Shown: piece by piece, positions 1-64,000 of the stretch
Position numbering within the stretch: position 1 is the first letter of the stretch
Layout: every line of letters starts with the position of its first letter
IMG/VR virus record: IMGVR_UViG_2703718817_000003
Length of the DNA stretch: 64,000 nucleotides
Reading direction: 5' to 3' (one strand)
Origin: a virus
Taxonomy: Duplodnaviria > Heunggongvirae > Uroviricota > Caudoviricetes
Notes under the pieces: generated by a model
What the model was told of the DNA's origin: nothing
The model's input: only the letters and a program-made list of their open reading frames with translations
The model's database searches: none
Program-made: the position numbers and the translations under genes

Positions 1-183
1 GGTTGATTCTCGGCTTTACCCTGTCTGTCGTCGCTGCATGAATGCCCTTCCAGCCAGACCAGTGCTTGTCGCATGAAATACGCAATATGCTTGCCGTGGT
101 AATCGTCTTCATCGATGTGAAAAGCGATACTGCGGATATATTCAATTGCGTTTTCAATGGCCTCCGGCGTTATCGGTGCTGAC
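1..183 (-). pseudogene. 3'-ward continuation of the IS2-interrupted gene (runs off window)
   Basis: Removing IS2 and one CTGAC copy gives an open frame ...KNMSDPITPEALKNALEYIRSIAFHIDEDDYHGKHIAYFMRQALVWLEGH... continuing to position 1. Confidence 0.6.
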
Positions 184-194
184 TGGATTTGCCC

Positions 195-1100
195 CTATAT
201 TTCCAGACACCTGTTATCACTTAACCCATTACTGGCCTGCTGCCGCAGATATTCCCGTGGCGAGCGATAACCCAGTGCACTATGCGGATGCCATTCGTTA
301 TAATGCTCGAACGCCTCTGCAAGGTTCTTTGCTGCCGTTAACCCGTCTGGTTTAGGCATGATACTGATGTAGTCACGCTTTATCGTTTTCACGAAGCTCT
401 CTGCTATGCCGTTACTCTCCGGACTCCGCACCGCCGTGTTCTTCGGTTCAAGCCCCAACATCCGGGCAAACTGCCGTGTTTCATTAGCCCGGTAGCATGA
501 ACCATTATCCGTCAGCCACTCTACTGGAGACGCCGGAAGCTCGTTGCCGAAGCGGCGTTCCACCGCTCCCAGCATTACGTCCTGTACTGTTTCACTGTCG
601 AAGCCGCCCGTAGTGACTGCCCAGTGCAGTGCCTCACGGTCACAGCAGTCCAGCGCGAACGTGACTCGCAGTTTTTCTCCGTTATCACAGCGGAACTCGA
701 ACCCGTCAGAGCACCATCGTTGATTGCTTTCTTTCACGGCCACTTTGCCAGTATGTGCCCGTTTCGATGGCGGTACAGCGGTTTTTCGCTCAAGCAACAG
801 CGCATTCTGGCGCATGATCCGGTAAACACGTTTGGCATTGATCGCAGGCATACCATCAAGTTCGGCCTGTCTGCGAAGCAGCGCCCATACCCGACGATAA
901 CCATACGTGGGCAGCTCTCCGATAACATGGTGTATACGGAGAAGCACATCCGTATCATCTGAGTGACGGCTGCGGCGACCATCTTTCCAGTCATCGGTTC
1001 GTCTGAGAATTACGTGCAACTGCGCACGCGACACCCGGAGACAACGGCTGACTAAGCTTACTCCCCATCCCCGGGCAATAAGGGCGCGTGCGCTATCCAC
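195..1100 (-). CDS. insD: IS2 transposase InsD (orfB)
   Basis: 301-aa ORF with IS2 InsD sequence ([30 protein letters not shown]...). Confidence 0.9.
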
Positions 1101-1423
1101 TTTTTTGCACGCCCGTATTCAACGGCTTCTTTAAGGAGTTCATTTTCCATCGTTTTTTTGCCGAGCAGGCGCTGGAGTTCTTTAATCTGCTTCATGGCAA
1201 CAGCAAGTTCAGAGGCAGGAACGACCTGCTCTCCTGCGGCCACAGCAGTAAGACTTCCCTCCTGGTATTGCTTGCGCCAGAGAAATAACTGGCTGGCTGC
1301 CACACCGTGTTGCCGGGCAACAAGGGAGACCGTCATTCCCGGTTCAAAACTCTGCTGAACAATAGCGATCTTTTCCTGTGTAGTACGCCGTCTGCGTTTC
1401 TCCGGTCCTAAGACATCAATCAT
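1058..1423 (-). CDS. insC: IS2 InsC (orfA), start moved to [12 protein letters not shown]
   Basis: ORF-track frame 1058..1468; canonical InsC start [26 protein letters not shown] at 1423; overlaps insD as in IS3-family frameshift architecture. Confidence 0.85.
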
Positions 1424-1519
1424 CTGCTCTCCAATGACTAGTCTAAAAACTAGTATTAAGACTATCACTTATTTAAGTGATATTGGTTGTCTGGAGATTC
1501 AGGGGGCCAGTCTACTGAC

Positions 1520-1887
1520 ATATTTTTATTTTGGAGTGCCAAGACGCGGCTGGCATCCTCTACGCCTTTAACTGCATCTGCGCAGTAGTTATAGCGATTG
1601 CATTCCACTAACTTCTGCTTGAGATTTTCAATTGCTTGTGCGACATCAGCCTGCAATTCCGGAACTGGCGGAGTGGCATATAACGGCACCCACTTTGGTG
1701 CTTTATCCCCGACCGAACGCTGATACCAGTCACCCGGTTTGTATTCATAAAAATCACCAACTGGCTCTGCTTCCAGAGATGCCAGCGCAATTTCATAAGC
1801 ACGGCGCTCAATATTGTCTCGCACGTCCAGACTGCCTATGCGCTCTTTGATTTCTTTAATCAGTTCTTTGTCGGTTAAAGTGGTCAT
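1520..1887 (-). pseudogene. 5' part of a phage gene interrupted by IS2
   Basis: ORF 1465..1887 is native for its first ~124 codons (MTTLTDKELIKEIKERIG...) then runs into IS2 sequence; reading frame resumes across the target duplication at 183. Confidence 0.7.
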
Positions 1888-1897
1888 AAATTATGCC

Positions 1898-2431
1898 TCA
1901 GTTGTATCCGATTGGATTAACCGCAACAATAACGCCATCCGCGAACAAATCTTTAATGAGGTGTTCGCTCGGCTCGCCTTTTTCGTACTCTTCAATAAGG
2001 TAAGTGTCTCCATCCTCATTGATATAAACTGGAAGAATGGAACCGTTGATGAAGTAGGTTCCGTTGTTATCGAGGATTTTTGCCTCGGCGATTTGTTTTT
2101 TGGTAAAACGATCTTCTTTTTTCAAAGTTGCCATATCTGTTTCCTTATGTGGGTTAATTTTATTGTGTAGCTTCCTGAATGGGGTCCACACTATATCGAT
2201 ATACAGTTCAACTAACGGTTCAAATACTTTCCCCATTAGAACAGTCACTAATATTGAGGCTATTGGTATCAGCAACACGAAAAACAGAATGATAAACAGC
2301 AATTCTAGTGCTCTACTCTTTCGCGGATATTCTTTTCTGAATAAAGTGGGCATTTCCTCCCCATTAAATGCCTCAATGATTTCTCCAGTGTTTTGCGCTG
2401 CACCTGAATTATCTTTAAATCCTTCTTTCAT
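1898..2431 (-). CDS. hypothetical protein with hydrophobic segment
   Basis: 177-aa ORF, 4-bp overlap with upstream gene; LLFIILFFVLLIPIASILVTVL transmembrane-like stretch. Confidence 0.5.
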   Translation of the reverse strand: MKEGFKDNSGAAQNTGEIIEAFNGEEMPTLFRKEYPRKSRALELLFIILFFVLLIPIASILVTVLMGKVFEPLVELYIDIVWTPFRKLHNKINPHKETDMATLKKEDRFTKKQIAEAKILDNNGTYFINGSILPVYINEDGDTYLIEEYEKGEPSEHLIKDLFADGVIVAVNPIGYN

Positions 2432-3126
2432 CGTTTGCTATCTTCCTCACACCCAAGATATGAAAGAGATGTAATTGCTTTTGCACGGAAACCACCAACC
2501 TTGCTAAGTGCGCTTTTAAGTGCGTCAAGGTCAGATTGTGATTTGATCATGAAAGTTAACCGCGCAATTCCAGACATAGAGTCAGAACCATTCACTGCGT
2601 TGTAGTGATATATGTATCGGGTGACTGATTGAGTCACGCCCTCCTGCTGGTGGTTTATATTGGCGTCCTGTCTTGTGTTGGCCTGCTCCAACTCTTCGAT
2701 ACGTTCAGCCATCGCAGCACACTCTTCAAAGTTGCTTAATGCTTTTCGCTCCGATTCAGCGCATTGTTTTTCCAGTTCTGCTATGCGCTTACCTCCATCC
2801 GCGATTACTCCCTCGTAATGCTCGCGCTGCTCGTTGAGTTTTGATTTTGCCGACTCCAGTTGTTTTGTTAGTTCCACAATACGGCAAACATCGTTGATAC
2901 GCGTTTCCTCTAATGCGTTGATCTCATCCAGTAGTGCCAAAGCAACCTTGGGATTAAAGGCAGCAATAAATTCAGCGTTGTTTTTCAGAACGTGTTGCGC
3001 AATGGCCTGACTACTTAGTCGGACCTCATAACCACGTGCGCCACGGTGTGGTTTATATGAGTCCCAGTCTCCCCACGTTGCTTTCACTGCCGCCTCACGC
3101 AGTGCCTGGTAATTAATTTCGCTCAC
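2428..3126 (-). CDS. Ea22-like phage protein
   Basis: N-terminus [13 protein letters not shown] typical of Ead/Ea22-like family; GTG start overlapping upstream stop (GTGA). Confidence 0.7.
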   Translation of the reverse strand: MSEINYQALREAAVKATWGDWDSYKPHRGARGYEVRLSSQAIAQHVLKNNAEFIAAFNPKVALALLDEINALEETRINDVCRIVELTKQLESAKSKLNEQREHYEGVIADGGKRIAELEKQCAESERKALSNFEECAAMAERIEELEQANTRQDANINHQQEGVTQSVTRYIYHYNAVNGSDSMSGIARLTFMIKSQSDLDALKSALSKVGGFRAKAITSLSYLGCEEDSKR

Positions 3127-3571
3127 TGGTTGCCTCCTTATTAATCAGTTTATACAGGTGCACCACAGTCACAGAGAGTGCATCCATCGCTCGTTTATCC
3201 AGGCGCGGGGCCAGAGCAACCAGTTCATTTATTGCAATCTGAATACGCTGCTCCGCCGCCAGCGTCGCGCGATTGCTCTCCAGTTCTGCAATTCGGCACA
3301 TGGCATCAATATTTGCGTCTTCCAGGCGCTTAATTTCGCCCAGTAGCGCCAGCGCAACTTTTGGTGGGATAGCCGCGATATAACGGGCATTGGCACCAGC
3401 GTTTCTCAGCCCATCAATACCAGGCCAGTCAATAAAGTATCCGCAATGCCTACCCTCAGACGTGCGCGCAGGATAAATGCCGTTATGACCCGGCAAAATA
3501 TATGCTACCCATTCATCTTGCGTTGCCTGTTCCGCCGCCTCGCGCAGTTCTTGATAGTTAATTTTGATCAC
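3113..3571 (-). CDS. Ea22-like phage protein (paralog)
   Basis: N-terminus MIKINYQELREAAEQATQDEW; GTG start preceded by GGAGG. Confidence 0.7.
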   Translation of the reverse strand: MIKINYQELREAAEQATQDEWVAYILPGHNGIYPARTSEGRHCGYFIDWPGIDGLRNAGANARYIAAIPPKVALALLGEIKRLEDANIDAMCRIAELESNRATLAAEQRIQIAINELVALAPRLDKRAMDALSVTVVHLYKLINKEATSERN

Positions 3572-3824
3572 TGGTTGCCTCCGCTTCCCACGTTTTCAGA
3601 CTTTCACCACAGAACGGGCAAAATGAAATTCGAATCGGCGATTTAGAAAACTCGCCTGACCGCAGCATGATCAGGTCTTGTGAATGAATTAATGCATGGT
3701 TATAGATTTTGTATTTCAGCAGACCTTTTCGCGTCGTGTATTCAGCGTCATGTTCCAGGGATTGCGTCAACGCCGCGCACGGTTCTATCTTGTTGCCATT
3801 AATTTGGCATTTTGACTCACTCAC
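3558..3824 (-). CDS. small zinc-ribbon protein
   Basis: GTG start 3824 overlapping upstream stop with GGAGG SD; CPFCGESL motif plus upstream Cys pair. Confidence 0.45.
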   Translation of the reverse strand: MSESKCQINGNKIEPCAALTQSLEHDAEYTTRKGLLKYKIYNHALIHSQDLIMLRSGEFSKSPIRISFCPFCGESLKTWEAEATSDQN

Positions 3825-4060
3825 TGGTTGCCTCCTTTGCGGAGTTGCGCTGCGATGCACGAAAAAAAAGACTCCCGAGTATGACAGTTAAGAGCTGGTG
3901 CGAACGCCGCGTTAAGAACGGCGGCATCACAGCCGTCATCAATATAGAGCGCAATTTTTTTCTCCAGGCGCGCTTTGGCTTCCTGCAACTGCATACCCCG
4001 GCACGCACGCGGGATATAATCAGCAATTTGAGCGATAGCTTTTTCGTTCTGTTTAAACAT
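3821..4060 (-). CDS. Ea22-like C-terminal-type small protein
   Basis: 79 aa ending [10 protein letters not shown], the C-terminal signature shared by the larger Ea22-like paralogs. Confidence 0.55.
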   Translation of the reverse strand: MFKQNEKAIAQIADYIPRACRGMQLQEAKARLEKKIALYIDDGCDAAVLNAAFAPALNCHTRESFFSCIAAQLRKGGNQ

Positions 4061-4256
4061 GCTTCACCTCGATAGGCTTGATGGTGTCTAACAGCAGTCG
4101 GCGGCGCGTATTTTCTGCAAAATGGCGGCGTCCAGTTTCTTTGTGGTAAAACTCGTTTTTGCCAACGACCCACATCCGCTCTGTTTGGTGCAGTTTTTTT
4201 ACCTGCGGGCCATCTTTGGTGATCACGGTACCGGTATGGGTTTTTACGATTGTCAT
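4053..4256 (-). CDS. hypothetical phage protein
   Basis: 67-aa ORF in operon context, overlapping neighbours by a few nt. Confidence 0.4.
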   Translation of the reverse strand: MTIVKTHTGTVITKDGPQVKKLHQTERMWVVGKNEFYHKETGRRHFAENTRRRLLLDTIKPIEVKHV

Positions 4257-4305
4257 GCCACTACCTATTCGAACAGATGAACGAGATTTGATGCATACTC
4301 ACGGT

Positions 4306-5034
4306 TTATTCCTGAATGCGCTTAAACTCGATTACCCACACCCAGGGATTAGCGTTCCAGCTTTCTTCACCATAGATGGATTCCCACAGGCGCTGGAACG
4401 CAACCTTGGCCATTGCGAAATCCCCCTTGGGAGTAAGGAATGTTCCCGGGTGATCAGGGAGCAAACTTCCAGCAGGCGGAACGCCCTCATCCCTTGCATC
4501 GCATTCGCTGATATCGTTCAACCGCTCAACGCGCACGTTGGTAATTTCCAACAGGATGCGTGATGCCCATCGCGGCATGTGAATTGATGGACGCCACCCA
4601 CCATCAAACTTTTCATTCACAGTGTGAGGTTTCCAGTCGGCATCATCGGGTATCGACCATAAACCGTAATCACCAGGCTTTTGCTCACAACTGGCCCGAT
4701 AAATCCTTGCTGCGTTCTTCTCATCGCCACGACAAAGGTTGTCGTTCCAGTCCACACTGCAACCATCTTCATTGCCTAATATCGCCCATGTTTCACGAAC
4801 CCAAATTCGATCGCCGACGATACCAAAGGGGCAATTGAAAACACTGCTTACACCATCAGCCCCGTACCACTGAAAACCTGCACCAATTTCCCTAACCATC
4901 ACTGGTGCTTCTGGACCAACTTCCGCAGGCTGATTTTTCATTATCCGCCGCGTCTGCGTTTTCCTTCCTTCGAGGATGGCTCGGACCATCTCATCGTTAA
5001 AAATCATCCCGCGTTCTTTCATTTTTTGATCCAC
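4306..5034 (-). CDS. ASCH/PUA-like domain phage protein
   Basis: MIFNDEMVRAILEGRKTQTRR resembles the ASCH motif (G-x-K-x-x-E/T-x-R); start among three nearby Met is uncertain. Confidence 0.5.
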   Translation of the reverse strand: MDQKMKERGMIFNDEMVRAILEGRKTQTRRIMKNQPAEVGPEAPVMVREIGAGFQWYGADGVSSVFNCPFGIVGDRIWVRETWAILGNEDGCSVDWNDNLCRGDEKNAARIYRASCEQKPGDYGLWSIPDDADWKPHTVNEKFDGGWRPSIHMPRWASRILLEITNVRVERLNDISECDARDEGVPPAGSLLPDHPGTFLTPKGDFAMAKVAFQRLWESIYGEESWNANPWVWVIEFKRIQE

Positions 5035-5038
5035 ACCA

Positions 5039-6034
5039 TCAGTTATTGAACGTGATCACTCCGCGCTCGATGGCGAAGTCGAAAAGCTGGTTGGCGGCTA
5101 CGTAAAGGCGTATGCCATGTGCTTTTTCCCATGCCCGGACATCGTTTTCTGCGCTTCTGGCGCATTCATCGCAAAGAGGAACGGCCCAGCGATCGTGTTC
5201 GTTTAACGAGCGGGCGCGGTACATGAACGGGTGATTAACTTTGCCTCCGCATCCGATGCACGGACGAGAAATCACAAACCGGAGATAAGCCGGGCTTTTA
5301 CCGAGAACCGCTTTTGGTCGGCGCATATACAGCAGGCCGGAATCCTCATCTACAGACAGGTTGACGATCTGCTCTGCGGTTATGTCCACCAGCTCACGGG
5401 TGCTGTGCTCCCAGGTGATATCCGATTCTTTCAGTGTGCCGGTAGGGATTTCCTGTTTTGGCTGACAAAATGCAATGCGACCGGCTTCATCTGGCAGCTC
5501 GTCTTTCAGATTCCGGCGAATGGCCCAAAAAGTGAGTTCAACCATGCTCAGATCGCGTTCTGGCGGTAGTTTTAACTCGCTCGCAGCCCAGTTCATAACC
5601 CAGTTGGCACGATTCAGGGATAACTGGTCATCCAGCTTGCCGTACCCCTTCATCATGTATTCCGCATCATGCTTCCAGCACAGGCGAACGGCAGAGCCGT
5701 TATAGAAATGAGTGGTTAGCTGGTGGCTGCAATCGCGCTTATCGTGCGCCTGGCAATCGTGGATATTGGAACTTACCCAATGAACAAGCGAATCTTCACC
5801 GCCTAATGCGTTAAATACGCGCTCGCTTTGAAAAAATGCTTTCAGAGACTGGTTGGCAACCAGCGAATAGTTCAGATCCACTACGCCATCTGGCGTGTTT
5901 TCAGCCTGTTCGCGCGGAAGTGGAGAGATAATGAAACGGCGACCTGCGCCAATGTAGTTGCTGGTGGGCTTGTCTACCGGAAAGACAGCCACACCAGCTC
6001 CGTTTACGAAATGAGGTGTGATTATTGCACTCAT
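5039..6034 (-). CDS. DUF968-like phage protein with C-terminal Cys cluster
   Basis: 331 aa; C-terminal CIGCGG...HDRWAVPLCDEC zinc-binding-like motifs typical of prophage DUF968 proteins. Confidence 0.5.
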   Translation of the reverse strand: MSAIITPHFVNGAGVAVFPVDKPTSNYIGAGRRFIISPLPREQAENTPDGVVDLNYSLVANQSLKAFFQSERVFNALGGEDSLVHWVSSNIHDCQAHDKRDCSHQLTTHFYNGSAVRLCWKHDAEYMMKGYGKLDDQLSLNRANWVMNWAASELKLPPERDLSMVELTFWAIRRNLKDELPDEAGRIAFCQPKQEIPTGTLKESDITWEHSTRELVDITAEQIVNLSVDEDSGLLYMRRPKAVLGKSPAYLRFVISRPCIGCGGKVNHPFMYRARSLNEHDRWAVPLCDECARSAENDVRAWEKAHGIRLYVAANQLFDFAIERGVITFNN

Positions 6035-6076
6035 AATGTATACCGACTCTGTTTTGTTCCGAGCGGTAAAATAATA

Positions 6077-6106
6077 TGTTAGAAAATTAAAATCAATATT
6101 CTAACA
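6077..6106. promoter_or_regulatory. palindromic operator-like site (TGTTAGAAAATT..ATATTCTAACA) upstream of phosphatase gene
   Basis: Inverted repeat with core TGTTAGAAAAT; same motif recurs at seven other intergenic positions. Confidence 0.5.
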
Positions 6107-6138
6107 CGGTTTTGAGTGCATAAACGATGTGTTCAGGA

Positions 6139-6825
6139 TTACGGCTGGCCTCCCTTCACCTGCTTTAGCGTCAGATTTCCGCAAAAAACCGCGCCAGTGT
6201 CTATGTAGTGCTGGTTCCAGAAAGATTTCGGGCTGTTTACTGGCGTATGCCCGAAAATAAAGCTATCTGCACCAGTGATCATTCCACCAACACCATCAAC
6301 CGCGTCATAAAATCGCTCACGCCGCCAGGTAACATTGAGATCGCTAACAGGTTTACCAAACTGGTATTCGTTATCAGGATAGTCGGCATGGGCTATAACG
6401 ATAGTTTCATGCCCGGTGTTCAACTCAATGATATAGGGTAAACGTCTTACCAGCTCCACCAGCGCCCTGGCTAATATTTCCCGATCAGCGTCCAGCATGA
6501 AGAACCATTGGCCGCCATTCATTAGCCAGTTATTCACGTTGCCTGCGGGGCTTAACGCATCGATCATTAATCGCTCGTGGTTTCCCATAACCGACCGAAA
6601 CCAGGGCATCTGCAATAGCTCCAGGCATTCAACATTTTCGGTGCCGCGATCGATAAGGTCGCCAACCGATATCAGTAAATCCTGTGTCGGGTCAAAGTCC
6701 ACACGATGAAGTTCAGACATCAATCTGGTGTAGCAACCATGCAGATCACCAACAACCCATATGTTTCTGTAGCCTGAACCATCAATACTGCTATATAAAT
6801 TCACTTCATGCAGCGCCTGGGTCAT
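6139..6825 (-). CDS. Ser/Thr protein phosphatase (lambda PPase/PrpA-like, calcineurin-like phosphoesterase)
   Basis: [29 protein letters not shown] motifs; start set at MTQALHEV (6825) giving ATGA overlap with upstream gene. Confidence 0.85.
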
Positions 6826-7133
6826 GCGGCAACCTTCTCCCGCAGCCAGATACAAACCGGGCCATCTTCAGTGTCATGAATAGAGCCAACAAACCATCCT
6901 TCGCCCTCTGGTCGCTCTGGTTCCCAGGCGGCAATATCGGGACCATCTGCGTCCAGATTAAAATGATCTTCATCCATACTGCGAATAGTCCACTGAAGAT
7001 TATTTTCCTTCATCCAGGCGTCAAATTCCTCAGTGGATATATATTCACGACCTGCGCAAAACTTTTCATACTCCGGATGTGTCCAGCAGCCATATTCATC
7101 ACGTTCTACCGGCATTTCTTTAATGATGCTCAC
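6822..7133 (-). CDS. hypothetical phage protein
   Basis: 103-aa ORF, operon-style 4-bp overlaps on both sides. Confidence 0.45.
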
Positions 7134-7354
7134 TCTTCATCCTCCAAGTCGGCAACGGCCTCCATCACATCAGAACCGCGAATAACCTCAAAAGCACGGC
7201 AGGCCATTTCAAACACCTGTTGTTCTTGCGGATGCGGTGACTCCCAATACTTAAAACCAGGTCGATGCTCGTAACCCAACATGGAATAAAAATCGCCAGC
7301 AAGCTCAATCGCGGCATCAACAAGTTCGCGATTTGTCATCGTCTGTTCTGTCAT
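7130..7354 (-). CDS. hypothetical phage protein
   Basis: 74-aa ORF, 4-bp overlaps with neighbours. Confidence 0.4.
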   Translation of the reverse strand: MTEQTMTNRELVDAAIELAGDFYSMLGYEHRPGFKYWESPHPQEQQVFEMACRAFEVIRGSDVMEAVADLEDEE

Positions 7355-7626
7355 TTTGTTTTCTCCTGTCTGAACATCACTATCATCAGGTCGCCTTTTG
7401 TCGCTATCCTGGCTGTTGTACCTGGTTCAATGCGGCTAAGCTCAAATGCGTCATAGAACGCTTCTAATGCCTTCTGGCGTAGTTCCTGTTTGCGCCGTTT
7501 TTTCCACTGTTTCAGGAAAATGGAACCCAGCCATCGCCATGTACGGGACATGATGTAAAGCCAACCGAGAAGTGCCAGACCGGTATTTAGGAGCGTATCG
7601 ATCGTTATTGTCGTGTCGATATTCAC
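7351..7626 (-). CDS. small membrane protein
   Basis: 91 aa with one hydrophobic helix (LLNTGLALLGWLYIM) followed by basic stretch. Confidence 0.45.
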   Translation of the reverse strand: MNIDTTITIDTLLNTGLALLGWLYIMSRTWRWLGSIFLKQWKKRRKQELRQKALEAFYDAFELSRIEPGTTARIATKGDLMIVMFRQEKTK

Positions 7627-8335
7627 TGGCTGCCTCCTTTGCGAAGCTGTTCAGCAATACTTACGCATATCTCTGCGCCTCTAATCAGCCCCGGAACGTT
7701 CTTGTTTGGCCCAACTTCACCATCGACAAAATCAATCATCGCGTTACGAGCCATATCCACGCCCTGCGCACGTACTTCAGCCAGGAAAGCATCGGTGGCT
7801 GGGGTATCAACACGGATACTGTCGCGCAAGATGAAAAATGCATTGAGCATTCCAGTCTCTGGCACTTCATCCTGATGCTTCTCATACGCATCAAGAGCCT
7901 TCATCATCTCAGCTCCGAATGGTTGAGGGTGCACAGACTTCAGCTCCGCATTCTCCGCCGCCAGCACCGCGCGTTCGCTCTCCAGTTCTGTAATGCGCCG
8001 TCTTGCAGCATCCAGTTCAATCGACAATTTTCCCAACTGCTCTTTATGCTTCTTGTATTCCTGATATGCGTGCCAAGACTGACCTTTGCGCACACTATCC
8101 GTGATATCAGTAATCTGTTCTGGTGTTAGCGTGGTCAGTGGCTGTGCTGGGAAAATCAGCACTTTCCCGGCATCCCAATCAAAACCCACCTGAATTGACT
8201 GAACCTCAACTGATGGTGTTGAACCGATGCGACCAGGCGAATGAACAACGATCGTTACATCCATATCGCGACGATGGCTGTGGTTGTTGGACAAAATACG
8301 ATTCACCAACTCAGAAAATTTGGAAAATTTCATGC
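7623..8335 (-). CDS. Ea22-like phage protein (paralog)
   Basis: C-terminus EQLRKGGSQ; start set at MKFSKFSEL (8333) directly after upstream stop with AAGGGA SD; ORF-track start 8384 would overlap 54 nt. Confidence 0.6.
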
Positions 8336-8653
8336 TGATTCCCTTTGCTCTTCCAGGATAATGTTGTTGCAATCTTTCACGCACTCGTTGCAGATGAAAA
8401 CGTTGTCCCCGGCAATTAACTTTTTAACGGTGTGCTGGGATTTGTTGCAGAAGCTGCAATAAAGCGTTGGACTGGCTGATACGGATGGTGCGCCAGATGT
8501 CAGCCGCGCGATGTCGTTCTTGCGACGCAATATCACACGGCTGCACTCGACCAGCATCTCCGGGGATATATCCTCCTCCGTGGCGAGCGCCTCCAGACGT
8601 TCGAGCAAGCGAAATACTTTTTCCCGGGTGATTGCAGAATGCGATGTGGTCAT
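8330..8653 (-). CDS. ClpX N-terminal zinc-finger (C4) domain-containing phage protein
   Basis: C-terminal [36 protein letters not shown] closely matches the ClpX zinc-binding domain; start at MTTSHS (8653) with AAGGAGAG SD. Confidence 0.65.
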
Positions 8654-8654
8654 C

Positions 8655-9140
8655 TCACTCTCCTTTGAGGCGAATGCCTGTTGCAATGCTGTTTATGATG
8701 CTGTCAGTGCATGGGGTAGAAAGCTGGGCATCTCCAGCAATTTTCATGACCTCAACATCTGCATATCGAATACCGAGGTGTATCAGACCGGCTATGCCTG
8801 ACTTAAGCCGAGCATTTTCCATAAATAGAACCTTTGCCCGCTGTTTTTCTGCTTCAAGCTCAACGCGCAGCTTCCCTACCGTTAGCGCAATATCCTCGTT
8901 CTCCTGGTCGCGGCGTTTGATGTATTGCTGGTTTCTTTCCCGTTCATCCAGTAGTGCCAGCACGGTTTCTGGTCCGGCCAGAAATTTGAAGGCGTTGAGC
9001 GCATCAATATCCACACCGTAATCTTTAAGTTCCTGTTCACTTAACAAATCATCATCAGCTGGCAACATTAACAGGCGTTCCATTGCTGGAATTGCACGTT
9101 CCGCCGCCTCACGCAGTGCCTGGTAATTAATTTCGCTCAC
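8655..9140 (-). CDS. Ea22-like phage protein (paralog)
   Basis: N-terminus [16 protein letters not shown]; GTG start with GGAGG SD overlapping upstream stop. Confidence 0.65.
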
Positions 9141-9811
9141 TGGTTGCCTCCTTTGCGAAGCTGGGCAGCGAACCTATCAGCTGCATCCGCGCAAGCAGAA
9201 GCAACGGAATCAAAAAATGGATCATCTCCTGTATCGCGCATCGTCAAAGCGAATGCCTCCACCCCTTGTGCCTGTATTTCTACAAGGGATGCCTTAGATG
9301 TAGTGCTTTTCGCCTCGCCTAATTCGTTATGAGCGATGTTCGCTATACATGCGATGTCTATATCTGGATGATTAATTGGGCAATGGCTAAGAATTGCCTC
9401 AAGTGCTGCTTTTTTGCTTTGGCATTCCGCCACCAGCGCCCCGCAATTGCTTTCCAGCTCTGCAATACACTTTTTAGCGGCCTCCAGCTCAACACGCAGA
9501 TTCTCAAGCGTTAGAGCCTTCTCCACGTTCTCGTCCAGCAGTTCAATCACATCAGGATCGCTACCATCAACTACTGATATGCGCGAATTTTTGTAATGCT
9601 CGTCAGCATAAGTTCGTCCAGTTTTGAAGCATCCGTCATCCTCCATGCCGGAACAGGCATAAACAACATGTGATCCAGATATGCGCTGCATTGACATTTC
9701 CTCGCCACAAACAGGGCATTTAGGCGCTGGTTTCGGTGAATAACGTTCACGTAACGGATAGTAAAGCTCGATCTCCGCCAGTTGCTCTGGCGTTAAACCT
9801 TCAGACTTCAT
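9137..9811 (-). CDS. Ea22-like phage protein (paralog) with N-terminal Cys4 zinc ribbon
   Basis: C-terminus [10 protein letters not shown]; CPVCGEE...YACSGMEDDGC motif; AAGGAGAG SD before ATG. Confidence 0.65.
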   Translation of the reverse strand: MKSEGLTPEQLAEIELYYPLRERYSPKPAPKCPVCGEEMSMQRISGSHVVYACSGMEDDGCFKTGRTYADEHYKNSRISVVDGSDPDVIELLDENVEKALTLENLRVELEAAKKCIAELESNCGALVAECQSKKAALEAILSHCPINHPDIDIACIANIAHNELGEAKSTTSKASLVEIQAQGVEAFALTMRDTGDDPFFDSVASACADAADRFAAQLRKGGNQ

Positions 9812-10118
9812 GTACTCTCCTTTCGAAATAAACGTACTGATTAATCATTCCCAGGGGCATTTCGAGTTTTTCTGCGATCTCACGGCGGGGAACACCACAC
9901 TGATGAAGCTGCCGCGCCAGTTCTATATCGCTCTGCCGGTATTTGGCTGACTGGTGAAAGTCTCCTTTCAGAATCATGCTGATCCGCAGTTGCCGCGCTT
10001 TAGTCCTGACAGCACCACCGGTACGCCCGATCAGTCTCCCAATACCCTCGACTGTCATAGTCCCGGCGCACTGGCGGAGCATCATGATTTCTGCCCTTCC
10101 CCATCCCCGCCAGCTCAC
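9801..10118 (-). CDS. small helix-turn-helix DNA-binding protein
   Basis: 105 aa; HTH-like segments (GVPRREIAEKLEMPLGMINQYV); candidate transcription regulator. Confidence 0.4.
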   Translation of the reverse strand: MSWRGWGRAEIMMLRQCAGTMTVEGIGRLIGRTGGAVRTKARQLRISMILKGDFHQSAKYRQSDIELARQLHQCGVPRREIAEKLEMPLGMINQYVYFERRVHEV

Positions 10119-10726
10119 GCAGAACTCCTTCTAACCAAAAGAACGCCATCTTCAGAAACAATGTTGCAGGACTTCAGGTAATTCATTGCTACTTTCGGTA
10201 ATGGATTCTTTGGATCGGCGTTTGCCAGGGATTTCGATAACCTCATGATAAATTTGATCATTACCTTCTGACGGAGCTTGTGCTCATGAGATGCAGACAG
10301 GTAATAGGAAATGGTATGGGCTAAACGCTCACGAAGCTGTTCTGTGCCGTGATATACAGCAGCGATATCACGCAGTGCATTGACCAGTTCCCGGTAAATA
10401 TGCGGAGCAACCTGGCATTCAATGTTGGTTGGTGACTCATAAATTACATTCAGCCCCAGCTTTTGAGCCAGCTCGTGCTCTGCACGAGCGCCAACTGATT
10501 CCTCCCACCCCTTGAGCAAATAGACCGCATTAGCCGAACGCACCATTGCAAGGCAAATATCCATGTATTCGCTCTCGCAGAGGCCAGCAGGTAACAGCGC
10601 CGGATTCAGAACAATATGCCCTACCTCCATCAGCTCTTTTGCTTTCGAAAAAAACGCTGTGCGGTTGTAGTCGGGATAACCAGTCATCGGCCCTGCGATG
10701 TAAATTTTCATAATGCGTTTTGACAT
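10115..10726 (-). CDS. DUF4406 / nucleoside 2-deoxyribosyltransferase-like protein with C-terminal extension
   Basis: MKIYIAGPMTGYPDYNRTAFF...NPALLP N-terminal signature; start set at MSKR (10726) where upstream small ORF stop overlaps (TGATG). Confidence 0.5.
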   Translation of the reverse strand: MSKRIMKIYIAGPMTGYPDYNRTAFFSKAKELMEVGHIVLNPALLPAGLCESEYMDICLAMVRSANAVYLLKGWEESVGARAEHELAQKLGLNVIYESPTNIECQVAPHIYRELVNALRDIAAVYHGTEQLRERLAHTISYYLSASHEHKLRQKVMIKFIMRLSKSLANADPKNPLPKVAMNYLKSCNIVSEDGVLLVRRSSA

Positions 10727-10881
10727 CAAAGTTTCCCCAGGAACGTTACGCAAAAGTTGATGAGAGCAAAGAGTTCAATGCCCAGCTCAAACAACGCCAG
10801 GACAGTGAAAAACAGGGCATATAGCAACCCAATTTCTGTACCGGATTGCTGGTGGATTGCACTTATTGCGACAAGCATCAT
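10726..10881 (-). CDS. small hydrophobic peptide (about 50 aa), first gene of leftward operon
   Basis: ATG at 10881 with GGAGGT SD; product MMLVAISAIHQQSGTEIGLLYALFFTVLALFELGIELFALINFCVTFLGKL; below ORF-track size cutoff. Confidence 0.4.
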   Translation of the reverse strand: MMLVAISAIHQQSGTEIGLLYALFFTVLALFELGIELFALINFCVTFLGKL

Positions 10882-10921
10882 GACCTCCTGATATAGCGTC
10901 TGAAAAAAGTATCTTCATTTT

Positions 10922-10953
10922 GTGTTAGAAAATCAATTTTGATTTTCTAACAC
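10922..10953. promoter_or_regulatory. 32-bp perfect palindrome operator between divergent operons
   Basis: GTGTTAGAAAATCAATTTTGATTTTCTAACAC, perfect inverted repeat; between leftward early operon and ref-like gene. Confidence 0.6.
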
Positions 10954-10997
10954 GTTTGATCAACCATAGCGGCGATGTAGACAAACCGGGTATTTCT

Positions 10998-11573
10998 ATG
11001 AAGCAAAGCTATTGGGAGAAACAGACACAAAAAGCCCTGCAAAAACTGGCTGATCCGAAATGGCGGGAGGAACAAAGGGCAAAGCGTCTTCAGCAAGCTC
11101 AACGCCTGCAGCAGCGTGCGCGAGAAAAAGCCGCATCGCCTGAATATCGGCAAAAGAAAATTGAAAAAGCGAAGCAATATGAACAGCGAAGAAAAGAGAA
11201 GGCCGCTTCTGCTCCTGTCAAAAAAACTCGCGCGTCACGCGGCCTGAAAGGCAGAACACTCACAGCAGATGAGCGCCGGATACAAACTGCCATCGGTGCT
11301 CTCCCCTGCATTGCCTGCCATATGCACGGACAGCATAGCCCTGTGGTATCCCTGCACCACATCTTCGGAAGAACAGCAGAGAACGCGCATAAATACGTCC
11401 TCCCTTTGTGTAAATGGCACCATCAACACGCAGCGCCAGCAGAGATCCGCGAGCAATACCCCTGGTTGGTTCCTGTTCATGCTGATGGAAAAATAGGCGG
11501 CAAAGCAGATTTCAGGCGGCACAATGCTGATGAAATGACGTTGTATCAGATGGTGACTGAATTAATAAATTAA
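10998..11573 (+). CDS. P1 Ref-like HNH-type protein (basic disordered N-terminus plus Cys/His core)
   Basis: Lys/Arg-rich N-terminal ~75 aa then CIACHMH...LHHIF...CKWHHQH; size (191 aa from ATG 10998) and architecture match phage P1 Ref. Confidence 0.5.
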   Translation: MKQSYWEKQTQKALQKLADPKWREEQRAKRLQQAQRLQQRAREKAASPEYRQKKIEKAKQYEQRRKEKAASAPVKKTRASRGLKGRTLTADERRIQTAIGALPCIACHMHGQHSPVVSLHHIFGRTAENAHKYVLPLCKWHHQHAAPAEIREQYPWLVPVHADGKIGGKADFRRHNADEMTLYQMVTELIN

Positions 11574-11904
11574 TTTTCTAACATTTTAAGTTGAATTGTG
11601 AGATCCGCCGTTGTACATTCACAACCGATTGGTACACCGGTCAACTTTTTGAGACAAACCGTTTGGTTTTTCGTATGATTGCCGCCGCCATACCAATGGC
11701 GGTGCAATATAGGTGGCTGAAAAGCCCCCGTTGACTCACGGTGTTCCAACCTTTATTGCGCCGCCACCAGACCGTGGAACAGTCGATGGCGGCTCCGAAA
11801 GCAAGGAGTCACTACACTATGAACAGCTACTGTCTTTTCCCATCACTCGTTATCCGCCACTCACGCGATAATCTGCATTCTTTACTCGCGCTGGGGGTGT
11901 CAAA

Positions 11905-12072
11905 ATGACCGTTCGCTATCTCAACTTTCAAATCCAGAACATCACTGGCGGTTGCTATGACTGGTTTGTCACTCTCGGAAAAGAAGTGATCACCGGAAAG
12001 CTGGATGAAGTGAAAGCTAAAGCAATGGCCTACGCCTGCAAGCAAGCCCAAAAGAAGAAAAGAAAAGCATAA
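11905..12072 (+). CDS. small basic protein (55 aa)
   Basis: ATG 11905 preceded by GGGGG; product MTVRYLNFQIQNITGGCYDWFVTLGKEVITGKLDEVKAKAMAYACKQAQKKKRKA; followed by terminator. Confidence 0.35.
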   Translation: MTVRYLNFQIQNITGGCYDWFVTLGKEVITGKLDEVKAKAMAYACKQAQKKKRKA

Positions 12073-12178
12073 TAAAACACACAGTTGCGCCCTGGCATTA
12101 TCGTGGGGTATATTTCTACGGCACCTTAGAAAAACGGGTGCCGGGATTGGAACCCCGGATAATGTCAAAGGCGACACA

Positions 12179-12200
12179 GACGCCGAAAGCGTCTTTTTTT
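12179..12200 (+). terminator. Rho-independent terminator
   Basis: GACGC-CGAAA-GCGTC hairpin followed by TTTTTTT. Confidence 0.6.
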
Positions 12201-12224
12201 GTGTCATGCCATCGCGCAGCCATA

Positions 12225-12320
12225 CGTAGCGTTTAGCTCAGAGATCAATGGTAGTGCTGGCTGGGCTGCCGAAAGGCAGGCCGGTTCCCTTTGACGCCGG
12301 TAGTTCCAACCCAGTCAGTG
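12225..12320 (+). ncRNA. c4-like antisense RNA of immI-type module (copy 1)
   Basis: Contains b' CCCTTTGAC (12288-12296) and a' GTTCCAA (12303-12309) complementary to b2 GTCAAAGG (12367-12374, at the icd SD) and a2 TTGGAAC (12336-12342); same targets repeated upstream as a1/b1 (12147-12171); boundaries approximate. Confidence 0.45.
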
Positions 12321-12385
12321 CTACCGCCATTGAGATTGGAACCTCACGCGGTAGCTCCTTAACTTAGTCAAAGGAGGCTGCCAAT

Positions 12386-12601
12386 ATGGCTACTATCCCC
12401 ACCCCAACTCATTCTGAATTTATCTGGCGTTTCTATTCCTGCCAAAAACACCTCTATATCTGCGTCATGGCTGCTACCGAAGCAGAAGCGCGCTCATACC
12501 TTCCCGAAGAACCCTGCATTTTTGCTGCTCGCTTCACTCTTGATGCGATGGAGATCCTCAATTACTGGAATCTGCCGATGAACTGCGTGGAGGTGCACTG
12601 A
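12386..12601 (+). CDS. Icd-like small protein (immI module)
   Basis: 71 aa, AAGGAGG SD, stop overlaps rha start (TGATG); paralog of 63277..63501. Confidence 0.6.
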   Translation: MATIPTPTHSEFIWRFYSCQKHLYICVMAATEAEARSYLPEEPCIFAARFTLDAMEILNYWNLPMNCVEVH

Positions 12602-13542
12602 TGAATCTGTCCATCTCTCAAAAAGCGACAATGACCAGTATTGAAATCGCGGAACTGGTAGGTAAGCGTCATGATAATGTGAAGCGTACCATTGAAGTAT
12701 TAACTAAAGGTGGTGTCATTCAATTTCCTCAAATTGAGGAAATTGAAAATAAACAATCAGTTGGCCCTCGTCGATTTTCCAAGGCTTACATCTTTGAAGG
12801 CGAACAAGGCAAGCGTGACAGTATCATTGTCGTTGCGCAGCTCTCTCCGGAATTCACCGCCCGGCTGGTGGACCGCTGGCGCGAACTGGAGAATGCCAGG
12901 GGACCGTTAAAATCAAAAGCCGAAATCCTGGCTGAAATGGCGCAAATGCATCTTGAGCATGAACGCCGGATCAACGCTGTTAATGCCCAGGTAGCCGAAG
13001 TATCGGCACAAGTGTCCAAAGTCGCTGAAACCGTCGAGCAGATCAAGAAAGGCAACATACCAGAAGGTTACATTGGCTATCGCCAGTTAGCGGCGAAATG
13101 CGGCCTGACTGAAGCCAAATGCCGCAACCTGGTCAACGCTTACCGGATCCCCACAGATACGCATGAGTTTTTGACTCCCGACGGTTTGCTTGCGCGACGC
13201 TCAATTGTGGCCCTGGCCCCCTTCCGGAAAGCCTTTAAGCAGGTGATGTCGGAGGCAGAACCACGTAACAAACGCTGGTATCATCCCAGGATGGGGCTAT
13301 TTCAGGCCATTCACCATCCTGTGCCTGAAAGTCCAAAGGCAAACCTGTCGTTGCATACCGCCAGAGAGAAGATTAAAACAGGGTATGCAACCGTATGCCG
13401 TCGAGCATCCTGGCCTGAAAGTGTCTGGGTATGGCCCGAAAGAGGCTCACGGAAAAACTGGCGCACCATTCGCGACGGCAAGATCTGTGCGATTGATTTA
13501 CAGCCAGAAGATGTAGCAGCGACCGACTGGATTGTTAGTTAA
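12601..13542 (+). CDS. Rha-family phage regulatory/antirepressor protein
   Basis: N-terminal MTSIEIAELVGKRHDNVKRTIEVL... Phage_pRha-type signature; 313 aa. Confidence 0.75.
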   Translation: MNLSISQKATMTSIEIAELVGKRHDNVKRTIEVLTKGGVIQFPQIEEIENKQSVGPRRFSKAYIFEGEQGKRDSIIVVAQLSPEFTARLVDRWRELENARGPLKSKAEILAEMAQMHLEHERRINAVNAQVAEVSAQVSKVAETVEQIKKGNIPEGYIGYRQLAAKCGLTEAKCRNLVNAYRIPTDTHEFLTPDGLLARRSIVALAPFRKAFKQVMSEAEPRNKRWYHPRMGLFQAIHHPVPESPKANLSLHTAREKIKTGYATVCRRASWPESVWVWPERGSRKNWRTIRDGKICAIDLQPEDVAATDWIVS

Positions 13543-13549
13543 TAGATTT

Positions 13550-13572
13550 GCCCCGGTCATGCCGGGGCTTTA
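13550..13572 (+). terminator. hairpin terminator after rha
   Basis: GCCCCGG-TCATG-CCGGGGC stem-loop followed by TTT. Confidence 0.45.
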
Positions 13573-13598
13573 ACTACTAAGTGACCGGACACAGCAAA

Positions 13599-13919
13599 AT
13601 GTATGCCACGAAAAAAATTGATTTCACTTATTCTTCCGCCACAATTGAGCGGCGCTTCACCCTCATTAGAGAGTTGGAACTGTCAAAAGTCTGGTATCAA
13701 ATTCTACTGGATGAAGAGTTCTCACTGATGATAATGGCTGAAAAAGAAGCAATGCCGAATGACCGGCATAAAGTCATTGCCAGCCTTGACCTGGTGACAA
13801 ACAGATACTGGGAGACAGAGGAACTGCGTGAAGCGGGAGTAATTCGTGACCTGATGGAGAGTTCCGTTCCCCGCCGCTATCGTGCGGGAAACGAAATCTC
13901 CGTGATTAAAGGGGCTTAA
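13599..13919 (+). CDS. hypothetical protein
   Basis: 106 aa from ATG 13599 (ORF-track frame 13581..13919); no recognisable motif. Confidence 0.4.
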   Translation: MYATKKIDFTYSSATIERRFTLIRELELSKVWYQILLDEEFSLMIMAEKEAMPNDRHKVIASLDLVTNRYWETEELREAGVIRDLMESSVPRRYRAGNEISVIKGA

Positions 13920-14308
13920 AGCTCACCAGCACGCTGTTTTTCAAGCGTAGATTTAACATTGGGCGCTTTCCCTTTAAAAGAATGGAAAGTGCCACATTTT
14001 TCTGTTTTAACCTCGCGCAGAGCTTCGCCATCGGCATTCTGCCATTGATGAGATAACGTCATATCACCACGAGAAGGAACATCCAGCGAGTACAACGTGT
14101 AAGTTCCCCCCATCTCGGCATACTCCTGGAACACATAGCTCATTACGTCAGATTCAGTTTTCCGGTGCGCGTTATCGACCTTATTCCCATTCAGAAATAT
14201 GGCGTTCGGATAGATTTTTATATCAAACCTACCGCACTTCACTTGTAAATTCCCGGCATGAGCGATCAAAGGGAAAGCTGCCAATAAAGCAATAGCTAAT
14301 CTTTTCAA
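13916..14308 (-). CDS. secreted protein with signal peptide (cargo)
   Basis: MKRLAIALLAAFPLIAHA signal peptide; 130 aa. Confidence 0.55.
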   Translation of the reverse strand: MKRLAIALLAAFPLIAHAGNLQVKCGRFDIKIYPNAIFLNGNKVDNAHRKTESDVMSYVFQEYAEMGGTYTLYSLDVPSRGDMTLSHQWQNADGEALREVKTEKCGTFHSFKGKAPNVKSTLEKQRAGEL

Positions 14309-14328
14309 TTCTGCCTCCGCTGCGTAAC

Positions 14329-14949
14329 TTATTGCCCGTATTGTTTACACCATTGCTCTGCCATTTGTGGGGCTAAAGGCCCAGCCACTGCGCTGTATTC
14401 TGCTGTTTTGCTTTGCACGCATGAGGCAGATGGTTTTTTATTGCGCTGTTCCTTGAGTTGTTTTTCATAGGCAACGATGGCATCGAAACCAGCTACATCT
14501 TCCTCCCTCATGAACCCTTTCTTGATCAGAAACTGCTGACCTTCCGGCACCAATGCTAGAGCATACAACGGCTGCAACAGCTCCCCCAATCCTTCCCGGC
14601 TATAAACTTGAAACTGCATCCAGCTTTTACTTAACGCTGTCATAGTGTCTTTGGTGGAATAGCCAGCCTTGCGTATAGCCTTGTCTAATCGATCTGCTGA
14701 ATACGCAAACAAACAGAAATCGCCCTTTCCTGTAAACCCCGGTTCAACCGGTTGCAACGTGATATTTTCTTTTTCGCAAAAGTCTATAAATTCATCAGGT
14801 CTATCGGTTTTATAGTCCCGCAATACCTTCAGTCCAGCCTCATACTTTGCAGGTAACGCGCCTGCATAGGCAGCATTAAGAGAAACTCCCCCCAATATAA
14901 CCGCGAGCACTGCTCCCAAAACCCTTAACTTCACAAAACCATCCTTCAT
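14329..14949 (-). CDS. secreted/periplasmic protein (cargo)
   Basis: Start set at MKDGFVKLRVLGAVLAVILGGVSLNAAYA (signal-peptide-like); ORF-track frame 14329..15090. Confidence 0.5.
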   Translation of the reverse strand: MKDGFVKLRVLGAVLAVILGGVSLNAAYAGALPAKYEAGLKVLRDYKTDRPDEFIDFCEKENITLQPVEPGFTGKGDFCLFAYSADRLDKAIRKAGYSTKDTMTALSKSWMQFQVYSREGLGELLQPLYALALVPEGQQFLIKKGFMREEDVAGFDAIVAYEKQLKEQRNKKPSASCVQSKTAEYSAVAGPLAPQMAEQWCKQYGQ

Positions 14950-15164
14950 GTAAAAAAACTGAAGTTTTATGTTACAAAAGCAAACATGTACGCCAAAATG
15001 ACCTAGGCCAAATTCAGCGCGAATAAAAAATTCAAAAAAATTGTTGACACTATTCTGGAAATCACAATCTGGACAAAATCCATTACGCAAACGGCTCCCG
15101 TTGAAGGTTCTTTTGACGACTAACTTTCAGCCGATGCGCGGTAGGGAGTCATAACGCCAAAGCA

Positions 15165-15188
15165 GGCCGCCATGTGCGGCCTTTTTTT
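15165..15188 (+). terminator. Rho-independent terminator 26 nt upstream of 15215 gene
   Basis: GGCCGC-CATGT-GCGGCC hairpin followed by TTTTTTT. Confidence 0.55.
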
Positions 15189-15214
15189 GTGCCTGCTATC
15201 GTGGAGTAAAAGCC

Positions 15215-15868
15215 ATGCAAAAGATCGCAATATTCAGCCTTTCTACTAACAAGCCGCTGATGGCTACAGCAGTCCTGAAAGACGGCGCGCTTGTAATTGA
15301 CAAAGTAAAGCCCCTCCCTGCATCTGCAATTGAGCAAAAACGAAAAATTCCACCAGCAATTGCCGAGCTGCGTAAAAGTGAATTTAAGGTGCTGGTTGAC
15401 GAAATCACGCCAACCATTTCAGCCGGTACAGGGGCCAGTCAGGTAACATTAAAAACACGGCACGCCGACGGCAGAGCGGCGATCATTGTCGGCATGGAGA
15501 GATACCGAGAGCTGAAACTACAAAGACTGCTATCCCTGCCTGACAAGAACAAAGGGGCATTCGAGATCCCCGACTCTATCGTCGATACCGAATACAACGG
15601 CAACGGTGAAGAGGTTTATCGAGTTAACTGGCAAGATATCCGACCAGAGCACATCCTGATGATTCTGTGCTGCTATGCAACGGTATACCACAATGTTGCC
15701 AGCGCGGATTACCTGAAACAAATGACAGGAGCGGTAGAGAAAGAAAACAAAGCAGGGATAATGGCCTCGTTCCTGTCAATTATCAGCGATCAAAAAGCTA
15801 AAGCAGGAAATACCCAACCAAAATCGCTGGCCGGGCAAGTAATTGATGAAGATACGGTGATACTTTAA
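15215..15868 (+). CDS. hypothetical protein (cargo)
   Basis: 217 aa, GGAG SD; no recognisable catalytic motif. Confidence 0.5.
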   Translation: MQKIAIFSLSTNKPLMATAVLKDGALVIDKVKPLPASAIEQKRKIPPAIAELRKSEFKVLVDEITPTISAGTGASQVTLKTRHADGRAAIIVGMERYRELKLQRLLSLPDKNKGAFEIPDSIVDTEYNGNGEEVYRVNWQDIRPEHILMILCCYATVYHNVASADYLKQMTGAVEKENKAGIMASFLSIISDQKAKAGNTQPKSLAGQVIDEDTVIL

Positions 15869-16003
15869 TCAACTCAGTAGCTTTGTTAACTCCCTTAATA
15901 CAAGGTAGAAGAGTAACAAAAACACTGACGTGGATACCTGCTGAGTTAAAGAAGCACTAATGAATTTATTCAATAAATCAATCAGCTTATTAAAAATATT
16001 CAT
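15869..16003 (-). CDS. possible small hydrophobic peptide (44 aa)
   Basis: MNIFNKLIDLLNKFISASLTQQVSTSVFLLLFYLVLRELTKLLS; AT-rich context, weak support. Confidence 0.2.
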   Translation of the reverse strand: MNIFNKLIDLLNKFISASLTQQVSTSVFLLLFYLVLRELTKLLS

Positions 16004-16204
16004 CTTTTCGAATCCATTCGATCGGTAAATAACACCCAGCTCACTATCGAGCTGGTCCATGCCTTAAGATTAATGAAAGTCACTTGTTGACAGTCAATAA
16101 ATTCCAGGGCGGCGAAAAAACTCTGTCTATACGGATAGTGCTTGCATTTTGCTCTTTCTGCGTGTAGCGTATATACACAGGTTACACGCACGAATGGAAT
16201 TATT

Positions 16205-16486
16205 TTGATTAAGTCATTTCGCCATAAAGGGCTTGAACGCTTTTTCAAGACAGGTTCAACCGCAGGCATTCAGGCCAAACATGCGGTTAAGCTACGCATT
16301 CAATTGACTGCGCTTAATACAGCTAAACGCCCGGACGATATGTCTGCGCCTGGATGGGAATTGCACCCTCTAAAGGGGGCGGACCTTAAAGGTCACTGGG
16401 CAATATCGGTAAACGGTAACTGGCGACTTACCTTCCGATTTGAAGGAGAAGACGCAATTCTAGTTGACTATCAGGATTATCATTGA
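16205..16486 (+). CDS. higB: HigB toxin (RelE/ParE superfamily, plasmid maintenance killer type)
   Basis: [18 protein letters not shown]...[31 protein letters not shown] signature; TTG start at 16205 (ORF-track frame starts 16142). Confidence 0.75.
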
Positions 16487-16494
16487 GGAACACT

Positions 16495-16776
16495 ATGAGT
16501 CGTATGCATAATCCCGCGCATCCAGGCGCGGTTCTTCGTGAATATTTGGGAGACATGTCAGTCACAGACGCCGCTGCTGCATTAGGCATTACTCGCACGG
16601 CGCTTTCCCGAATTCTGAACGAAAAAGCAGGTATTTCTGCTGATATGGCACTTCGTCTGGAGTCCGCTCTTGGAACCAGTGCCGAAATGTGGACCGGTAT
16701 GCAATCCCAGTATGAGCTTTGGGTTGCTTCGCAAACCACTCGCCCAAACATCCGTCCATTATTTTTCCACGCATAA
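16495..16776 (+). CDS. higA: HigA antitoxin (XRE-type HTH)
   Basis: [18 protein letters not shown]... with HTH; directly downstream of higB; GAGGAA SD. Confidence 0.75.
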
Positions 16777-16868
16777 TTTCACAGCGTCACCAAGCCAGGT
16801 GGCGCTGCTTTCTCGCATTTCACACCCTGCATACAGTTCCCCCCAGGTTATGACTGTGAGGAACTGTT

Positions 16869-17198
16869 ATGAGTTACAGCAGGCTCGACGATCGATGCAT
16901 TGAAGACGATGTGCTGCGCGCACTATTCCATCAGGAGATGATCAAGCGGGTATCGGAGTATCACTCCGATAATTTCCAGTACACGATAAAAATTGATGAG
17001 GTTTATCGCTCAGACCTGGCGGCCTATCGCGCCTATGGCAACGCTGATTTGCGCTGGGTATTTCGCGTGCTGGTGGGCCATGAGTCAGAAATGGAAGAAA
17101 TGCCGGTCGGGACAACGTTAACTCTTCCTGACGCAGCATGGCTAAGAAACAAGATTCGCGATTACGCTGGCTCGGCACCGGAGATAGAAAATGCCTGA
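16869..17198 (+). CDS. hypothetical protein, first gene of unknown two-gene operon
   Basis: 109 aa; stop overlaps next start (ATGCCTGA). Confidence 0.45.
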   Translation: MSYSRLDDRCIEDDVLRALFHQEMIKRVSEYHSDNFQYTIKIDEVYRSDLAAYRAYGNADLRWVFRVLVGHESEMEEMPVGTTLTLPDAAWLRNKIRDYAGSAPEIENA

Positions 17199-18396
17199 CT
17201 TCCTGAAAAATCAGGACGGGCGATATATCACTGACGGCCTGTCCTCTAAGGATTTCACACGCGTATTTGAACTCATCAGGAAAGAGCAAAACCGCAAACG
17301 CCGCCAGGCGCACAGGACACTCACGCCGGGCAGGCTTAGGAATAAATCAGCCGAAGACATTCTTAAGCTGGGGAAAAAGAAAGGCGGCACGTTCTTTACG
17401 CGTGACGATCTGAAAGGCTTCGAAAAGCTGCGAAGCAAAGCTCGCGAAAAATACGACAGCAAGACGGCTGGCATTACATACGCACAACTGGTAGCGTCCA
17501 GCCAGGCTATCGATATTAAGCGAGCAAATAACGCCGTAGACGACGGTTCTGGTATCAAAAGAGCTACGCCCGTATCTCTTCGTCACAATGTGATTAATAT
17601 CCGCGTGGAAGCGTCCGATATATCCGTTCACCAGCACCACATTGTCCGGGTACGTTTTGAAGAATGGGATCAGATGGTCGATGACATCGCAGAAGACGAT
17701 AAATCAGCCCTGAAAGTCACAAAATCACTGTGTGCCGGGCGAGTGTCTTTCGATTGTGACTGCGGTCGCCATCAATACTGGTATCGCTACATCGCCACTG
17801 CGGGTAACTTTGCCCTGGCCCCGCCAAAAGAATACGCCTATCCAAAAGTTCGCAACCCTAAGCTGCAAGGCGTCGCCTGTAAACATGTGATCCACTCAAT
17901 GACACGACTACAGTCTGCCAGTTGGCAGATGAGTATTGCTCGCGCCCTGCAAAAAGCTGCAACGCAAGTTGCCTTTGGTGACGATCGCCGCCGCACGACA
18001 AAACACTTCACAAAAGAAGACGAGAAGGCGTTCAATCGAAACCGTAGCAGCAAAACGAATGTTGAGGCAGCTAAACGTGAATGGAAGCTCTATCAGAAAC
18101 GCCAGGCCGCTTTAAGCTCAAAACTGGCAAAGGACAACGGTAAGATCGACAAGCTGCGCGACCAACTGACCAGGGCCAGAAAGTTATCCGACGCACAGAA
18201 AAAACGGGCAGCGGCAAAAGAAGCTGCTTTGCAACGGGAGAAGCAGAAAAACAAGGAACTTCAGCAACGCCTTGCTGATCAGTTCGCACTGAAGAAGCAG
18301 GCGTTCATTGATGCGCTTGTTATGGCAGGAACACCACCAGCACAAGCCGAAAAGATGTTCATGGCGTATGTGAAGAACAACGTAAAAAATGTATAA
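17191..18396 (+). CDS. hypothetical protein with Cys/His cluster and Lys-rich coiled-coil C-terminus
   Basis: 401 aa; FDCDCGRH...CKHVIH motif; C-terminal ~120 aa strongly basic/coiled-coil. Confidence 0.5.
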   Translation: MPDFLKNQDGRYITDGLSSKDFTRVFELIRKEQNRKRRQAHRTLTPGRLRNKSAEDILKLGKKKGGTFFTRDDLKGFEKLRSKAREKYDSKTAGITYAQLVASSQAIDIKRANNAVDDGSGIKRATPVSLRHNVINIRVEASDISVHQHHIVRVRFEEWDQMVDDIAEDDKSALKVTKSLCAGRVSFDCDCGRHQYWYRYIATAGNFALAPPKEYAYPKVRNPKLQGVACKHVIHSMTRLQSASWQMSIARALQKAATQVAFGDDRRRTTKHFTKEDEKAFNRNRSSKTNVEAAKREWKLYQKRQAALSSKLAKDNGKIDKLRDQLTRARKLSDAQKKRAAAKEAALQREKQKNKELQQRLADQFALKKQAFIDALVMAGTPPAQAEKMFMAYVKNNVKNV

Positions 18397-18596
18397 GTGT
18401 TTGCAAGGACATGAATAGTACACTATTATGATGGTGAAGGAATGGTACATGTTGAACCAAACCTTCGAGGATGCAGCAGACTGAAGAAATTCAGACATCC
18501 CGCAACCAGCTATCATAACAGGTCAAACCAGTTGTGATACTTGGTCAAGGCAAAGTCCGGTAATGGCGTTCTGAATACCAGAAAATAATTTCTGGC

Positions 18597-18630
18597 GAAG
18601 CCCACCTTAAGGTGGGCTTTGTTATTTTGG
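18597..18630 (+). terminator. Rho-independent terminator between convergent genes
   Basis: AAGCCCACC-TTAA-GGTGGGCTT hairpin then TTTGTTATTTT. Confidence 0.7.
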
Positions 18631-19161
18631 TGGCTTAGGAAGCGGTTTGTTCCTTAACAGATTGTATGCGATTGCGAAAAACTTCACTGACCTGCCATTT
18701 GGTTTTTCTGATACCGGGTAGGCGCTAGTGATGTGTAACCGCAACTTTTTCTTTTCCCTGAAAGCCTTAAACGCAACAAAATAATACTCCTTGTTACCCT
18801 CCCCAATATTTACCTCAATAACGGCATAGCTTCCGTATCCGGCATGGATCACCTTACCTTCCGACAATGACAGAATTGCCTCTTTTAAGTGAAGTTTGGC
18901 AAGATTATAGCGACGCTCACAAAATGGACGAGACTCTTTAGGGGCGTGGTACATTAACGCCAGTTTCTCTTCCTCAGTCTGGTGTGCATAGTCTTTTGTG
19001 AAGCAGTGAAAAGAGTACGTAACCCAAAAGCGATACTCTATCGGTTGCTTTCCTTCTTGTTGCTGAACAAACACAGCCTGATGAGCATCAAGAAATGACA
19101 AATCACGAATAACACCATCAGGGTGTTCAAATGCTCGCCACTTTTCAACTTCCTGACTCAC
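18622..19161 (-). CDS. hypothetical protein, single-gene opposite-strand insertion (moron-like)
   Basis: 179 aa on minus strand between plus-strand operons, own upstream region and shared terminator. Confidence 0.5.
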   Translation of the reverse strand: MSQEVEKWRAFEHPDGVIRDLSFLDAHQAVFVQQQEGKQPIEYRFWVTYSFHCFTKDYAHQTEEEKLALMYHAPKESRPFCERRYNLAKLHLKEAILSLSEGKVIHAGYGSYAVIEVNIGEGNKEYYFVAFKAFREKKKLRLHITSAYPVSEKPNGRSVKFFAIAYNLLRNKPLPKPPK

Positions 19162-19312
19162 TGTCTCTCCTTAAATTTCAACCGAGCAATGATACCGCAC
19201 CTCTGATAGTTTTCGCCTCCCCAATCTACATAAATCTCCTGTCAGCAAACAAATCACAATCTCCCGAAAATCTTCCTTTCGATACCTGATAAATCGACCT
19301 TTGAGGACGCTT

Positions 19313-20107
19313 ATGGGCCGTTTTGATGAATGGCTTGCTGATGATGCAAGCCTGATGAGAAAGGGAACAGAACATGACAGCACGCAGAGAGAAGAGACAA
19401 CGACGGTTGAAGCGAATGAAGGAAGCACAACGGAAAATGGGAAGGTCAGTACAGGGCCATTCAGTATTCTGGAAGAACGCGCTGCCACCGAAGCAGATAG
19501 CCGCCATGATAATTGGTCTGATAATGCTGGTGACTCTGTTACGGAAGTGATTGAACCTGACATCGCTCCCCTACCGGCATCGCTCGCTAACAGAGAACCA
19601 AACCAGCAGCTTAAAACCCGATATAACGGACACAAAGCGTTCAACGACCAGATCCGCGCCGATTGGATGCTCATTATTGAATCAAGCCCTGACGCATTCG
19701 AGGCGCTTTTATATCGCCCGGCTGATGGCACCTATGGCGTCGTAAACGATGAAACAGGTGAAGAGTCATTCACGCAACTGGACAACAACCAGCGTGAGCT
19801 TACCTATCTGGAACCGGAAATCGTATACGTCCTGGACAACCCGGACGGAAGGGATTCGTTTCATGCCATTGATGCCGATGGAGAACAGGATGGTCTTGCT
19901 GATGAAGTGCTAATCCTGCGTATTGCTGCAAACAACGTACCTGTTGGTTCAATCCTGGAATGGAACGAAGAAATGGCGAATGGCCTCGCCCGCCGCTGGT
20001 GGTACGTGCACCGAATCTTCAGCTACGGAACACAACACGTCGGCTCCCTTTATTACTGCATCCCGGCCAGGAACTTTGATACCACTCAAAACGGAGTGAT
20101 CGAATGA
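19313..20107 (+). CDS. hypothetical acidic protein
   Basis: ATG 19313 with GAGGA SD (ORF-track frame 19301..20107); acidic N-terminal half. Confidence 0.45.
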   Translation: MGRFDEWLADDASLMRKGTEHDSTQREETTTVEANEGSTTENGKVSTGPFSILEERAATEADSRHDNWSDNAGDSVTEVIEPDIAPLPASLANREPNQQLKTRYNGHKAFNDQIRADWMLIIESSPDAFEALLYRPADGTYGVVNDETGEESFTQLDNNQRELTYLEPEIVYVLDNPDGRDSFHAIDADGEQDGLADEVLILRIAANNVPVGSILEWNEEMANGLARRWWYVHRIFSYGTQHVGSLYYCIPARNFDTTQNGVIE

Positions 20108-20871
20108 CATCCAACAAAACTCTCCTGTCCCGCATTGGCGAGTGGCAGACAACGCGTACTGGAAAATTCCAGACAACTGGTCTGGAAAGAGTGGATAACG
20201 CTTTTGCTACGCTAATCAGCGACATTTTTTCTGACGTAACGCTGGTGGAACCAGCAAAAGAAGAAAGGCGCTTTGCATCATTCCTGAGTCGCCCACCAGC
20301 GGAGCGTGTTTATGTTGCCCGTTTTGATAACGCGGTCGAGTTCCTTAAATCGGTTCGCCGTGCTAATGCCGGGCAAGGGAGAAAGCCAGAGAATCCGAAC
20401 ATTAATCGCGATGCGCTCCCTCTGATTAATATCTCGCGCTCAATGGATATCAGCTATATCAACAATGACCAGCAGATAGACCGCAAAAGCTGTGATCACT
20501 TCTGCGAACCTGGCAGCGGTATGCCTTTAGTAGCCCTGGAATACACCCAGGCAAATCTGACGTATGACGTTACGTTAATGGCGACGGATAAGGCGACCAT
20601 GAGTCTGATGTGTAATTCGCTAGGAGCACGTCTTCGCTTGATGGCAGGAACGCAGTTTGAAGCAACAACCCCGCTGGTACGAGTACCCGTCCCGCTAATT
20701 TGCGCGATTCAGGATGCTAAAGACATCAGTTTTACTGATGTTTCAGCCCCAATTGGGGAAGAGCGTATTTATGCTGCACAAACGGCAATTAGTGTTATAG
20801 CAGACGTGATCACCGCCTGGGAGCTGGACGCGAAACGAATTATTACTGAAACCTCTCTGAGAATGGGGTAA
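20104..20871 (+). CDS. hypothetical protein (possible virion/baseplate-associated)
   Basis: 255 aa; ATGA overlap with upstream gene; no specific motif. Confidence 0.4.
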   Translation: MTSNKTLLSRIGEWQTTRTGKFQTTGLERVDNAFATLISDIFSDVTLVEPAKEERRFASFLSRPPAERVYVARFDNAVEFLKSVRRANAGQGRKPENPNINRDALPLINISRSMDISYINNDQQIDRKSCDHFCEPGSGMPLVALEYTQANLTYDVTLMATDKATMSLMCNSLGARLRLMAGTQFEATTPLVRVPVPLICAIQDAKDISFTDVSAPIGEERIYAAQTAISVIADVITAWELDAKRIITETSLRMG

Positions 20872-20874
20872 GCC

Positions 20875-21855
20875 ATGTCCCAGGAGCTACAGCAATACTT
20901 TCTACAGTCCGTTACCATCAACGGAAACAAAGTACCCAGGGAGTGGATATTCACTGCCGTATATGTGGAAAAGGCAAACCTGCGTGCACCATTGCTGAAA
21001 CTGGAAATTCACGACATTACCGGCACCATAATTGATGACTGGAAAACAAAATACGGCGCAGCACTGGTTGCAGAGATGGGAGATCCACAAGGCAATTCAG
21101 GCACGTTTAAAACAACTTTTTTCGTAACATCTGCGGTGCTGGCTGGTGATGTCATCACGGTCATTGCAGTCAGTGAAGACGTTCGGATATTTAAGATCCC
21201 CGCTATACGGGCTAACCTGCATACAAATAAAACGCCTGATACCATTTTCAAGACGTATACCGGTACACTGAAAATCGCCTCCAGCGCATTGAAACGAAGC
21301 TGTACGTACCATCTTTCCGCCGGGGAAAAACCCTCCAAAATGCTATCTGAAATGGCCCGCGACAAAGGCGCTTTATGCTGGGCCTGCCGTGGTCAGTTTA
21401 ACTTTTATACATTAGCTGACCTTATGAAAGCCAAACCATCATTCACCTATGAAGGGAACAACCCCAGGGCGGAATACACGATTTCAAAAATGAGGCTTAT
21501 ACAGCAAGAGTATGCCGTTACGGCAAATACTCAGTATCGATTTACCGGCTATTCAATGACTGAAGGCTATGTCGAATATGGCGATAGCTCACTTCCAATA
21601 CGCTATATATCCGATCCGGATATGGAAACTCTGCGCAATATGCAATTGTCGCTCGTACCCAAAATGGATATTGAGGTCGCGGGTAATCCCGACATCACGC
21701 CGGGAATGGTTATTGAGATCCTCGTGTATCGTTACGACCAGGAAAATAAGCTGGACGAATCGTTGCCTCGTAAGCTGTTGGTGAAAAACGTAGCCCATTT
21801 TGAGGACCGGATCGGATATACAACACGAATGATATTAGGAGTACCCAACCAGTGA
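20875..21855 (+). CDS. possible baseplate hub-like protein
   Basis: 326 aa immediately upstream of gpV-like spike gene with GTGA overlap; assignment by position only. Confidence 0.3.
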   Translation: MSQELQQYFLQSVTINGNKVPREWIFTAVYVEKANLRAPLLKLEIHDITGTIIDDWKTKYGAALVAEMGDPQGNSGTFKTTFFVTSAVLAGDVITVIAVSEDVRIFKIPAIRANLHTNKTPDTIFKTYTGTLKIASSALKRSCTYHLSAGEKPSKMLSEMARDKGALCWACRGQFNFYTLADLMKAKPSFTYEGNNPRAEYTISKMRLIQQEYAVTANTQYRFTGYSMTEGYVEYGDSSLPIRYISDPDMETLRNMQLSLVPKMDIEVAGNPDITPGMVIEILVYRYDQENKLDESLPRKLLVKNVAHFEDRIGYTTRMILGVPNQ

Positions 21856-22529
21856 AACGCAGAGCGCAAATCGTAGGGACCAAACACCCTGCCGGACTTA
21901 TGCGAGCGCAGGTCCGCATACTGCCTGACTGGAACGGTGTACCGGATGAAGACCTCCCATGGGCAGAGTATCAAATGCCTATCGGTAACGCCTTTACACC
22001 TACAGTCAGCGGCGATTTAGTCTGGGTAGAATTTCCTTATCTGGATGCTAAAGGCAGGATAGACACGCGCCGACCTTTAATCGTTGGTGCGGCGCAGGAT
22101 GCCCCAGGAGGCGTACCAAATGTGCCTCCGGAAGCCTCCGGACAAGGAAGTGGATGGTCGCCAGAAGAAGTTGATGGTGCTCCTGCCCGCCCCCAGTTTT
22201 CGGCGACTGAAGATTTTGTTATTCACCGAAACAATATCCTTGAGGTCAGAACGGCTGGCGGTGGCTATGAAATAGCAAACACCGCCGCAGGATCAAGGAT
22301 AGGGATGAACGAATCCGGCCAGATTTACATAATCGGCCCGGCGAATATAGTGCTTAATGCTGGAGGTGAGGTTAACGTCAAATCAAGCAGCAAAACCAAT
22401 GTATCCTCTGATGGAGACGTTAATGTAAAAGGCAGCAATGTAACCGTCGCCGCTGATGGTGATATAGCCCTGAAAGCTGGTGGCGCGCTAAAAGCAACAG
22501 CGAGCAATTTCTCCTTTGTGAAGGGATAG
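21852..22529 (+). CDS. baseplate central spike protein, gpV/Phage_base_V-like
   Basis: N-terminal OB-like region (GDLVWVEFPYLD...RRPLIVGA) and C-terminal beta-helix-like repeats (GGEVNVKSS..GDVNVKGSNVTVAADGDIALKAGG). Confidence 0.5.
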   Translation: MKRRAQIVGTKHPAGLMRAQVRILPDWNGVPDEDLPWAEYQMPIGNAFTPTVSGDLVWVEFPYLDAKGRIDTRRPLIVGAAQDAPGGVPNVPPEASGQGSGWSPEEVDGAPARPQFSATEDFVIHRNNILEVRTAGGGYEIANTAAGSRIGMNESGQIYIIGPANIVLNAGGEVNVKSSSKTNVSSDGDVNVKGSNVTVAADGDIALKAGGALKATASNFSFVKG

Positions 22530-22540
22530 CAAAATGCAAA

Positions 22541-22576
22541 ACTGTGTTAGATAATTGAGTTTTATTTTCTAACACA
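22541..22576. promoter_or_regulatory. palindromic operator-like site upstream of rdgC
   Basis: CTGTGTTAGATAAT-N8-ATTTTCTAACACAG inverted repeat. Confidence 0.55.
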
Positions 22577-22588
22577 GTTTTGCGAAAC

Positions 22589-23494
22589 ATGAGATTAGTC
22601 GCCTTTAAAAACATATACGTCTATCGCCTTGCCCGCGAAATTAAACTGGACTCAACCACCGTTAGTGATGCCTTAAGCCAATTCACATTCACTCCATGCG
22701 CATCACAAGAAATGGCAAAAGTCGGATGGGTGCCGGTTCTGGCTGACAACCTGATCCATGAATACCACGGTTTTCTACTTCTCCAGCAACAGCGAGAAAT
22801 TAAGCTCCTGCCCTCTCATGTCATTAAGGAGGAAGTGCAGAAAAAAGTGGAAAAGCTCGAAAATGAGCAATCTCGTAAGCTGAAGAAGTCGGAAAAAAAC
22901 ACCCTGAAGGATGAAGTTCTCCACTCTTTGTTGCCTCGCGCATTCACTCGCAAATCATTGTCGCGAATCCTTATTGATCGCGACAACTATCTGGTCTTCG
23001 TAGAAGCTTCCAGCGCCAGAAAAGCAGAAGAAATGCTGGCGCTCTTACGTAAATCACTTGGCAGCCTGCCAGTGATTCCATTCACGCCGATAGAACCGCT
23101 CGAAATGACTATGACCGAATGGTTCAAGTCAACATTTCCTCAAGGCTTTAAAGCAGGCGAAGAAGCCATATTGAAATCGCTGTTCGATGACGGCGGCGCA
23201 GTTCGTTGCAAGAAAGTAGACCTACAGTCAGAGGAAATAATGACTCATATTGAAGCCGGAAAAGTTGCAACAACAGTTGCAATCAACTGGCAGGACCGCG
23301 CGACCTTCAGGTTAAACGATGATATGAGCATCAAAGCACTGACGTTTTGCGATGATCTCTATGACCAGAACGATGACATCGACCGTGAAGATGTTGCCCA
23401 GCGATTTGATGCTGACTTCATTCTGTTCACAAGCGAATTATCCGCGATGTTTAGCTCGCTGGTGGAGGCCATTGGCGGTGAAGCAGAGCATTAA
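22589..23494 (+). CDS. rdgC: recombination-associated protein RdgC homolog
   Basis: Strong match to E. coli RdgC along whole length (VAFKNIYVYRL..., KLKKSEKNTLKDEVLHSLLPRAF, ALLRKSLGSLPVIPF, DIDREDVAQRFDADFILFTSEL, GGEAEH). Confidence 0.85.
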   Translation: MRLVAFKNIYVYRLAREIKLDSTTVSDALSQFTFTPCASQEMAKVGWVPVLADNLIHEYHGFLLLQQQREIKLLPSHVIKEEVQKKVEKLENEQSRKLKKSEKNTLKDEVLHSLLPRAFTRKSLSRILIDRDNYLVFVEASSARKAEEMLALLRKSLGSLPVIPFTPIEPLEMTMTEWFKSTFPQGFKAGEEAILKSLFDDGGAVRCKKVDLQSEEIMTHIEAGKVATTVAINWQDRATFRLNDDMSIKALTFCDDLYDQNDDIDREDVAQRFDADFILFTSELSAMFSSLVEAIGGEAEH

Positions 23495-23537
23495 TAACCG
23501 ACCGCTGGCGGTGAGTCTTTGTGATTATACAGGGAAT

Positions 23538-24158
23538 ATGGTTTCCCCCTGGCTGGAACACGGCATTGATGCAGTCATTGTCGATCCGCAACACCAGGAG
23601 TCCGGCAGCCAATTGATGGAGTCAGGTGCTGTACTCACACGTATCAGCGCAATTATTGACAGTGATGAGGTCTACAATTTCCTTCGGAAAAATTTGCACA
23701 GAGTTGTATTTTTAGCCGGTTTCCCTCCATGTACTGACCTGGCTGTATCTGGCGCACGCTGGTTCGCAGATAAAGCGAAAAAAGATCCGGTTTTCCAGTT
23801 CAAAGCAATGCAGGTTGTCTGGCAGTGTTACGACATTGCAAAGATGATTGGTTGCCCGTACATGATTGAAAACCCGGTCAGCCAAATATCGACATTCTGG
23901 CGTAAACCTGATCACATATTCCATCCTTATCACTTCACTGCATATTGCAAGGAAGACAATTACACCAAAAAAACATGCCTGTGGAGCGGACAAGGATTCA
24001 TCATGCCAACTCCGCGAATCGACGAGTCGTTAGGTGATCCAGACAACCGAATACACAAGGCACCGCCAGGACCTGAAAGAGCGAATTTTCGTAGCGCAAC
24101 ACCTTACGGTTTTGCAAGAGCTGTATTTGAAGCAAATAAGGAGGGAATCCGTGGCTGA
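23538..24158 (+). CDS. C5-cytosine methyltransferase-like protein (PPC and ENV motifs, no obvious target-recognition domain)
   Basis: AGFPPCTDLAVSG (motif IV Pro-Cys) and YMIENPVSQ (motif VI-like); AdoMet motif I atypical; alternative GTG start at 23511. Confidence 0.5.
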   Translation: MVSPWLEHGIDAVIVDPQHQESGSQLMESGAVLTRISAIIDSDEVYNFLRKNLHRVVFLAGFPPCTDLAVSGARWFADKAKKDPVFQFKAMQVVWQCYDIAKMIGCPYMIENPVSQISTFWRKPDHIFHPYHFTAYCKEDNYTKKTCLWSGQGFIMPTPRIDESLGDPDNRIHKAPPGPERANFRSATPYGFARAVFEANKEGIRG

Positions 24159-25068
24159 TATTGGTGCTAAATTTATTTCTTATAGCGACAATCATCGTCC
24201 TGCGGCGGAAGCCACTATCAACCATATGCGACGTATTCGCTCGGAGGACGAATTTGATCGCCCCGTCTTTAAGTGGGTCGGCGGCAAATTTTCTGCACTG
24301 CCCATTATCTTCGAACACCTGCCCCACGGAAAACGGTTGATAGAACCTTTCGTTGGAGGTGGCGCTGTTTTCACTAATGCCGGATTTAAAAGCAACCTGC
24401 TGAACGATATCAATAATGACCTGATTAACTTCTATCAGACATTGCAGCGTGAAGGGCATTCTCTTATCACACTGGCATATCGTTTTTTTCAGGATTACAA
24501 CTCTGCTGATGCATTTTTGAATGTTCGCAATGCATTCAACAATGGTGCTTATGATTCTCTTCACCATGCGGCGGCGTTCCTGTATCTCAATCGTCATTGT
24601 TTTAATGGCGTCACTCGCTATAACCGTAAAGGAGAGTTCAACGTCGGATATGGAAAGCAGAAATCTCCCTACTTCCCTCTCGCGGAAATGGAGGCGTTCC
24701 TGGATGACGATATTTCAAAGTATTCGGAGTTTGTGTCCGGCGATTTTGCTGGTGTAATTGAGGCTGCCGGGAATGATGATGTGATTTTCTGCGATCCCCC
24801 CTATGAACCATTGCCTGACACTACCGGATTTACAAATTACTCAGGGCATAGCTTTAGGTTTGAAGATCAACAACGGCTGGTGTCACTGCTGGTGGATGCC
24901 CACAGACGCGGAGCGAAAATTGTGATAACAAACAGTGGTGCGCCTAACATTCGCGAACTTTACGTTGGCAATGGCTTCAAGGTGTATCCTATGCCATCCC
25001 GTCGCTCTGTATCCTGTAAAGCATCAACGCGAATGATAGCTAACGACATTATAGCCACGCTTAATTAA
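24151..25068 (+). CDS. dam: DNA adenine methyltransferase (Dam family)
   Basis: FKWVGGK, EPFVGGGAVF, DPPY motifs and overall similarity to E. coli Dam; GTG start with AAGGAGGG SD. Confidence 0.85.
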   Translation: MADIGAKFISYSDNHRPAAEATINHMRRIRSEDEFDRPVFKWVGGKFSALPIIFEHLPHGKRLIEPFVGGGAVFTNAGFKSNLLNDINNDLINFYQTLQREGHSLITLAYRFFQDYNSADAFLNVRNAFNNGAYDSLHHAAAFLYLNRHCFNGVTRYNRKGEFNVGYGKQKSPYFPLAEMEAFLDDDISKYSEFVSGDFAGVIEAAGNDDVIFCDPPYEPLPDTTGFTNYSGHSFRFEDQQRLVSLLVDAHRRGAKIVITNSGAPNIRELYVGNGFKVYPMPSRRSVSCKASTRMIANDIIATLN

Positions 25069-25070
25069 GA

Positions 25071-25092
25071 AAAGCCCCATATGGGGCTTTTA
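25071..25092. terminator. bidirectional hairpin terminator between dam and parG-like gene
   Basis: AAGCCCC-ATAT-GGGGCTT hairpin with flanking A/T runs. Confidence 0.6.
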
Positions 25093-25109
25093 TAACATCA
25101 AACAAGCAC

Positions 25110-25200
25110 CGTTACGGTACACTAATAACACCATTCTGGTACTAAAAAGGAACCAAAGCAGCCTCAAAATAACACATGGAACCAAAACGGTGTTATTCCG
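25110..25200. repeat. centromere-like repeats (GGTAC/GGAACCAAA family) downstream of parA/RHH operon
   Basis: GGTACTAAAAAGGAACCAAAG and GGAACCAAAACGG; related repeats recur at 26140-26365 on the other side of the operon. Confidence 0.4.
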
Positions 25201-25203
25201 GCG

Positions 25204-25491
25204 TCATTTTGTATCCTCAGACTCTGCAAGCATGAGGATAGCATGGCGGATCATATTCAATTTGCTGCGATTATGCTTTTTGCTTAACGCATCAAGTACC
25301 TGGTACTCGTATTCATTGAAGCCAACACGAATGGATTTAAAATCACGTGGGGCGTCCTTATCGAGCACTTTGTTGTCTTCTGGTTGCTCACCCGGCACCA
25401 AATCAGCTTTGCTGGCAAAAGCCTCAATTCGGCGTTCAAGATCGAGGTCTTTTACTTCGGGGGCTTTTACCGATTTACGAGGCTTAATCAC
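25204..25491 (-). CDS. ParG-like ribbon-helix-helix partition protein
   Basis: 95 aa downstream of ParA-type ATPase; C-terminal RHH-like segment (KLNMIRHAILMLAE). Confidence 0.5.
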   Translation of the reverse strand: MIKPRKSVKAPEVKDLDLERRIEAFASKADLVPGEQPEDNKVLDKDAPRDFKSIRVGFNEYEYQVLDALSKKHNRSKLNMIRHAILMLAESEDTK

Positions 25492-26125
25492 TTAATAACT
25501 CCTTAACCAACATCTGGATTTCACCTTTAGCTTTCCCGTTGTCCATCTCAACAACGCCCTTCCCTTCAGCCATACAATCGCGGTAAACCTTGCGATCGCG
25601 AATGATGGTTTTCAGCAACTTCAGTTGCGGATATTCAGCAAGGTACTCTTTGGCCTCATTGGCTTCATTCACAACCGGATTGGATGGGGCCATTGTTAAG
25701 ACTGCGCACGCCTTAATGCTAGGATTAGGCATCAGATCCAAAGCCTCTTCAAAGACTTCAACAAAATGCGCCAGCGTGTCTAAATCTGGCTGAGATGGCC
25801 TGAATGGAACAAGCAAAACATCCGCCGCAGTAATACCGGTGCGCATCTCTTTGCTATCACGACCAGCGGTATCAACAACCACAAATTCATAACGCTTGTC
25901 CAGATCAAGAAGTGTTTCACGAATATTCCCAAACTTCTGGACGCAATGAATTACTGGAGAAACCTCTGCCGCATTACGGTCCGATGCCCAACGGGCAGAT
26001 GTTCCTTGCTTATCTGCATCAAGTAGAACTACGTCCTTATTTGCGCGGGCAAGCTCCGCACAAATGTTTACGCTGGTGGTTGATTTGCCACAGCCACCTT
26101 TTTGGCTGGCTACCAATATAATCAT
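25484..26125 (-). CDS. ParA/ParF-type partition ATPase (small, type Ib)
   Basis: Deviant Walker A KGGCGKST at N-terminus; 213 aa. Confidence 0.8.
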   Translation of the reverse strand: MIILVASQKGGCGKSTTSVNICAELARANKDVVLLDADKQGTSARWASDRNAAEVSPVIHCVQKFGNIRETLLDLDKRYEFVVVDTAGRDSKEMRTGITAADVLLVPFRPSQPDLDTLAHFVEVFEEALDLMPNPSIKACAVLTMAPSNPVVNEANEAKEYLAEYPQLKLLKTIIRDRKVYRDCMAEGKGVVEMDNGKAKGEIQMLVKELLSD

Positions 26126-26139
26126 ATCCGTTCCTCGGT

Positions 26140-26365
26140 GTTATTTTGGTATCAAAATGGTTCCAAACAGAAGCCTTATTGATGCGGTTTTGGCTCTATA
26201 GTGGAGTCACTATGCTTTGCAAAAGTATAACACTAAACACTCTAAATTTGCCCTCTGTTGCATCCTGTTTAACACGAAATCAGCCTCAAAGTGGAACCAG
26301 ACACAAAACAGCACCATAACAACACCGTTTTGGTACTAAAAGAACACCAAATTAGAACCATAACA
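26140..26365. repeat. centromere-like repeats upstream of parA-type gene
   Basis: TTTTGGTATCAAAATGGTTCCAAAC, GTGGAACCAGACACAAAACAGCACC, GTTTTGGTACTAAAAGAACACC, AGAACCATAACAG. Confidence 0.4.
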
Positions 26366-26370
26366 GTATA

Positions 26371-26396
26371 AAAAAGGCTGCAAATTGCAGCCTTTG
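26371..26396 (-). terminator. Rho-independent terminator after parR
   Basis: GGCTGCAA-AT-TTGCAGCC hairpin followed by U-run on minus strand. Confidence 0.6.
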
Positions 26397-26410
26397 AAGA
26401 TGTAGATTTG

Positions 26411-26776
26411 TTAATCAGGGAGTGAGTTTGCCAAATTCTGTGCAGAGCGGCTTTTCGAAACGCCAGGTTTTTTAACATCCGCTGAGGCAGAGGGGTTTCC
26501 TTCAGGGTTTTCCCGAACTTCAGGCGAAATTTCAAGAAATGAAACCAGCATTTTTCTGATCACTTCAGGGCTATTATCACCGGATAAAAGCGATGCCAAC
26601 ATGGGAGGTAATCTGCTATCAACCTCGCCAAGAGCGATACCTGCAAGCATCGCTGTGCGCGCCATATCATTGCGATCTCTTAATGGATGGCCCTCAAGTT
26701 TTGCATCAGCATATTGCTCACTGGCGTTAAGACCAGGACGAAGATAAAACAATACTTTTCGACGTTCCTGAGACAT
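26411..26776 (-). CDS. parR: ParR-like centromere-binding protein
   Basis: RNDMARTAMLAGIALGEVDSRLPPMLASLLS resembles plasmid R1 ParR; directly downstream of parM. Confidence 0.65.
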   Translation of the reverse strand: MSQERRKVLFYLRPGLNASEQYADAKLEGHPLRDRNDMARTAMLAGIALGEVDSRLPPMLASLLSGDNSPEVIRKMLVSFLEISPEVRENPEGNPSASADVKKPGVSKSRSAQNLANSLPD

Positions 26777-26786
26777 GGCAACCTCA

Positions 26787-27746
26787 TCAACCGATAGATT
26801 TTAGACCATAGACAAGAGCAAGTTGTGGATCATCAGCAACGAAAAACCTATCGTCACGAATGTTTACCTGCTCACGGATAGCATCAGCAACAAGCGGCGC
26901 GCCGCCACCAATGACCATAACATGCGTGTATCCTTTGAAATCACTGATCACATCCAGTACGCGTGTACGGAGTCGTTCTATGCTTGACGAAATGGCTTTC
27001 TTAACATCATCAATAGCAGACGGATCGTTAATATTGTCGGTCAAATAATCCTCATCATCACGATTAATGATTAATTGATCGACATTATAATTAGAGGTTT
27101 CGGTATTCGCTTTTGCAAGTGCCTGTCTGACCTCTTTAGTTACCAGCGAAACGCCGAGATTAGAATCGCCAAATACGCGAGAAACGGCGGTCATTTGCCC
27201 GGCGACCATCGACACATCCAGAGTAGTCCCACCAAGATCAACAATAAGCACAGAATGCGCTGGCACAAGGCTGTCGCACAGACCGATCCCTGCGGGTATT
27301 GACTCCGGGCGCACAGTCACTTTTTTGATAGTAAAAACCTGACCTTTGTTAAGGGTGACTGGTCGCATCAGGCTGGCCTTTTTCCGCTCAATATTTTTCA
27401 TGTTGTATTGTGCGTCGTCGTCATAAAACTCTGCCAGTGGCAACGTGACAACTATTTCCACTTCTTGAGGCTCAATGCCACTTGTAAGCAGGGCATGATG
27501 AACAGCAAGCACATTAAGCGGGCTGTATTGCCATTCAACGTTATTCGTCGGCAGCACATCCGGCGAGATCAAGTCATATGAATATTTTTCGTCATCAATG
27601 ATGTAGTTAAACGGCTTTCCTGCGCCAAATGTGGCGGACCATCCACGTTTAAAACTGTTCGGACAGATATGGGTTCGAGTTTCCCCGTCTTGTTCCCACA
27701 GCATTTTGATATTGGTAGAACCATCGTCGATAAAAATGCGCATCAT
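26787..27746 (-). CDS. parM: ParM/StbA actin-like plasmid segregation ATPase
   Basis: MMRIFIDDGSTNIKMLW..., SPNSFKR, NVLAVHHALLTSG, LIVDLGGTTLD, GYTHVMVIGGGA closely match R1 ParM; start at 27746 with GGAG SD. Confidence 0.85.
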   Translation of the reverse strand: MMRIFIDDGSTNIKMLWEQDGETRTHICPNSFKRGWSATFGAGKPFNYIIDDEKYSYDLISPDVLPTNNVEWQYSPLNVLAVHHALLTSGIEPQEVEIVVTLPLAEFYDDDAQYNMKNIERKKASLMRPVTLNKGQVFTIKKVTVRPESIPAGIGLCDSLVPAHSVLIVDLGGTTLDVSMVAGQMTAVSRVFGDSNLGVSLVTKEVRQALAKANTETSNYNVDQLIINRDDEDYLTDNINDPSAIDDVKKAISSSIERLRTRVLDVISDFKGYTHVMVIGGGAPLVADAIREQVNIRDDRFFVADDPQLALVYGLKSIG

Positions 27747-27842
27747 ATTGCTCCACTTCTGAGACACATTTGAGAAAGAATTGAATTTTATATGAGAAAA
27801 CAAAATAAGACCAGAAGTTAGATAGCGTAAAAAGCATCAAAC

Positions 27843-27970
27843 TAGAGACGTAAAAGAGACACAAAAGAGACTTAGATGATACATGATGTACCCACGATAC
27901 CCATTTGAGACAAATCAGAGACAAATATGAGAAGTAAGAAATCTGAAGAGTGAAAATCACAAAGTGGAGA
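27843..27970. repeat. parC-like centromere: two clusters of ~11-bp direct repeats (core GAGAC) flanking promoter
   Basis: TAGAGACGTAA AAGAGACACAA AAGAGACTTAG ... TTTGAGACAAA TCAGAGACAAA TATGAGAAGTA at 11-bp periodicity upstream of parM. Confidence 0.65.
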
Positions 27971-27995
27971 AGATTTAAGAAAAAGGAGGTGTTAG

Positions 27996-28280
27996 ATGAG
28001 TGCAATAGCGACCAGTGACACAGTTTGTTCTGGTCATGGAGGATTCCCTCCGCGACCTGTAGCAGAAACAGTTTCCTGGTTTACCGTAAATGGAAAGCCA
28101 GTGGTTGTAGATGGGGGAGCGTTCCCCAGCCATACAGACGGAAATAGCGCGCACCCCGGATCAGCCGTATCGACGCGCTCATGGTTTGCAATAGGCGGAA
28201 AAGGAGTTGTTTGTGTGGGAGATCCCCTTTCTTGTGGCTCAGTCATCGCCAATGGTGAGGCAATTTTTCAGGTGTCATAA
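27996..28280 (+). CDS. PAAR-like spike-tip domain protein
   Basis: 94 aa with repeated G-K-x-V-x-V / GD..xCG motifs (FTVNGKPVVVDGG, IGGKGVVCVGDPLSCG); AGGAGG SD. Confidence 0.45.
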   Translation: MSAIATSDTVCSGHGGFPPRPVAETVSWFTVNGKPVVVDGGAFPSHTDGNSAHPGSAVSTRSWFAIGGKGVVCVGDPLSCGSVIANGEAIFQVS

Positions 28281-29074
28281 TGCTTGATTCAATCGCTGAA
28301 GTTAATGCATTCAAAATTCTAAATGCATCAGGCACAACTACGCCTGCATCTATCACGCTAAGTAAAACAGCGTCATCCAATGCCAGTTCTCTGGAAGAGA
28401 ATATCCAGGCTCTTATCCTGAAGGATAAAGCATACCCGGCGTCGGTGGTTTCATGGGTCAATCAGCTTTCTGTCTTTTCAGAACAACTGAAAACTGTCAG
28501 TGCAGAAGCAACCAATTTAGCCGACTCGCTGTCTCCGTATACTTCGCCAACTGAATTACTTCAGATGAAAATTGGCTGGGAATGTTACGTCAAAGGTAAT
28601 GAGTTATCTCCTGCGCCAGAATTTGCTCTCGTAACAGTTATGGGAGATACCCTGCATCCGCAATCGCTTATTGACGCGTTGGCTGCATTTGAACTGGTGC
28701 CAATCACTTCAGCCATGGCCGCTATAAATGCAAAAGTTCAGGCGTCAAGCGGGGAGGCTTCAGGCAACGGAAGTTCCACCGGAACAACACAGCAACCAGC
28801 ACTAACAGAAGAAGAGATCAAAGCACTAAAAGACGCTGTGGAAGCAGCAACAGAACAAATAAATGCAATAAACAACACGAGCAGTAGTCTCTCAACACTT
28901 GCACAGCAAGTTAAGGACTCTACCGGAAAAGCCAAACAGGGACTGGAAAATGCTGTAGCTATTACGTTAACCGGTTCTCTACTGGGCGATGAAGTAATGA
29001 GTCCGGCAATCAGTTTGATCATGCCACAAGGTGTAATCGATGCGCTCCAAAGCAACACTAAAAAGGAATCATAA
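28280..29074 (+). CDS. hypothetical protein coupled to PAAR-like gene
   Basis: 264 aa, start overlaps upstream stop; Ser/Thr/Ala-rich, no enzymatic motif. Confidence 0.45.
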   Translation: MLDSIAEVNAFKILNASGTTTPASITLSKTASSNASSLEENIQALILKDKAYPASVVSWVNQLSVFSEQLKTVSAEATNLADSLSPYTSPTELLQMKIGWECYVKGNELSPAPEFALVTVMGDTLHPQSLIDALAAFELVPITSAMAAINAKVQASSGEASGNGSSTGTTQQPALTEEEIKALKDAVEAATEQINAINNTSSSLSTLAQQVKDSTGKAKQGLENAVAITLTGSLLGDEVMSPAISLIMPQGVIDALQSNTKKES

Positions 29075-29144
29075 CCACACCATTTAAGCCCATAAATGGT
29101 TACAAATTGGTACACATATCACACCAACAAAAAATCTGAAGAGG

Positions 29145-29603
29145 ATGGTTTTGAAAAAGATAATTTTGATAGTAGTTGCGCTTTTAGCCATTTATGGAAT
29201 TTACCGTACTACGGCGGCAGTTATCGATCACATCAGGTATATCCGTTCCCTGGAAGACTCAAAATCACAACTTGAAAGCGAGAACAACACGCTTTCTACC
29301 GCATTGCAGTTAAGTGAAAAATCGCGATCTGCCATGATGGCTGAAAACGAAAGAATTAAAACACTGGAGAAGGAGTACCAGCGCAAAACAGCAGAACTGA
29401 ATACCAGCCTGATCAAACAACGGGAGGAAAGCCAGAATGAAATCAATCGTCTTGAAACTGCGTTACGTAATGCCGGGGTTAATGATGTGCGTGTGCCTGA
29501 TGACGTTATCAGGATGCAGCGGGAACGGGCAAAAGAAATCAATCAGCGTGCCAATGCAAATTACCGTAGAAGCCACCAGCAAACCGCAGGGAAATCTGAT
29601 TGA
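29145..29603 (+). CDS. i-spanin (Rz-like)
   Basis: N-terminal TM helix (IILIVVALLAIYGIY) then long coiled-coil periplasmic domain. Confidence 0.65.
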   Translation: MVLKKIILIVVALLAIYGIYRTTAAVIDHIRYIRSLEDSKSQLESENNTLSTALQLSEKSRSAMMAENERIKTLEKEYQRKTAELNTSLIKQREESQNEINRLETALRNAGVNDVRVPDDVIRMQRERAKEINQRANANYRRSHQQTAGKSD

Positions 29604-29769
29604 TTATACCCCTTGCATAGTGCCAGAGGACACACCTGTGCTGTTAAACAAGTATCCGGCATACACTGAACAGTTATTCAGCACTATCGATGAATGCAAC
29701 CAACGAAATGCACTGAATAACCAAAGGAACAGGGAAATTTGGGAAGGGAAGGGGGATCACGGCTCCTGA
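29437..29769 (+). CDS. o-spanin (Rz1-like lipoprotein), overlapped with i-spanin in another frame
   Basis: Signal peptide with lipobox LMTLSGC; starts inside i-spanin gene and extends past it; GGGAGG SD. Confidence 0.6.
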   Translation: MKSIVLKLRYVMPGLMMCVCLMTLSGCSGNGQKKSISVPMQITVEATSKPQGNLIDYTPCIVPEDTPVLLNKYPAYTEQLFSTIDECNQRNALNNQRNREIWEGKGDHGS

Positions 29770-30215
29770 AGCCAGATATCCTGGCTGTCAGCTTCTTCAA
29801 AACCGTGACAGACGTTAAAGTCACTCAAGCGATACTGGCGCTGACGGCCTCTATTTCGCTCATGCCAATGCATATATCCACCGGCAAATGCCAGCGGACA
29901 ATCGCTATAGTCGATGTAGCCAATACCATTACCCAAACGCGCTTCGCGCGCCCCGGCTTTCCAGGACAGTAGAAAAGAGTCACGATCTGCCAGCATGACT
30001 ACAAAATCATCTGGATCGCCTATGCAGTGAAGAATGCCTGCCTTGCATAACTGTTTGAGTGCCTTAGACTGGCTCAGGATGTCTTCACCGTAATACTGAA
30101 AACAATCATCAACAATAGCGGGATAGCCAGCGGGTGGATTCAGGCTGGTTGGTATAGCTGACGCGATAGCCAGCATTAAACGATATTGTGTTTTCGATGG
30201 GTTCGCGTGACTCAT
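29757..30215 (-). CDS. hypothetical protein
   Basis: Start set at MSHANPSK (30215) with GAGGA SD; ORF-track frame 29757..30239. Confidence 0.4.
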   Translation of the reverse strand: MSHANPSKTQYRLMLAIASAIPTSLNPPAGYPAIVDDCFQYYGEDILSQSKALKQLCKAGILHCIGDPDDFVVMLADRDSFLLSWKAGAREARLGNGIGYIDYSDCPLAFAGGYMHWHERNRGRQRQYRLSDFNVCHGFEEADSQDIWLQEP

Positions 30216-30226
30216 GTTTCCTCTAC

Positions 30227-30619
30227 TCACTGTCTCCATGCATTTTTCAGCTCCGGAATATCAGCCATTTCCACTAACTTCCGAAGCCCCGCGCTGACCT
30301 TCCCATTACCAACCGCAGCAAGCCAATCCCTTACTGACTTCGGCATATAAAGAGTGGTCGTTACAGGATCTTCCACTCTTACAGGCGTGCCAATTTGAGG
30401 CCACTTAACAGATGCCAAAACGTCAGAAGGCGGGGTAAGCGCGGGAACATTAAGAATAGCCTTTCCTGAATGGAGAATCACGATTCGTTCAGCCAGGGAA
30501 AGAATGTCTCTTTCAGTAAGGATTGATGACAGTTGAGCTTCTACAAGGCATCTGCTGCTTGTATTCAGAGAATGGCTTTTAGCACCATTTTTGTATGAAA
30601 CGAAGATCTTGTACGCCAT
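30227..30619 (-). CDS. hypothetical protein, candidate regulator adjacent to operator cluster
   Basis: 130 aa; transcribed divergently from head gene; C-terminal helical segment (VRDWLAAVGNGKVSAGLRKLVEM). Confidence 0.4.
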   Translation of the reverse strand: MAYKIFVSYKNGAKSHSLNTSSRCLVEAQLSSILTERDILSLAERIVILHSGKAILNVPALTPPSDVLASVKWPQIGTPVRVEDPVTTTLYMPKSVRDWLAAVGNGKVSAGLRKLVEMADIPELKNAWRQ

Positions 30620-30620
30620 T

Positions 30621-30700
30621 TGTTCTAATGTTTTATGTTAGAAAATTAAGATTAAAACATACTAACACAAGATTGTTAACGAAAATTATTTTTCTAATGC
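30621..30700. promoter_or_regulatory. cluster of operator-like half-sites (TGTTAGAAAAT / TTCTAATG) in divergent promoter region
   Basis: TTCTAATG (30623), ATGTTAGAAAATT (30635), ACTAACAC (30661), TTTTTCTAATG (30689). Confidence 0.5.
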
Positions 30701-30778
30701 TATTGACTAAATAACAAAGTGAGTATTGTCACCTCGTCAAAAGAATCTTCACGCCGCGCCCGAATTTAGGGTTTAACC

Positions 30779-32476
30779 GTGAACAAGAACATTGAGCCAG
30801 CTCGTAAGCGCGAGCGCGAGATTATGAATCGGGCGGCAAGCGTCATGGCTATGACCGTCGATCCAACCACTGATGCTGCCGGTAACATGATTGCCGACAA
30901 CGAAGTGATGATGGCTAACCTGGAAAAAGCTATCCAGAAAGAGCCTATGTTTGAAGGCGTTGAACCAGAAGCAGCTCGCCAGATCATTGGTAGCTGGGCC
31001 ATGTCTATTCATGAATACAAACGCCAGTATGGGCATTATCCGGCAAGCGATGTATTAGCCAACGCCCATGTAGCACTTGAGCGCCTGATGATGGAGTCCG
31101 CTAAAGAGACTCATGAAGGCGCTGGCAAAGCCATGTTTGAATCAGTAGCCAAGGACATGCGCACCTCCGATGGTGTAATGAAGGTTGCACAATATGCCGC
31201 ACTGATCCTGCCTGCTTCTCTCGGCGCAGCCACCAGCGACGCATGTACGTTTATCCCTTGTGATCGTGATGAAACCAATATTTACGAGCTGACCAACGTT
31301 GCTGGTACAAAATTCGGTACATTCGAGCAGGGCGATGAACTGAACATGCAGTCTGCTGGAGTGTATTCGCAGATGAAACGCCTGTACATCCTGACCGAAA
31401 AAGGAGATGGCAGCAAAACCACCTTCCAGTTTGATATCCAGAACTTCGAAGGCCAGGCCTGCCCACTGCGCCAGGGCTACAACAAACTGCTGATTAACCG
31501 CAAACCGTCCAAAGTAGATGATGGTGACGGCAACCTGTATTTCAACGACAAAGACGTCAACGGCAACTCTTTCTCTGTGACGGCAAAGGTTCGATACGAT
31601 ACCGGCGTTATCGATATCACCTTTAATGAAGCACCAGCAGAAGGCACAGAAATCGCTGTTCAGGTTGAAATCAACATTGAACGCAATCCGAACCTGATAC
31701 CTGTCATTAACCAGTCCATGCGCAATTACGCCCTGCGCCCGTCGGAGTACGTGATCGCATCCGAACATACGGTTATGGCTGCATCTGACCTGAGCCGTGA
31801 ACACGGACTCGAACTGGCAGCATTGCAATTCTCTGCAATGCGCAACTGGATTTCCCACGAAATCGATATGATGCGCCTGCGCACTCTGGTATTCCACACC
31901 GTTTACGGTCGTGAATTTGATGTGGCACTGCCAGAAGCGCAGAACTACGAGTCGTGGGTTGGTTTAATTCGCCATGTTGTGAACGCGCTGTCACAGGAGA
32001 TGGCTGACCGCACCCTGACTACCGGTATCCGTGGTGGCTTTGCTGGTGGCGATGCTGCTAACTTCCTGCGTTCCTTACCGCCGCAGCACTTCCAGTTGGC
32101 ACCGGGCTATGTACAGTCGCCGTACATTCAATACATCGGCACCCTGTTTGGTTCCATTCGTATCTACGAAGTGCCGAAGCCTATCTGCAAACAATTCCAG
32201 AAATATGGCTACGACTTCGGCCTGGACGACATCTATTTCTATGGTCGTGGCGAAGGCATTGGTAAAGCAGGCCTGGTCGCAGGTGATGCTGTGCCTGCTA
32301 TTCCGTATGTCCACGAAACAAATCCAGCCCTGGTGAACCGCACCACTTTCTGGGGCAAAGCAATCAACGATGTGCATCCGCGCAACGGTGAGAACTATTT
32401 CACTCGCCTTCGCCTGACACGTTCGAAAGAAGGTGCGATTGACATGTTGAGCGGGCAAATCAACGAAAAAAAGTAG
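30779..32476 (+). CDS. putative major head (capsid) protein precursor
   Basis: 565 aa (~62 kDa) with helical N-terminal ~120 aa (delta/scaffold-like) followed by large beta-rich body; immediately upstream of sheath-like gene; start GTG 30779 or ATG 30824. Confidence 0.45.
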   Translation: MNKNIEPARKREREIMNRAASVMAMTVDPTTDAAGNMIADNEVMMANLEKAIQKEPMFEGVEPEAARQIIGSWAMSIHEYKRQYGHYPASDVLANAHVALERLMMESAKETHEGAGKAMFESVAKDMRTSDGVMKVAQYAALILPASLGAATSDACTFIPCDRDETNIYELTNVAGTKFGTFEQGDELNMQSAGVYSQMKRLYILTEKGDGSKTTFQFDIQNFEGQACPLRQGYNKLLINRKPSKVDDGDGNLYFNDKDVNGNSFSVTAKVRYDTGVIDITFNEAPAEGTEIAVQVEINIERNPNLIPVINQSMRNYALRPSEYVIASEHTVMAASDLSREHGLELAALQFSAMRNWISHEIDMMRLRTLVFHTVYGREFDVALPEAQNYESWVGLIRHVVNALSQEMADRTLTTGIRGGFAGGDAANFLRSLPPQHFQLAPGYVQSPYIQYIGTLFGSIRIYEVPKPICKQFQKYGYDFGLDDIYFYGRGEGIGKAGLVAGDAVPAIPYVHETNPALVNRTTFWGKAINDVHPRNGENYFTRLRLTRSKEGAIDMLSGQINEKK

Positions 32477-32580
32477 CAGTGGCGAACGTGTCAGTTTCAC
32501 CAACGGCAATTGAAGTAAACGAAGGTGAAACTATCGCCGCGAGCACTTCAAAGACACGAAAAACACCCAAAAAGAAGTAA
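32467..32580 (+). other. candidate -1 programmed frameshift site (A_AAA_AAG) and 35-codon -1 frame extension encoding start of an Ig-like (Big_2) domain
   Basis: Heptamer A AAA AAG at last two codons of head gene; -1 frame reads VAVANVSVSPTAIEVNEGETIAASTSKTRKTPKKK then stops at 32578-32580. Confidence 0.4.
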
Positions 32581-32617
32581 AACCAGCCCCTGAATAGGGG
32601 GCTATATGGAGGAAAAA

Positions 32618-32896
32618 ATGGCTGATATCAAAGTAACTATTACCCCACCAAATGCGACAGATAAAACTTTCACTGTCGAATCCGATCATCCGGAAATTGT
32701 GAGAGTTGATGGAACCACATGCACCGCAGTATCTGCTGGTACTGCGGTACTAACCATCAAAACTACAGATGGAAATAAAACCGCAACGTGCACTGTAACG
32801 GTTAATGAAGCCGTAGTAAGTGTCGACTCTGTCAGCGTTGATCCGTCAACCAAAGAAGTGACGGTAGGTGACAGCTTCACGGTCGGCGAAGCCTGA
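32618..32896 (+). CDS. Big_2 (bacterial Ig-like) domain protein
   Basis: ITPPNATDKTFTVESDHPEIVRVDGTTCTAVSAGTAVLTIKTTDGNKTATCTVTV matches Big_2 pattern; GGAGGA SD before ATG 32618; alternative ATG 32606. Confidence 0.55.
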   Translation: MADIKVTITPPNATDKTFTVESDHPEIVRVDGTTCTAVSAGTAVLTIKTTDGNKTATCTVTVNEAVVSVDSVSVDPSTKEVTVGDSFTVGEA

Positions 32897-32961
32897 TAAA
32901 AGCCTCCCCATGCAAATGGGGAGGCTTCTCTCATCCGCTCGATAAAGAGGAAAAGAGCAGC

Positions 32962-34617
32962 ATGAATAAAATTGGTTTTTCTGTTGGTCAGGCTGCGGGC
33001 GTTGCGGTAGCGGACGTTAATGCCGATGCTACTCTGACTAACACATCTGGCGGTGCTTCCGTCTTTGCCGGGCTGGTCATTTCCCGCAGAGGGGCGCCAG
33101 GTAAGGTTTTGCAGGTTACAGCAGCCAACTATCAGAGCGTGTTAGGTTCACCTCTTCACCCGCGCACCGGGGCCGCATTTGAACCATATCGCCACGTTGA
33201 ACGCGCAGTAAAAGGCGGCAGCGGTTATGTGGTTCGCGTATGCGCAAAAGACATGAAAGTACCGGGCATTGCCGTTTCTGTTCAGGCCAAGTCGAAAAGC
33301 ACTAAGTCTGCAAAAACTCTGCAAATTGCTCCGACCGAAGCAACGGTAAACATCGGCGATACACTGACCGTTCGTGCCGTTTCTGGTGCCACTTCTACGG
33401 TAACTTTCGCTGCAAGCGAAACACCTGAAATTTCCGGCAGTGAACTGGCTATTTTCTACATAAAGGACGGTGATGCTTCGACAAACCGCACGTTATCACT
33501 GACCCGTGAGGACGAAGAAAATGACCTGTTCACTCTGGAACTGAAAGAGACACAGACCGATGGTTCTGTAGAAACTCTGGAAAGCTACCAGGTTTCTTTC
33601 GATCCGGATGCAACGAACGATATGGGCCAGCCAGCATGGATTCCTGCGTTGTTAGAAAGTCAGTCCACCAGGCTTGGAGCTGTACTGGCTGATGGTGCCG
33701 AAGACTCCGCTCACTTGCTGACTTTCGAAGATGTAGCGTTTGAAGGCGGTACAGATGGCGATCTGTCCTCAATTGACGCTGATGATTATCTGAAAGCGTT
33801 AGAGGTTCTCGAAGCGTCAGAAGTTAATTATACCGCGCTGCTTTCTCTGGGCTGCTACGACGCATCCGTGCTGGCAAAAATCAATTCGCTGGCAGAAGAC
33901 GTTCGCGTGGATATGTTCTACGACCTGAAATGTGCTCAGACTGGTGAAAACGCTATCGCAGAAGCTAAATCACATGGTTTCGGCAAATCCCACCAGGCTG
34001 CACGTTATCACTTCCCGTACTCATGCCGTGACACTTTCAGCGGTATGAATGTGGTTTACGGAATCAGTTGCGACGCATTTGTGGCAAAAGCGAAAGGCGT
34101 TGCGCTTGTGTCTGATGTAGGCGGCTGGCATTACGCCCCGGCTGGTCTGTCTCGCGCAATCATTGATCGCCAGAACATCACCAGACTCTCCGGGATTGGC
34201 ACAATCGATCGTGAAGCGTATGTAACCGCTCGTATTAACCCTGTAAGCGTTGCAGCGGATGGTTCTGTCTACATCGACGACTCCCTGACGACATACAGCA
34301 AAAATAACCATCTGCGATTCCAGCACGTTTCATCACTGATGAATGCAATTGCCCGCAATTTCTATGAAGTTGCTCAGGCAATCAAGCATGAACCTGATGG
34401 CGTAACGCAGGAAAGTCTGACTAACGCACTGACAGATCTTCTGGACCGTTTTTATGCGGCTGGTGCGCTGGTTACACCACGCGATGAATCTCAAGGTTCA
34501 GACCCTTATGTGGTCAAGGTAACTCAAAAAGACATCGACTTGTGGGAAGTGGAATGGTCCGTGTGCCCAACAGGCACTGCTCGTCGAATCCTCGGCAAAC
34601 CAATCCTGATGCGTTGA
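32962..34617 (+). CDS. putative tail sheath protein (with Ig-like insertion)
   Basis: 551 aa (~58 kDa) following head gene, consistent with P1-like head-sheath order; internal Ig-like segment (QIAPTEATVNIGDTLTVRAVSGATSTVTF). Confidence 0.4.
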   Translation: MNKIGFSVGQAAGVAVADVNADATLTNTSGGASVFAGLVISRRGAPGKVLQVTAANYQSVLGSPLHPRTGAAFEPYRHVERAVKGGSGYVVRVCAKDMKVPGIAVSVQAKSKSTKSAKTLQIAPTEATVNIGDTLTVRAVSGATSTVTFAASETPEISGSELAIFYIKDGDASTNRTLSLTREDEENDLFTLELKETQTDGSVETLESYQVSFDPDATNDMGQPAWIPALLESQSTRLGAVLADGAEDSAHLLTFEDVAFEGGTDGDLSSIDADDYLKALEVLEASEVNYTALLSLGCYDASVLAKINSLAEDVRVDMFYDLKCAQTGENAIAEAKSHGFGKSHQAARYHFPYSCRDTFSGMNVVYGISCDAFVAKAKGVALVSDVGGWHYAPAGLSRAIIDRQNITRLSGIGTIDREAYVTARINPVSVAADGSVYIDDSLTTYSKNNHLRFQHVSSLMNAIARNFYEVAQAIKHEPDGVTQESLTNALTDLLDRFYAAGALVTPRDESQGSDPYVVKVTQKDIDLWEVEWSVCPTGTARRILGKPILMR

Positions 34618-34660
34618 TTTATCTTCCCCGCTGAAACGCGGGGATGAATGAGGTTTCCTA

Positions 34661-35407
34661 ATGAAAAACTATTCTGTTGTTGATCCATTCATGCGCGCGC
34701 TATTTGCAGGCAAAACAGCCGATAACGCAGATACAGCCATACTGGAAAGCGCCAAAGATTCTGGTTGTTTTGAAAGTGGCGATAACGCCATCCTGGAAAG
34801 TGCCAAGAATGGAACCGATGGCGCGGATATCGAAGCCGCAATGATGGAAGCGGTGGAATCCCGTGCACAAAGTGACATCCGCAGTCTGGCAGCTTCAATG
34901 CTGGCGAGCTGGGTAGAAGATGGCGACCCTGAAGCGGATTCATTTGATGCGCTGGCAATCACAATGGCTGGCCTGGCCGACATTGACGAAGACACAGAAC
35001 TGACCGACGAACAGGTTGACGCATATAACGACGCACTCGCGGCGTTGGCTAACGCGGCTGTGGCCCTGGGCGCTGATCAGGACGACGTCACCGAGATGAT
35101 CGATGACGAAGATGACGCGGCAGCAGAACGCGTATTTGACGCACTGTCAGAAAGCGATAGCGAAATGATGGAAGAAGCCATTGCAATTTACACCGTTGCT
35201 GGTGGCAATACAGCAATGCTCGAAGCTGTAAGCAAAAAAGTCGTCCGTGATGGCAAGGTTACTATCATCCGCAAACGCCCGCGCCCGCGTCGCATGACGT
35301 CCTTACAAAAGCAGGCGCTGAAAAAAGCGCGCCTTAAGGCGCATACGTCGATAGCTAACACTCGCCGCCGGAAGTCTATCCGCATTCGCAAAAAACGCGG
35401 CCTGTAA
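34661..35407 (+). CDS. acidic protein with basic C-terminal tail (virion-associated candidate)
   Basis: 248 aa, very acidic (D/E-rich) body, C-terminal RKRPRPRR...RRRKSIRIRKKRGL. Confidence 0.45.
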   Translation: MKNYSVVDPFMRALFAGKTADNADTAILESAKDSGCFESGDNAILESAKNGTDGADIEAAMMEAVESRAQSDIRSLAASMLASWVEDGDPEADSFDALAITMAGLADIDEDTELTDEQVDAYNDALAALANAAVALGADQDDVTEMIDDEDDAAAERVFDALSESDSEMMEEAIAIYTVAGGNTAMLEAVSKKVVRDGKVTIIRKRPRPRRMTSLQKQALKKARLKAHTSIANTRRRKSIRIRKKRGL

Positions 35408-35425
35408 TTATGTAAGCCACCTGTA

Positions 35426-36043
35426 ATGGTGGCCTGTTTGGGAGAAATAGCAGTGATTTGCGGCGCGATCATGGCAGACGGCATAAGCCCGCTAATGAAA
35501 GCCTACATCAAGTCAAGTGAGGATATGGTAGTCGGATATATCGGCGAAGGTTCCTCTGCCGAACTATCGTCTCTGTGGCAGTCGCCATTTGAAGATAAAG
35601 CGATGGGCAGCATGTTAGGCGCTATTAGCGAGGCTGCATCATCTCTTGCAGGCATCGTGCAGACATCATCAGGGTACACGAGTAAAAGCCGGTTCAACTC
35701 CACCCTCGTGTGGGAAGGGCAACAACCGCCGGAATTTACCCTTGTCCTGGATTTTTTAGCTACATCCAGCGCAAAAATTGAGGTGAATGACGCCATCACG
35801 ACGTTGCTGAAAATGGCATCGCCAGAACTAAACGACATTACGCCTTTTGGTCGAGTCCCGGAGGCCGTAACGATAAATATCGGCAGGAACGTGATGTTAA
35901 CGAACGTTGTGATCAAAAGCGTCAGCTATCAGCTTGACGCCCCGCGCACATCGGAAGGCTATTTCACCCACAACACGGTCACTCTGCAATGCAGTGGCAA
36001 CACATCTATTAACCGCAGCAATATCTCATCTGTTTTTGTTTAG
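35426..36043 (+). CDS. hypothetical tail-region protein
   Basis: 205-aa ORF in structural operon; start uncertain (alternative GTG 35453). Confidence 0.4.
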   Translation: MVACLGEIAVICGAIMADGISPLMKAYIKSSEDMVVGYIGEGSSAELSSLWQSPFEDKAMGSMLGAISEAASSLAGIVQTSSGYTSKSRFNSTLVWEGQQPPEFTLVLDFLATSSAKIEVNDAITTLLKMASPELNDITPFGRVPEAVTINIGRNVMLTNVVIKSVSYQLDAPRTSEGYFTHNTVTLQCSGNTSINRSNISSVFV

Positions 36044-36051
36044 GAGTAATT

Positions 36052-36543
36052 ATGGCCGGTTTTTCAAACACAAAAGCCGATCTCGCCTTCCTGAAAGCCA
36101 GATTCAACAAGAACCTGGCAGCAGGCGAAAAATTAATTGGCACTGAATACTGGATGACCATTAAGGGATACGAAAATCTGTCAGTGCTGATCCGCACTGC
36201 GCAGTTACCGGAAATGACGCGTGAAGACGTAGAAGATTACGCACCAGGCGGTATGAAGTTCAACCAACACGGTCCGCTGCGTAACTCAGGTGAATTTCAG
36301 GTTACCTGTGCGGAGACGATTGAAGGTGTTGTACTCGCTGCCGTCAAAGAGATGGTTTATCAGAAGAAATATCTGGATATCTCTTTCCAGGCTGCCGCTG
36401 AATCTAACAGCGGTGACAGCAAAGGTCTGTCACGTACTTACTCACACTGCAAAGTGTATTCCGATGCCGTTGATTTCTCATCAGAAGATGTAACGGCGGT
36501 TGTCAGACCGACCCTGCGTATTGTGTACAACTGGGTTGAGTAA
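36052..36543 (+). CDS. possible tail tube protein
   Basis: 163 aa, size and position downstream of sheath-like gene. Confidence 0.35.
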   Translation: MAGFSNTKADLAFLKARFNKNLAAGEKLIGTEYWMTIKGYENLSVLIRTAQLPEMTREDVEDYAPGGMKFNQHGPLRNSGEFQVTCAETIEGVVLAAVKEMVYQKKYLDISFQAAAESNSGDSKGLSRTYSHCKVYSDAVDFSSEDVTAVVRPTLRIVYNWVE

Positions 36544-36594
36544 TACCGATCCCGCTCAAAAGAGCGGGGTTATCCCCCTCCGTCCGGAGCATCT

Positions 36595-37146
36595 ATGACA
36601 CCTTCTGAACTATTAGAAAGCGTTAAAGCGCGATTCAATCCTCTTCTTGTACGGGAAGAGGAGACACTGAAAGCATTCCTGATCAAAGCATTGACTACTT
36701 ACCAGGACAGAGCGGGAGTAGTGAAGGCATTAAAGCTGGAGAAAGCAGACGGTACGGCGATCCCTGTTCCGGATGATTATCTGTCTCTGGTCCACGTCAC
36801 TGACCACAACGGACTTCTGGTTTACGCCGACGAGATTGCCGGTTTTGTCGAACTTGAGCTTACCGGTTCTGAACGCTGGCCTTTCAAGATGCAATACCTT
36901 GTAAATCTCCGCGATCGCAACCTGGATGAGTGGCAAGTTCCACCTGCGATTATCGGAATGCTTGAGGAATATCTTGAAGCACTAATCAATGTCCGCAACG
37001 TTGCCCGCCAGCGAAGGGCGTCAATTGATGGCAAGTTTGATTACTCCGATCTTCCTGATGAGGCGACGCTCTACGCGCGTGTTCAGGAGATAGAAGAAAA
37101 AATGGCAGCCAACCGGGCCATTATCCCTGGTGCCACCATTTTTTAA
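36595..37146 (+). CDS. hypothetical tail-region protein
   Basis: 183-aa ORF in structural operon. Confidence 0.4.
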   Translation: MTPSELLESVKARFNPLLVREEETLKAFLIKALTTYQDRAGVVKALKLEKADGTAIPVPDDYLSLVHVTDHNGLLVYADEIAGFVELELTGSERWPFKMQYLVNLRDRNLDEWQVPPAIIGMLEEYLEALINVRNVARQRRASIDGKFDYSDLPDEATLYARVQEIEEKMAANRAIIPGATIF

Positions 37147-37159
37147 CACGGAGGGCTAC

Positions 37160-37867
37160 GTGAGTATTTTTAGTGCTACAACGCAAACGCTAGCCAGTGC
37201 GGTATCGTTTAGCGCGAAATCGTTCACCAGCAACCTTATCAGCGACATTCTGGATAGAGCGGTGTCTGGCAGTGGCGTTAGTGGGAGCTACGGCAATGAC
37301 ATCGCTTACGGAAAGAACGTAGTTGCTACGGCTATGCGTATCCGCTATGCCCAGGGCTGGCAGTGGACGGTAGACGTAGACGGATTAAGCGGCTTTGATA
37401 TGTTCGTTAAGGACATCACTTACAGTAGCGGGAATATTGAAACAGAAAGCAAAATCATTGGTAGCGTCGAGTTCAATAAGCCAACGCACGTAACCGCCGG
37501 ACCGGTAACAATGACGGTCAGAGACACAGAAGACGGCAAAATAATGAATTGGTTCAAGGAGCGCCGCGCCCGTGTAACCAATAGCGATGGTACGCTAAAC
37601 CTGCCGCCAGATTATCTCATGAATATCAGGCTATACCGCGTTACACAGGAAGGCGGGAAAGAGCTGGAAGAGGAAATGCGTGTATTTCCGACTCAGATAG
37701 GAGAGATCAGCCGCTCACGTGATCAGGTGTCCGAATTCTTGTCCTATCCGATCACGTTCCAGCGATACACATCTGCTGGTTCCGGCCTGTCCGCATTAGT
37801 CAATGGAGCTGCTGGTTTAGCAACAAGCGCACTTAAAAGCGCCGCCAGCAACGTGATCAAGTTTTGA
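37160..37867 (+). CDS. hypothetical tail-region protein
   Basis: GTG 37160 with GGAGGG SD (ORF-track frame 37130..37867). Confidence 0.4.
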   Translation: MSIFSATTQTLASAVSFSAKSFTSNLISDILDRAVSGSGVSGSYGNDIAYGKNVVATAMRIRYAQGWQWTVDVDGLSGFDMFVKDITYSSGNIETESKIIGSVEFNKPTHVTAGPVTMTVRDTEDGKIMNWFKERRARVTNSDGTLNLPPDYLMNIRLYRVTQEGGKELEEEMRVFPTQIGEISRSRDQVSEFLSYPITFQRYTSAGSGLSALVNGAAGLATSALKSAASNVIKF

Positions 37868-37907
37868 AATGCAATATTAAAGTGCGAGAAGGAGAGGAAA
37901 GGACAAA

Positions 37908-38203
37908 CTTGAGGGCAATTTTTACACCAGCTATTTACACCAGTGATGGCATTTTTTACACACCACAACAAAATCAATGAGTTACATTCAAAAAACACTT
38001 AACAGGTGTGCTATAAAAATAGCTATAACATACGATGCTATCTGAGGGTGATTTTTACACATTACTTATTAATCAATAAATTACAAATGATGTTAGCCGT
38101 TAAAGCTCCAACCAACTCACTAATGGTGTAAGAATTGCCCTCAATCTCCCATCTTTAAGGGCAAATCCTACACCTACAGAGAGGTGTAGAAATTGCCCTT
38201 AAG
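37908..38203. repeat. iteron cluster downstream of repE (incC-like), mixed orientation
   Basis: Five copies of TGAGGGCAA(A/T)NNTTACACC-type 19-21-bp repeats at 37908, 38042, 38125(inv), 38156, 38183(inv). Confidence 0.7.
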
Positions 38204-38954
38204 ACTGCTGATAGGTGAATTTTATTTTTGTAACTCTGCCACCTTCTGTAACCTCTGAGAAAACTATTTTCATTTTTGTGTTTTTTTCGATTTCAGCTAC
38301 AGCTTTTGCCAGAAAGCTTCTCTTAAATTCGGCGTACCGTTGATAGCTTTTGGGAAGACCATAACGCTCCCGCATCCATTCAACGCCAAGTATAGCGAAG
38401 CCGCTCCCATCATCCTTTCTATACTGGCATAAGGACTCATAAAGCCGCATAGAATAAGGGTTTGTCAGGCGAGACACTTCAGTAAAATTCAGCCTCGTGA
38501 ACCTCTTATCAAGCAGAGTAAAAAACGGCATGAGATATGGATTCAGATGAATAATGTAAGTCCCCCGGCGTGGTGAGTAAGCATCCTTAATCATCCAGGG
38601 ATAAGACTCATAACTGTCTTCTGATTCGGTTGATTCATCAGGGTTATATATCGTGACTTTCTTCTCACTAAGTCCGGAGATAGCTTTACGAATATCCTTG
38701 CTGGCTTCAGCAGAGGGCAAATTATACATCTCTGCATATTCGTTGACCGTCAACTCACAGGCTCCTGAACCAAGAACGCCATCCTTAGAAGCATAGCGAA
38801 GTCTTCCCACCACAATAAACAACAGTCGCTTTTGGTCGCGTGTCAGGTGATAAGCCGCCTCTGTGATCTCATTGGCCTGCGCCAAGCTACGGCTAATTGG
38901 TGTCGCTGATTCAATCAGACTGACGGCTTTTGCCGTTAATTCCGCTCTGTTCAT
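38199..38954 (-). CDS. repE: RepE-type (Rep_3 family) iteron-binding plasmid replication initiator
   Basis: 251 aa from ATG 38954; similarity to F RepE (ITEAAYHLTRDQKRLLFIVV, AEASKDIRKAISGLSEKKVTIY, YESYPWMIKDAYSPRRGTYIIHLNPYLMPFF, NPYSMRLYESLCQYRKDDGSGF). Confidence 0.85.
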   Translation of the reverse strand: MNRAELTAKAVSLIESATPISRSLAQANEITEAAYHLTRDQKRLLFIVVGRLRYASKDGVLGSGACELTVNEYAEMYNLPSAEASKDIRKAISGLSEKKVTIYNPDESTESEDSYESYPWMIKDAYSPRRGTYIIHLNPYLMPFFTLLDKRFTRLNFTEVSRLTNPYSMRLYESLCQYRKDDGSGFAILGVEWMRERYGLPKSYQRYAEFKRSFLAKAVAEIEKNTKMKIVFSEVTEGGRVTKIKFTYQQS

Positions 38955-38976
38955 AACCCTGTGTGATCCTTCAAAT

Positions 38977-39239
38977 GGTGAGGGCAATTTTTACATCACT
39001 TTGAGGGCAATTACTACACCTTTTGAGGGCAAATCTTACACCTGCTGAGGGCAAATCTTACACCTCAATAGCTTAATTGAGGGCAAATCTTACACCTTGG
39101 TCCTCTACAAGCCCCGCCACACCTGACCTCCGCGATGCCTAAAAAGGATCTAAAAAGGATTAAAAAGAGAAAAAGGTTTATAAAAATACTCTGTGGATAT
39201 GTGAATTGCGTCACTTAAGGTGTAAAAATCACCCTCAAT
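38977..39239. repeat. origin-like region: five direct iterons at ~22-bp spacing, DnaA-box-like site, A-rich repeats, GATC pairs
   Basis: Iterons at 38977, 39001, 39023, 39046, 39077 (TTGAGGGCAAATCTTACACC), inverted copy 39214-39239, TGTGGATAT at 39193, TAAAAAGGA repeats 39140-39175. Confidence 0.7.
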
Positions 39240-39340
39240 AGTTGCTGTTCGATCGACAAAGATCCTTATTCAATACTCCCACAAATCACACACTCCCTAT
39301 CCTCTGAAAAACTAACTGAACCTAGCTTTCGGAGGAATCC

Positions 39341-40165
39341 TTGAACATTCCCAAATTCCCATTGCCTTCACAGCCTGAAATGGAAATTCAGTTTCATGCA
39401 CCTACTGTGAAAGATGCCCTGAAATATTCAGACATCAATCCGGCAGAAGACGAGGCAACCACAACAGAATACCTCAATGCCATGCAAGACGGCGAAATTA
39501 ACGACAGCTCAAACTGGACAGTTCAGGATCGCAGAACCGCACTTTGGTGGATCTTTGTCAATTCCAGACCAGATGCCGTAATGACTTACTCATACGAGTG
39601 TGGTCACTGTGGAAGCGTTCATCACGCAGATATTAACCTTTCCGACCTTGCCGAAACGGTAGAAATCCTGACTGTTCCGCCGTTTATTAAAACTATGGTC
39701 CCAATAAACGGAGTACCAACCGAGTGGACGCTTAAACCACTAACAGGGAAAGGCGCTGAATTGCTTGAGCGTATGCGCGCCACTCTGCCTGATATGAAAA
39801 CTCCAGAGTACAGTGCTAAGGTTGCTCGTCTCCGCATAGCTGAGTTGGCCTTGTGTACATCTCTGAACGACGATCCAGAAGACTTCACACAAGCTGCAAA
39901 CAGACGATTCGATATCATTGAAAACATGGCACTGGAAACCGAGTTTACCCCTCTGGTAGCTCGCATTCAGCTCATGCAGAAAGACCTTCGCCACGGCTTA
40001 AAAATGGCTATTGAACGAGGCACAAGCCGCCTGATCCTACCGCCACAACGTTGCAAAAACGCTAAGGAGGGTGCAGACGTGACTACCACGCTGTACGCCC
40101 CATTTCTCAATAGAGAGTTTATCCCATCAATTAGATCTGAATGGATGGCTAACCATTATCAATAA
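39341..40165 (+). CDS. hypothetical protein
   Basis: 274 aa with Cys cluster (YECGHCGSVHH). Confidence 0.45.
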   Translation: MNIPKFPLPSQPEMEIQFHAPTVKDALKYSDINPAEDEATTTEYLNAMQDGEINDSSNWTVQDRRTALWWIFVNSRPDAVMTYSYECGHCGSVHHADINLSDLAETVEILTVPPFIKTMVPINGVPTEWTLKPLTGKGAELLERMRATLPDMKTPEYSAKVARLRIAELALCTSLNDDPEDFTQAANRRFDIIENMALETEFTPLVARIQLMQKDLRHGLKMAIERGTSRLILPPQRCKNAKEGADVTTTLYAPFLNREFIPSIRSEWMANHYQ

Positions 40166-40216
40166 CCTGACGTTATACGGCTACCAGCCAGTTAGTGACG
40201 TTGAACAATTACCGCA

Positions 40217-43200
40217 GTGGCGGGCACTCCATATGGAAAAAGCACTGGAAGAGAAATACAAAGCCCACGCCAAAAAAACAGGGTGATCACCGCCGATGTA
40301 AGTGAGGTTATTTTGAACGATAAAAAAGACCGAATAGCGATAATCGACGCAATACAAACGGCAAACGCGAAAGAGCTAGCTGCGCTTTCAGAAATAAAAA
40401 AAGCACTTGAGTCTTACGGACGCAATCCTGATACCAGCGACGCACCACAAGGACGCGTAAGTCGTCGCCTGGCCCGAACAGGGAAAGCAGGGGCGCAACG
40501 CAACAGTTTCACACAGGGGCCGTATAAAGACCGGCTCCCTGCCAAGAAACAGAGATTACGTATAAACAACGCTAGCGAGATAGATAATCCGCAAAAAGCA
40601 GCAGCAGATCACCGCACCGCTCATTCGGAATCAAAAACAGCACCGCTGGCTGAAGGCAAAGCCACGAAGTCATCACCTGAGCGCATTCAGTCGCTCACTT
40701 CTGACATTCAGCCTGCAAGGCAAGAACAACCAGTTAGAGAAAACCAGAGTATCGCTGGTGCACCGTTACGGGATAGCAACGGACGATTTGCCTCTCAGAA
40801 AAAAAACGAGGATCTCGCACGCCAGAATGAGCTACGCGCACAGGCAAAACTACAGGTTGGGTTCCTGCGAAAACTCGGTTCCATTATGGGGGTTGATGGT
40901 TCAGGGAAAGTCGACGATGGAGCTGTAACCGATGCTGCTGGGGTAGGTGCTGGTGGTCCACTATGGATGGCAGCACGGGGCGTATTTGATATCAGCCGCG
41001 AGATTACTGGTAAGGCTAAATCATTGAAAGAATGGATAGATAATGGCAACGACAAGGCGGCTGGCGCACCGGTGGTCGCAAAATCCCCCGCCATTACTTA
41101 CCCGGCACCTGACAATGAAAGGAAGACTCCAGATAACGCGCCCGGTTCAGCAAAGGCATTTACTGAAGCCGTTAAAGAAAAATCTGTACGTGCGATCGAA
41201 GAACAAACGAAAGTTCTTCAACGCAACGACAGCCAGATAATTGATGAGCTGGAAACTGTATCCGAAGAGATCCGGAAACTACGAAAGTCGCAGGAGAGTG
41301 GGCTAAAACTGAGCGACCTCCTCGGCGGTGGCGGATTACGTACCAAAATATCCCCTACACGCGGTCGTAGCAGTGCACGTGGTGGCAACACGGGCCGCAC
41401 TGGAGACAGTAAAGAAAACAAGGGCAAGAAGGGAAAAAACACCAGCAAACCTACTGAGACGGGCAGGAGTCAGGAAGGCAAAGAGGGGAAAAAAAATCAG
41501 CCAGGCAAAAACAACAGTGCGGGCGAGGAAAAAAATCGGACAAAAAATGCTGGTGGGAACGAGGGTAGTACCTCACCAAAATCATCGGGTGATAAATCTT
41601 CAGTTAAAACCAGAGCAGGTAAGGTCACTGAAGAAAGTGTAGCCAAAACGGTGACTGGTGGAGCGGCAGGGAAAGACGCTGGTAAAGCGGCAACTTCCGC
41701 TGGGGAAAGCCTTACCAGGAAAGAGGCGGGTAAGGTTGCCGTTGCCACTGGTGAAAACATCGCGAAAAAAGAAGCTGGAAAAGTGGCTCTCAAAGCTGCC
41801 GGAGGTGTTGCCGCAAGGGCCGGATTCAGGGCGATTCCAGTCATCGGCCAGGTGGCTATGGTTGGTTATGATGCCGTAGACGGCTACAGCGACACAGAAG
41901 CGCAGAGGGCGACTTATAACCTGAAGGAAGGGCAGGACGTTACAACACAGCAAAAGAGCGCCTACGCCGCTGCTAACGTCCTGGATATGGGCGGTCTGGT
42001 GACGGGAGCGGCTAACCTCATTGGCGAGGGGATGTCCGCGCTAGGCTTTGAAGGTGTCGGACAAAAACTTCAGAGTCTTGATACCAGCAATATCGCTCGC
42101 GGCATAAATAGTTCTATCGACGCGTCGAAGAACGCATTCAGCAGCCTAAAAGAATCGTTCTCATCAAGCAGCGAAGGCACTGCGCAGGTTAAGAAAGCCG
42201 TTGAAGATGGCACCAAGCAAACGGTAGCCGCAATTAATGATCTGGCCCGACAGCTACAGGGCGGGCGCAGAGGTGAGGATGGCGTGGGTGAACACGGCTA
42301 CAAATCGCCAGACGAATTTAAAGCGCCTGAAAAAAATACAATAACGGCTGATCTGAATATAGGCGGAAGCAACGCCAAGAACAGGAATTACCGGAATAAC
42401 AACCTGGGGAACCTGGTTTTTGCAAATCAGGAGGGGGCGGTACTGGAAGCGCCGAACGCGAAAGGCGAACAGCGTTTTGCGCGGTTTAATACGCCCGAAG
42501 AAGGGATTCGGGCATTGGCAAACCAGGTATCGAGTTATTACAACGGTACAAGTGCTGCCGCCGGGTATCAGAAGCTGCAAACAGTATCCAGCATCATTTC
42601 AAAATGGGCACCACCAACAGAGAACAACACCAATCAGTACATTGAAAACGTCAGCAAATATCTCGGGGTATCCCCCAACGATAAAATAGACGTTAGCAAC
42701 CCTGAAGTTATGACGCACCTTGTTCGCGCCATTGCGACGAAGGAGGGGGGTAACCCGGCGGTTAACAACAATTTCATCAAAACAGCTCTTGGTTCATTCA
42801 ACGCTAAAACTGGGCGTTGGGAAGGGCAATTCAATGATGAAACGCTGGAACACATTAATAAAATCCAGAAGGAAAAGGGCGGTCCTCTAATCGCTCGCAA
42901 CTCCCAATATAGTGTCGGTAGCAAAGTCAAATACGCCAACGGCTCATCTTCTGCTATTCCTGCGTCAAGCGTAGCCCAGGCTGTAATGCCTAGCCCTACT
43001 GACGTGGTTCAACACGCACAGGCAGCTAAAAAACCGAAGGCAGCTCAACAGGAAAATGCCCAGGCGATCAGCCACGCGAAAGCTAGTGGCAATTCTTCCG
43101 CCGCAGCCGGATTGACGGAGCGGTTAATGAGTGCAGACGGTGTTGGGGGCGTCATCGCCGGGATAGTTGGGGGAGATCCCAATATGGGGCTAAATCTCGG

Positions 43201-44080
43201 CCCTGTCAGTTCTCCGGAAGAGATGTCCTCGTTAGCAGCAAAAGCCAAGCAATTGGATAAGTTTCTTGTTGAAAAAATATCCAGAGCAACGGGCAAAAAC
43301 TTTAGTTTCCAGAAGGCGGAACAGATCGCCGATATCACTACGGCTATACAGCAAAAGCGCAACGTTAACCGCGATACAGAAACCATTGGCCTGCTTCCGG
43401 AGAGTCCGGCAACCATCAGCGAGAAGCGTGCCACATCGACACCGGCGGGTGTGCAGATGTACGACAACGGCTACAAGGTGGTTGAAGGTGAGGACAGGGG
43501 CTTCTTTGGCTCGCTATTTGATTCAACTGTGTCAGGGCTTAACCAGGTAGGCTCCGCCGTCCTCCCCGCCGTTGGAGATAACCTCTCGCGACTTGTGGGC
43601 GGTATTGATAGCACCGGAATGTTAAATGACTTTGTATTGCAGTCCTCTGGACAGAATACCGATGTTGCTCGCGCTATTAGTCCGTTAACAAGGAGTGTTG
43701 GCGGTTGGCTGAATGGTGGCATACAGAAAACGGCGGATACGATCAGGGACACAACTGGCGCAATCAATCAAAGCCTGTTTGCTTCGGGCGTGGCTGCTAA
43801 AGAACCGTTCCTTGCAATGCCTCCGCAGCTACCAATCGTCACGGACCTCGCACGAAGCGGAATAAGGCAGATGCTAACAACAGATACCGCAAATAACGAT
43901 CCGGCTATGTTGAAAGCACTGGAGAACGTTTATTCCGTTCTCAAAGAGATTCTTGGCGTAAGCAAAGACAACCGAAAAGGCGATCAGGACAAAGTTGTGA
44001 ACACATCACAACCACAACCTCGTCAGCGTGCCAGCACGACTATCAATGACCCATCTCTTGACAAATTACTGGAGGATTAA
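40217..44080 (+). CDS. large virion-associated protein (tape-measure / injection protein candidate)
   Basis: 1287 aa, Lys/Gly-rich low-complexity N-terminal third, immediately upstream of baseplate W-J-I genes; start uncertain (GTG 40217, GTG 40283 or TTG 40313). Confidence 0.5.
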   Translation: MAGTPYGKSTGREIQSPRQKNRVITADVSEVILNDKKDRIAIIDAIQTANAKELAALSEIKKALESYGRNPDTSDAPQGRVSRRLARTGKAGAQRNSFTQGPYKDRLPAKKQRLRINNASEIDNPQKAAADHRTAHSESKTAPLAEGKATKSSPERIQSLTSDIQPARQEQPVRENQSIAGAPLRDSNGRFASQKKNEDLARQNELRAQAKLQVGFLRKLGSIMGVDGSGKVDDGAVTDAAGVGAGGPLWMAARGVFDISREITGKAKSLKEWIDNGNDKAAGAPVVAKSPAITYPAPDNERKTPDNAPGSAKAFTEAVKEKSVRAIEEQTKVLQRNDSQIIDELETVSEEIRKLRKSQESGLKLSDLLGGGGLRTKISPTRGRSSARGGNTGRTGDSKENKGKKGKNTSKPTETGRSQEGKEGKKNQPGKNNSAGEEKNRTKNAGGNEGSTSPKSSGDKSSVKTRAGKVTEESVAKTVTGGAAGKDAGKAATSAGESLTRKEAGKVAVATGENIAKKEAGKVALKAAGGVAARAGFRAIPVIGQVAMVGYDAVDGYSDTEAQRATYNLKEGQDVTTQQKSAYAAANVLDMGGLVTGAANLIGEGMSALGFEGVGQKLQSLDTSNIARGINSSIDASKNAFSSLKESFSSSSEGTAQVKKAVEDGTKQTVAAINDLARQLQGGRRGEDGVGEHGYKSPDEFKAPEKNTITADLNIGGSNAKNRNYRNNNLGNLVFANQEGAVLEAPNAKGEQRFARFNTPEEGIRALANQVSSYYNGTSAAAGYQKLQTVSSIISKWAPPTENNTNQYIENVSKYLGVSPNDKIDVSNPEVMTHLVRAIATKEGGNPAVNNNFIKTALGSFNAKTGRWEGQFNDETLEHINKIQKEKGGPLIARNSQYSVGSKVKYANGSSSAIPASSVAQAVMPSPTDVVQHAQAAKKPKAAQQENAQAISHAKASGNSSAAAGLTERLMSADGVGGVIAGIVGGDPNMGLNLGPVSSPEEMSSLAAKAKQLDKFLVEKISRATGKNFSFQKAEQIADITTAIQQKRNVNRDTETIGLLPESPATISEKRATSTPAGVQMYDNGYKVVEGEDRGFFGSLFDSTVSGLNQVGSAVLPAVGDNLSRLVGGIDSTGMLNDFVLQSSGQNTDVARAISPLTRSVGGWLNGGIQKTADTIRDTTGAINQSLFASGVAAKEPFLAMPPQLPIVTDLARSGIRQMLTTDTANNDPAMLKALENVYSVLKEILGVSKDNRKGDQDKVVNTSQPQPRQRASTTINDPSLDKLLED

Positions 44081-44085
44081 GACCG

Positions 44086-44460
44086 ATGCTTTATGAGATT
44101 GATGCCCGCCTTCAGACAAACGAGAGCGGGGTGGTGATCGCTGAAGGCGACACAAACGCCTGGATAGCCCGACTCGATGAATGGCTACGGACACCAAATG
44201 GCAGCGTTTACGGATTGCCGTCATGGGGGAATCCGATGGAGGAGTTCAAACACGAACCCTTCGGTTCTGATACGTCACACATTGTTGAAGTGGCGATTGA
44301 AGCGCGAATGATGACGAAGCTACAGCAGGACTTACCAGGGCTTGGACTCCAGGCGATCCGCTGCGCGACTGTCTCTGAAGACCAGTTACTAATTAGCTTC
44401 CAGGCAAAAGGAGGCACCGTGAATGTTGTTATGCAGAAAGATAGCGGAGATACAGCGTGA
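44086..44460 (+). CDS. baseplate wedge protein, gpW/gp25-like
   Basis: WLRTPNGSVYGLPSWGN motif resembling P2 gpW (ILRTPVGSRVMRRDYGS); 124 aa. Confidence 0.6.
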   Translation: MLYEIDARLQTNESGVVIAEGDTNAWIARLDEWLRTPNGSVYGLPSWGNPMEEFKHEPFGSDTSHIVEVAIEARMMTKLQQDLPGLGLQAIRCATVSEDQLLISFQAKGGTVNVVMQKDSGDTA

Positions 44461-45887
44461 GTATTACCGAATTACTGGACAAGTTTAATGCCAAGCTGAA
44501 CGAAAACCCCTGGTGGGCGCGATTTGTAAACAGCCAGTTTATTCAAATGCAGTCCGTTTTGGGCGCGCAGATTGTTTATATTGCGCGTACATTTGCAAGC
44601 CGTGCACTTACAGAAGGATTCATTTCCACCGCGACGCGTAGAGCAAGTATTCTCGCGGCAGCGGAAGACCGTGGCTATGTCGGTCGTTTGGTCGATGCGT
44701 CATACGGCACTGTTTCCATCACCAACAAAACCGACAGGGATATTACTCTACCCGGAGGGGCTGAATTACTGACAAGTGACCAGACACCAATTGCAACCAG
44801 CAGTAGTGTTGTTATCCCTGCTGGTGAAACAGTACCCGGCATAGAAGTAAAACAGCATGAAGCAGTCAGCGTAACGTTCGACGTGGTGCAAGAAACACCA
44901 TTCTTGACGCTGTTACTTTCCCGTGAGTTAACAGCAGAAGTCGCCAGCCTGGAAGTTGTCGTGATAACTAATGGTGTCGAGGAAAAATGGACACATAACC
45001 CCCTGTTCCGCATGTCCAGGGATAACAGTAAACATTATGTGTTGGTTTATAAGCCGACAGAACAGATCGGCGTGCGCTTCGGTGATGGATCAATGGGGAT
45101 GATGCCAGCGGCAGGGAGTCAGGTACGCATTGACATTATGGCAAGCCTCGGTGATTACACGCTGGCTGAAGGCCAGAAACTTGAACCAGCAGGGAACATC
45201 TCCGGGTATGTCGAATCACTGGAAGTAAAAACCGATTCGATCATTTCTGGCGGTGGTGGCATGGAAACTACCGAGGAAACCCGAAACAGGGCGCAGTATT
45301 ATGTGGCCTACGATGAGCAGGTTGTTTGGGGCGGTGATTACCGCCAGTTCATTCAGAACGTGGTCAGTGGCACGTCATGGCTTAACGTGTGGGGGGAGGC
45401 GCTACAGGAGAAAATAACGGGCTTTGATGTGCGTAATATCAACAAAATTTTCTTTTGTGGGCATAAGCCCGGCGTAACACAGGAAGCTCTGAAAACAGAG
45501 ATATTATCAGCCCTTGAGAGTATCCCTAATGAGCTGAATAAGAAGTTCGAATACGTCGCCACCAATGAACAGCCGTTCAACATCAAATTTACCGGTATCG
45601 TAAAAAAGAGTGTGCTGGTGGATGACGCGCTAACTGCAATTAAAGCGGCACTGGAGGAGAACTTCGGTAAAGACTCCATGTCATTTAACCAGCTATTGCA
45701 GAGTGATGACGACTCACAGCAATGTTATGCACAGGTCAAAGTAAAAGATATCTGGCGAGTAATCGAATCGCTGGATATGTTCCTGTCTTATGACGTGGCT
45801 ACGCAGAACATGAAAGAAGCAGTGTACTTTAATGATTTTGTTTATCTGGACGTGGAATCATCAACGTTCAGCATAACCTATCCGTAA
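44457..45887 (+). CDS. baseplate J-like protein
   Basis: 476 aa directly after gpW-like gene with GTGA overlap; W-J-I order. Confidence 0.55.
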   Translation: MSITELLDKFNAKLNENPWWARFVNSQFIQMQSVLGAQIVYIARTFASRALTEGFISTATRRASILAAAEDRGYVGRLVDASYGTVSITNKTDRDITLPGGAELLTSDQTPIATSSSVVIPAGETVPGIEVKQHEAVSVTFDVVQETPFLTLLLSRELTAEVASLEVVVITNGVEEKWTHNPLFRMSRDNSKHYVLVYKPTEQIGVRFGDGSMGMMPAAGSQVRIDIMASLGDYTLAEGQKLEPAGNISGYVESLEVKTDSIISGGGGMETTEETRNRAQYYVAYDEQVVWGGDYRQFIQNVVSGTSWLNVWGEALQEKITGFDVRNINKIFFCGHKPGVTQEALKTEILSALESIPNELNKKFEYVATNEQPFNIKFTGIVKKSVLVDDALTAIKAALEENFGKDSMSFNQLLQSDDDSQQCYAQVKVKDIWRVIESLDMFLSYDVATQNMKEAVYFNDFVYLDVESSTFSITYP

Positions 45888-45896
45888 GAGGTCACA

Positions 45897-46739
45897 ATGC
45901 AGAATAACTGGCTAAAAGAGCGTCTGACGCAATTTAAACAGGATTCTAAATTGTGGGCCGCCTTTGTTGATACGATTCAGGACGTGTGGAATGAATCGGT
46001 TGAACCTATTCTCACGCGAATAAGCAACCGTAAATCGTTTTTCACAATGGCAAGCGAGGATATGGACACTCGCATTGCTGAATATGGTCGTTTCTTTGTT
46101 ATCACAGAAACGGACAAAACACGCAGGCCAATGCTATTAGCTCAACGACTGGATGAGGTGCACTTCAAAGGAACAGTAAGGCCGATAGAGCAAACGTTCT
46201 GGCGTGAATTTGGCACAATCCCCGTCTCATGGGAACCTTTGTATGCGCCTGTCGATACAGAAAAACATCCCTATGGTTCATTCTTCGCGACTGCAAATGA
46301 AATACCGACTGCTCAGGCACAATATGGTGAGTTTTTCCTGACATCCAGAGGGCTGGTTGTCGTCAACCAAAATAAGCTGTATCGAGCTTATGATAGCGAT
46401 GACAGAGACGTTGCTGTACAGAAGCTACTTGCTGATTTTGATACGGTTATAGCGCCGCTATTGCCATTGCATATCGTGTTTGATGGTGTTTCTTTCCAGT
46501 TGAGCGCAACATTGCCGGAAATGGCGGAGATCCTGAATTGCTTATCTGCGGAAGTGTCCTTTATTGAGGGGGTGTACACGACGCAAGAGATGGTCGATGA
46601 ACTATCTATTAGCGATACGATCATTCAATTAGACGGCATCCAGTTCGCAGGAAGGCCAGACCGGACGACGGAAAGAGTGCTTCATCTCGATGAACTCCCG
46701 CTCGACGCCTGGGCGCTGGATTATAATTTTGCACCTTAG
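45897..46739 (+). CDS. baseplate/tail protein I-like
   Basis: 280 aa following J-like gene, position-based. Confidence 0.4.
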   Translation: MQNNWLKERLTQFKQDSKLWAAFVDTIQDVWNESVEPILTRISNRKSFFTMASEDMDTRIAEYGRFFVITETDKTRRPMLLAQRLDEVHFKGTVRPIEQTFWREFGTIPVSWEPLYAPVDTEKHPYGSFFATANEIPTAQAQYGEFFLTSRGLVVVNQNKLYRAYDSDDRDVAVQKLLADFDTVIAPLLPLHIVFDGVSFQLSATLPEMAEILNCLSAEVSFIEGVYTTQEMVDELSISDTIIQLDGIQFAGRPDRTTERVLHLDELPLDAWALDYNFAP

Positions 46740-46855
46740 CAAACCAGGCCCCACCAACCTGGGTGGGGCCATTTCTCAAAACAAAAGACCACTGGAAATC
46801 ACAAACTGAACATACTGCCCTTCGATTTATTGCTTGTTAAAGGGGCTATGTTCGT

Positions 46856-47302
46856 ATGGCTGAAACTTTAAAATCCCAAAGCGATTCAAGTATTTACAAG
46901 GCGCAACTCCTTTCTTACTACTACTCTCGCCGTGCAGAGTCTGCAATCGGCAGGGGTGAGCGTTTTGTTATGACAAAGGCTTATTGGTGCAAGTCCGATC
47001 TTGTGACGGTAAATAGTGCTGGTGGCTGGACTATTTCTGATATTCCGCTCGACTTCAAGTTAAGTGATGCACAGCATTTTGCTGAATCCAATCTCATTCT
47101 TTCCAGCCTCGATGGTGTCATTACGATTAATGCCGCTTTTCCACAAGAAACGATGCCGGACGATACACCTTACGATTTCAATACGCTGGTTCTCGTAGAT
47201 GCAGAGGATCAGGCTTTTGGGGTTGTTTGTACTCAACAGGACACCTTATTCAAAGGTAAGCGATACAGCTTGCTCATGACCATTGAACAGGTCGAGGGAT
47301 AA
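46856..47302 (+). CDS. hypothetical protein upstream of tail fibre
   Basis: 148-aa ORF. Confidence 0.4.
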   Translation: MAETLKSQSDSSIYKAQLLSYYYSRRAESAIGRGERFVMTKAYWCKSDLVTVNSAGGWTISDIPLDFKLSDAQHFAESNLILSSLDGVITINAAFPQETMPDDTPYDFNTLVLVDAEDQAFGVVCTQQDTLFKGKRYSLLMTIEQVEG

Positions 47303-47304
47303 TT

Positions 47305-50300
47305 ATGTGCGCAGATAAAGTAAAGAATATTGTCACCTTATCTTCGGACATTTCCGCTCCACTAATTGCAGACATGCAATACTTTGAGCTGTATAGCACC
47401 GAAGCTCTAAACAGGAAGATGAAAAATATCGTTCTGCCCGGAGTGTACTGTGGGTTTGAACCGGTGCCAGGGGATGGTCTGTTTGTGCGTATTACATCCG
47501 AGAAAACAGAGGGAAGAGGGGCGGCTTCAATTGACGTGGGTAAATGTCAGATATCCGTGCAGCAAGTCAGTGATGTTCTTGTTCCTGTAGAAGCTGGTGT
47601 AACGACAATCATCGTTCTTGAAGCTAATTACGAACATGGAGTGAAAACCAGCCAGGTAGATAGCTCATCGGATATTAGCGCAGCGAGAATTATTGCTCTC
47701 GTTGATGAGGAAATAGCATCTAACCAGATTGAGCTATGCCGCGTGATCGTGCCTGACAATGCTCAAGCCGTTACCGCAGATATGATTAGCACTGAATATC
47801 GTGCTAATCGTGCTGTTGGTGTTGAGTTTTCCAGTGCTTTGGATAGTGACGAAGAATATAAAGCCGCAACACCTCTTGCTATCAGCACGTTAAACAAACT
47901 AAAAGCTCCGGTTGATAGCCCGGAGTTTATTGGTATACCTAAATCTCCAACTCCGGAACAAGGTACAAACAGTACACAAATCGCAAACACTGCCTTTGTT
48001 CAGGCCGCAATAACCGCCCTTATTGATGGTTCTCCTTCAGCGTTGGATACGCTGAAAAAAATTGCAGATGCAATTAACAATGATCCTCAGTTTAGCCAGA
48101 CGATTAATGCTGCTTTAGCTCTTAAAGCACCGTTATTAAGCCCGGCATTTACAGGGGTGCCAACAGCGCCTACAGCGTCACAAGGTACGAACAACACTCA
48201 GATTGCAACAACCGCTTATGTTCGTGCCGCTATTTCTGCATTGGTCGGCTCATCACCAGAAGCTCTTGATACTCTTAATGAGCTTGCTGCGGCGCTGGGC
48301 AATGACCCGAACTTTGCGGCTACAATGACAAATGCCCTGGCAGGTAAGCAGCCTCTCGACGCAACCTTAACCGCGCTCGCTGACCTGGCGACGGGGGCAA
48401 ATAAATTACCGTACTTTACCGGAACAGACACTGTAGCCCAGACTGATTTAACGTCAGTCGGTCGCGATATTCTTGCTAAAACAAGCACACTGGCTGTTAT
48501 CCAATACCTTGGTTTAAGAGAACTCGGAACCAGCGGAGAAAAGCTCCCCCTGTTGAGCACAGCTAATACCTGGAGTGCACGCCAGACTTTCAGCGCGGGG
48601 ATCACTGGTACGCTGACCGGGAACGCCGATACTGCGACGAAATTAAAAACAGCCAGAAAGATTAACGGTGTGGCATTTGATGGGTCGGCAGATATTACTC
48701 TGACCCCTGAAGATCTTGGCTTAACGGATATTGCTTCTCAAGCTGGTAACGCAGTTCAGCGTTCTGGCGACACAATGGGGGGGCAGCTAAAAATTGGCAC
48801 AATAAATGCCCTTCGAATATTTAACCAGGACTTTGGCCTTATCTTCAGGAGATCCGAGGAATATCTTCATCTTATCCCGACAAATGAAGGTGAGGGAGAA
48901 AATGGTGACATCGGCCCATTAAGACCTTTTGCTATAAATTTAAGAACCGGGTTGGTGTCCATCGGTAATGGGGTAACAGTTAGTGGTGGCATTACAGGTA
49001 ATTTGACGGGAAACGCAGATACTGCGACAAAGCTCAAGACGGCACGCACAATCGGCGGAGTGTCATTTGATGGCAGCGCCAATATCGACCTGCCAGGCGT
49101 GAATAAAACAGGTAATCAGAGCACTACCGGCAATGCTGCAACCGCAACGAAACTTCAGACGGCACGCACAATCGGCGGAGTGTCATTTGATGGCAGCGCC
49201 AATATCAACCTGCCGGGTGTGAACATTGCCGGTAACCAGAACACAACAGGTAATGCTGCAACCGCTACAAAACTGCAAACAGCCCGCACAATCAACGGTG
49301 TTAATTTTGATGGTTCTGCGAACATTTCGATACCAACAATTACGTCCAGAGGGCGTGTTACTGCGCTCACCGGTACAACGCAAGGTGCTGCTGCTGGATT
49401 GCAGATGTATGAGGCGTACAACAACGGCTATCCTTCTGCTTACGGGAATGTGCTTCATCTTAAGGGCGCAACGGCAGTTGGTGAAGGCGAGTTGTTCATA
49501 GGCTGGAGCGGTACAAGTGGCGCTCATGCTCCGGCTTTTATTCGCTCTCGCAGAGATTCAACAGATGCAGCATGGTCTGATTGGGCGCAGGTCTACACAT
49601 CGAAGGATTCCATCCCTGGTGTAAATACAACAGGCAACCAGAACACAACCGGAAACGCGGCGTCTGCAACGAAATTACAAACGGCAAGAACCATTGGTGG
49701 CGTTTCATTTAATGGCACCGCAAACATCGACCTGCCAGGTGTGAATAAAACAGGTAATCAGAGCACTACTGGCAATGCCGCAACTGCAACAAAACTGCAA
49801 ACAGCACGCACAATAGGCGGGGTTTCGTTTGATGGCACCGCAAACATCAATCTTCCGGGCGTCAATATTGCCGGGAATCAAAATACAACTGGTAATGCAG
49901 CTACAGCGACAAAGTTAAAAACAGCCAGGAAAATAAGTGGCGTGGCTTTTGATGGTTCCGCAGATATCACATTAACGGCAAGTCATGTTGGTGCGTTAGC
50001 AACAACAGGTGGTACTGTTACCGGTGAAATTATATCCAGCAGCCAAAATGCTATACGCCTAACTTATAATAATAACTATGGATTCCTAATAACTAATACT
50101 GGATATAGTTTCCAGATATCAACCACTGGGCAAAATGTTAATGGTGATGTCGTTTACACTCCATTAAAGATAGATGGCGGTGATGGTCGCGTAGAATTAG
50201 GACGTGCTGATGGTCATGTAAGGGTTATGGGGAATTTATCTGCCGCTGGTCAGATTACCCCTGGTAACTATAGTAATTTCAACACGAAATATCAGGCTAA

Positions 50301-50574
50301 AAACACTGCATATGCCAACATTCATGGATGGCATAAGGATACATCAACTAAGGTGATGATGCAGTGGGGGTTTATAACAAATTTAACTCCAGGAAGCGTG
50401 GTTAACTTTCCGACTACTTTTCCTGAGGCGTGTGCGGTAGTTGTGATTTCGCCTCACAGCGGGAATGCTGTCAATTCAATTCTTTATACATACAACCACT
50501 CAGTCACTGGTTTTACAGTGAAAAGTAGCTCCACTGATAAAATATATGCACAGTATGTTGCTTATGGTTATTAA
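47305..50574 (+). CDS. tail fibre protein with multiple Phage_fiber_2-type repeats
   Basis: 1089 aa; about nine copies of GNA(A/D)TATKL(Q/K)TARTIGGVSFDGSANI repeat; followed by Tfa. Confidence 0.8.
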   Translation: MCADKVKNIVTLSSDISAPLIADMQYFELYSTEALNRKMKNIVLPGVYCGFEPVPGDGLFVRITSEKTEGRGAASIDVGKCQISVQQVSDVLVPVEAGVTTIIVLEANYEHGVKTSQVDSSSDISAARIIALVDEEIASNQIELCRVIVPDNAQAVTADMISTEYRANRAVGVEFSSALDSDEEYKAATPLAISTLNKLKAPVDSPEFIGIPKSPTPEQGTNSTQIANTAFVQAAITALIDGSPSALDTLKKIADAINNDPQFSQTINAALALKAPLLSPAFTGVPTAPTASQGTNNTQIATTAYVRAAISALVGSSPEALDTLNELAAALGNDPNFAATMTNALAGKQPLDATLTALADLATGANKLPYFTGTDTVAQTDLTSVGRDILAKTSTLAVIQYLGLRELGTSGEKLPLLSTANTWSARQTFSAGITGTLTGNADTATKLKTARKINGVAFDGSADITLTPEDLGLTDIASQAGNAVQRSGDTMGGQLKIGTINALRIFNQDFGLIFRRSEEYLHLIPTNEGEGENGDIGPLRPFAINLRTGLVSIGNGVTVSGGITGNLTGNADTATKLKTARTIGGVSFDGSANIDLPGVNKTGNQSTTGNAATATKLQTARTIGGVSFDGSANINLPGVNIAGNQNTTGNAATATKLQTARTINGVNFDGSANISIPTITSRGRVTALTGTTQGAAAGLQMYEAYNNGYPSAYGNVLHLKGATAVGEGELFIGWSGTSGAHAPAFIRSRRDSTDAAWSDWAQVYTSKDSIPGVNTTGNQNTTGNAASATKLQTARTIGGVSFNGTANIDLPGVNKTGNQSTTGNAATATKLQTARTIGGVSFDGTANINLPGVNIAGNQNTTGNAATATKLKTARKISGVAFDGSADITLTASHVGALATTGGTVTGEIISSSQNAIRLTYNNNYGFLITNTGYSFQISTTGQNVNGDVVYTPLKIDGGDGRVELGRADGHVRVMGNLSAAGQITPGNYSNFNTKYQAKNTAYANIHGWHKDTSTKVMMQWGFITNLTPGSVVNFPTTFPEACAVVVISPHSGNAVNSILYTYNHSVTGFTVKSSSTDKIYAQYVAYGY
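48600..49960 (+). repeat. tandem near-identical ~120-bp DNA repeats inside tail fibre gene
   Basis: For example 49021-49140 vs 49141-49260 and 49680-49800 vs 49800-49920 are nearly identical at nucleotide level. Confidence 0.7.
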
Positions 50575-50605
50575 AAATATAGTTAATTAGAATGAAGGTG
50601 CTTAA

Positions 50606-51028
50606 ATGGCAAAGTATTACAGCAAAGAGACTGGTGGTTTCTACGACGACAGACTAAAAGAAGATTACGATAAAAACGGTTCATGGCCGTCCGATACTGT
50701 ACATATACCTGATGACTTATATGATGAATTGTTATCAGGGTATGGCAATGGGAAAATAATAATTGCAAATGGCGATGGTTATCCAATGTTATCTGACCCA
50801 CAACCTATGAGCTTAGAGGATAGAGTCAGCATTGCTGAAAACACCAAAAGTAGTCTTATCAATGATGTGAGCATAAAAATATCAACGCTTCAGGATGCTG
50901 TTGATATGGATATTGCCACTGATGAGGAAATAGAAATGTTGACAAAGTTAAAGAGGTATAGAGTTCTTCTTAATAGAGTTGACACTTCTGTTGATGCAGA
51001 TATCTCATGGCCTGAGATGCCTGCATAA
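50606..51028 (+). CDS. tail fibre assembly protein (Tfa)
   Basis: N-terminal MAKYYSKETGGFY and C-terminal LQDAVDMDIATDEEIEMLTKLKRYRVLLNRVDTSVDADISWPEMP match Tfa family. Confidence 0.8.
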   Translation: MAKYYSKETGGFYDDRLKEDYDKNGSWPSDTVHIPDDLYDELLSGYGNGKIIIANGDGYPMLSDPQPMSLEDRVSIAENTKSSLINDVSIKISTLQDAVDMDIATDEEIEMLTKLKRYRVLLNRVDTSVDADISWPEMPA

Positions 51029-51070
51029 ACAATCATAACAATCCAATCAGCACTGCTTTTTTGATATTTC

Positions 51071-51096
51071 AAGCCCTCTTTTGTTGAGGGCTTTAT
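51071..51096 (+). terminator. hairpin terminator after tfa
   Basis: AAGCCCTC-TTTTGTT-GAGGGCTT hairpin then T-rich. Confidence 0.5.
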
Positions 51097-51142
51097 TAGT
51101 GAGTGCTTTTGTGACCTTTTTTAGTAATACAATCCTTTGGTA

Positions 51143-51176
51143 CAAAAAAGCCGCCGTCCAGTCAATGACGGCGGGC
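51143..51176 (-). terminator. Rho-independent terminator for small minus-strand gene
   Basis: GCCCGCCGTC-ATTGACTG-GACGGCGGC hairpin followed by TTTTTT on minus strand. Confidence 0.6.
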
Positions 51177-51187
51177 AAAATGAACAC

Positions 51188-51406
51188 TCAGTTAGTGGTA
51201 TCTGAGAGGGGGGCATTATATTCACTGAATGACGCTTGTGAAGACTCACATGTCATCATTTTGTCCTCAAGAATCAGCTCACATCTTGCGCATTCAAGCG
51301 TATTTCTCTTTAAAGCCGTGTTTGGACCATTTTGTTGATACGCGAATTTGGCATCCTCCACGCTCTGAGTGACGAGGTTTACGGACCACCGGGCCATCAT
51401 ATGCAT
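51188..51406 (-). CDS. small protein on opposite strand between tfa and holin
   Basis: 72-aa ORF with own terminator 12 nt downstream. Confidence 0.4.
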   Translation of the reverse strand: MHMMARWSVNLVTQSVEDAKFAYQQNGPNTALKRNTLECARCELILEDKMMTCESSQASFSEYNAPLSDTTN

Positions 51407-51488
51407 CCATTTTGTGTGAATGGCATTTAGTCGGGAAATAACAAACTGGATAAGTTGAAGCCGCGTTAAACGTCATTTCTGGAGGGGT

Positions 51489-51815
51489 ATGTTTGCAGAT
51501 TATGAAAATCTGGCTGTAGCAGTCATAACATCCCTGCTGAGTGGAACCGGCGTATTCCTTCTCGGAGTTAGAGACGGGCGCATTTCTGCGTCACTGCTCA
51601 ACCTCGCGAGTGAATTGTTTACTGCGGTAACTGCCGGGCTTGCGGGGTTTTGGGTGGCTGATAGCTATGAATGGCCGGAAGGCATCATTTACTGCGTTGT
51701 TCTGATTGCCAGTAACAACGGAAGTGAAATTTTACAGGGCTTGAAGTCCAGAGCTAGTAACGTCTTGAATCTCTTAAGCGTAATAGCGAGTGGGGGAAAA
51801 GGTGGAGAGAAGTAA
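51489..51815 (+). CDS. holin (multi-TM small membrane protein, lambda S / P1 LydA-like)
   Basis: 108 aa with three hydrophobic segments and charged C-terminus. Confidence 0.55.
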   Translation: MFADYENLAVAVITSLLSGTGVFLLGVRDGRISASLLNLASELFTAVTAGLAGFWVADSYEWPEGIIYCVVLIASNNGSEILQGLKSRASNVLNLLSVIASGGKGGEK

Positions 51816-52261
51816 TGGGTGACTTTGGAAATTATTTCATTTTTATCATGGCATTTGTTGCCGTTATTGACCGTTTCTTATTTCGTCGCAAGAGTGTTGA
51901 TATTTTGAGCATTGGCGAAGCTGTAGTGAAAGAGTCTGCTATAGCGTTTCCTGTGTCGCTTCGCGTTAAACGAAGCTGGGTAAGCAATGCACAAATCGAA
52001 TATTGGTTGCAGGACTTGAAAAATCCATCTGTGGTTATTTCGGGGAAAACCAGACCAGTTGACGCATCAAAACGCGGTGAGAGAGAAGAATATTTGCTCA
52101 TCGACACGAAATATCTTGAGCCAGCGAAGTGGGATCTAAAGGTCACATTGACTAACGGTAATTGCCGCCTGAATCCGCTTTATCGCATTTTCCCTATCAA
52201 TGACTGCATAGAACGTCAGTTTATGATTGAAAAGTGTGAAGGAGACTGGAATGTCAAATAA
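51815..52261 (+). CDS. membrane-anchored protein downstream of holin (antiholin/LydB-like candidate)
   Basis: 148 aa, N-terminal TM (YFIFIMAFVAVI); start overlaps holin stop. Confidence 0.4.
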   Translation: MGDFGNYFIFIMAFVAVIDRFLFRRKSVDILSIGEAVVKESAIAFPVSLRVKRSWVSNAQIEYWLQDLKNPSVVISGKTRPVDASKRGEREEYLLIDTKYLEPAKWDLKVTLTNGNCRLNPLYRIFPINDCIERQFMIEKCEGDWNVK

Positions 52262-52868
52262 GTCTAATTATGTTCTTCTTAATTATGATGAGTTAAACGA
52301 AAAGGGGCTGGCAAAACTCGTCAAAGAAATCGATAAAGGAGGCTACAAGATAGCGAGGGTGATCCCCGCCAGTAATGGCAGGAAGAAAGACGGGATCATG
52401 ACGCGCACGTTTACCCTTATCGGAATCGATGAGCAGACGATGGACGTTCAGGTTAATGATACTGGTGATATTTCTGGTGTAAAACTGAACGGAAAAATTG
52501 TTCCTTTCAAGCCAGTTAAAACGCTGATGGCTTTAGGGCAATCACTGGCTGCTTTATTTAATAAAGGCGCATCATCATTTCAGAAATCATTGGCGCGTAA
52601 GTTAGCTCGTGCGGCGAAAGATATTGATGATGGGAATAAGAAAATAAAAGGCGTTAAGTCCAATGCGCAGAAACTAGCAGAGGCAAAGGAATCTCGCGAT
52701 GCGATCCGCGAGGATATTGAAAGGGCCAAAGAAAAATTAAATCAGGTGCAAGGTAATTCAGACCGCGCAACAAGAGAAACTGAAATCATTAGAACCGAGA
52801 TGGCGCAGGAACTGGCGAAAACTCGCGTATTGAAAGAAGAAATAGCGCGCCTGGAGGAAGATGCATGA
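52251..52868 (+). CDS. hypothetical coiled-coil protein (dar-like operon)
   Basis: ATG 52251 with GGAGA SD; C-terminal half charged coiled-coil. Confidence 0.45.
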   Translation: MSNKSNYVLLNYDELNEKGLAKLVKEIDKGGYKIARVIPASNGRKKDGIMTRTFTLIGIDEQTMDVQVNDTGDISGVKLNGKIVPFKPVKTLMALGQSLAALFNKGASSFQKSLARKLARAAKDIDDGNKKIKGVKSNAQKLAEAKESRDAIREDIERAKEKLNQVQGNSDRATRETEIIRTEMAQELAKTRVLKEEIARLEEDA

Positions 52869-54817
52869 TAAAGAAACCTATTCGAATAAATATCCAGTCC
52901 ACTTTTGCAGATACGCTCACTGGATATACGCCTAATCGTTGGGTGGCGGAAGATATCACCGAGGATGATTTACTTATCGAGCCTGCGACGCTGGAAGATA
53001 TCGAGCTGGCCTATATGGGCAACGAAATTTTGGTAACTACCAATGAGGCAATGTTCGAAGCTATAACCACAACAAAATTGCGGTTAGCGCAAACAATGCG
53101 AGCATTTGTCCGGGCGCTTAATCGCGGCCTGAATGGCACTGACATTGCTGCGGGTACGGATGAGGCAGGTGAATATGAAGACGGACGTAATAGTATCGGT
53201 GGGGCAATCATTGGGCGCGTGCGCCGGGTTGCTAATATCCCTGTTGTAACAGCACAAATACCTCTAACCGATGGACAAACGACAAGCATAATTTTCCATT
53301 CTCCAACCGCAGACGGCACAAGAATTAAAGGGGATGACGAGCTGGTTGCGTTTCAGTTTCTTCTTAACAAAAGAAACGTTACGCATGTTGTTGCGCCAAT
53401 CGGTGGGCGTGATGTATCTCTGAGCCAGGTGTGTCAGGCGCTTTCTAACCTCATTGAGCGTAACAGTGCAAAATTCAAAAAAGCAAAGGAGCGCCAGGAC
53501 AAAATGAAGGCTGATATTGAGGGGTATCTCAATGAAGCCGACAAGCTGGCAGAAGAACGTTCTGTGCTGATTGAGCAGGTTGAAGACGCACAGCGGGGGC
53601 TGGCAGAGAAACGCTCAACACTCAATGATATGCAGAATAAATTAGACGCACAAAAAGCCCTTAACGCGGAATTGCAGGCTAAACGCGATAATTTATTGTC
53701 AGCTAAGAGCCAAGGAACTAAAGAGCGTGCCTTCAATGATCAACTGCGACACATAAAACATAATCTTGCTACAGAAGGCCAAACAACGCTGGATAATGGT
53801 GCTGTAGTTAAGTATGTCACGTCAGGCAGTGATAGCTTTGTCACGATTGAGGCACCAGAAGGCAATTTCAGTATTGATGTCAGTGCTGTTAAAGGTGGGA
53901 GTTCAGCGGACGCTGCAACCAAATTACTTAAAGCCTATCGTGAACATAATGCTGATCAATACAAAGTGGATGTGTTGCCGGGCCAGCCTGAGCCAACTGA
54001 TCAGCCGCAGCCTGAACAGGAGCCACAACCAGCATCACATCCTGATCCCCTGGAGGTTGGTAAATATCGCTATGCGCTCCAATCTCGCCCGGCGGGTGTT
54101 GGTGCGGTTCCTGAAGGAAATAAAGCTGTACTTGACCGTCCTGATCAGGCTGATCCGTATTACGAATATGCTCGTCACGGAATCATTACGTATGACCGCA
54201 AACTGACAGACGAAGAAGTCAGTCAGTACGAGTTGCTATATCTCCCTGGTGACGATGAATTGAAAGAGATTGCAGGCGAATTGGTTGCGTCCAGTATGTC
54301 GAACCATATTGATGGCTATGTTGATCTGTTTGGAAGCGACTTGAAAACCTTTAAGGCGCAGATAAAAATCCTCTTCCGCAAAGCATTTCCTAACGTCGCT
54401 TATCCACTTGGAGATGGGGAGAACCTTTTTATAATGGATATCTATGACGCGCTTCAGAATCAATCAGAAGTAGTCGAAGCTGAACAGACATTAGATCAGG
54501 CACCGGAAGCAGTACAAGAACCAGAACCTGAGTCTGAACCTGAATCCCCCCAAGAGTCTGATACAGGTTCAGATGGGCCAGTAGTTAGTGAGGCTGATCA
54601 GGAGGCGGACAGTGCGCTGGAATATCTGAAATCCGTGCCGTTGCAGTTTACGTCCCGTGATTTGACGGTGATTAGAGCGGAGTTTGATCGCATTCAGGAG
54701 GCAGCTAATGTTCTTATCAACGCAGGTCGATATGATGAGAACGAGTCACTTGTTGGTGCGGCAGCCGATCACCTGATCAACATTCTGGCAGAGATACAAC
54801 AAGGGGGCGTGTGGTGA
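52865..54817 (+). CDS. large hypothetical protein (DarA-like by size and position)
   Basis: 650 aa; ATGA overlap with upstream gene; acidic Pro/Glu-rich linkers; no enzymatic motif. Confidence 0.45.
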   Translation: MIKKPIRINIQSTFADTLTGYTPNRWVAEDITEDDLLIEPATLEDIELAYMGNEILVTTNEAMFEAITTTKLRLAQTMRAFVRALNRGLNGTDIAAGTDEAGEYEDGRNSIGGAIIGRVRRVANIPVVTAQIPLTDGQTTSIIFHSPTADGTRIKGDDELVAFQFLLNKRNVTHVVAPIGGRDVSLSQVCQALSNLIERNSAKFKKAKERQDKMKADIEGYLNEADKLAEERSVLIEQVEDAQRGLAEKRSTLNDMQNKLDAQKALNAELQAKRDNLLSAKSQGTKERAFNDQLRHIKHNLATEGQTTLDNGAVVKYVTSGSDSFVTIEAPEGNFSIDVSAVKGGSSADAATKLLKAYREHNADQYKVDVLPGQPEPTDQPQPEQEPQPASHPDPLEVGKYRYALQSRPAGVGAVPEGNKAVLDRPDQADPYYEYARHGIITYDRKLTDEEVSQYELLYLPGDDELKEIAGELVASSMSNHIDGYVDLFGSDLKTFKAQIKILFRKAFPNVAYPLGDGENLFIMDIYDALQNQSEVVEAEQTLDQAPEAVQEPEPESEPESPQESDTGSDGPVVSEADQEADSALEYLKSVPLQFTSRDLTVIRAEFDRIQEAANVLINAGRYDENESLVGAAADHLINILAEIQQGGVW

Positions 54818-55182
54818 AAATATCAGTAACGGAGCGCCTTAGCTTAGGCAAAGAACTGTCTGAGCTGATGTCAGCGCAAAAAAGCGCGACTGCGGTACAA
54901 CGTGTCACTATTGGCGTGCGGATAGTTGAAGTGATGATGAAGCTGGGGCTTGGTTCATCGAATAATCCAGCACAACAGCAAGAAGAGGAAGTGCAACCGG
55001 CGGCACAAGAAACGCCTAAAATTGTTGCTGACTTCCTTAGTGGTGCATTTACTAAATCATCACAAATGGAGTTCATCGATGCTTTGAGAGGCATATCTCA
55101 ATATATTGGTGAATTTTTGACACTCGACCAGGCCAAAGAACAGACCGTAAACTGGGTTTCAGCTAACGGGTATGCAGCGTAA
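54811..55182 (+). CDS. hypothetical protein
   Basis: 123 aa, GTG start overlapping upstream stop. Confidence 0.4.
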   Translation: MVKISVTERLSLGKELSELMSAQKSATAVQRVTIGVRIVEVMMKLGLGSSNNPAQQQEEEVQPAAQETPKIVADFLSGAFTKSSQMEFIDALRGISQYIGEFLTLDQAKEQTVNWVSANGYAA

Positions 55183-55273
55183 AAGAGAGGGGCAGAATGC
55201 CCCTTTCTTCTTAAAATAGTCACCGAAATAACACACTTTTTACACTGCCTTTTTTACAGAAAGGTGGTTAATT

Positions 55274-56659
55274 GTGACTCAAAACGTAACATCAGCACTT
55301 CTGGCCGCAGCGAACATTGAGGGGGTTATCGCTGTGGTGTCATCTCTTGAAAAGCAAGAGACGAAGTTGGGGCGTAGCAGCTATGTCGTCACCAGCAAAG
55401 GCGACGAAGTTAAAACAGCGTTCAAGGTTATTGATGCCAAAAAGCTCATCATTTCTAACAACCTGGACGGAAGTATAAATCCGTCATTTCCGGAGGAACT
55501 CCAGCCTCGCGATCGCACCCGACTGTCAAGTAAGCTCCAGGTTAACCGTATCGCCGCCAATTTACGCCCGGCACAGCTCACTGATTCGGGTATGAGTAGT
55601 CATGGTTCCCCGATTGTTGGTCCGGATAATGTCGTTGAGTCTGGTAATGGTCGAAGCATGGGAATCTGGCGTGCTTATGAACAAGGACAGGCTGAAGATT
55701 ACCGACAATATCTTATCGATCACGCTAAAGAGTTTGGCCTTAATCCCGAAGACGTCAGGGCAATGGTGATGCCTGTACTGGTTCGCGAGCGCCTCACTGA
55801 CGTTGATCGTGCTCAATTTGCACGCGACTCAAACATCAGCGATCTGCAAGAGATGGCTGCAAGTGAGAAAGCGTATGCGGATGCGCAATTTCTCACTGAG
55901 AGCGTCATGGCGCTATTTAATCCTTCAGATGATGGAAATCTACTGGCGCGGTCCAATGATGCGTTTATTCGTGCGTTTTTGCACGAAATAGGCGATACCG
56001 CGACGGCAGGTTTGCTTACAGCCGATGGACGTCCAACGAAACAGCTTATCGATCGCATTCAGAATGCGATTTTTGCCAAAGCCTATAAGGATGAGCGACT
56101 TGTTCGGCTTGTGGCGGAAGAACCGGATCCGGAAATGCGCAATATCCTGACCGCGCTTAATACAGCAGCCAGTGACTTTGCGCAAATGCAGTCGATTTCT
56201 GGCGATGCACATCATGATGCTGTAACTGGTCTGGTTGATGGTATAGAGCAGGTGAACGGTCTGGATAAACAGGCTATAGCAGCACTCCAGGACGCGATTA
56301 ACCTTGTTCGTGAAGCCAAAGACAACGGTCAGGCAGTGGAAGAGGTGATAGCCCAGCGCGGACTCTTCGGTGATAGCACGCCGGAAGCTGAGGCGTTGGC
56401 GCTATTCATCGTGGCAAATAATCGAAGCGCGAAGCGCATGGGGGCTGCATTCAAAAAAATGGCACAAAAAATCAACGACGAACTGATTCATAAACAGCAG
56501 GCGTTGGGCGATATGTTCGGCGGTGGAGATGTCGATCTACGTAGTATTTTGACCGCTGTTTCTAATGAGATTGAACTGGAACATGGAGAGGGGAAAGGGC
56601 TTAACTTCACGATGTTCGAAGCCAAAACAGAACAAAGCGATTTTGGGCTGGAAACCTGA
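55274..56659 (+). CDS. hypothetical protein
   Basis: 461 aa, GTG start with AAGGTGG SD; terminator hairpin (CCCCGGA..TCCGGGG, 56675-56693) downstream. Confidence 0.45.
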   Translation: MTQNVTSALLAAANIEGVIAVVSSLEKQETKLGRSSYVVTSKGDEVKTAFKVIDAKKLIISNNLDGSINPSFPEELQPRDRTRLSSKLQVNRIAANLRPAQLTDSGMSSHGSPIVGPDNVVESGNGRSMGIWRAYEQGQAEDYRQYLIDHAKEFGLNPEDVRAMVMPVLVRERLTDVDRAQFARDSNISDLQEMAASEKAYADAQFLTESVMALFNPSDDGNLLARSNDAFIRAFLHEIGDTATAGLLTADGRPTKQLIDRIQNAIFAKAYKDERLVRLVAEEPDPEMRNILTALNTAASDFAQMQSISGDAHHDAVTGLVDGIEQVNGLDKQAIAALQDAINLVREAKDNGQAVEEVIAQRGLFGDSTPEAEALALFIVANNRSAKRMGAAFKKMAQKINDELIHKQQALGDMFGGGDVDLRSILTAVSNEIELEHGEGKGLNFTMFEAKTEQSDFGLET

Positions 56660-56771
56660 CCTGGCGACCGGACACCCCGGATAACCTCCGGGGGATTCGG
56701 TATTTCTTCTTTGAATAGAGCATTTTTAACAAATATCCCGTAAATCCTCGCCCAGCCAGGGCGGGGAGCAG

Positions 56772-57203
56772 TCACCGCATTGGTGTGACAGATACGGCGA
56801 TATTTTTATTCAGTTGATGCAGTGCCAGCTCGACAGTTTCAACTTTCGATGAATGTTCGACGTCGAGAAGCCGATCAATCTGTGTTCCATTTTTTCCGAG
56901 TTTGCGCGCCAACTCTGCTTTGCGTGTGCCGGTTTCTATCATCGCGTTGTGGAGTGCAGCCTTCATTGCTGGTAGCACTGGCAAAGAGACAACGTACTCA
57001 CCTTCTTTTGGCTCGCTACCAGTGGGAACAGGTCGGCGTTCTTCAATCTCAATCGCAACCGCTGCGACCAATCCATAACCAGCCTCAAGCAACGCTTCTT
57101 TAACTGAGTCACCCACGGAATTAAACAATGGTAGGTCGCGGCATGATACGACATACGCGCCGGTTTTGTCGTCGCGCTCCAGTTTTACCGGATAGTTAAA
57201 CAT
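56772..57203 (-). CDS. hicB: HicB antitoxin
   Basis: N-terminal YPVKLERDDKTGAYVVSCRDLP RNase-H-like HicB fold signature plus C-terminal HTH; downstream of hicA. Confidence 0.75.
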   Translation of the reverse strand: MFNYPVKLERDDKTGAYVVSCRDLPLFNSVGDSVKEALLEAGYGLVAAVAIEIEERRPVPTGSEPKEGEYVVSLPVLPAMKAALHNAMIETGTRKAELARKLGKNGTQIDRLLDVEHSSKVETVELALHQLNKNIAVSVTPMR

Positions 57204-57233
57204 AGAGAAGCTCCTAGTGAAAAAGGCTGGGGC

Positions 57234-57440
57234 TTAAAGCCACAGGTCCTTCATTATTTTCTTGCGTAGCGGTTCAGGCATTTCCTTTGAACCGTGGTCC
57301 GGGAAAACCGACCGCTTTCCGTTCAGGTTCACTTTCTGATGACTGCCGCCACCTGGCGCTTTCCTGAACTCTGCCCCTTGCTGGATTAACCAGCGTTTGA
57401 ACTGTGACTGCTCCCCGCCCGGTCGGACGAGGATTCCCAC
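57234..57440 (-). CDS. hicA: HicA toxin
   Basis: GSHQK, RSVFPDH, LRKKIMKDL motifs of HicA family; no ATG, putative GTG start 4 nt after tnpB stop. Confidence 0.65.
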   Translation of the reverse strand: MGILVRPGGEQSQFKRWLIQQGAEFRKAPGGGSHQKVNLNGKRSVFPDHGSKEMPEPLRKKIMKDLWL

Positions 57441-58720
57441 TTCTCAGGCCGCAACCGTCTGTTCGACGGATTTACGCTGGCCTCCATGGACAGAAACGAC
57501 GAGTCCCGCCGCCTTTAGTTCCAGTATTCCTTTTTGCCGGATGTTGAGTGCCGCATTGATATCGCGGTCATGCTCTGCTCCACATTCAGGGCATCGCCAG
57601 ATGCGTTTATGAAGAGGCATTTCCGGCATCCTGTAACCACAACAATGGCAGTTTTTCGAACTGGCAAACCACTGGTCGAGTTTTACCAGGTGAACGCCTT
57701 TTTCTGCAGCCTTGTACTCCAGCTTTGTGATGAAGCTGTGCCAGCCTGCATCACCTATCGCTCTTGCCAGATTGTGGTTTTTCATCATGTTGGCTGTTTT
57801 CAGCGTCTCCACAATTACCGCTTGGTTTTCGTCAACAATTGCACGAGAGAGCTTGTGTTGAAAATCAGCACGGGCATTAGCCACCCGTTCGTGTAAGGCC
57901 GCAAGACGGATTCTGGCCTTTTTACGATTCGCGCTTCCCTTTTGCTTACGGGATAATGCTTTTTGTTTGCGTCGCAGATTACGACCTGCATTGATGAGAT
58001 GGCGAGGATTCGGAACTTTTACAGCATCAGAAGTGATGGCATAGTGCTCCAGTCCCATATCCAGACCTGTAATCTTTTCTTCCTTCAGGTACGTGGGTTT
58101 CTCTGGTGCGGAAGCGCCATCGTCACAAAGAATGGAAGCGTAGTATTTCCCCGTTGCAGAACGGGTGACAGTGATGCTTTTCAGCTTTCCATGAAGTTCA
58201 CGATGAAGGCGTGCTTCTATCGGGGCCAGTTTGGGGATTTTGATGGCATTATCCAGCACCTTAATCCCGACACAGTGATAGCTCGATTGTTTTCCGCGTT
58301 TGCGTTTAAACGTCGGGAACCGGGCTTTCAGCTTCGGATTAAAAAAGTTGGAAAACGCCACATCAAGATTGATTACCGCCTGTTGCAATGCCATTGAATC
58401 AAATTCTTTAAGCCAGGCATATCTGCGGGACTTCTTCGCCACAGACAACAACGGCTTTAAATCTTTACGCGGACTTAAATTCACTCCGTGTCGCTGGTAA
58501 GCGTGTTTTTTGATGTGAAGAGCTTTGTTGTACGCAAAACGCACTGCACCGAACTGAGCATTGAGATACTCAGCCTGTTCAGTGGTTGGATAGATGCGTA
58601 CTTTTGTTGCTCTTAACATAGTCACGGCTCATTGATACAGGTTTTTATGCTAACACCGTAATAATATTTTTAAAGCCCTTCGAGCTTTTCCGCCTTTCCT
58701 CCCCGCCCGCATTGGGCGAG
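57415..58720 (-). mobile_element. IS605/IS1341-group tnpB-only element (ends approximate)
   Basis: tnpB with no adjacent tnpA; element ends not defined from sequence alone. Confidence 0.45.
57444..58625 (-). CDS. tnpB: IS605-family TnpB (OrfB) RNA-guided nuclease-type transposase accessory protein
   Basis: 393 aa; N-terminal KVRIYPTTEQAEYLN..RFAYNKAL, central GLDMG, C-terminal CHCCGYR...CPECGAEHDRDINAALNI zinc finger. Confidence 0.85.
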   Translation of the reverse strand: MTMLRATKVRIYPTTEQAEYLNAQFGAVRFAYNKALHIKKHAYQRHGVNLSPRKDLKPLLSVAKKSRRYAWLKEFDSMALQQAVINLDVAFSNFFNPKLKARFPTFKRKRGKQSSYHCVGIKVLDNAIKIPKLAPIEARLHRELHGKLKSITVTRSATGKYYASILCDDGASAPEKPTYLKEEKITGLDMGLEHYAITSDAVKVPNPRHLINAGRNLRRKQKALSRKQKGSANRKKARIRLAALHERVANARADFQHKLSRAIVDENQAVIVETLKTANMMKNHNLARAIGDAGWHSFITKLEYKAAEKGVHLVKLDQWFASSKNCHCCGYRMPEMPLHKRIWRCPECGAEHDRDINAALNIRQKGILELKAAGLVVSVHGGQRKSVEQTVAA

Positions 58721-58883
58721 GGTTCTCGGCGGTTGTTTGCTGAATACTTCACAAGTTTCCTTATGCGATTTATCCATCGTGGGCGATAAGAATAGCAACA
58801 CAAAAGATGTAAAACACAACAAAAATGTTTATAAACATAACTTTTGTGTTTAGTGATTGCGTTTTTGGAAAAGCATTTCCGCA

Positions 58884-58958
58884 TATGAAAAAAAACATAA
58901 ATGATGAAAAAAACATCAATAAATGGTGAAAACAACGAAAAATTACTGATGAAATCAC
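58884..58958 (+). repeat. four direct (T/G)RTGAAAA repeats in AT-rich region upstream of portal-like gene
   Basis: TATGAAAAAAAACAT, GATGAAAAAAACAT, GGTGAAAACAAC, GATGAAATCAC at ~20-bp intervals. Confidence 0.35.
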
Positions 58959-59004
58959 ACACTGGATAAGCTGCCACGAAATCGGAAACCTTTTGCGGTG
59001 AATC

Positions 59005-60690
59005 ATGGCAACGAAAGACAAAAACAAGGGCTTTCTGTCGGCATTGAAGAAAGCCTTCAGCGGTGGTGATGTTACGCCTGCCGATCCGGTCGTATTTGCG
59101 AGCGGGCATAGCGTCGTTGCTCGTTCTGGCCTGTCCGCCTTGCGTCCTGGCATCCTGGGGAGCAATAGCGATGGCATGACAAGCGCGGCGGATACTGTAT
59201 CTATATCGGCAGAATTACCGAGTGACCGCCTGCAAAAATACAACATACTGGAGACGATGGCGAAAAGTCCGACTATCTCCACAGCATTAAACATTCACAT
59301 TGCGCATTCTCTGGCTCCATCAAAAAAAACAGGCCTCGCATTTATTCTCTCTCCGAAAAATGGGGCGGATAAGGAGGCTGTAAGTCGATGTGAGGAATTG
59401 ACCGCTGATTTAAGCTCAATGATTAATGATGGCCTGCCATCGTGGGCCATGATCATGGCTATTTTCGGTGTGTCGTATATCCGTCCATATGCAGAGCAAG
59501 GGAAGGGGATAACTGGAATTGAGTCGAGCTATTACACGCTCCCTCATTTCGTTCAGGAGTTTTATCGCGGTAGCCAACTTGTCGGATTCAGCGGTGATTA
59601 TATTCTGGATACGCATACTTTGCGCAGAGTTATAACCGAACCGTGGAATCTGGTTTCCATGAAAAACCCGTACTGGATGCCTCAGCATAAAGTAATGCCA
59701 GTAACTTACGGCACTAACGGCTATTCCTTGCTTAGTGAACAGCAGGACAAGCCGTTAATGGAGACGCAGAACTACGGTACGTCGTTTCTTGAATACAGTT
59801 ATGAACCCTACCTGAATTTATGTGCCGCGCTTGCTGCGCTGAAAGCAACGCGAAACAACGCTGCAAAAATTGATCGCCTGATTGCACTCACAACGAACAC
59901 GATAGATCCGGTAAACGCGGCGAATTATACGCGCGGGGTCAGCCAGGCACTGAAGCGTCATAGCGACCTCGTAGCGCAACGGTCGATTAATTCTAATGCT
60001 CTCCCATCTGTACTTAACCATCTGATACCCGTCATGGGGGATGGGAAGAACGGGATCACCATTGATACGCAATCTATACCCGCAGATATCAGTGGTATCG
60101 AAGACGTTATGTTTCATCTCCGACAGCTCGCGGCAAGCCTCGGTATTGACGCAACAATGCTTGGCTGGGCTGATCAGATGAGTGGTGGACTTGGAGAAGG
60201 CGGTTGGCAGCAAACAGCTATCCAGGCCGCCTTACGCGCGAACTGGATCAGACAGGCCGCCCAGCGGACTATTTATCGGCTTCATGACATTCACCTCGCT
60301 TATAAATACGGGAAGGTTTACACCGAAAAAAACCGTCCTTATGACGTGCAATTCAACTCAATGAACACAGCTATCCAGGAAGAGGAAAACCGAGAGCTGG
60401 ATGCGCGCGCCAACTTCGTAGCTGTCATCTCGCAAATAATGGACCAGATCCAGAACAACCCGAAACTGGCGGGTAGCGACGCGTTTATGCGTTATCTGTT
60501 CACCGAACAGCTTCGTATCGACGATGACACTCTCAACGTAATGATCAAAGAGTTTAAGGCGAATGAATCAGAGCAAAACAACGAGCATGGTATGTACGAA
60601 TCCGCGCCGTTGTCGTCCGGTGACGATCCGGAAAACTGGACGCAAGAACAATTAATCAACTTTGCAAAATTTGTGATGAGCAATAATTAA
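59005..60690 (+). CDS. putative portal protein
   Basis: 561 aa followed by protease/scaffold-like gene; assignment by size and gene order. Confidence 0.35.
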   Translation: MATKDKNKGFLSALKKAFSGGDVTPADPVVFASGHSVVARSGLSALRPGILGSNSDGMTSAADTVSISAELPSDRLQKYNILETMAKSPTISTALNIHIAHSLAPSKKTGLAFILSPKNGADKEAVSRCEELTADLSSMINDGLPSWAMIMAIFGVSYIRPYAEQGKGITGIESSYYTLPHFVQEFYRGSQLVGFSGDYILDTHTLRRVITEPWNLVSMKNPYWMPQHKVMPVTYGTNGYSLLSEQQDKPLMETQNYGTSFLEYSYEPYLNLCAALAALKATRNNAAKIDRLIALTTNTIDPVNAANYTRGVSQALKRHSDLVAQRSINSNALPSVLNHLIPVMGDGKNGITIDTQSIPADISGIEDVMFHLRQLAASLGIDATMLGWADQMSGGLGEGGWQQTAIQAALRANWIRQAAQRTIYRLHDIHLAYKYGKVYTEKNRPYDVQFNSMNTAIQEEENRELDARANFVAVISQIMDQIQNNPKLAGSDAFMRYLFTEQLRIDDDTLNVMIKEFKANESEQNNEHGMYESAPLSSGDDPENWTQEQLINFAKFVMSNN

Positions 60691-60703
60691 CCGGAGGGAA
60701 ATA

Positions 60704-61702
60704 ATGCAATCACTGAATACCGTTACGGATCGCTTCTCCCTGGTAGAGAAAATCCGCAAACACACACCTCAGAACAATCGCAATTACGTTATCCAGTCGG
60801 TACGAGACACATTCAACTCGCCAGAAACAAAAGAGCGTATCGCACTGGGTGAGATGTATGGTTATTACGGTCATGGTCGCCGGGCGATGCACTATAACAA
60901 AACGAAAAGCCTGGACTTGCCGGAAGTCTCTGTTGTGATGGTAGATGGGAAGCCTGTTGTATTGGAGAACGTGCCGTCAAACAGGACTATCGACATTTCA
61001 ATTGACGACAACGGCATTGTTACCCATACACAGGAAATACTGGATACGGACACCGGACGTATTGTTCAGGGTATGATTAATTCTGGCGCAGGTGGTTGGT
61101 CATGGGCTACATCTGGTCCAGATTACTCTGTATCCCTGGTAAAGTCTTTTCACGGTTTTGATTACGTAACTGTGCCTAACTATATCAGCCTCGACAAGAA
61201 AAGCCTGATGCTTGAATCAGCAGAAGAACGCGACGCGGCGATTCATGCGGCACTTATCGAACAAGGTTTTACCGATAATGCTGCTACGGATCTGGTTCAC
61301 CACTTTTCAGCAATGAAGAGTCAGCAAGCCATATTCGAATCAGCACAACGTGAAGTTCTGGAGTCGGAACTGATACATCTTGAAGTGGAAAATATGCAGC
61401 TTCGCGACAAACTACGCGACCAGGCCGCGATGATGGAAAGCCAGGGGGAGAACGCGAAGAAATGCCGCCGTATTTTGCGTGATGCTATCCAGGAAATGCC
61501 TGTTTTTATCAGCGCAGAACAGCGCCGGGCGCTCTGCCGTATGCAGTCAGAGGATGATGCACGCATTGTCGCAGCGATGCTTGAATCCCTGGGGGCTAAT
61601 GCCACTTATGGTCTGCCAATATCAGCCAATAAACAACAAGAAATACCGGTGAAAGAGAACAAGACGGTGACTCCGCTGATCTTTGTGTCTAAGAGGATGT
61701 GA
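60704..61702 (+). CDS. putative head maturation protease / scaffold protein
   Basis: 332 aa with C-terminal coiled-coil region; position after portal-like gene. Confidence 0.35.
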   Translation: MQSLNTVTDRFSLVEKIRKHTPQNNRNYVIQSVRDTFNSPETKERIALGEMYGYYGHGRRAMHYNKTKSLDLPEVSVVMVDGKPVVLENVPSNRTIDISIDDNGIVTHTQEILDTDTGRIVQGMINSGAGGWSWATSGPDYSVSLVKSFHGFDYVTVPNYISLDKKSLMLESAEERDAAIHAALIEQGFTDNAATDLVHHFSAMKSQQAIFESAQREVLESELIHLEVENMQLRDKLRDQAAMMESQGENAKKCRRILRDAIQEMPVFISAEQRRALCRMQSEDDARIVAAMLESLGANATYGLPISANKQQEIPVKENKTVTPLIFVSKRM

Positions 61703-61818
61703 GCTAAAAGCTAGCTTAATTTTCTAACACAGTGTGTTTTTATACACTGTTGATCCGATGGCGCGTGATCGAGTAGGATCGCGGTCACTGCTCCGGTAGC
61801 GACTGCCAAAAAAGCAAA

Positions 61819-61840
61819 AGCCGCTGAGAAGCGGCTTTTG
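61819..61840 (+). terminator. Rho-independent terminator
   Basis: AGCCGC-TGAGAA-GCGGCT hairpin followed by TTTTG, preceded by A-run. Confidence 0.6.
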
Positions 61841-61842
61841 GG

Positions 61843-61870
61843 TGTATAAATCTCCGGACATAGATTTATA
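61843..61870. promoter_or_regulatory. perfect 10-bp inverted repeat (GTATAAATCT-N8-AGATTTATAC) upstream of 61901 gene
   Basis: Seen directly; followed by second imperfect IR TAGATAG..CTATCT. Confidence 0.45.
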
Positions 61871-61900
61871 CGGTAGATAGATTTTTCACGGTACTATCTG

Positions 61901-62860
61901 GTGAGTATTTTAAATTCAGTTTCAGTAACTTTCAACACTTCTGAGTATAAAAACAACACTGAATACCACAAAAAAATCAAAGGTCATCAGTTGAGTTTTT
62001 TTGCTCGTCATAGCGGTTTTCTTTCCCCTTCACATAGCGCCATTATTGCCGAGTTCGCCAACCTGGCAGGAGCTACCGATGAATACATGATCCGTCGCTC
62101 ATATGCTGATATGTCCGAGATTACAGGACGCAGTATTTCTACTGTGCGCCGGGCATTTACCGAAGCGACGAAGTGCGGAATGCTTGTTAAGCAGCATCAG
62201 GTAGCGAATAACAATGCTCAGGTGTGTAACGTGTACCGGTTTACAACACAATTTCTCCACTTCATTCATGTAGCAATGGAGATAGGGAGTAAGCAGGGCA
62301 TCAAATTTGCCAACGCCACAAAACTGGTTAAGCAGTTGATTTCAAAGGTTCGTTATTTTTTTGAAACTGGGAACCCCCTGTTCAAATTGAACAAGTCCCC
62401 CCATGTTCAAAATGAACAGCCAATAGAAAATAAGAGTCACTCTATAGCCAAAAGAAGAGAAAGATCATGCGCGGTTCAGCCAAAGGCTTCACCAGCAGAT
62501 AGTTCTCAAGCGGATAATGGCTTGCTGGATAAAAAAACAGTAATCAGGGAAGAACTTACCAACCACTGCCTGGCGGCAGCAAAAGCGAGAGCTGCAAAGC
62601 GTCGTTCAGACGAGGGGTACGCAAAACGGCAGGCTCTGTATCGTACCGCTGAAAAACTGGCAAAAAAATTTGCATGGTTACGTAGTGCTACCACAGTGAA
62701 TAAGCCCAAACGATCCAGCGCCCTGGATTTCTCTATGGATTATTCTGCTTCCCAGGGATGTGCAACCATCAATGAAGCATTTGACCTGATGAAACAGCGT
62801 GGCTATCGGTCTGAATTTGACCGGGAAGACTGGTCAATTCCGGAGGGCTTTCGGGGATGA
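61901..62860 (+). CDS. HTH DNA-binding protein (candidate regulator or replication-associated protein)
   Basis: HTH-like segment MSEITGRSISTVRRAFTEATKCGML; start uncertain (GTG 61901, TTG 61991 or ATG 62084). Confidence 0.45.
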   Translation: MSILNSVSVTFNTSEYKNNTEYHKKIKGHQLSFFARHSGFLSPSHSAIIAEFANLAGATDEYMIRRSYADMSEITGRSISTVRRAFTEATKCGMLVKQHQVANNNAQVCNVYRFTTQFLHFIHVAMEIGSKQGIKFANATKLVKQLISKVRYFFETGNPLFKLNKSPHVQNEQPIENKSHSIAKRRERSCAVQPKASPADSSQADNGLLDKKTVIREELTNHCLAAAKARAAKRRSDEGYAKRQALYRTAEKLAKKFAWLRSATTVNKPKRSSALDFSMDYSASQGCATINEAFDLMKQRGYRSEFDREDWSIPEGFRG

Positions 62861-62916
62861 TGTTGCGATTGACTGTACAATAACCGTGCGGCGGGAATTT
62901 CATCGCTCGAAAATGT

Positions 62917-62946
62917 ATGTTAGAAAATTAAATTGATGTTTCTAAT
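62917..62946. promoter_or_regulatory. palindromic operator-like site upstream of second immI module
   Basis: ATGTTAGAAAATTAAATTGATGTTTCTAAT; further half-site TCTTTCTAATG at 63005-63015. Confidence 0.5.
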
Positions 62947-63139
62947 CAAGAATGTATGATTTATATCGTCACTAAAAAACAGCATCTGATAAAAATTCTG
63001 TTGATCTTTCTAATGTTCAGGCTTATATTCATGCCGTCGTAGCAAATTCTGCGACCGGGTTTAGCAGCCTGAATGTTAGTGCGGACAACCGCAGATATCC
63101 GATATTGCGGTATTTTTGTGTCCGTAAAACCGCGTTACG

Positions 63140-63225
63140 CCCAAATTATGGTGGGGCGTGATGGGGAGGCTTCGGCCTGCTGGTTTCACTAACGCCAGTC
63201 TGCTAACCCCGTCACGTCCTGCCAC
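63140..63225 (+). ncRNA. c4-like antisense RNA of immI-type module (copy 2, different specificity)
   Basis: b' TTCACTAAC (63185-63193) and a' CTGCTAA (63200-63206) complementary to b2 GTTAGTGAG (63260-63268, includes SD) and a2 TTAGCAG (63230-63236); a1/b1 copies at 63061-63081; boundaries approximate. Confidence 0.45.
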
Positions 63226-63276
63226 CTGTTTAGCAGCGGGTAGCAGGTTGTTAAACCTGTTAGTGAGGCCGTAACT

Positions 63277-63501
63277 ATGGTTAATGCCAATCCTTGCTCA
63301 CGTCCAGAATTCATCTGGCGTTTTCACTCCCTGCAAAAACACTGCGATCACTTCGCAATTGCCGCAACTGAAAAAGAAGCCCGTTCTCTGATCCCGGATC
63401 AGTATGGCGTTCTCACTGGTCGTTTCTCTACTTCCCCACAACCAAACACCAATCCCTGGTATCGCAATATTACCAATCCCGGCATTGTGGAGGCTCACTG
63501 A
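63277..63501 (+). CDS. Icd-like small protein (immI module copy 2)
   Basis: 74 aa paralog of 12386..12601 (PEFIWRFHSLQKH...); stop overlaps rha start. Confidence 0.6.
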   Translation: MVNANPCSRPEFIWRFHSLQKHCDHFAIAATEKEARSLIPDQYGVLTGRFSTSPQPNTNPWYRNITNPGIVEAH

Positions 63502-63986
63502 TGGATATCTGCATTCTCGAAAAGCCATCAATGACAAGCATTGAGATCGCGGAGCTGGTGGGAAAACGTCATGACAATGTGAAACGCACTATTGAGACAT
63601 TAGCCAAAGGTGGCGTTATTGTTCGTCCTCAAATTGAGGTTTTCGAAAAAATCAATAACTTAGGACTACGACGTAGTGTTGAGGCTTACGTCTTCGAAGG
63701 CGAGCAAGGCAAGCGCGATAGCATTATCGTCGTCGCGCAGCTCTCTCCCGAATTCACCGCCCGGCTGGTGGACCGCTGGCGCGAACTGGAAGAACAAGTA
63801 CGCCAGCCGTTGACCGAAATAGAGATGATCGCTGCAATGGCTGCAAATGCAGTTCAGCAGCAAAAGCGGCTTCATGTTGTTGAGTCAAAGGTTAGCCAGG
63901 TTGCTGAAACCGTCGAGCAGATCAAGAAAGGCAATATTCCGGAAGGCTACATTGGCTATCGCCAGTTGGCGGCAAATGCGGCCTGA
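63501..63986 (+). CDS. Rha-family protein, copy 2, apparently frameshifted/truncated
   Basis: N-terminal 150 aa paralogous to 12601..13542; 1-nt deletion relative to copy 1 near 63975 (GCGGCAAATGC vs GCGGCGAAATGC) gives stop at 63986. Confidence 0.55.
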   Translation: MDICILEKPSMTSIEIAELVGKRHDNVKRTIETLAKGGVIVRPQIEVFEKINNLGLRRSVEAYVFEGEQGKRDSIIVVAQLSPEFTARLVDRWRELEEQVRQPLTEIEMIAAMAANAVQQQKRLHVVESKVSQVAETVEQIKKGNIPEGYIGYRQLAANAA

Positions 63987-64000
63987 CTGAAGCCAAATGC

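What the first reader, a model, noticed from the sequence alone, without database searches (positions are those of the whole stretch)
12140..12601. P1 immI-type antisense control module (a1/b1 - c4-like RNA - a2/b2 - icd - rha), copy 1
Two short elements inside a structured region (CCCTTTGAC at 12288 and GTTCCAA at 12303) are complementary to GTCAAAGG at 12367, which overlaps the icd Shine-Dalgarno, and to TTGGAAC at 12336. The same two target sequences also occur upstream at 12147-12171. This a1/b1, antisense a'/b', a2/b2 arrangement is exactly the logic of P1/P7 c4 RNA control of icd-ant, here driving a Rha-family protein instead of Ant.
Basis: partly seen in the sequence, partly recalled or inferred. 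Interest (0 to 1): 0.6.

Follow-up and report, generated by a model that had tools for sequence, protein, structure and literature searches.

The report
P1-type C4 antisense immunity module
This is a genuine copy of the well-known phage P1 "immI" switch, in which a small antisense RNA (C4) blocks the ribosome site of a cell-division inhibitor gene and a downstream lytic regulator; it sits in a D6-like plasmid prophage where the switch has already been noted, so it is real but ordinary.

Summary
Rfam places a C4 antisense RNA at 12244-12331 (77.1 bits, cut-off 45). It also places an isrK-family leader carrying a1/b1 and an intrinsic terminator at 12121-12199 (62.7 bits, cut-off 50). The C4 elements b' (12288-95) and a' (12303-09) are exact complements of a1/b1 (12147-53, 12164-71) and of a2/b2 (12336-42, 12367-74). 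Site b2 overlaps the Shine-Dalgarno of an Icd homologue that is 63% identical to P1 Icd. Across 27 specificity types from about 100 related loci, a'/b' co-vary with both target pairs: 98.8% and 99.4% of cells pair, against 25-47% when the register is slid, and 0 of 500 shuffles reach the observed values. The downstream 313-aa gene is Rha-type and is not homologous to P1 Ant1.

The window is a D6-like phage-plasmid. Phage D6 is annotated with icd and an anti-repressor here, and a 2019 paper describes two c4-icd regions in D6-like plasmids. It is therefore already known.

One side result is of more interest. The Gifsy-1 "IsrK-orf45-anrP" locus is the same module: IsrK is the a1/b1 leader and orf45 is C4. 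This suggests the leader acts as a decoy for C4.

The parts
12085..12114 (+). Putative sigma-70 promoter of the module: -35 TTGCGC (12085-90), 18-nt spacer, -10 TATATT (12109-14). The inferred transcription start is about 12121.
   Evidence: Read from the sequence. TTGCG and a TATnnT hexamer are kept at the same positions in divergent relatives (alignment). The isrK model starts at 12121. The consensus scan did not call it because the -35 matches only 3 of 6. Inferred.
12121..12199 (+). Leader sRNA of the isrK family. It has hairpin 1 (12121-41), hairpin 2 with a1 in its loop, single-stranded b1, and an intrinsic terminator.
   Evidence: Rfam RF01394 scores 62.7 bits against GA 50. c4-a1b1 RF03163 scores only 22.4 bits against GA 46.7. 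The fold is -24.9 kcal/mol with three hairpins.
12147..12153 (+). a1 (TTGGAAC), complementary to a'.
   Evidence: Covariation with a' gives 99.5% of cells paired, with 4 of 7 pairs changed on both sides.
12164..12171 (+). b1 (GTCAAAGG), complementary to b'.
   Evidence: Covariation with b' gives 98.2% of cells paired, with 7 of 8 pairs changed on both sides.
12178..12201 (+). Intrinsic terminator of the leader: AGACGC-CGAAA-GCGTCT followed by T7.
   Evidence: Terminator scan. It forms the 3' part of the isrK model. P1 and copy 2 have an equivalent hairpin with a T-run ending TTTTTGTGTC.
12244..12331 (+). C4 antisense RNA gene (Rfam match). By analogy with the 77-nt P1 C4, the predicted mature RNA is 12250-12328 (79 nt), ending in a 3' GCC overhang.
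   Evidence: RF01695 scores 77.1 bits against GA 45. The fold has z = -5.5. In the internal helices 99.9% of cells pair, and 14 pairs have double-sided changes. The P1 c4 ends are in the annotation.
12288..12295 (+). b' (CCTTTGAC), in the loop of the second C4 hairpin.
12303..12309 (+). a' (GTTCCAA), in the unpaired stretch between hairpin 2 and the closing stem of C4.
12336..12342 (+). a2 (TTGGAAC), a target of a' that lies in the loop of a small hairpin (GAG...CTC).
   Evidence: 100% of cells pair with a' in 23 specificity types.
12367..12377 (+). b2 (GTCAAAGG, 12367-74), overlapping the icd Shine-Dalgarno AAGGAGG (12371-77).
   Evidence: 98.9% of cells pair with b'.
12386..12601 (+). icd homologue (71 aa), a host cell-division inhibitor. 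Its stop overlaps the next start (TGATG).
   Evidence: NCBIfam NF033153 scores 49.4 bits against a cut-off of 25. It is 63% identical to P1 Icd, E 6e-28. phrog_1426, E 3.7e-41.
12601..13542 (+). Rha-family gene (313 aa), the cargo of the module. It is a presumed antirepressor or lytic regulator.
   Evidence: PF09669 scores 37.5 bits against 29.9 over residues 11-98. phrog_63 'anti-repressor Ant', E 1.5e-60, covers residues 2-313. It is 85% identical to D6 orf82, annotated as an anti-repressor. It is not similar to P1 Ant1 or Gifsy-1 AnrP.
13550..13571 (+). Terminator-like hairpin after the Rha gene: GCCCCGG-TCATG-CCGGGGC followed by TTT.
   Evidence: Read from the sequence only. The scan did not call it because the T-run is short. 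Inferred.
12248..12367 (+). 39-codon ORF lying over C4, named 'ash family protein' in RefSeq plasmids and equivalent to 'orf45' of Gifsy-1. It is most likely not a conserved protein gene.
   Evidence: RefSeq annotation. Substitutions in this stretch preserve RNA pairs. Relatives differ by a 2-nt indel in hairpin 1. Here the ORF stops 19 nt before the icd ATG.

Best explanation
Window 12085-13570 is the immI-type anti-immunity operon of a D6-like phage-plasmid.

Transcription and processing. Transcription starts near 12121. Part of it stops at the leader terminator (about 12199), giving an IsrK-like RNA of about 79 nt that displays a1 and b1. Read-through transcripts carry C4, a2/b2, icd and the Rha-type gene. 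C4 is cut out of this transcript; in P1 the 5' cut is made by RNase P.

Repression. C4 uses its loop b' and its single-stranded a' to pair with a2 and b2. This covers the icd ribosome site. With icd untranslated, the overlapping Rha-type gene is not translated either. In P1, transcription is additionally terminated by Rho inside icd. When C4 is limiting or titrated, Icd (a division inhibitor) and the Rha-type protein (a presumed antagonist of the C1-like repressor, or a lytic regulator) are made.

Role of the leader. The a1/b1 leader competes for the same C4 surfaces and probably acts as a decoy.

What is shown here: the RNA family memberships, the complementarities and their three-way covariation, the Icd homology, and the gene overlap. 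What is inferred from P1 and Gifsy-1: processing, action in trans, Rho polarity, the decoy role, and the antirepressor function of the Rha-type protein.
For: Rfam C4 scores 77.1 bits and isrK 62.7 bits, both above their gathering scores. The complementarities are exact, and the geometry is close to P1's. The a-to-b start-to-start distance is 17 nt upstream and 31 nt downstream here, against 14 and 29 in P1. The gap from the end of b2 to the ATG is 11 nt here and 10 nt in P1.

In 104 unique C4-bearing modules, 92 have a perfect a1/a'/a2 triple, 11 have one G-U, and 1 has a mismatched a1. There are 27 distinct (a, b) combinations; the exact b1 and b2 complements of the b' loop are 7-10 nt long in most of them (shorter exact runs in the remainder). 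Formal counts: a'/b' with a1/b1 gives 98.8% of cells paired and 139 double-sided changes, with 0 of 500 shuffles as high and slid controls at 32-47%. a'/b' with a2/b2 gives 99.4% paired and 105 double-sided changes, with slid controls at 25-44%. The C4 helices pair in 99.9% of cells.

Icd is 63% identical to P1 Icd. icd and the Rha gene overlap as TGATG. The Rha-type product matches PHROG 63 'anti-repressor Ant' over its full length. The locus lies between ref and the pmgF/simB/mat homologues; in P1, immI is likewise flanked by the sim genes and lies a few kb from pmgF.

The P1 mechanism is taken from the P1 record annotation and PMC8198154. In Gifsy-1, published mutants G28A/G31A and C162U/C159U fall exactly in a1 and a'.
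Against: There are no expression data for this element. No P1-type C1 operator (ATTGCTCTAATAAATTT, up to 3 mismatches) occurs anywhere in the window. No C1 homologue lies inside the window; D6 has one elsewhere.

The cargo is not homologous to P1 Ant1, to Gifsy-1 AnrP, or to any solved structure by sequence, so 'antirepressor' rests on position and PHROG naming. Covariation cannot tell action in trans from pairing in cis. The minimum-energy fold of the unprocessed transcript 12121-12400 pairs a1/b1 with a'/b' in cis. The leader terminator means that the C4 supply depends on read-through.
Confidence: 0.88

Rival explanations
1. IsrK-type activation model, as proposed for Gifsy-1. The long transcript folds so that the leader (a1/b1) pairs in cis with the 'orf45' region, which keeps the operon translationally silent. 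The short leader sRNA, acting in trans, displaces this pairing. It thereby allows translation of the small upstream ORF (here 12248-12367), which is coupled to the downstream genes. No processed antisense repressor is needed.
For: The leader is an isrK family member. The minimum-energy fold of 12121-12400 shows a1/b1 paired with a'/b' in cis. In Gifsy-1, IsrK supplied in trans raises anrP translation 139-fold, and orf45 start-codon mutations reduce this activation (PMC4825925).
Against: It does not explain why a2 and b2 co-vary with a'/b' as tightly as a1/b1 do (99.4%). It does not explain why b2 always overlaps the ribosome site. In this window the small ORF ends 19 nt before the icd ATG rather than overlapping it. 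Its reading frame is not conserved, given the 2-nt indel in hairpin 1. In Gifsy-1 the a1 plus a' double mutants did not restore repression (224 and 327 units against 4 for wild type). That result is what the C4-to-a2 model predicts. This rival is partly compatible with the best explanation, because activation by the leader amounts to titration of C4.
Confidence: 0.08
2. Purely cis-acting structured 5' UTR. The C4-like fold is never released. Its a'/b' elements sequester a2/b2 within the same molecule, and a1/b1 act as an anti-sequestor, in the manner of an attenuator.
For: All six elements lie on one transcript. Covariation is blind to the difference between cis and trans pairing. Alternative folds are predicted.
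Against: In P1 and P7, C4 is a processed 77-nt RNA that acts in trans and defines heteroimmunity (P1 record; PMC6906374; Citron and Schuster 1990 from my own knowledge). The closing stem and the CC-R-CC 3' end are invariant in all 28 aligned types, as expected for an RNase P substrate. Two modules with non-cross-reacting a/b sequences coexist in this window, which only matters if the RNAs can act in trans.
Confidence: 0.03
3. The stretch 12248-12367 encodes a small 'Ash family' protein, and the complementarities are incidental.
For: RefSeq annotates an 'ash family protein' here. The 39-aa translation hits four PHROGs weakly (best E 5e-8).
Against: It has no Pfam or NCBIfam hit. Substitutions preserve base pairs rather than codons. 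There are frame-breaking indels among relatives. The PHROG hits align to internal segments of longer 'regulators', as expected for ORFs called across C4 genes. The geometry test gives 1 hit in 127,200 positions.
Confidence: 0.01

Closest known systems
Phage P1/P7 immI operon (a1 b1 - c4 - a2 b2 - icd - ant1/ant2)
   Same: It has the same RNA family (RF01695) and the same order and near-identical spacing of the six short elements. Site b2 lies on the icd ribosome site. Icd is 63% identical. icd overlaps the next gene. The genomic neighbourhood is partly shared (sim and pmgF homologues nearby).
   Different: The cargo is a Rha-domain protein, not the KilAC/ANT-domain Ant1/Ant2. The leader matches isrK rather than c4-a1b1 (22.4 bits). 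The a and b sequences differ. No P1-type C1 operator is present. There is no kilA-repL downstream.
Phage D6 orf83-orf82 locus and D6-like plasmid prophages (for example pYU39_89)
   Same: This is the direct orthologue. It is 88% identical in DNA across the whole module, with the same gene order (ref ... icd, anti-repressor, pmgF, simB, mat). E. coli plasmids of about 90 kb are 94-96% identical across this 1.46-kb module. PMC6799933 already reports an ImmI-related region with c4, icd and an antirepressor, plus a second c4-icd region.
   Different: D6 itself carries a different specificity at both keys (a TTGAGAC/GTCTCAA; b GCAAAAGG/CCTTTTGC), with all three sites changed together. D6 does not annotate the RNA genes.
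Gifsy-1 isrK-orf45-anrP locus (Salmonella)
   Same: It has the same leader family (isrK, 79.3 bits), followed by a C4 hit (69 bits) and a2/b2 on the ribosome site of the next gene. The a1-a' pairing has been tested by mutagenesis.
   Different: It has no icd; C4 directly precedes an ORF6N-domain protein, AnrP. The published model treats the C4 region as a translated ORF and IsrK as an activator, and it does not mention P1.
P4 CI RNA and N15 CA RNA immunity (from my own knowledge; not tested here)
   Same: A small RNA is processed from the same transcript it controls, and complementary sites lie both upstream and downstream of it.
   Different: These systems act by premature transcription termination rather than by occluding a ribosome site.

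Membership tests
C4 antisense RNA (Rfam RF01695) | Match to the covariance model at or above the gathering score | tested here: met
   77.1 bits against 45, full length 1-87, at 12244-12331.
C4 antisense RNA (Rfam RF01695) | Long closing stem plus two hairpins, supported by compensatory changes | tested here: met
   99.9% of 756 cells pair. 14 pairs have double-sided changes. 0 of 500 shuffles are as high, and slid controls give 32-50%.
P1-type immI module | Unpaired a' and b' complementary to a2 and b2, with b2 over the ribosome site of the first gene | tested here: met
   The 7- and 8-nt complements are exact, and b2 (12367-74) overlaps AAGGAGG. Covariation gives 99.4% of cells paired.
P1-type immI module | A second copy of the targets (a1, b1) upstream of c4 on the same strand | tested here: met
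   The sites are at 12147-53 and 12164-71. Covariation gives 98.8% of cells paired.
P1-type immI module | The first gene is icd | tested here: met
   NF033153 scores 49.4 bits against 25. Identity to P1 Icd is 63%.
P1-type immI module | The second gene, overlapping icd, is the Ant1/Ant2 antirepressor (KilAC/ANT domain) | tested here: not met
   The overlap is present (TGATG), but the product is Rha-type (PF09669). It lacks PF03374 and is not similar to Ant1.
P1-type immI module | C4 is excised from the operon transcript by RNase P and acts in trans; blocked icd translation causes Rho termination | not testable with these tools
   Only indirect evidence exists: the 5' G and the CC-R-CC 3' end are invariant.
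P1-type immI module | C1 operator at the operon promoter | tested here: inconclusive
   No P1 operator consensus occurs in the window. The operator of the D6 C1-like repressor is unknown.
isrK sRNA (Rfam RF01394) | Match at or above the gathering score, including the terminal intrinsic terminator | tested here: met
   62.7 bits against 50, positions 1-77. The terminator was also called independently.
isrK sRNA (Rfam RF01394) | Hfq binding, and production of a stable short RNA | not testable with these tools
   No expression or binding data are available.
c4-a1b1 motif (Rfam RF03163) | Match at or above the gathering score | tested here: not met
   Copy 1 scores 22.4 bits against 46.7. Copy 2 of the window (53.9 bits) and Gifsy-1 (48.1 bits) do pass.
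Rha family (Pfam PF09669) | N-terminal Rha domain above the gathering score | tested here: met
   37.5 bits against 29.9 over residues 11-98. TIGR02681 scores only 18.7 against 45.95.

The most novel reading that the evidence does not exclude
The terminated a1/b1 leader (IsrK family) is a dedicated decoy sRNA for C4. On this reading the switch has three RNA sites: leader abundance sets how much C4 is free to shut the icd-cargo operon. The Gifsy-1 'IsrK-orf45-anrP' system would then be a P1-type c4 module that was read differently: orf45 is C4, STnc1160 is the processed C4, and IsrK is an anti-antisense. In addition, the a and b keys vary independently (at least 27 combinations among about 100 unique loci, with clear mix-and-match recombinants). 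They would form a two-key specificity code that lets two non-cross-reacting modules coexist in one phage-plasmid. I found no paper in the searchable library that links IsrK to P1 c4.
Probability: 0.5. Interest if true: 0.5.

Novelty: already known. Interest (0 to 1): 0.2.

Why it matters
For the genome scan, this is a correct call of a textbook phage regulatory module in a lineage where it has already been annotated, so it adds little on its own.

Its wider value is as a clean natural example of RNA-RNA specificity evolving by co-ordinated change at three sites. It also shows that the isrK family and the P1 a1/b1 leader are the same element. That would simplify the reading of antirepressor control in Gifsy-1, in the many Stx prophages that showed similarity to this leader-C4 region (two of whose GenBank records annotate both RNAs), and in P1- and D6-like phage-plasmids. 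The Stx prophages and the P1/D6-like plasmids are common in clinical E. coli and Salmonella.

Tried and rejected
1. A possible third C4 target inside the pmgF-like gene (TTGGAAC at 13674, followed by GTCAAAAG). Relatives with other a/b specificities keep the same sequence there, so there is no covariation and it is chance.

2. A P1-type C1 operator near the promoter. There are no matches in the window at up to 3 mismatches.

3. A C1 repressor gene in the window. P1 C1 gives no tblastn hit. D6 has its C1-like gene at 227-1264 of its record, which lies outside the part covered by the window.

4. Homology of the Rha-type cargo to P1 Ant1, to Gifsy-1 AnrP, or to any solved structure. None was found.

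5. Membership of the copy 1 leader in c4-a1b1. It scores below the gathering score.

6. The 'ash family' ORF as a real protein gene. Rejected on covariation and indels.

7. The first a2/b2 count on alignment A1 gave 89.3%, because five rows of a divergent subgroup were shifted by 1-3 columns. It was redone without them. Their complementarity was checked separately.

8. The D6 genome paper (Gilcrease and Casjens 2018) could not be read.

9. An internal promoter for C4 between 12200 and 12243. None is evident, and this spacer is the least conserved part of the module.

Full report
**What is in the sequence.**
- a1, TTGGAAC, 12147-53
- b1, GTCAAAGG, 12164-71
- b', CCTTTGAC, 12288-95 (the 9-mer CCCTTTGAC starts at 12287)
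- a', GTTCCAA, 12303-09
- a2, TTGGAAC, 12336-42
- b2, GTCAAAGG, 12367-74

Site b2 overlaps the Shine-Dalgarno AAGGAGG (12371-77) of an ORF that starts at 12386. The antisense elements are in the inverse order of the targets, as antiparallel pairing requires. I also scanned every position of both strands for an 8-mer and 7-mer in this geometry whose complements occur in the right order both upstream and downstream. This locus was the only one among 127,200 positions.

**RNA family tests.** Rfam C4 (RF01695) matches 12244-12331 over the full model at 77.1 bits, against a gathering score of 45. The upstream a1/b1 region is itself a family member: isrK (RF01394) matches 12121-12199 at 62.7 bits against 50. 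That match includes an intrinsic terminator, AGACGC-CGAAA-GCGTCT followed by T7, which the terminator scan also finds. The related c4-a1b1 model reaches only 22.4 bits here.

By analogy with the annotated 77-nt P1 C4, the mature RNA would be 12250-12328. That 79-mer folds at -46.7 kcal/mol (z = -5.5). It has a long closing stem and two hairpins, with b' in the second loop and a' in the unpaired stretch.

**Evolutionary test.** I collected relatives through the Icd protein and through the leader sequence. This gave 104 unique modules that carry a C4. Of these, 92 have a perfect a1/a'/a2 triple. Eleven, all from one lineage, have a single G-U in a'-a2. One (L036) has a leader whose a1 no longer matches and looks like a recombinant.

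The b' loop is far more variable. There are 27 different (a, b) combinations. The exact complements of the b' loop at b1 and b2 are 7-10 nt long in most of them; in the remainder the exact runs are shorter. The same a occurs with different b, and the reverse.

Formal counts were made on one representative per type.
- a'/b' with a1/b1: 98.8% of cells pair, with 139 double-sided changes. Slid controls give 32-47%, and 0 of 500 shuffles are as high.
- a'/b' with a2/b2: 99.4% of cells pair, with 105 double-sided changes. Slid controls give 25-44%. A first count of 89.3% was depressed by five misaligned rows.
- C4 internal helices: 99.9% of cells pair, and 14 pairs have double-sided changes.

Phage D6 itself differs from the window at both keys, and all three sites changed together in each case. 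The interaction is therefore under selection, and the upstream a1/b1 pair is constrained as strongly as the ribosome-site pair.

**The genes.** The 71-aa ORF (12386-12601) is an Icd homologue. NCBIfam NF033153 scores 49.4 bits against a cut-off of 25, and identity to P1 Icd is 63% at E 6e-28. P1 Icd blocks division by acting on FtsZ (PMC11897509, listed).

Its stop overlaps the start of a 313-aa gene (TGATG). That product has an N-terminal Rha domain (PF09669, 37.5 bits against 29.9). It matches PHROG 63 'anti-repressor Ant' over its whole length (E 1.5e-60). It has no real similarity to P1 Ant1, which carries the KilAC/ANT domain. It is also unlike Gifsy-1 AnrP, an ORF6N protein.

Among the collected modules, the same leader-C4-icd cassette precedes a P1-type Ant1 in 27 unique loci and a Rha-type gene in 16. 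In other modules C4 directly precedes unrelated ORFs with no icd. The cargo is therefore exchangeable.

**Where it comes from.** The window is a D6-like phage-plasmid. The 1.46-kb module is 94-96% identical to Escherichia plasmids of about 90 kb, and a 7-kb stretch around it reaches 95-98%. It is 88% identical to phage D6, where the two genes are annotated as 'Icd-like' and 'anti-repressor Ant'. The module sits between ref and the pmgF/simB/mat homologues; P1 immI is likewise flanked by the sim genes and lies a few kb from pmgF. A 2019 paper on D6-like plasmids states that they have an ImmI-related region with c4, icd and an antirepressor, and a second c4-icd region (PMC6799933). Some Stx-phage GenBank records even annotate 'C4 antisense RNA' and 'isrK' side by side. 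The finding is therefore real but already known.

**Mechanism.** Shown here: the family memberships, the complementarities and their covariation, the placement of b2 on the ribosome site, the Icd homology, and the gene overlap.

Inferred from P1 (the record annotation; PMC8198154; the Schuster laboratory papers from my own knowledge): C4 is cut from the operon's own transcript by RNase P. It pairs with a2/b2 and blocks icd translation. That in turn prevents expression of the coupled downstream gene, in P1 through Rho termination. The invariant 5' G and CC-R-CC 3' end across all types fit an RNase P substrate.

No P1-type C1 operator is present, and the C1-like gene lies outside the window. How the operon is tied to the main repressor is therefore open. 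The 'antirepressor' role of the Rha-type protein rests on position and naming only; I rate it at about 0.5.

**The leader and IsrK.** In Gifsy-1, isrK (79.3 bits) also passes the c4-a1b1 threshold. It is followed by a C4 hit (69 bits) inside what was published as 'orf45'. After that come a2, and then b2 on the anrP ribosome site.

Numbering from the isrK start, the published IsrK mutations G28A and G31A lie in a1, and the orf45 mutations C162U and C159U are their exact partners in a'. The double mutants did not restore repression: they gave 224 and 327 units against 4 for wild type. This is expected if a' must also pair with the unchanged a2. The 80-nt processed 'orf45'' species (STnc1160) would then be C4.

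That paper never mentions P1, and a 2025 review lists IsrK and c4 separately. No other paper in the library links them. IsrK supplied in trans activates anrP 139-fold. The simplest unifying reading is that the terminated leader is a decoy for C4. In this window the minimum-energy fold of the unprocessed transcript does pair a1/b1 with a'/b' in cis. This is the most novel reading the evidence allows. It concerns the family rather than this locus.

**Verdict.** Novelty is 'already known', and interest is low for the locus itself.

Noticed in passing
window 63023-63986: A second immI module lies here. It has a c4-a1b1 leader (53.9 bits), a C4 (70 bits), a 74-aa Icd and a Rha-type paralogue (65% identical to copy 1). 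It sits just downstream of a repL-like gene. Its leader, C4 and target sites (63010-63290) are 96% identical to phage P7 and 94% to P1. Its keys (a TTAGCAG/CTGCTAA; b GTTAGTG/CACTAAC) do not match those of copy 1, so the two modules should not cross-react.
   Followed up: partly
window about 63975 (ORF 63501-63986): The Rha-type gene of copy 2 has a 1-nt deletion relative to both D6 orf18 and copy 1 (GCGGC-AAATGC against GCGGCGAAATGC). This gives a stop after 161 aa instead of about 235. It is either a pseudogene or a sequencing error. The window ends at 64000.
   Followed up: partly
L204 (Gifsy-1, NC_010392) 34316-34076, minus strand: The published isrK-orf45-anrP locus is a P1-type c4 module. 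isrK is the a1/b1 leader, and a C4 hit lies inside orf45. The published G28/G31 and C162/C159 mutations are a1-a' partners, and the failure of the double mutants to restore repression fits an uncompensated a2.
   Followed up: yes
window 18435-18620: There is a full-length Rfam sroH match (113 bits against 80) inside a phage-plasmid. sroH is known as an E. coli chromosomal sRNA.
   Followed up: no
window 62933-62945 and 63001-63013: A direct repeat, TTGATGTTTCTAA and TTGATCTTTCTAA, lies 68 nt apart just upstream of the copy 2 leader. D6 has TTGCTGTTTCTAA at the equivalent place. It may be an operator or promoter element of the D6-type repressor. Window-wide matches are not above chance (7 against 4.2 expected).
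   Followed up: partly
L098 7115-7404 (-) and L131 5793-6082 (+): Two relatives carry an insertion of about 40 nt between the leader terminator and C4. It contains TTGGTG...TGTATAAT, an extended -10-like promoter that could transcribe C4 independently of the leader.
   Followed up: no
L036 1745-2034: This is a natural recombinant. Its a1 is TTGAGAC, but a' and a2 are of the TTGGAAC type. The leader therefore no longer matches its own C4 at the a key, while b1/b'/b2 still match.
   Followed up: no
Phage RCS47 (NC_042128) 103405-103819 and 52747-53027; phage JL22 96407-96821: These P1-like phages also carry two modules. One is a P7-type c4-icd at the usual place. The other is a copy 1-like isrK-leader/C4/icd stretch (87-89% identical) that is unannotated in RCS47.
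   Followed up: no
window 10956-11573 and 10115-10753: The neighbours of the module are a Ref-like RecA-dependent nuclease (PF16786, E 6e-36) and, on the opposite strand, a DUF4406 protein. This matches the D6 gene order.
   Followed up: partly

What the first reader, a model, noticed from the sequence alone, without database searches (positions are those of the whole stretch)
18597..19300. Single opposite-strand gene (179 aa) flanked by a terminator: moron-like insertion
The gene 18622..19161 is on the minus strand between two plus-strand operons, ends at a strong hairpin terminator shared with the converging upstream operon, and has its own upstream region. This is the typical footprint of independently acquired cargo; its sequence has no motif I can assign.
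Basis: inference. Interest (0 to 1): 0.5.

Follow-up and report, generated by a model that had tools for sequence, protein, structure and literature searches.

The report
YjaZ protein plus SroH RNA cargo cassette
The lone reverse-strand gene is a plasmid-borne copy of the uncharacterised E. coli gene yjaZ (htrC); the "terminator" beside it belongs to a second gene, the small RNA SroH, and the two always travel together from enterobacteria to cyanobacteria, which suggests an unrecognised RNA–protein module, possibly toxin–antitoxin-like.

Summary
The ORF 18622..19161(-) is real. It lies between the homologs of P1 tail genes 25 and 7 in a D6-like phage-plasmid. It is not motif-less: it is a full-length YjaZ/HtrC-family protein (NCBIfam NF007263, 332.9 bits; Pfam PF27200 on its homologs).

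The "shared terminator" ends a second cargo gene, the sRNA sroH (Rfam RF00372, 113 bits, + strand ~18436..18628), which has its own sigma-70-like promoter. The ~850-bp cassette is accessory. Five PLSDB plasmids carry it, whereas 111 share the flanking tail genes, and most of those hold a RelE/HigA cluster in the same slot.

In every evaluable yjaZ locus I fetched (85: Enterobacterales, Aeromonas, Pasteurellaceae, about 50 cyanobacteria, Deinococcales and others), an SroH-like RNA sits beside yjaZ, convergent in 84. There is no other conserved neighbour. The RNA has a covariation-supported multi-helix fold with a pseudoknot, which Rfam does not annotate.

- **Shown:** identity, cargo status and the RNA–protein linkage.
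- **Inferred (~0.35):** a toxin/RNA-antitoxin-like addiction or defence module.

The papers I could search do not link sroH and yjaZ.

The parts
18622..19161 (-). yjaZ (htrC) homolog, 179 aa, GTG start. Protein component of the cassette.
   Evidence: ORF. NCBIfam NF007263 'stationary phase growth adaptation protein YjaZ', equivalog, 332.9 bits (cutoff 324), residues 1-179 of 179. Its 146 homologs all carry precomputed PF27200:YjaZ. AF2 model pLDDT 88.5.
19165..19172 (-). Shine-Dalgarno-like AAGGAGAG, 5 nt (from AAGGAG) upstream of the GTG start of yjaZ.
   Evidence: Read directly from the sequence.
18436..18628 (+). sroH sRNA gene, convergent with yjaZ. The 5' end is inferred from the promoter. 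Its 3' U-rich tail overlaps the yjaZ stop codon (18622-18624).
   Evidence: Rfam RF00372 at 18435..18620, 113 bits (GA 80), E 5.6e-27. Own covariance model R1 at 18465..18628, 140 bits. MFE -69.6 kcal/mol, z = -6.2 against shuffles.
18401..18429 (+). Sigma-70-like promoter of sroH (-35 TTGCAA, 17-nt spacer, -10 TATTAT).
   Evidence: Promoter scan. A near-consensus TTGACA-17-TATAAT/TATATT lies in the equivalent position upstream of the RNA in most of the 80+ homologous loci. Not experimentally verified here.
18469..18500 (+). SroH P1/P2 hairpin. P1 is 18469-73 with 18496-500; P2 is 18481-86 with 18489-94. The conserved internal loop is GCAGCAGA.
   Evidence: Helix mapping. Compensatory changes occur in 3 of 5 P1 pairs and 5 of 6 P2 pairs across 74 distinct sequences.
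18477..18573 (+). Pseudoknot CAGA (18477-80) with UCUG (18570-73), and long-range helix P6 (18501-04 with 18564-68). P6 encloses variable P3 (18505-07 with 18543-45, carrying a lineage-specific hairpin insert) and P3b (18546-50 with 18557-59).
   Evidence: all 4 P6 pairs covary (for example UA:56/CG:17/GC:1). The pseudoknot is 99.7% paired, with independent A-U to G-C and C-G switches at one pair. These helices were not in the model used to build the alignment.
18578..18595 (+). SroH P4 hairpin (CCAGAA/UUCUGG).
   Evidence: Five of 6 pairs show compensatory changes. Mapping.
18596..18628 (+). SroH P5 intrinsic terminator (stem 18596-606 with 18611-21) plus the conserved tail UUUGUUAUUUU.
   Evidence: Terminator scan. 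Seven of 11 pairs covary. The G·U at the stem base (GU in 72 of 74 sequences) would be an A·C mismatch on the other strand, which fixes the RNA's strand.
18397..19250 (.). Approximate limits of the exchangeable cargo cassette between the gene-25 homolog stop (18396) and the shared DNA upstream of the gene-7 homolog.
   Evidence: 79 of 84 matching PLSDB plasmids share only 19251..19300 of the 18400-19300 query. The D6 alignment breaks into 2 pieces around the slot. E. coli chromosomal yjaZ-sroH DNA aligns to 18463..19174 at ~80%.
19162..19300 (-). yjaZ upstream region. No consensus sigma-70 promoter was detected.
   Evidence: The promoter scan found no minus-strand site in 17500-20500. Sequence.

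Best explanation
**Shown.** The window is a D6-like (P1-related) phage-plasmid of Escherichia. Between its homologs of tail genes 25 and 7 it carries an ~850-bp accessory cassette made of two convergent genes:
- yjaZ (htrC family, 179 aa, minus strand);
- the ~190-nt structured sRNA sroH (plus strand), with its own strong-looking promoter and a terminator that abuts the yjaZ stop codon.

This pair is a self-contained, horizontally mobile RNA–protein module. The RNA accompanies yjaZ in every evaluable locus examined across several phyla, with no other conserved neighbour.

**Inferred (my best guess, about 0.35).** It works like a toxin–antitoxin or addiction/defence module with an RNA antitoxin.
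- YjaZ would be the effector, perhaps a RelE/BECR-like RNase.
- The abundant, constitutively transcribed SroH would keep it in check. It could do so by binding the protein through its conserved fold. It could also pair with yjaZ transcripts, which lack a good terminator and should read antisense through sroH.
- On the phage-plasmid the cassette would then stabilise the plasmid prophage or exclude competitors. That is the role played by the RelE/HigA cassette occupying the same slot in most relatives.

**Confidence by layer.** Identity and cargo status ~0.95. Obligate RNA–protein partnership ~0.85. TA-like mechanism ~0.35.
For: **Identity**
- NF007263 equivalog, 332.9 bits, full length.
- ~80% DNA identity to chromosomal E. 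coli yjaZ plus its 3' flank, found in 3738 chromosomal places. Chromosomal context is rpoC-yjaZ-thiH.
- sroH scores 113 bits against a gathering score of 80.

**Cargo status**
- D6 and NZ_CP085065 hold orf73/HTH/HigA/RelE in the slot.
- 5 plasmids carry the cassette against 111 with the flanking genes.
- A Raoultella phage-plasmid has yjaZ-sroH plus umuDC-like genes there.

**Linkage of RNA and protein**
- Rfam or my own model finds the RNA next to yjaZ in 86 of 88 sources. The two exceptions are D6, which has no yjaZ, and a contig cut off after the gene.
- 84 of 85 loci are convergent. In 69 of the 84 convergent loci the end of the RNA model overlaps the stop codon by 1-7 nt.
- In one Thiomargarita MAG the RNA lies upstream on the same strand, so the link survives loss of antisense geometry.
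- No conserved neighbouring protein: the largest cluster spans 7 of 84 loci, and the commonest Pfam family occurs in 3 of 140 neighbours.

**RNA structure**
- 98.1% of cells are paired. 26 of 42 pairs have compensatory changes, and 0 of 500 shuffles reach the observed value on any measure.
- Near-consensus promoters lie upstream of the RNA in most loci.

**TA-like hints**
- The top Foldseek PDB hit is HigB2 (E 0.03, prob 0.85).
- Residues invariant across the 48 aligned close relatives: S22, Y49, H52, C53, Y71, R141, H143 and S146. Y148 is nearly invariant.
- Distribution is patchy and mobile: phage-plasmids, a Pantoea ICE, the edge of an Aeromonas prophage, IMG/VR contigs, and ColE1 plasmid cargo (PMC5864857). 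One Pseudanabaena MAG has two copies (L037 and L057).
- yjaZ decays while the RNA stays: truncated in O157:H7 and frameshifted in Shigella. Intact yjaZ without the RNA was never seen.
- SroH has processed forms in vivo (PMC5389530).
Against: **No toxicity or neutralisation data exist.**
- E. coli sroH deletion mutants are viable, with only envelope-stress sensitivity reported (cited in PMC5389530 and PMC13572404). That is not what a potent toxin with an essential antitoxin predicts.

**The structural similarity is below usual significance.**
- It weakens when only residues 70-179 are modelled (pLDDT 76, mixed hits).
- Sequence and profile searches give no RelE/ParE, PADLOC or PHROG match.
- R141 and H143 are replaced in distant family members.

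**The module fits no defined TA type.**
- The protein is too large and soluble for type I.
- The RNA is non-repetitive and on the opposite strand, unlike type III.

**Other points**
- No specific pairing between SroH and the yjaZ translation-initiation region was detectable.
- A yjaZ promoter was not found.
- Strong cross-phylum conservation of an elaborate RNA fold fits a catalytic or scaffold RNP at least as well as an antitoxin.
Confidence: 0.4

Rival explanations
1. A non-toxic ribonucleoprotein. SroH is a structured RNA cofactor, scaffold or substrate, and YjaZ is its dedicated binding or processing protein. Together they provide a physiological function such as stress or stationary-phase adaptation or RNA metabolism, and the phage-plasmid carries them as a host-benefit moron.
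For: - The RNA fold is elaborate and highly conserved, with invariant unpaired segments (GCAGCAGAC, CCGGUAA.G.CGUUCUGAAUACC, GGCGAA) from E. coli to cyanobacteria. That is more typical of RNP or ribozyme-like RNAs than of antisense antitoxins.
- Co-occurrence is strict, and the link persists without antisense geometry in L087.
- Delta-sroH is viable with an envelope-stress phenotype (PMC5389530, PMC13572404).
- NCBI's name, 'stationary phase growth adaptation protein'.
Against: - The distribution is patchy and mobile, with multiple copies in some genomes and no fixed genomic neighbourhood.
- The cassette sits in a slot that otherwise holds a TA cluster.
- It has been lost from many E. coli lineages (PMC3318445; 3751 of 5426 genomes match). 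All of this looks selfish or accessory rather than housekeeping.
- The htrC functional designation was retracted (PMC11551758).
Confidence: 0.3
2. SroH is only a cis-antisense and terminator element that tunes yjaZ expression through convergent transcription and 3' overlap. YjaZ acts alone, and the RNA has no protein-binding or trans function.
For: - 84 of 85 loci are convergent with overlapping or abutting 3' ends.
- yjaZ lacks a U-tract after the hairpin on its own strand, so its transcripts should run antisense through sroH.
Against: - Antisense complementarity is automatic and does not need sequence conservation. Yet long single-stranded stretches are invariant across phyla, and a pseudoknotted fold is maintained by covariation.
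- The Thiomargarita locus keeps the RNA although it is no longer antisense.
- Orphan sroH copies above Rfam's gathering score persist in P2-like prophage ends without any yjaZ.
Confidence: 0.15
3. A passive hitchhiker. A fragment of a bacterial chromosome (yjaZ with its 3' flank) was picked up by illegitimate recombination and has no selected role on the phage-plasmid.
For: - The cassette is essentially co-extensive with the chromosomal yjaZ-sroH segment (18463..19174 aligns to E. coli chromosomes).
- It is rare among relatives.
Against: - The ORF is intact, and the RNA scores 140 bits with all helices preserved.
- Plasmid copies diverge from one another (99%, 97%, 86% DNA; 93/85/74% protein) while remaining intact in E. 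coli, E. marmotae, E. fergusonii and Raoultella elements. That implies long-term maintenance.
- The plasmid copy is only ~77-78% identical in protein to the E. coli chromosomal copy, so this is not a recent capture from the host.
Confidence: 0.05

Closest known systems
E. coli K-12 yjaZ (htrC) and the adjacent sRNA gene sroH (between rpoC and thiH)
   Same: Same protein family at equivalog level and the same Rfam RNA family. The arrangement is also the same: a convergent RNA ending at the yjaZ stop. Both parts are catalogued but functionally uncharacterised (PMC11551758, PMC5389530).
   Different: This copy is plasmid/phage-borne. It is ~77-78% identical in protein and ~80% in DNA to the chromosomal copy. 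Its RNA has a ~21-nt longer P3 hairpin insert. The papers I could search treat sroH as an enterobacterial sRNA and do not link it to yjaZ. Rfam's consensus marks only the terminator hairpin.
Type III toxin-antitoxin systems (ToxIN, CptIN, TenpIN)
   Same: A protein effector genetically coupled to a dedicated non-coding RNA with its own terminator. They are mobile, found on plasmids and phages, and have no protein antitoxin. In one locus (L087) the order is even RNA-terminator-protein on one strand. Orphan RNA copies on prophages recall phage-borne pseudo-ToxI (from my own knowledge).
   Different: The RNA is a single ~130-190-nt pseudoknotted molecule, not tandem 34-36-nt repeats. It is normally on the opposite strand with its own promoter. 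The protein shows no detectable ToxN/Kid-like fold or sequence similarity. No toxicity has been shown.
Type I toxin-antitoxin systems with convergent 3'-overlapping antisense RNAs (e.g. B. subtilis txpA/RatA, bsrG/SR4)
   Same: Convergent gene pair with overlapping 3' ends. The RNA has a strong constitutive-looking promoter and the protein gene a weak or undetected one.
   Different: Type I toxins are small hydrophobic peptides, whereas YjaZ is a 179-aa soluble, well-folded protein. The RNA's sequence and tertiary-looking fold are conserved across phyla, which antisense function alone does not require.
RelE/ParE-superfamily (BECR-fold) RNase toxins, e.g. V. cholerae HigB2
   Different: Scores are below significance and there is no sequence or profile match. 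YjaZ is about twice the size, with an extra N-terminal half. It has no adjacent protein antitoxin.
Phage morons (lambda-type autonomous cargo units)
   Same: An insert between late-operon genes, on the opposite strand, bounded by a terminator, and absent from close relatives.
   Different: It is a two-gene RNA-protein unit. The clear promoter and terminator belong to the RNA gene, not to the ORF.

Membership tests
YjaZ/HtrC protein family (NCBIfam NF007263; Pfam PF27200) | Full-length match to the family HMM above the curated cut-off | tested here: met
   332.9 bits against a cut-off of 324, residues 1-179 on profile positions 1-179. All 146 homologs carry precomputed PF27200, named YjaZ. My local Pfam copy lacks this model.
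YjaZ/HtrC protein family (NCBIfam NF007263; Pfam PF27200) | Family-wide conserved motifs (DLS.L, (Y/F)S.HCF, RPF, RY.L, SAY) | tested here: met
   All are present in the window protein. There are 19 invariant columns across 48 sequences. The HCF, RY.LS and SA(Y/F) motifs persist in distant members.
sroH sRNA (Rfam RF00372) | Covariance-model score at or above Rfam's gathering score | tested here: met
   113 bits against 80, model positions 1-161, E 5.6e-27.
sroH sRNA (Rfam RF00372) | Independent transcript with its own promoter and intrinsic terminator, on the strand opposite yjaZ | tested here: met
   At sequence level only. Promoter-like site at 18401-18429 and terminator at 18596-18628. G·U pairs fix the strand. 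Promoters are conserved in homologous loci. In E. coli it is a primary transcript (PMC5389530). Expression from this plasmid cannot be tested here.
Phage moron / accessory cargo | Absent from closely related elements, with a different insert at the same site | tested here: met
   D6 and NZ_CP085065 carry orf73/HTH/HigA/RelE there. 5 plasmids carry the cassette against 111 with the flanking genes.
Phage moron / accessory cargo | Autonomous promoter and terminator for the cargo ORF | tested here: inconclusive
   No consensus promoter was found upstream of yjaZ. The hairpin lacks a U-tract on the yjaZ strand. The RNA gene does have both.
Type II RelE/ParE toxin | RelE/ParE fold | tested here: inconclusive
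Type II RelE/ParE toxin | Adjacent co-transcribed protein antitoxin gene | tested here: not met
   No conserved neighbouring ORF in 84 loci, and none in the window cassette.
Type II RelE/ParE toxin | Sequence or profile membership | tested here: not met
   No Pfam, PADLOC, PHROG or PDB-sequence match to any toxin family.
Type I toxin-antitoxin | Small hydrophobic peptide toxin | tested here: not met
   The protein is 179 aa with a confident globular alpha/beta model.
Type I toxin-antitoxin | cis-encoded antisense RNA overlapping the toxin mRNA | tested here: inconclusive
   The genes are convergent with 3' overlap, but transcript ends are unknown. No pairing with the translation-initiation region beyond shuffled controls.
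Type III toxin-antitoxin (ToxIN-like) | Antitoxin RNA made of tandem repeats upstream of the toxin gene on the same strand | tested here: not met
   No tandem repeats in 18300-19400. The RNA is on the opposite strand in 84 of 85 loci.
Type III toxin-antitoxin (ToxIN-like) | Toxin is an endoribonuclease that binds or processes its cognate RNA | not testable with these tools
   Needs biochemistry. The only hints are processed SroH forms in vivo (PMC5389530) and the weak RNase-toxin fold similarity.
Known anti-phage defence systems (PADLOC-DB 2.0) | HMM match to a catalogued defence protein | tested here: not met
   0 families at E ≤ 1.

The most novel reading that the evidence does not exclude
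YjaZ and SroH form a previously unrecognised, horizontally mobile RNA–protein system spread across bacterial phyla. It would be either a new kind of toxin/RNA-antitoxin (addiction or anti-phage) module or a new small RNP. SroH would be a pseudoknotted, protein-partnered RNA rather than an enterobacterial base-pairing sRNA. That would assign a function class to two long-standing E. coli orphans (htrC/yjaZ and sroH). Orphan sroH copies on P2-like prophages might then act as decoys or anti-modules.
Probability: 0.5. Interest if true: 0.8.

Novelty: new member of a known kind. Interest (0 to 1): 0.6.

Why it matters
For the window itself the result is modest. A variable cargo slot in a D6-like phage-plasmid holds a copy of two catalogued but uncharacterised E. 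coli genes.

The wider point is more interesting. yjaZ (a "y-ome" gene whose heat-shock assignment was retracted) and sroH (an sRNA without a known mechanism since 2003) behave as one obligately linked, mobile unit from enterobacteria to cyanobacteria and Deinococcales. The RNA fold is conserved by covariation.

This turns two open "unknown function" entries into one directly testable hypothesis: toxicity and rescue, RNA binding and processing, plasmid stabilisation, and phage exclusion. It also suggests that Rfam's sroH family is far broader and more structured than annotated. If the module is TA-like, it would add a new architecture of RNA-antitoxin system carried by phage-plasmids.

Tried and rejected
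**Searches that found nothing**
- Pfam (local copy), PHROGs and PADLOC on the protein: no hits.
- Profile search of PDB sequences: only chance-level hits to SH2B and TRIM5.
- The afdb50 fold library was unavailable.
- Tandem repeats in the cassette (ToxI-like antitoxin): none.

**Tests that gave no support**
- Search for a conserved third component. Clustering of 415 neighbouring ORFs and a Pfam tally of 140 nearest neighbours found none.
- Trans pairing of SroH with the yjaZ translation-initiation region (RNA.duplexfold against shuffles in 20 loci): no signal, and the method is crude (one search timed out).

**Structure revision**
- RNAalifold's first consensus paired GGAUGC with GCGUUCU as a long-range helix. 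I rejected it in favour of a local P1 (GGAUG/CAUCC), a long-range P6 (CGUU/A.ACG) and a CAGA/UCUG pseudoknot. These show true double compensatory changes and raise pairing from 94.4% to 98.1%.

**Other**
- My SroH model does not detect the RNAs next to distant YjaZ subfamilies. By eye, L097 and L100 have a convergent promoter-RNA-terminator unit, and L103 does not clearly.
- A first literature search on 'sroH' alone returned only oral-health papers.
- The 110-aa ORF at 18184..18516(-) overlaps the gene-25 homolog and the sroH promoter/5' region. I treated it as spurious.
Full report
**1. The observation**

The ORF 18622..19161 on the minus strand is real. It is 179 aa with a GTG start, and AAGGAG lies 5 nt upstream.

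It lies between plus-strand genes that match phage tail and baseplate families:
- 16869..17198 (phrog_1269) and 17191..18396 (phrog_1722);
- 19301..20107 (phrog_1906) and 20104..20871 (phrog_1767).

The region is 83.6% identical to Escherichia phage D6, a P1-related phage-plasmid. In the D6 record these genes are annotated as similar to P1 genes 26, 25, 7 and 24. A 93.9-kb E. coli plasmid (NZ_CP159120.1) is 99.9% identical over the cassette.

The hairpin exists: 14 pairs, 7 of them GC, followed by a T-run on the + strand.

**2. The hairpin belongs to a second gene**

An Rfam scan places the sRNA family sroH (RF00372) at 18435..18620 on the + strand. It scores 113 bits against a gathering score of 80, with E 5.6e-27.

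- A sigma-70-like promoter (TTGCAA, 17 nt, TATTAT) sits at 18401..18429, just upstream.
- The hairpin is this RNA's terminator.
- The RNA's conserved tail UUUGUUAUUUU overlaps the yjaZ stop codon.
- On the yjaZ strand the stem is followed by UUCGCC, so it is a poor terminator for the ORF.

The cassette (about 18397..19250) is thus two convergent genes.

**3. The protein has a family**

NCBIfam gives an equivalog-level, end-to-end match to "stationary phase growth adaptation protein YjaZ". The score is 332.9 bits against a cut-off of 324.

- All 146 database homologs carry Pfam PF27200 (YjaZ), a model newer than my local Pfam copy.
- The cassette DNA from 18463..19174 aligns at ~80% to E. coli chromosomes, in 3738 chromosomal places in 5426 genomes. 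There the gene is annotated yjaZ or "heat-shock protein C" and lies between rpoC and thiH.
- The original htrC functional assignment has been retracted and the gene counts as uncharacterised (PMC11551758).

**4. It is accessory cargo in a hot spot**

- D6 itself and NZ_CP085065 carry a different minus-strand cluster in the same slot: orf73, an HTH protein, HigA and a RelE/ParE toxin. NZ_CP085065 is 98.4% identical to the window in the adjacent tail genes.
- In PLSDB, 111 plasmids share the gene-7/24 flank and 112 carry at least part of the D6-type cargo. Only 5 carry yjaZ-sroH: two E. marmotae, two E. coli and one E. fergusonii.
- A Raoultella phage-plasmid has yjaZ-sroH plus umuDC-like genes in the slot.

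**5. yjaZ and the RNA are linked everywhere I looked**

Rfam found sroH-like RNA immediately downstream of yjaZ and convergent with it in all six diverse loci first tested. These were the E. coli chromosome, a Pantoea ICE, the edge of an Aeromonas prophage, the Raoultella phage-plasmid, Actinobacillus and the cyanobacterium Waterburya.

I then fetched 80 yjaZ loci, one per species. About 50 were Cyanobacteria. The rest included Enterobacterales, Aeromonas, Vibrio, Psychrobacter, Glaciecola, Pasteurellaceae, Deinococcales and a Planctomycetota MAG. I built a covariance model from six RNAs.

- The model hit 86 of 88 sources at 67-145 bits. The two misses were D6, which has no yjaZ, and a contig that ends just after the gene.
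- In 84 of 85 loci the RNA is convergent.
- In 69 of those 84, the 3' end of the RNA model overlaps the stop codon by 1-7 nt. The gap is at most 30 nt in all but one.
- In a Thiomargarita MAG the RNA lies upstream on the same strand. The association therefore does not depend on antisense overlap.
- Nothing else is conserved nearby. The largest cluster among 415 neighbouring ORFs spans 7 loci, and the commonest Pfam family among 140 nearest neighbours occurs 3 times.

**6. The RNA is a structured molecule**

Across 74 distinct sequences, my revised structure pairs 98.1% of cells. Compensatory double changes occur in 26 of 42 pairs, and 0 of 500 shuffles reach the observed value on any measure. 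Slid controls pair only 34-51%.

The structure has these elements, in window coordinates:
- a P1/P2 hairpin (18469-18500) with an invariant GCAGCAGA internal loop;
- a CAGA/UCUG pseudoknot (18477-80 with 18570-73), in which one pair shows independent A-U to G-C and C-G switches;
- a long-range helix P6 (18501-04 with 18564-68), in which all four pairs covary;
- a variable P3, a small P3b, and P4;
- the terminator P5.

P1, P6 and the pseudoknot were not part of the model that produced the alignment, so their support is independent of the fit. Near-invariant G·U pairs fix the strand as the one opposite yjaZ (GU in 72 of 74 sequences at the terminator base). Near-consensus TTGACA-17-TATAAT promoters precede the RNA in most loci. 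The window's RNA folds at z = -6.2. Rfam's own consensus marks only the terminator hairpin.

**7. The protein structure gives only a weak lead**

The AlphaFold2 model is confident (pLDDT 88.5, pTM 0.85).

- Foldseek's best PDB hit is again HigB2, at E 0.03 and probability 0.85.
- Modelling residues 70-179 alone gave a poorer model and mixed hits.
- A profile search over 1.84 billion representatives found 793 relatives at E ≤ 0.001. The 150 best listed are mostly ~170-190 aa. The seven distant members I inspected conserve the HCF, RY.LS and SA(Y/F) motifs but not R141 or H143.

I treat the RNase-toxin resemblance as a lead, not a result.

**8. Mechanism**

*Shown:* a self-contained, mobile yjaZ-sroH cassette sits in a cargo slot that sister plasmids fill with a type II TA cluster.

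*Inferred as most likely (~0.35):* a toxin/RNA-antitoxin-like addiction or defence module. Abundant SroH would restrain YjaZ by binding it and/or by pairing with read-through yjaZ mRNA. Indirect support:
- mobility and patchiness (phage-plasmids, an ICE, prophage edges, IMG/VR contigs, ColE1 cargo per PMC5864857);
- two copies in one Pseudanabaena MAG;
- decay of yjaZ with the RNA retained, in O157:H7 and Shigella;
- intact yjaZ never seen without the RNA;
- processed SroH species in vivo (PMC5389530);
- orphan sroH copies above Rfam's threshold in P2-like prophage ends lacking yjaZ.

*Against:*
- sroH deletion mutants are viable, with an envelope-stress phenotype (PMC5389530, PMC13572404).
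- There are no toxicity data.
- The fold similarity is sub-threshold.
- The module fits no defined TA type.

*Main rival (~0.3):* a non-toxic RNP in which the elaborate RNA is the cofactor or substrate of YjaZ. A purely cis-antisense role (~0.15) is disfavoured by the cross-phylum sequence and fold conservation, the Thiomargarita arrangement and the orphan RNAs. A passive hitchhiker (~0.05) is disfavoured by intact, diverged copies in several plasmid lineages.

**9. Comparison with what is known, and novelty**

The window's cassette is a member of two catalogued families, YjaZ and sroH. Strictly, it is a new member of a known kind.

Three things appear not to be known:
- the obligate partnership;
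- its spread far beyond enterobacteria;
- the RNA's fold.

In the searchable library no paper mentions sroH together with yjaZ or htrC. Papers up to August 2026 still describe SroH only by the envelope-stress phenotype (PMC13572404). I cannot exclude a description in literature that is not held.

**10. Verdict**

"Single gene", "shared terminator" and "no motif" are corrected. Interest is 0.6. The instance itself is ordinary cargo, but it exposes a testable, apparently undescribed RNA–protein module involving two long-standing E. coli unknowns.

Noticed in passing
window 16142..16776 (+): A HigB-like toxin (PF05015, 74 bits) and an HTH antitoxin pair sit between the mat and gene-26 homologs. 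This plasmid therefore already has a type II TA in a neighbouring slot. The E. fergusonii relative has the same layout.
   Followed up: partly
L092 6537..6698 (-) and L096 2927..3074 (-) (IMG/VR contigs): sroH homologs above Rfam's gathering score (104 and 106 bits) lie in contigs carrying P2-like prophage genes (my reading of the ORFs: Ogr-like zinc finger, portal-like). They sit next to C4 antisense RNA and isrK matches, and tblastn detects no yjaZ. These are orphan RNA copies, conceivably decoys or remnants.
   Followed up: partly
L087 3731..4525 (Thiomargarita MAG): This is the only locus where the RNA is upstream of yjaZ on the same strand (RNA, terminator, then gene). The RNA's 5' part has diverged.
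   Followed up: partly
L097 1845..2060 and L100 3031..3200 (distant YjaZ subfamilies): Distant YjaZ relatives (80-105 bits to the profile) are not hit by my SroH model. By eye, L097 and L100 still have a convergent ~120-150-nt unit with a consensus promoter and a terminator abutting the stop codon. The L100 RNA retains UGCAGCGG and CCAGUAAUGG..UCUCUAC-like motifs. This suggests cognate RNAs that co-diverge with the protein. L103 shows no clear unit.
   Followed up: partly
E. coli O157:H7 chromosomes (H60, H61) and Shigella flexneri L070: In O157:H7 the match covers only sroH and the 3' end of yjaZ, annotated 'protein HtrC'. In S. flexneri, yjaZ is frameshifted while the RNA scores 134.7 bits. 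The protein gene decays while the RNA is retained. PMC3318445 lists sroH as lost in several E. coli lineages.
   Followed up: partly
L003 6001..10139 (Raoultella phage-plasmid): The same gene-25/gene-7 slot holds yjaZ-sroH plus a Peptidase_S24/IMS (umuDC-like) pair, an HTH protein and a 305-aa ORF. The slot accumulates several cargo units.
   Followed up: no
L004 2420..5769 (Pantoea ICE): yjaZ-sroH sits beside an AAA_15/AAA_21 ATPase, an unannotated 352-aa ORF and DUF2913, next to TraG/TraU conjugation genes. This looks like a cargo or defence-island context.
   Followed up: no
window 18184..18516 (-): A 110-aa ORF overlaps the 3' end of the gene-25 homolog and the promoter and 5' part of sroH. 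It is probably spurious.
   Followed up: no
window 18510..18542 (+): The window's SroH has a longer P3 hairpin insert than the E. coli chromosomal RNA (CUAUCAUAAC...GUUGUGAUA, about 21 nt extra). P3 is the variable-length element of the family.
   Followed up: partly
P0219 (1019 aa): A long repetitive protein matched the YjaZ profile in 17 short stretches and gave scattered sub-domain Pfam hits. This is most likely a low-complexity artefact.
   Followed up: no

What the first reader, a model, noticed from the sequence alone, without database searches (positions are those of the whole stretch)
23511..25068. Adjacent C5-methyltransferase-like and Dam methyltransferase genes with overlapping stop/start
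The Dam gene is unambiguous. The upstream ~210-aa protein has the catalytic Pro-Cys motif and an ENV-like motif of C5-cytosine methyltransferases, but an atypical AdoMet motif I and no room for a target-recognition domain. P1 carries a fused Dam/C5 methyltransferase (Dmt); here the two halves appear as separate, translationally coupled genes in the opposite order. The short C5-like protein may depend on Dam for targeting or have a non-methyltransferase activity.
Basis: partly seen in the sequence, partly recalled or inferred. Interest (0 to 1): 0.5.

Follow-up and report, generated by a model that had tools for sequence, protein, structure and literature searches.

The report
Compact cytosine-methylase-like gene beside Dam
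A D6-like phage-plasmid of E. coli carries a very small, widespread but biochemically untested relative of DNA cytosine-5 methylases directly in front of an ordinary Dam adenine methylase gene; phage D6 is already annotated this way, and the pair most likely pre-methylates the element's own DNA.

Summary
The window is a D6-like phage-plasmid with a co-directional block rdgC – short gene – dam. The short gene's stop overlaps dam's GTG start by 8 nt (GTGGCTGA). Its true start is probably GTG 23478, which overlaps rdgC by 17 nt.

Dam is a canonical D12-class enzyme, 70% identical to the Dam half of P1 Dmt.

P1 Dmt is also C5-then-Dam, and its C5 half is an unrelated canonical PF00145 domain. Dependence on Dam is not supported: 77 of 80 viral loci with this family have no D12 Dam nearby.

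The best reading is an autonomous compact orphan DNA C5-methyltransferase co-expressed with Dam. Phage D6's GenBank record already annotates it that way, so this copy is an ordinary member of an uncharacterised family.

The parts
22538..22581 (.). Perfect 14-bp inverted repeat (arms 22538-22551 and 22568-22581, 16-nt spacer) between the baseplate gene and rdgC. It could be a terminator or an operator at the upstream edge of the rdgC-methylase block.
   Evidence: Sequence. RNA fold -25.2 kcal/mol, z -8.1. Function not tested.
22589..23494 (+). rdgC (recombination-associated protein), first gene of the block
   Evidence: PF04381 1.2e-100 and NCBIfam RdgC. RefSeq start in the 99% identical plasmid. 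Same position as hrdC in P1.
23464..23468 (+). GGAGG ribosome-binding site for the short gene, inside the 3' end of rdgC
   Evidence: Conserved with D6.
23478..24158 (+). Compact C5-cytosine-methyltransferase-like gene. It is 226 aa from GTG 23478, with alternative starts GTG 23511 (215 aa) and ATG 23538 (206 aa).
23514..23534 (+). Motif I-like SLCDYTG (family consensus S-L-F/C-D-x-T/S-G), the presumed AdoMet loop with only one Gly
   Evidence: Aligns with SLFSGIGG of canonical enzymes in hhalign.
23721..23732 (+). Motif IV FPPC with the presumed catalytic Cys74
   Evidence: C74 is in 61/61 relatives, F71/P72/P73 in 55/61. Aligns with the PCQ of P1 Dmt and other canonical enzymes. An intein sits exactly at this Cys in P0220.
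23868..23879 (+). Motif VI ENPV (ENV equivalent)
   Evidence: E120 and P122 in 61/61, N121 in 57/61.
23922..24089 (+). Residues 138-193: a miniature variable region in place of the target-recognition domain, with invariant K153, T155 and W158
   Evidence: The motif VI to motif X distance has a median of 77 aa in this family and 202 aa in 89 canonical phage C5 methylases. Conservation.
24090..24125 (+). Motif X-like RSATPYGFARAV followed by the C-terminal helix
   Evidence: R194, S195, T197, P198, G200 and F201 are nearly or fully invariant. Helix 199-213 in the model.
24140..24144 (+). GGAGG ribosome-binding site for dam, inside the 3' end of the short gene
24151..24158 (+). GTGGCTGA: the dam start codon overlapping the short gene's stop codon
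24151..25068 (+). dam, a D12-class N6-adenine DNA methyltransferase (305 aa). FVGGG is at 24349-24363 and DPPY at 24793-24804.
   Evidence: PF02086 6e-54, TIGR00571 9e-69. About 70% identical to residues 471-753 of P1 Dmt. PADLOC orphan-methylase model 1.2e-79.
25070..25091 (+). GC-rich hairpin followed by UUUUAU, a likely intrinsic terminator ending the block
   Evidence: Fold -14.6 kcal/mol, z -3.8. The simple scanner did not list it.

Best explanation
The block rdgC – short gene – dam is one translationally coupled unit of a D6-like phage-plasmid. It encodes two independent orphan DNA methyltransferases.

Dam methylates adenine in GATC.

The short protein is a stand-alone, minimal member of the C5-cytosine methyltransferase superfamily. 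Its proposed mechanism is as follows:
- It has a Rossmann core that binds AdoMet through SLCDxTG, Asp25 and the RSxTP segment.
- Cys74 of the FPPC loop attacks C6 of a flipped-out cytosine.
- Glu120 of ENP protonates N3.
- The methyl group is then transferred to C5.
- A stretch of about 55 aa (residues 138-193, with invariant K153, T155 and W158) replaces the usual target-recognition domain of 100 aa or more, and presumably reads only a short or degenerate sequence.

Together the two enzymes would mark the element's DNA with m6A and m5C. This would protect it from restriction in new hosts and, by analogy with P1 dmt, serve Dam-dependent steps of the phage cycle.

Shown here: gene structure, family, fold, motif conservation, purifying selection, synteny with P1, and occurrence without Dam.

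Inferred: AdoMet binding, m5C formation, DNA as the substrate, specificity, and timing of expression.
For: Fold:
- The AF2 model has pLDDT 87 and pTM 0.85.

Motifs:
- They occur in canonical order and are conserved in 61 representatives: D25, C74, E120 and P122 in 61/61, FPP in 55/61, R131 in 51/61, and R194/S195/T197/P198/G200 in at least 56/61.
- hhalign against canonical C5 methylases aligns motifs I, II, III, IV and VI colinearly.
- PF00145 is the only Pfam family hit recurrently by family members (7/61, best E 0.0039).

Annotation and literature:
- PHROG 757 'DNA methyltransferase' matches at 4e-77.
- A family member, Pantoea phage AAS23 gp52 (35% identical, E 3e-38), gave HHpred 99.7% to C5 methylase 3ME5. 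Its authors read a restriction digest as cytosine-methylated DNA (PMC8004638).
- BFVD relatives are named DNA-cytosine methylase.

Context:
- DNA methylases of five different classes are the most frequent immediate neighbours, but most loci have none.
- A natural fusion of this domain to Dam occurs on three contigs, one of them with RdgC upstream.
- The gene occupies the same slot as the canonical C5 domain of P1 Dmt.

Other:
- dN/dS is 0.067.
- An intein is inserted exactly at the catalytic Cys in one relative.
- P1 needs Dam methylation at pac (PMC12707154).
Against: - No curated model recognises the protein. Pfam PF00145 gives no hit at E<=1, NCBIfam gives none, and the PADLOC methylase models give none.
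- phmmer and two profile searches of all PDB sequences return no methylase of this kind.
- Foldseek against the PDB finds nothing significant. The best hit is an RNA 2'-O-methylase at E 0.017.
- My own profile-profile comparisons are colinear but weak (E 0.011-0.35).
- Motif I has one Gly and a conserved Asp where canonical enzymes have the first Gly, so AdoMet binding is unproven.
- The recognition region is far smaller than in any canonical enzyme compared here.
- I found no direct biochemical or methylome evidence for any member. The AAS23 digest does not exclude host Dcm.
- The BASEL study saw no simple link between phage methylase genes and restriction resistance in Drexlerviridae (PMC8594841).
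Confidence: 0.6

Rival explanations
1. The short protein uses C5-methylase chemistry on a different substrate or with a different cofactor. Candidates are single-stranded DNA or RNA as substrate, or transfer of a group other than methyl (for example carboxymethyl from carboxy-AdoMet).
For: - Motif I is atypical, with a conserved Asp in place of the first Gly.
- The best Foldseek PDB hits are RNA 2'-O-methylases, though they are not significant.
- The mini recognition region leaves little surface for reading duplex DNA.
Against: - The closest structural neighbours are overwhelmingly duplex-DNA C5 methylases.
- The neighbours enriched around the gene are DNA methylases and replication or recombination genes, not RNA-modification genes or cofactor-synthesis genes such as cmoA.
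- Nothing in the sequence points specifically to another cofactor.
Confidence: 0.13
2. The short protein depends on Dam, as a subunit that borrows Dam's DNA recognition or as a modulator of Dam.
For: - The start and stop codons overlap.
- A natural single-chain fusion of this domain with Dam occurs on three contigs.
- The gene sits in the slot of the C5 half of the P1 Dmt fusion.
- It has almost no recognition domain of its own.
Against: - Of 80 viral loci, 77 have no D12 Dam within 4 kb.
- When a methylase is adjacent, it belongs to any of five unrelated classes.
- The Pseudomonas and Agrobacterium prophage copies have no DNA methylase gene beside them.
- In AAS23 the gene is distant from a dam of a different type.
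- The family is about 60% identical across distant hosts whatever its neighbours are.
- Fusion of two orphan methylases, as in P1 Dmt, does not imply dependence.
Confidence: 0.07
3. The protein is a catalytically dead methylase-like protein that acts by binding DNA or another protein, for example as an anti-restriction factor or regulator.
For: - It escapes all curated methylase models.
- Its AdoMet motif is degenerate.
- BASEL found no link between phage methylase genes and restriction resistance.
Against: - The catalytic Cys, the ENP Glu and the ribose-binding Asp are invariant across 61 diverged relatives. Pseudo-enzymes normally lose such residues.
- An intein targets the Cys codon.
Confidence: 0.05

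Closest known systems
Phage D6 gp64 / gp63 (MF356679: 'putative DNA-cytosine methylase' and 'site-specific DNA-adenine methylase')
   Same: These are the orthologues. The short protein is 84% identical and Dam 79% identical at protein level. The order rdgC-short-dam and the overlapping junctions are the same.
   Different: The DNA is only about 75% identical. D6 has a glutaminyl-tRNA synthetase gene just downstream of dam, which this window lacks. Neither protein has been tested biochemically, as far as I could find.
P1 Dmt (754 aa bifunctional methyltransferase)
   Same: Same position after the rdgC homologue hrdC. Same order, cytosine-type domain then Dam. The Dam halves are about 70% identical, and the match begins at Dmt residue 471, the start of its Dam half.
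   Different: Dmt is one polypeptide. Its N-half is a canonical PF00145 domain of about 470 aa with no detectable similarity to the short protein. Here there are two genes, and the cytosine-type protein is half that size and belongs to another family.
Canonical bacterial and phage C5-cytosine methyltransferases (Pfam PF00145; M.HhaI, Dcm, prophage enzymes 3g7u and 3me5)
   Different: The protein is below every sequence-model threshold. Motif I has a single Gly. The motif VI to X distance has a median of 77 aa against 202 aa, so the usual target-recognition domain is missing.
DNMT3A/DNMT3B catalytic domain
   Different: Only 10% sequence identity. They are eukaryotic and work as DNMT3L-assisted oligomers. 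The resemblance is structural and is not evidence of shared specificity.
PHROG 757 family, e.g. Pantoea phage AAS23 gp52 and the 'Dcm' genes of T1-like (Drexlerviridae), Kagunavirus, rV5-like and Krischvirus phages
   Same: Same family (PHROG E 4e-77; AAS23 gp52 35% identical, E 3e-38). Same size. Routinely annotated as DNA (cytosine) methyltransferase.
   Different: In those phages the gene is usually not next to a D12 Dam. The family as a whole lacks a characterised member or a Pfam/NCBIfam model.

Membership tests
C5-cytosine DNA methyltransferases (Pfam PF00145 DNA_methylase) | Match to the PF00145 profile above its gathering score | tested here: not met
   No PF00145 hit for the window protein even at E<=1. 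Among 61 relatives, 7 give sub-threshold hits, best E 0.0039.
C5-cytosine DNA methyltransferases (superfamily level) | Class I Rossmann methyltransferase fold with C5 methylases as nearest structural neighbours | tested here: met
C5-cytosine DNA methyltransferases (superfamily level) | Motif IV Pro-Cys with the catalytic Cys after strand 4 | tested here: met
   FPPC is at 71-74, directly after strand 68-70. C74 is in 61/61 relatives. It aligns with PCQ of canonical enzymes.
C5-cytosine DNA methyltransferases (superfamily level) | Motif VI Glu-Asn-Val after strand 5 | tested here: met
   ENPV is at 120-123, after strand 117-120. E120 and P122 are in 61/61, N121 in 57/61.
C5-cytosine DNA methyltransferases (superfamily level) | Motif I F-x-G-x-G AdoMet loop, plus the acidic residue of motif II | tested here: inconclusive
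   The family consensus is S-L-F/C-D-x-T/S-G with one Gly and a conserved Asp. The motif II Asp25 is invariant. AdoMet binding was not testable.
C5-cytosine DNA methyltransferases (superfamily level) | Target-recognition domain between motifs VIII and IX | tested here: not met
   Only about 55 aa lie in this region. The motif VI to X distance has a median of 77 aa, against 202 aa (minimum 116) in 89 canonical enzymes.
C5-cytosine DNA methyltransferases (superfamily level) | AdoMet-dependent formation of 5-methylcytosine in DNA | not testable with these tools
   No methylome or biochemical data were found for any member. There is only a restriction digest for phage AAS23 (PMC8004638).
PHROG 757 (phage 'DNA methyltransferase') | Full-length match to the PHROG profile | tested here: met
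   E 4.1e-77, residues 2-212 on profile positions 19-221 of 247.
Dam / D12-class N6-adenine DNA methyltransferases | PF02086 and TIGR00571 above cut-off, with FxGxG and DPPY motifs | tested here: met
   PF02086 183.9 bits (cut-off 22) and TIGR00571 232 bits (cut-off 114.85). FVGGG is at residue 67 and DPPY at 215.
Dam / D12-class N6-adenine DNA methyltransferases | GATC specificity | not testable with these tools
   Inferred from about 70% identity to the Dam half of P1 Dmt. That half is annotated as methylating GATC.
P1 Dmt-type bifunctional methyltransferase | Single polypeptide with a canonical C5 domain fused to Dam | tested here: not met
   There are two ORFs with an 8-nt overlap. The N-terminal partner is not homologous to the Dmt N-half at sequence level. 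The Dam half and the synteny with rdgC do match.

The most novel reading that the evidence does not exclude
The roughly 205-230-aa family represented here may be the smallest autonomous DNA C5-cytosine methyltransferases. They would lack a conventional recognition domain and so write m5C at a very short or degenerate motif, a cytosine counterpart of the near-non-specific phage adenine methylases. Less likely, they use an unusual cofactor. The family is very large: more than 6400 clusters at 90% identity, 2558 clusters at 50% identity, and 1571 phage genomes. It is invisible to Pfam, NCBIfam and the PADLOC methylase models, so methylome and defence-evasion surveys would be missing it systematically.
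Probability: 0.25. Interest if true: 0.6.

Novelty: new member of a known kind. Interest (0 to 1): 0.3.

Why it matters
This particular locus matters little. It is the orthologue of genes already annotated in phage D6, in an element found in about 2% of complete E. coli genomes.

The family behind it is more interesting. It is an abundant, strongly conserved, half-size C5-methylase-like enzyme of phages, prophages and phage-plasmids. It has no characterised member, no solved structure and no curated profile. RefSeq labels it 'hypothetical protein', and often from a start codon that removes its AdoMet motif.

If the family is active, it would define the minimal architecture able to methylate cytosine in DNA. 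It would add an unrecognised source of m5C to phage anti-restriction biology, and it might offer a compact enzyme for epigenetic tools.

The three architectures found at the same genomic slot are a neat case of non-orthologous replacement and of gene fusion and fission among orphan methylases. They are canonical C5::Dam fused in P1, compact C5::Dam fused on metagenomic contigs, and compact C5 plus Dam as overlapping genes here.

Tried and rejected
Searches that found nothing useful:
- Sequence searches of the PDB with the single protein and with two profiles found no methylase. The only marginal hit, E 0.57, was a class I methyltransferase aligned on motifs I and II.
- Foldseek against the PDB gave nothing significant. 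The AlphaFold-database library was not available.
- PADLOC gave no hit for the short protein.
- A search for the P1 C1 operator consensus in the window found no match at up to 3 mismatches.
- A scan for GATC clusters that might mark a P1-like pac site found none in this window.
- Literature searches for a biochemical or methylome test of any family member found only annotations and one restriction digest.
- The D6 genome paper and the Murphy et al. review were not held.

Searches that were inconclusive:
- Profile-profile comparison with canonical C5 methylases gave colinear motif alignments, but E was only 0.011-0.35. I tried three templates: P1 Dmt alone, a 10-sequence profile, and a profile of roughly 100 sequences (A6 seeds plus fetched homologues under 400 aa). 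This does not stand as an independent statistical proof.
- The homologue search seeded with the P1 Dmt N-half returned almost only P1-like sequences and added little diversity.

Readings considered and rejected:
- A chance ORF: rejected by dN/dS 0.067 and thousands of homologues.
- The short gene as a split-off half of P1 Dmt: rejected because there is no similarity and the Pfam status differs.
- ATG 23538 as the start: rejected because it removes conserved motif I.
- The 198-aa antisense ORF 24001-24597 as a gene: rejected because it lies inside the conserved dam and short-gene coding sequence.
Full report
**What the window is.**
- The region 22500-25200 is 99% identical to about 90-kb non-mobilizable E. 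coli plasmids such as NZ_LR890273.1. It is 74.5% identical to phage D6.
- The surrounding genes are tail and baseplate genes, HigBA, ParA-like and ParM/StbA-type partition genes, as in D6. The window is therefore a D6-like phage-plasmid.
- The methylase module occurs in 100 of 5426 complete E. coli genomes, always on plasmids. Seventeen copies are at 95% identity or more, and 83 are of the D6 subtype.

**Checking the observation.**
- Three co-directional genes abut: rdgC (22589-23494; PF04381 1e-100), a short ORF ending at 24158, and dam (24151-25068).
- Dam's GTG start follows a GGAGG at 24140-24144. It overlaps the upstream TGA as GTGGCTGA.
- The short ORF has three candidate starts.
  - RefSeq uses ATG 23538 (206 aa, 'hypothetical protein').
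  - The D6 annotators used the equivalent of GTG 23478 (226 aa).
- The conserved N-terminal motif SLCDxTG lies upstream of ATG 23538.
- GTG 23478 has a GGAGG 9 nt upstream, and that junction is conserved with D6. Close relatives start MKQ.VNNRPL. Both the 226-aa and the 206-aa forms circulate in databases.
- I take GTG 23478 as the start. It overlaps rdgC by 17 nt, so all three genes are chained by overlaps.
- A GC-rich hairpin followed by a U-run directly after dam (25070-25091, -14.6 kcal/mol, z -3.8) probably ends the unit.
- A perfect 14-bp inverted repeat precedes rdgC (22538-22581, z -8.1).
- dN/dS of the short gene against D6 is 0.067, with synonymous sites near saturation. It is a real gene under strong constraint.

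**Dam.**
- The downstream protein is a textbook D12-class enzyme: PF02086 6e-54, TIGR00571 9e-69, FVGGG and DPPY motifs, and the PADLOC 'orphan methyltransferase' model at 1e-79.
- Residues 20-304 are about 70% identical to residues 471-753 of P1 Dmt.
- P1 dmt supplies the GATC methylation needed at pac, and it is essential in Dam- hosts (PMC12707154).

**The short protein: sequence level.**
- It matches nothing in Pfam (PF00145 absent even at E<=1) or NCBIfam. It also matches none of PADLOC's methylase models.
- phmmer and two profile searches of all PDB sequences return no DNA methylase.
- It does match PHROG 757 'DNA methyltransferase' at 4e-77.
- The family is very large:
  - 6494 clusters at 90% identity;
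  - 2558 clusters at 50% identity, almost all 200-280 aa long;
  - 1571 phage records, including T1-like Drexlerviridae, Kagunavirus, rV5-like and Krischvirus phages.
- Many of those phage copies are already annotated as cytosine methylase.
- Members from Pseudomonas, Agrobacterium, Cronobacter and Pectobacterium are still about 60% identical to the window protein.
- PF00145 is the only Pfam family hit recurrently by family members, but below threshold (7 of 61, best E 0.0039).
- My hhalign comparisons with canonical C5 methylases align motifs I, II, III, IV and VI in the correct register. The E-values are only 0.011-0.35.
- A published HHpred run on a family member gave 99.7% probability to the C5 methylase 3ME5 (PMC8004638). 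That member is Pantoea phage AAS23 gp52, 35% identical to the window protein at E 3e-38.

**The short protein: structure and motifs.**
- The AlphaFold model is confident (pLDDT 87, pTM 0.85). Confidence is lower over residues 71-100, the counterpart of the mobile catalytic loop.
- The margin is modest, and Foldseek finds nothing significant in the PDB. In BFVD, Foldseek finds family members named DNA-cytosine methylase.
- Conservation in 61 representatives follows the canonical order:

| Motif | Sequence in this family | Conservation |
|---|---|---|
| I | S-L-F/C-D-x-T/S-G | one Gly only |
| II | Asp25 | 61/61 |
| III | Asp | 43/61, shifted two residues in this protein |
| IV | F-P-P-C | C74 61/61 |
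| VI | E-N-P | E120 and P122 61/61 |
| VIII-like | W-R-K-P-D | R131 51/61 |
| X-like | R-S-x-T-P-x-G-F | nearly or fully invariant |

- K153, T155 and W158 are also invariant.
- The motif VI to motif X distance has a median of 77 aa. In 89 canonical phage C5 methylases the median is 202 aa and the minimum 116 aa.
- So 'no room for a recognition domain' is essentially right. Only about 55 well-conserved residues (138-193) occupy that place.

**Relation to P1 Dmt.**
- P1 Dmt has PF00145 at its N-terminus and PF02086 at its C-terminus, and it follows the rdgC homologue hrdC. The order is therefore the same as in the window, not the opposite.
- The short protein shows no BLASTP similarity to the Dmt N-half. 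It is a non-orthologous, half-size replacement at the same position, not a detached half.
- A third state exists. A 563-aa protein fuses the compact domain to a D12 Dam. It is seen on three contigs, one of them 32.8 kb long with RdgC two genes upstream.

**Does the short protein need Dam?**
- Among 80 IMG/VR loci carrying the family, a D12 Dam lies within 4 kb only in the 3 D6-like loci.
- Immediate neighbours are enriched for DNA methylases, but of varied classes:
  - downstream: PF00145 in 4 of 66 and T1-type Dam in 1;
  - upstream: T1-type Dam in 3, N6_N4 in 3 and MT-A70 in 3 of 69.
- A canonical C5 methylase lies within 4 kb in 10 of 80 loci. Most loci have no methylase next door.
- The Pseudomonas and Agrobacterium prophage copies sit among replication and recombination genes, with no adjacent DNA methylase gene.
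- In AAS23 the gene is about 8 kb from an unrelated-type dam, on the other strand.
- This is the usual clustering of phage orphan methylases. It is not an obligate partnership.

**Interpretation.**
- The most likely reading (about 0.6) is a stand-alone, minimal DNA C5-cytosine methyltransferase that is translationally coupled to Dam. The phage-plasmid would then mark its DNA with both m5C and m6A.
- Rivals:
  - different substrate or cofactor (0.13);
  - Dam-dependent subunit (0.07);
  - inactive binder (0.05).
- No experiment on any family member was found beyond a restriction digest that does not exclude host Dcm.

**Novelty.**
- The locus is the orthologue of D6 gp64/gp63, which GenBank already annotates as putative cytosine and adenine methylases.
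- The finding is thus a new member of a known, although uncharacterised, kind.
- The family itself deserves an experiment, because it would define the smallest C5 methylase architecture and because curated profiles miss it.

Noticed in passing
window 22538-22581: A perfect 14-bp inverted repeat (AAAACTGTGTTAGA / TCTAACACAGTTTT, 16-nt spacer) lies in the 59-nt gap between the baseplate gene and rdgC. The RNA fold is -25.2 kcal/mol, z -8.1. It could be a terminator of the tail operon or an operator for the rdgC-methylase block.
   Followed up: partly
protein P0220 (548 aa, metagenomic relative): An intein (Hint plus LAGLIDADG homing endonuclease) is inserted exactly between FPP and the catalytic Cys of motif IV. 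The methylase Cys would therefore serve as the +1 extein nucleophile.
   Followed up: partly
window 23538 versus 23478; RefSeq WP_068981782.1 in L002 5039-5659: RefSeq (PGAP) starts the short gene at an internal ATG. This removes the conserved SLCDxTG motif, and RefSeq names the product 'hypothetical protein'. Both the 206-aa and the 226-aa versions are common in databases (431 and 816 contigs).
   Followed up: yes
window 25069-25203 versus L001 (D6) 6586-8247: Phage D6 carries a glutaminyl-tRNA synthetase gene immediately downstream of dam. This window has only a 135-nt spacer with a terminator hairpin before the ParA-like partition genes.
   Followed up: no
loci L022, L055, L057, L059, L060, L067, L069-L071, L074: In 10 of 80 viral loci a canonical PF00145 C5 methylase lies within 4 kb of the compact one. 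The two kinds coexist rather than substitute for each other.
   Followed up: partly
BFVD entries A0A6J5NPY6 (1126 aa) and A0A6J5SE15 (1397 aa, helicase/UvrB N-terminal): Two giant phage proteins contain a domain with the compact methylase fold (Foldseek E 1e-6 to 4e-6). This is reminiscent of methylase-helicase fusions such as P1 DarB.
   Followed up: no
protein P0174 (348 aa): A family member carries a C-terminal HNH endonuclease domain (PF13391, 6e-8). It could be a methylase-nuclease fusion or a homing-endonuclease capture.
   Followed up: no
proteins P0457, P0460, P0476, P0520 (267-274 aa): Some PF00145-positive phage C5 methylases from metagenomes are only about 270 aa long. They fall between canonical enzymes and the compact family and are not characterised.
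   Followed up: no
window 24001-24597, minus strand: A 198-aa antisense ORF spans the short-gene/dam junction. It lies wholly inside conserved coding sequence on the plus strand and is most likely spurious.
   Followed up: no
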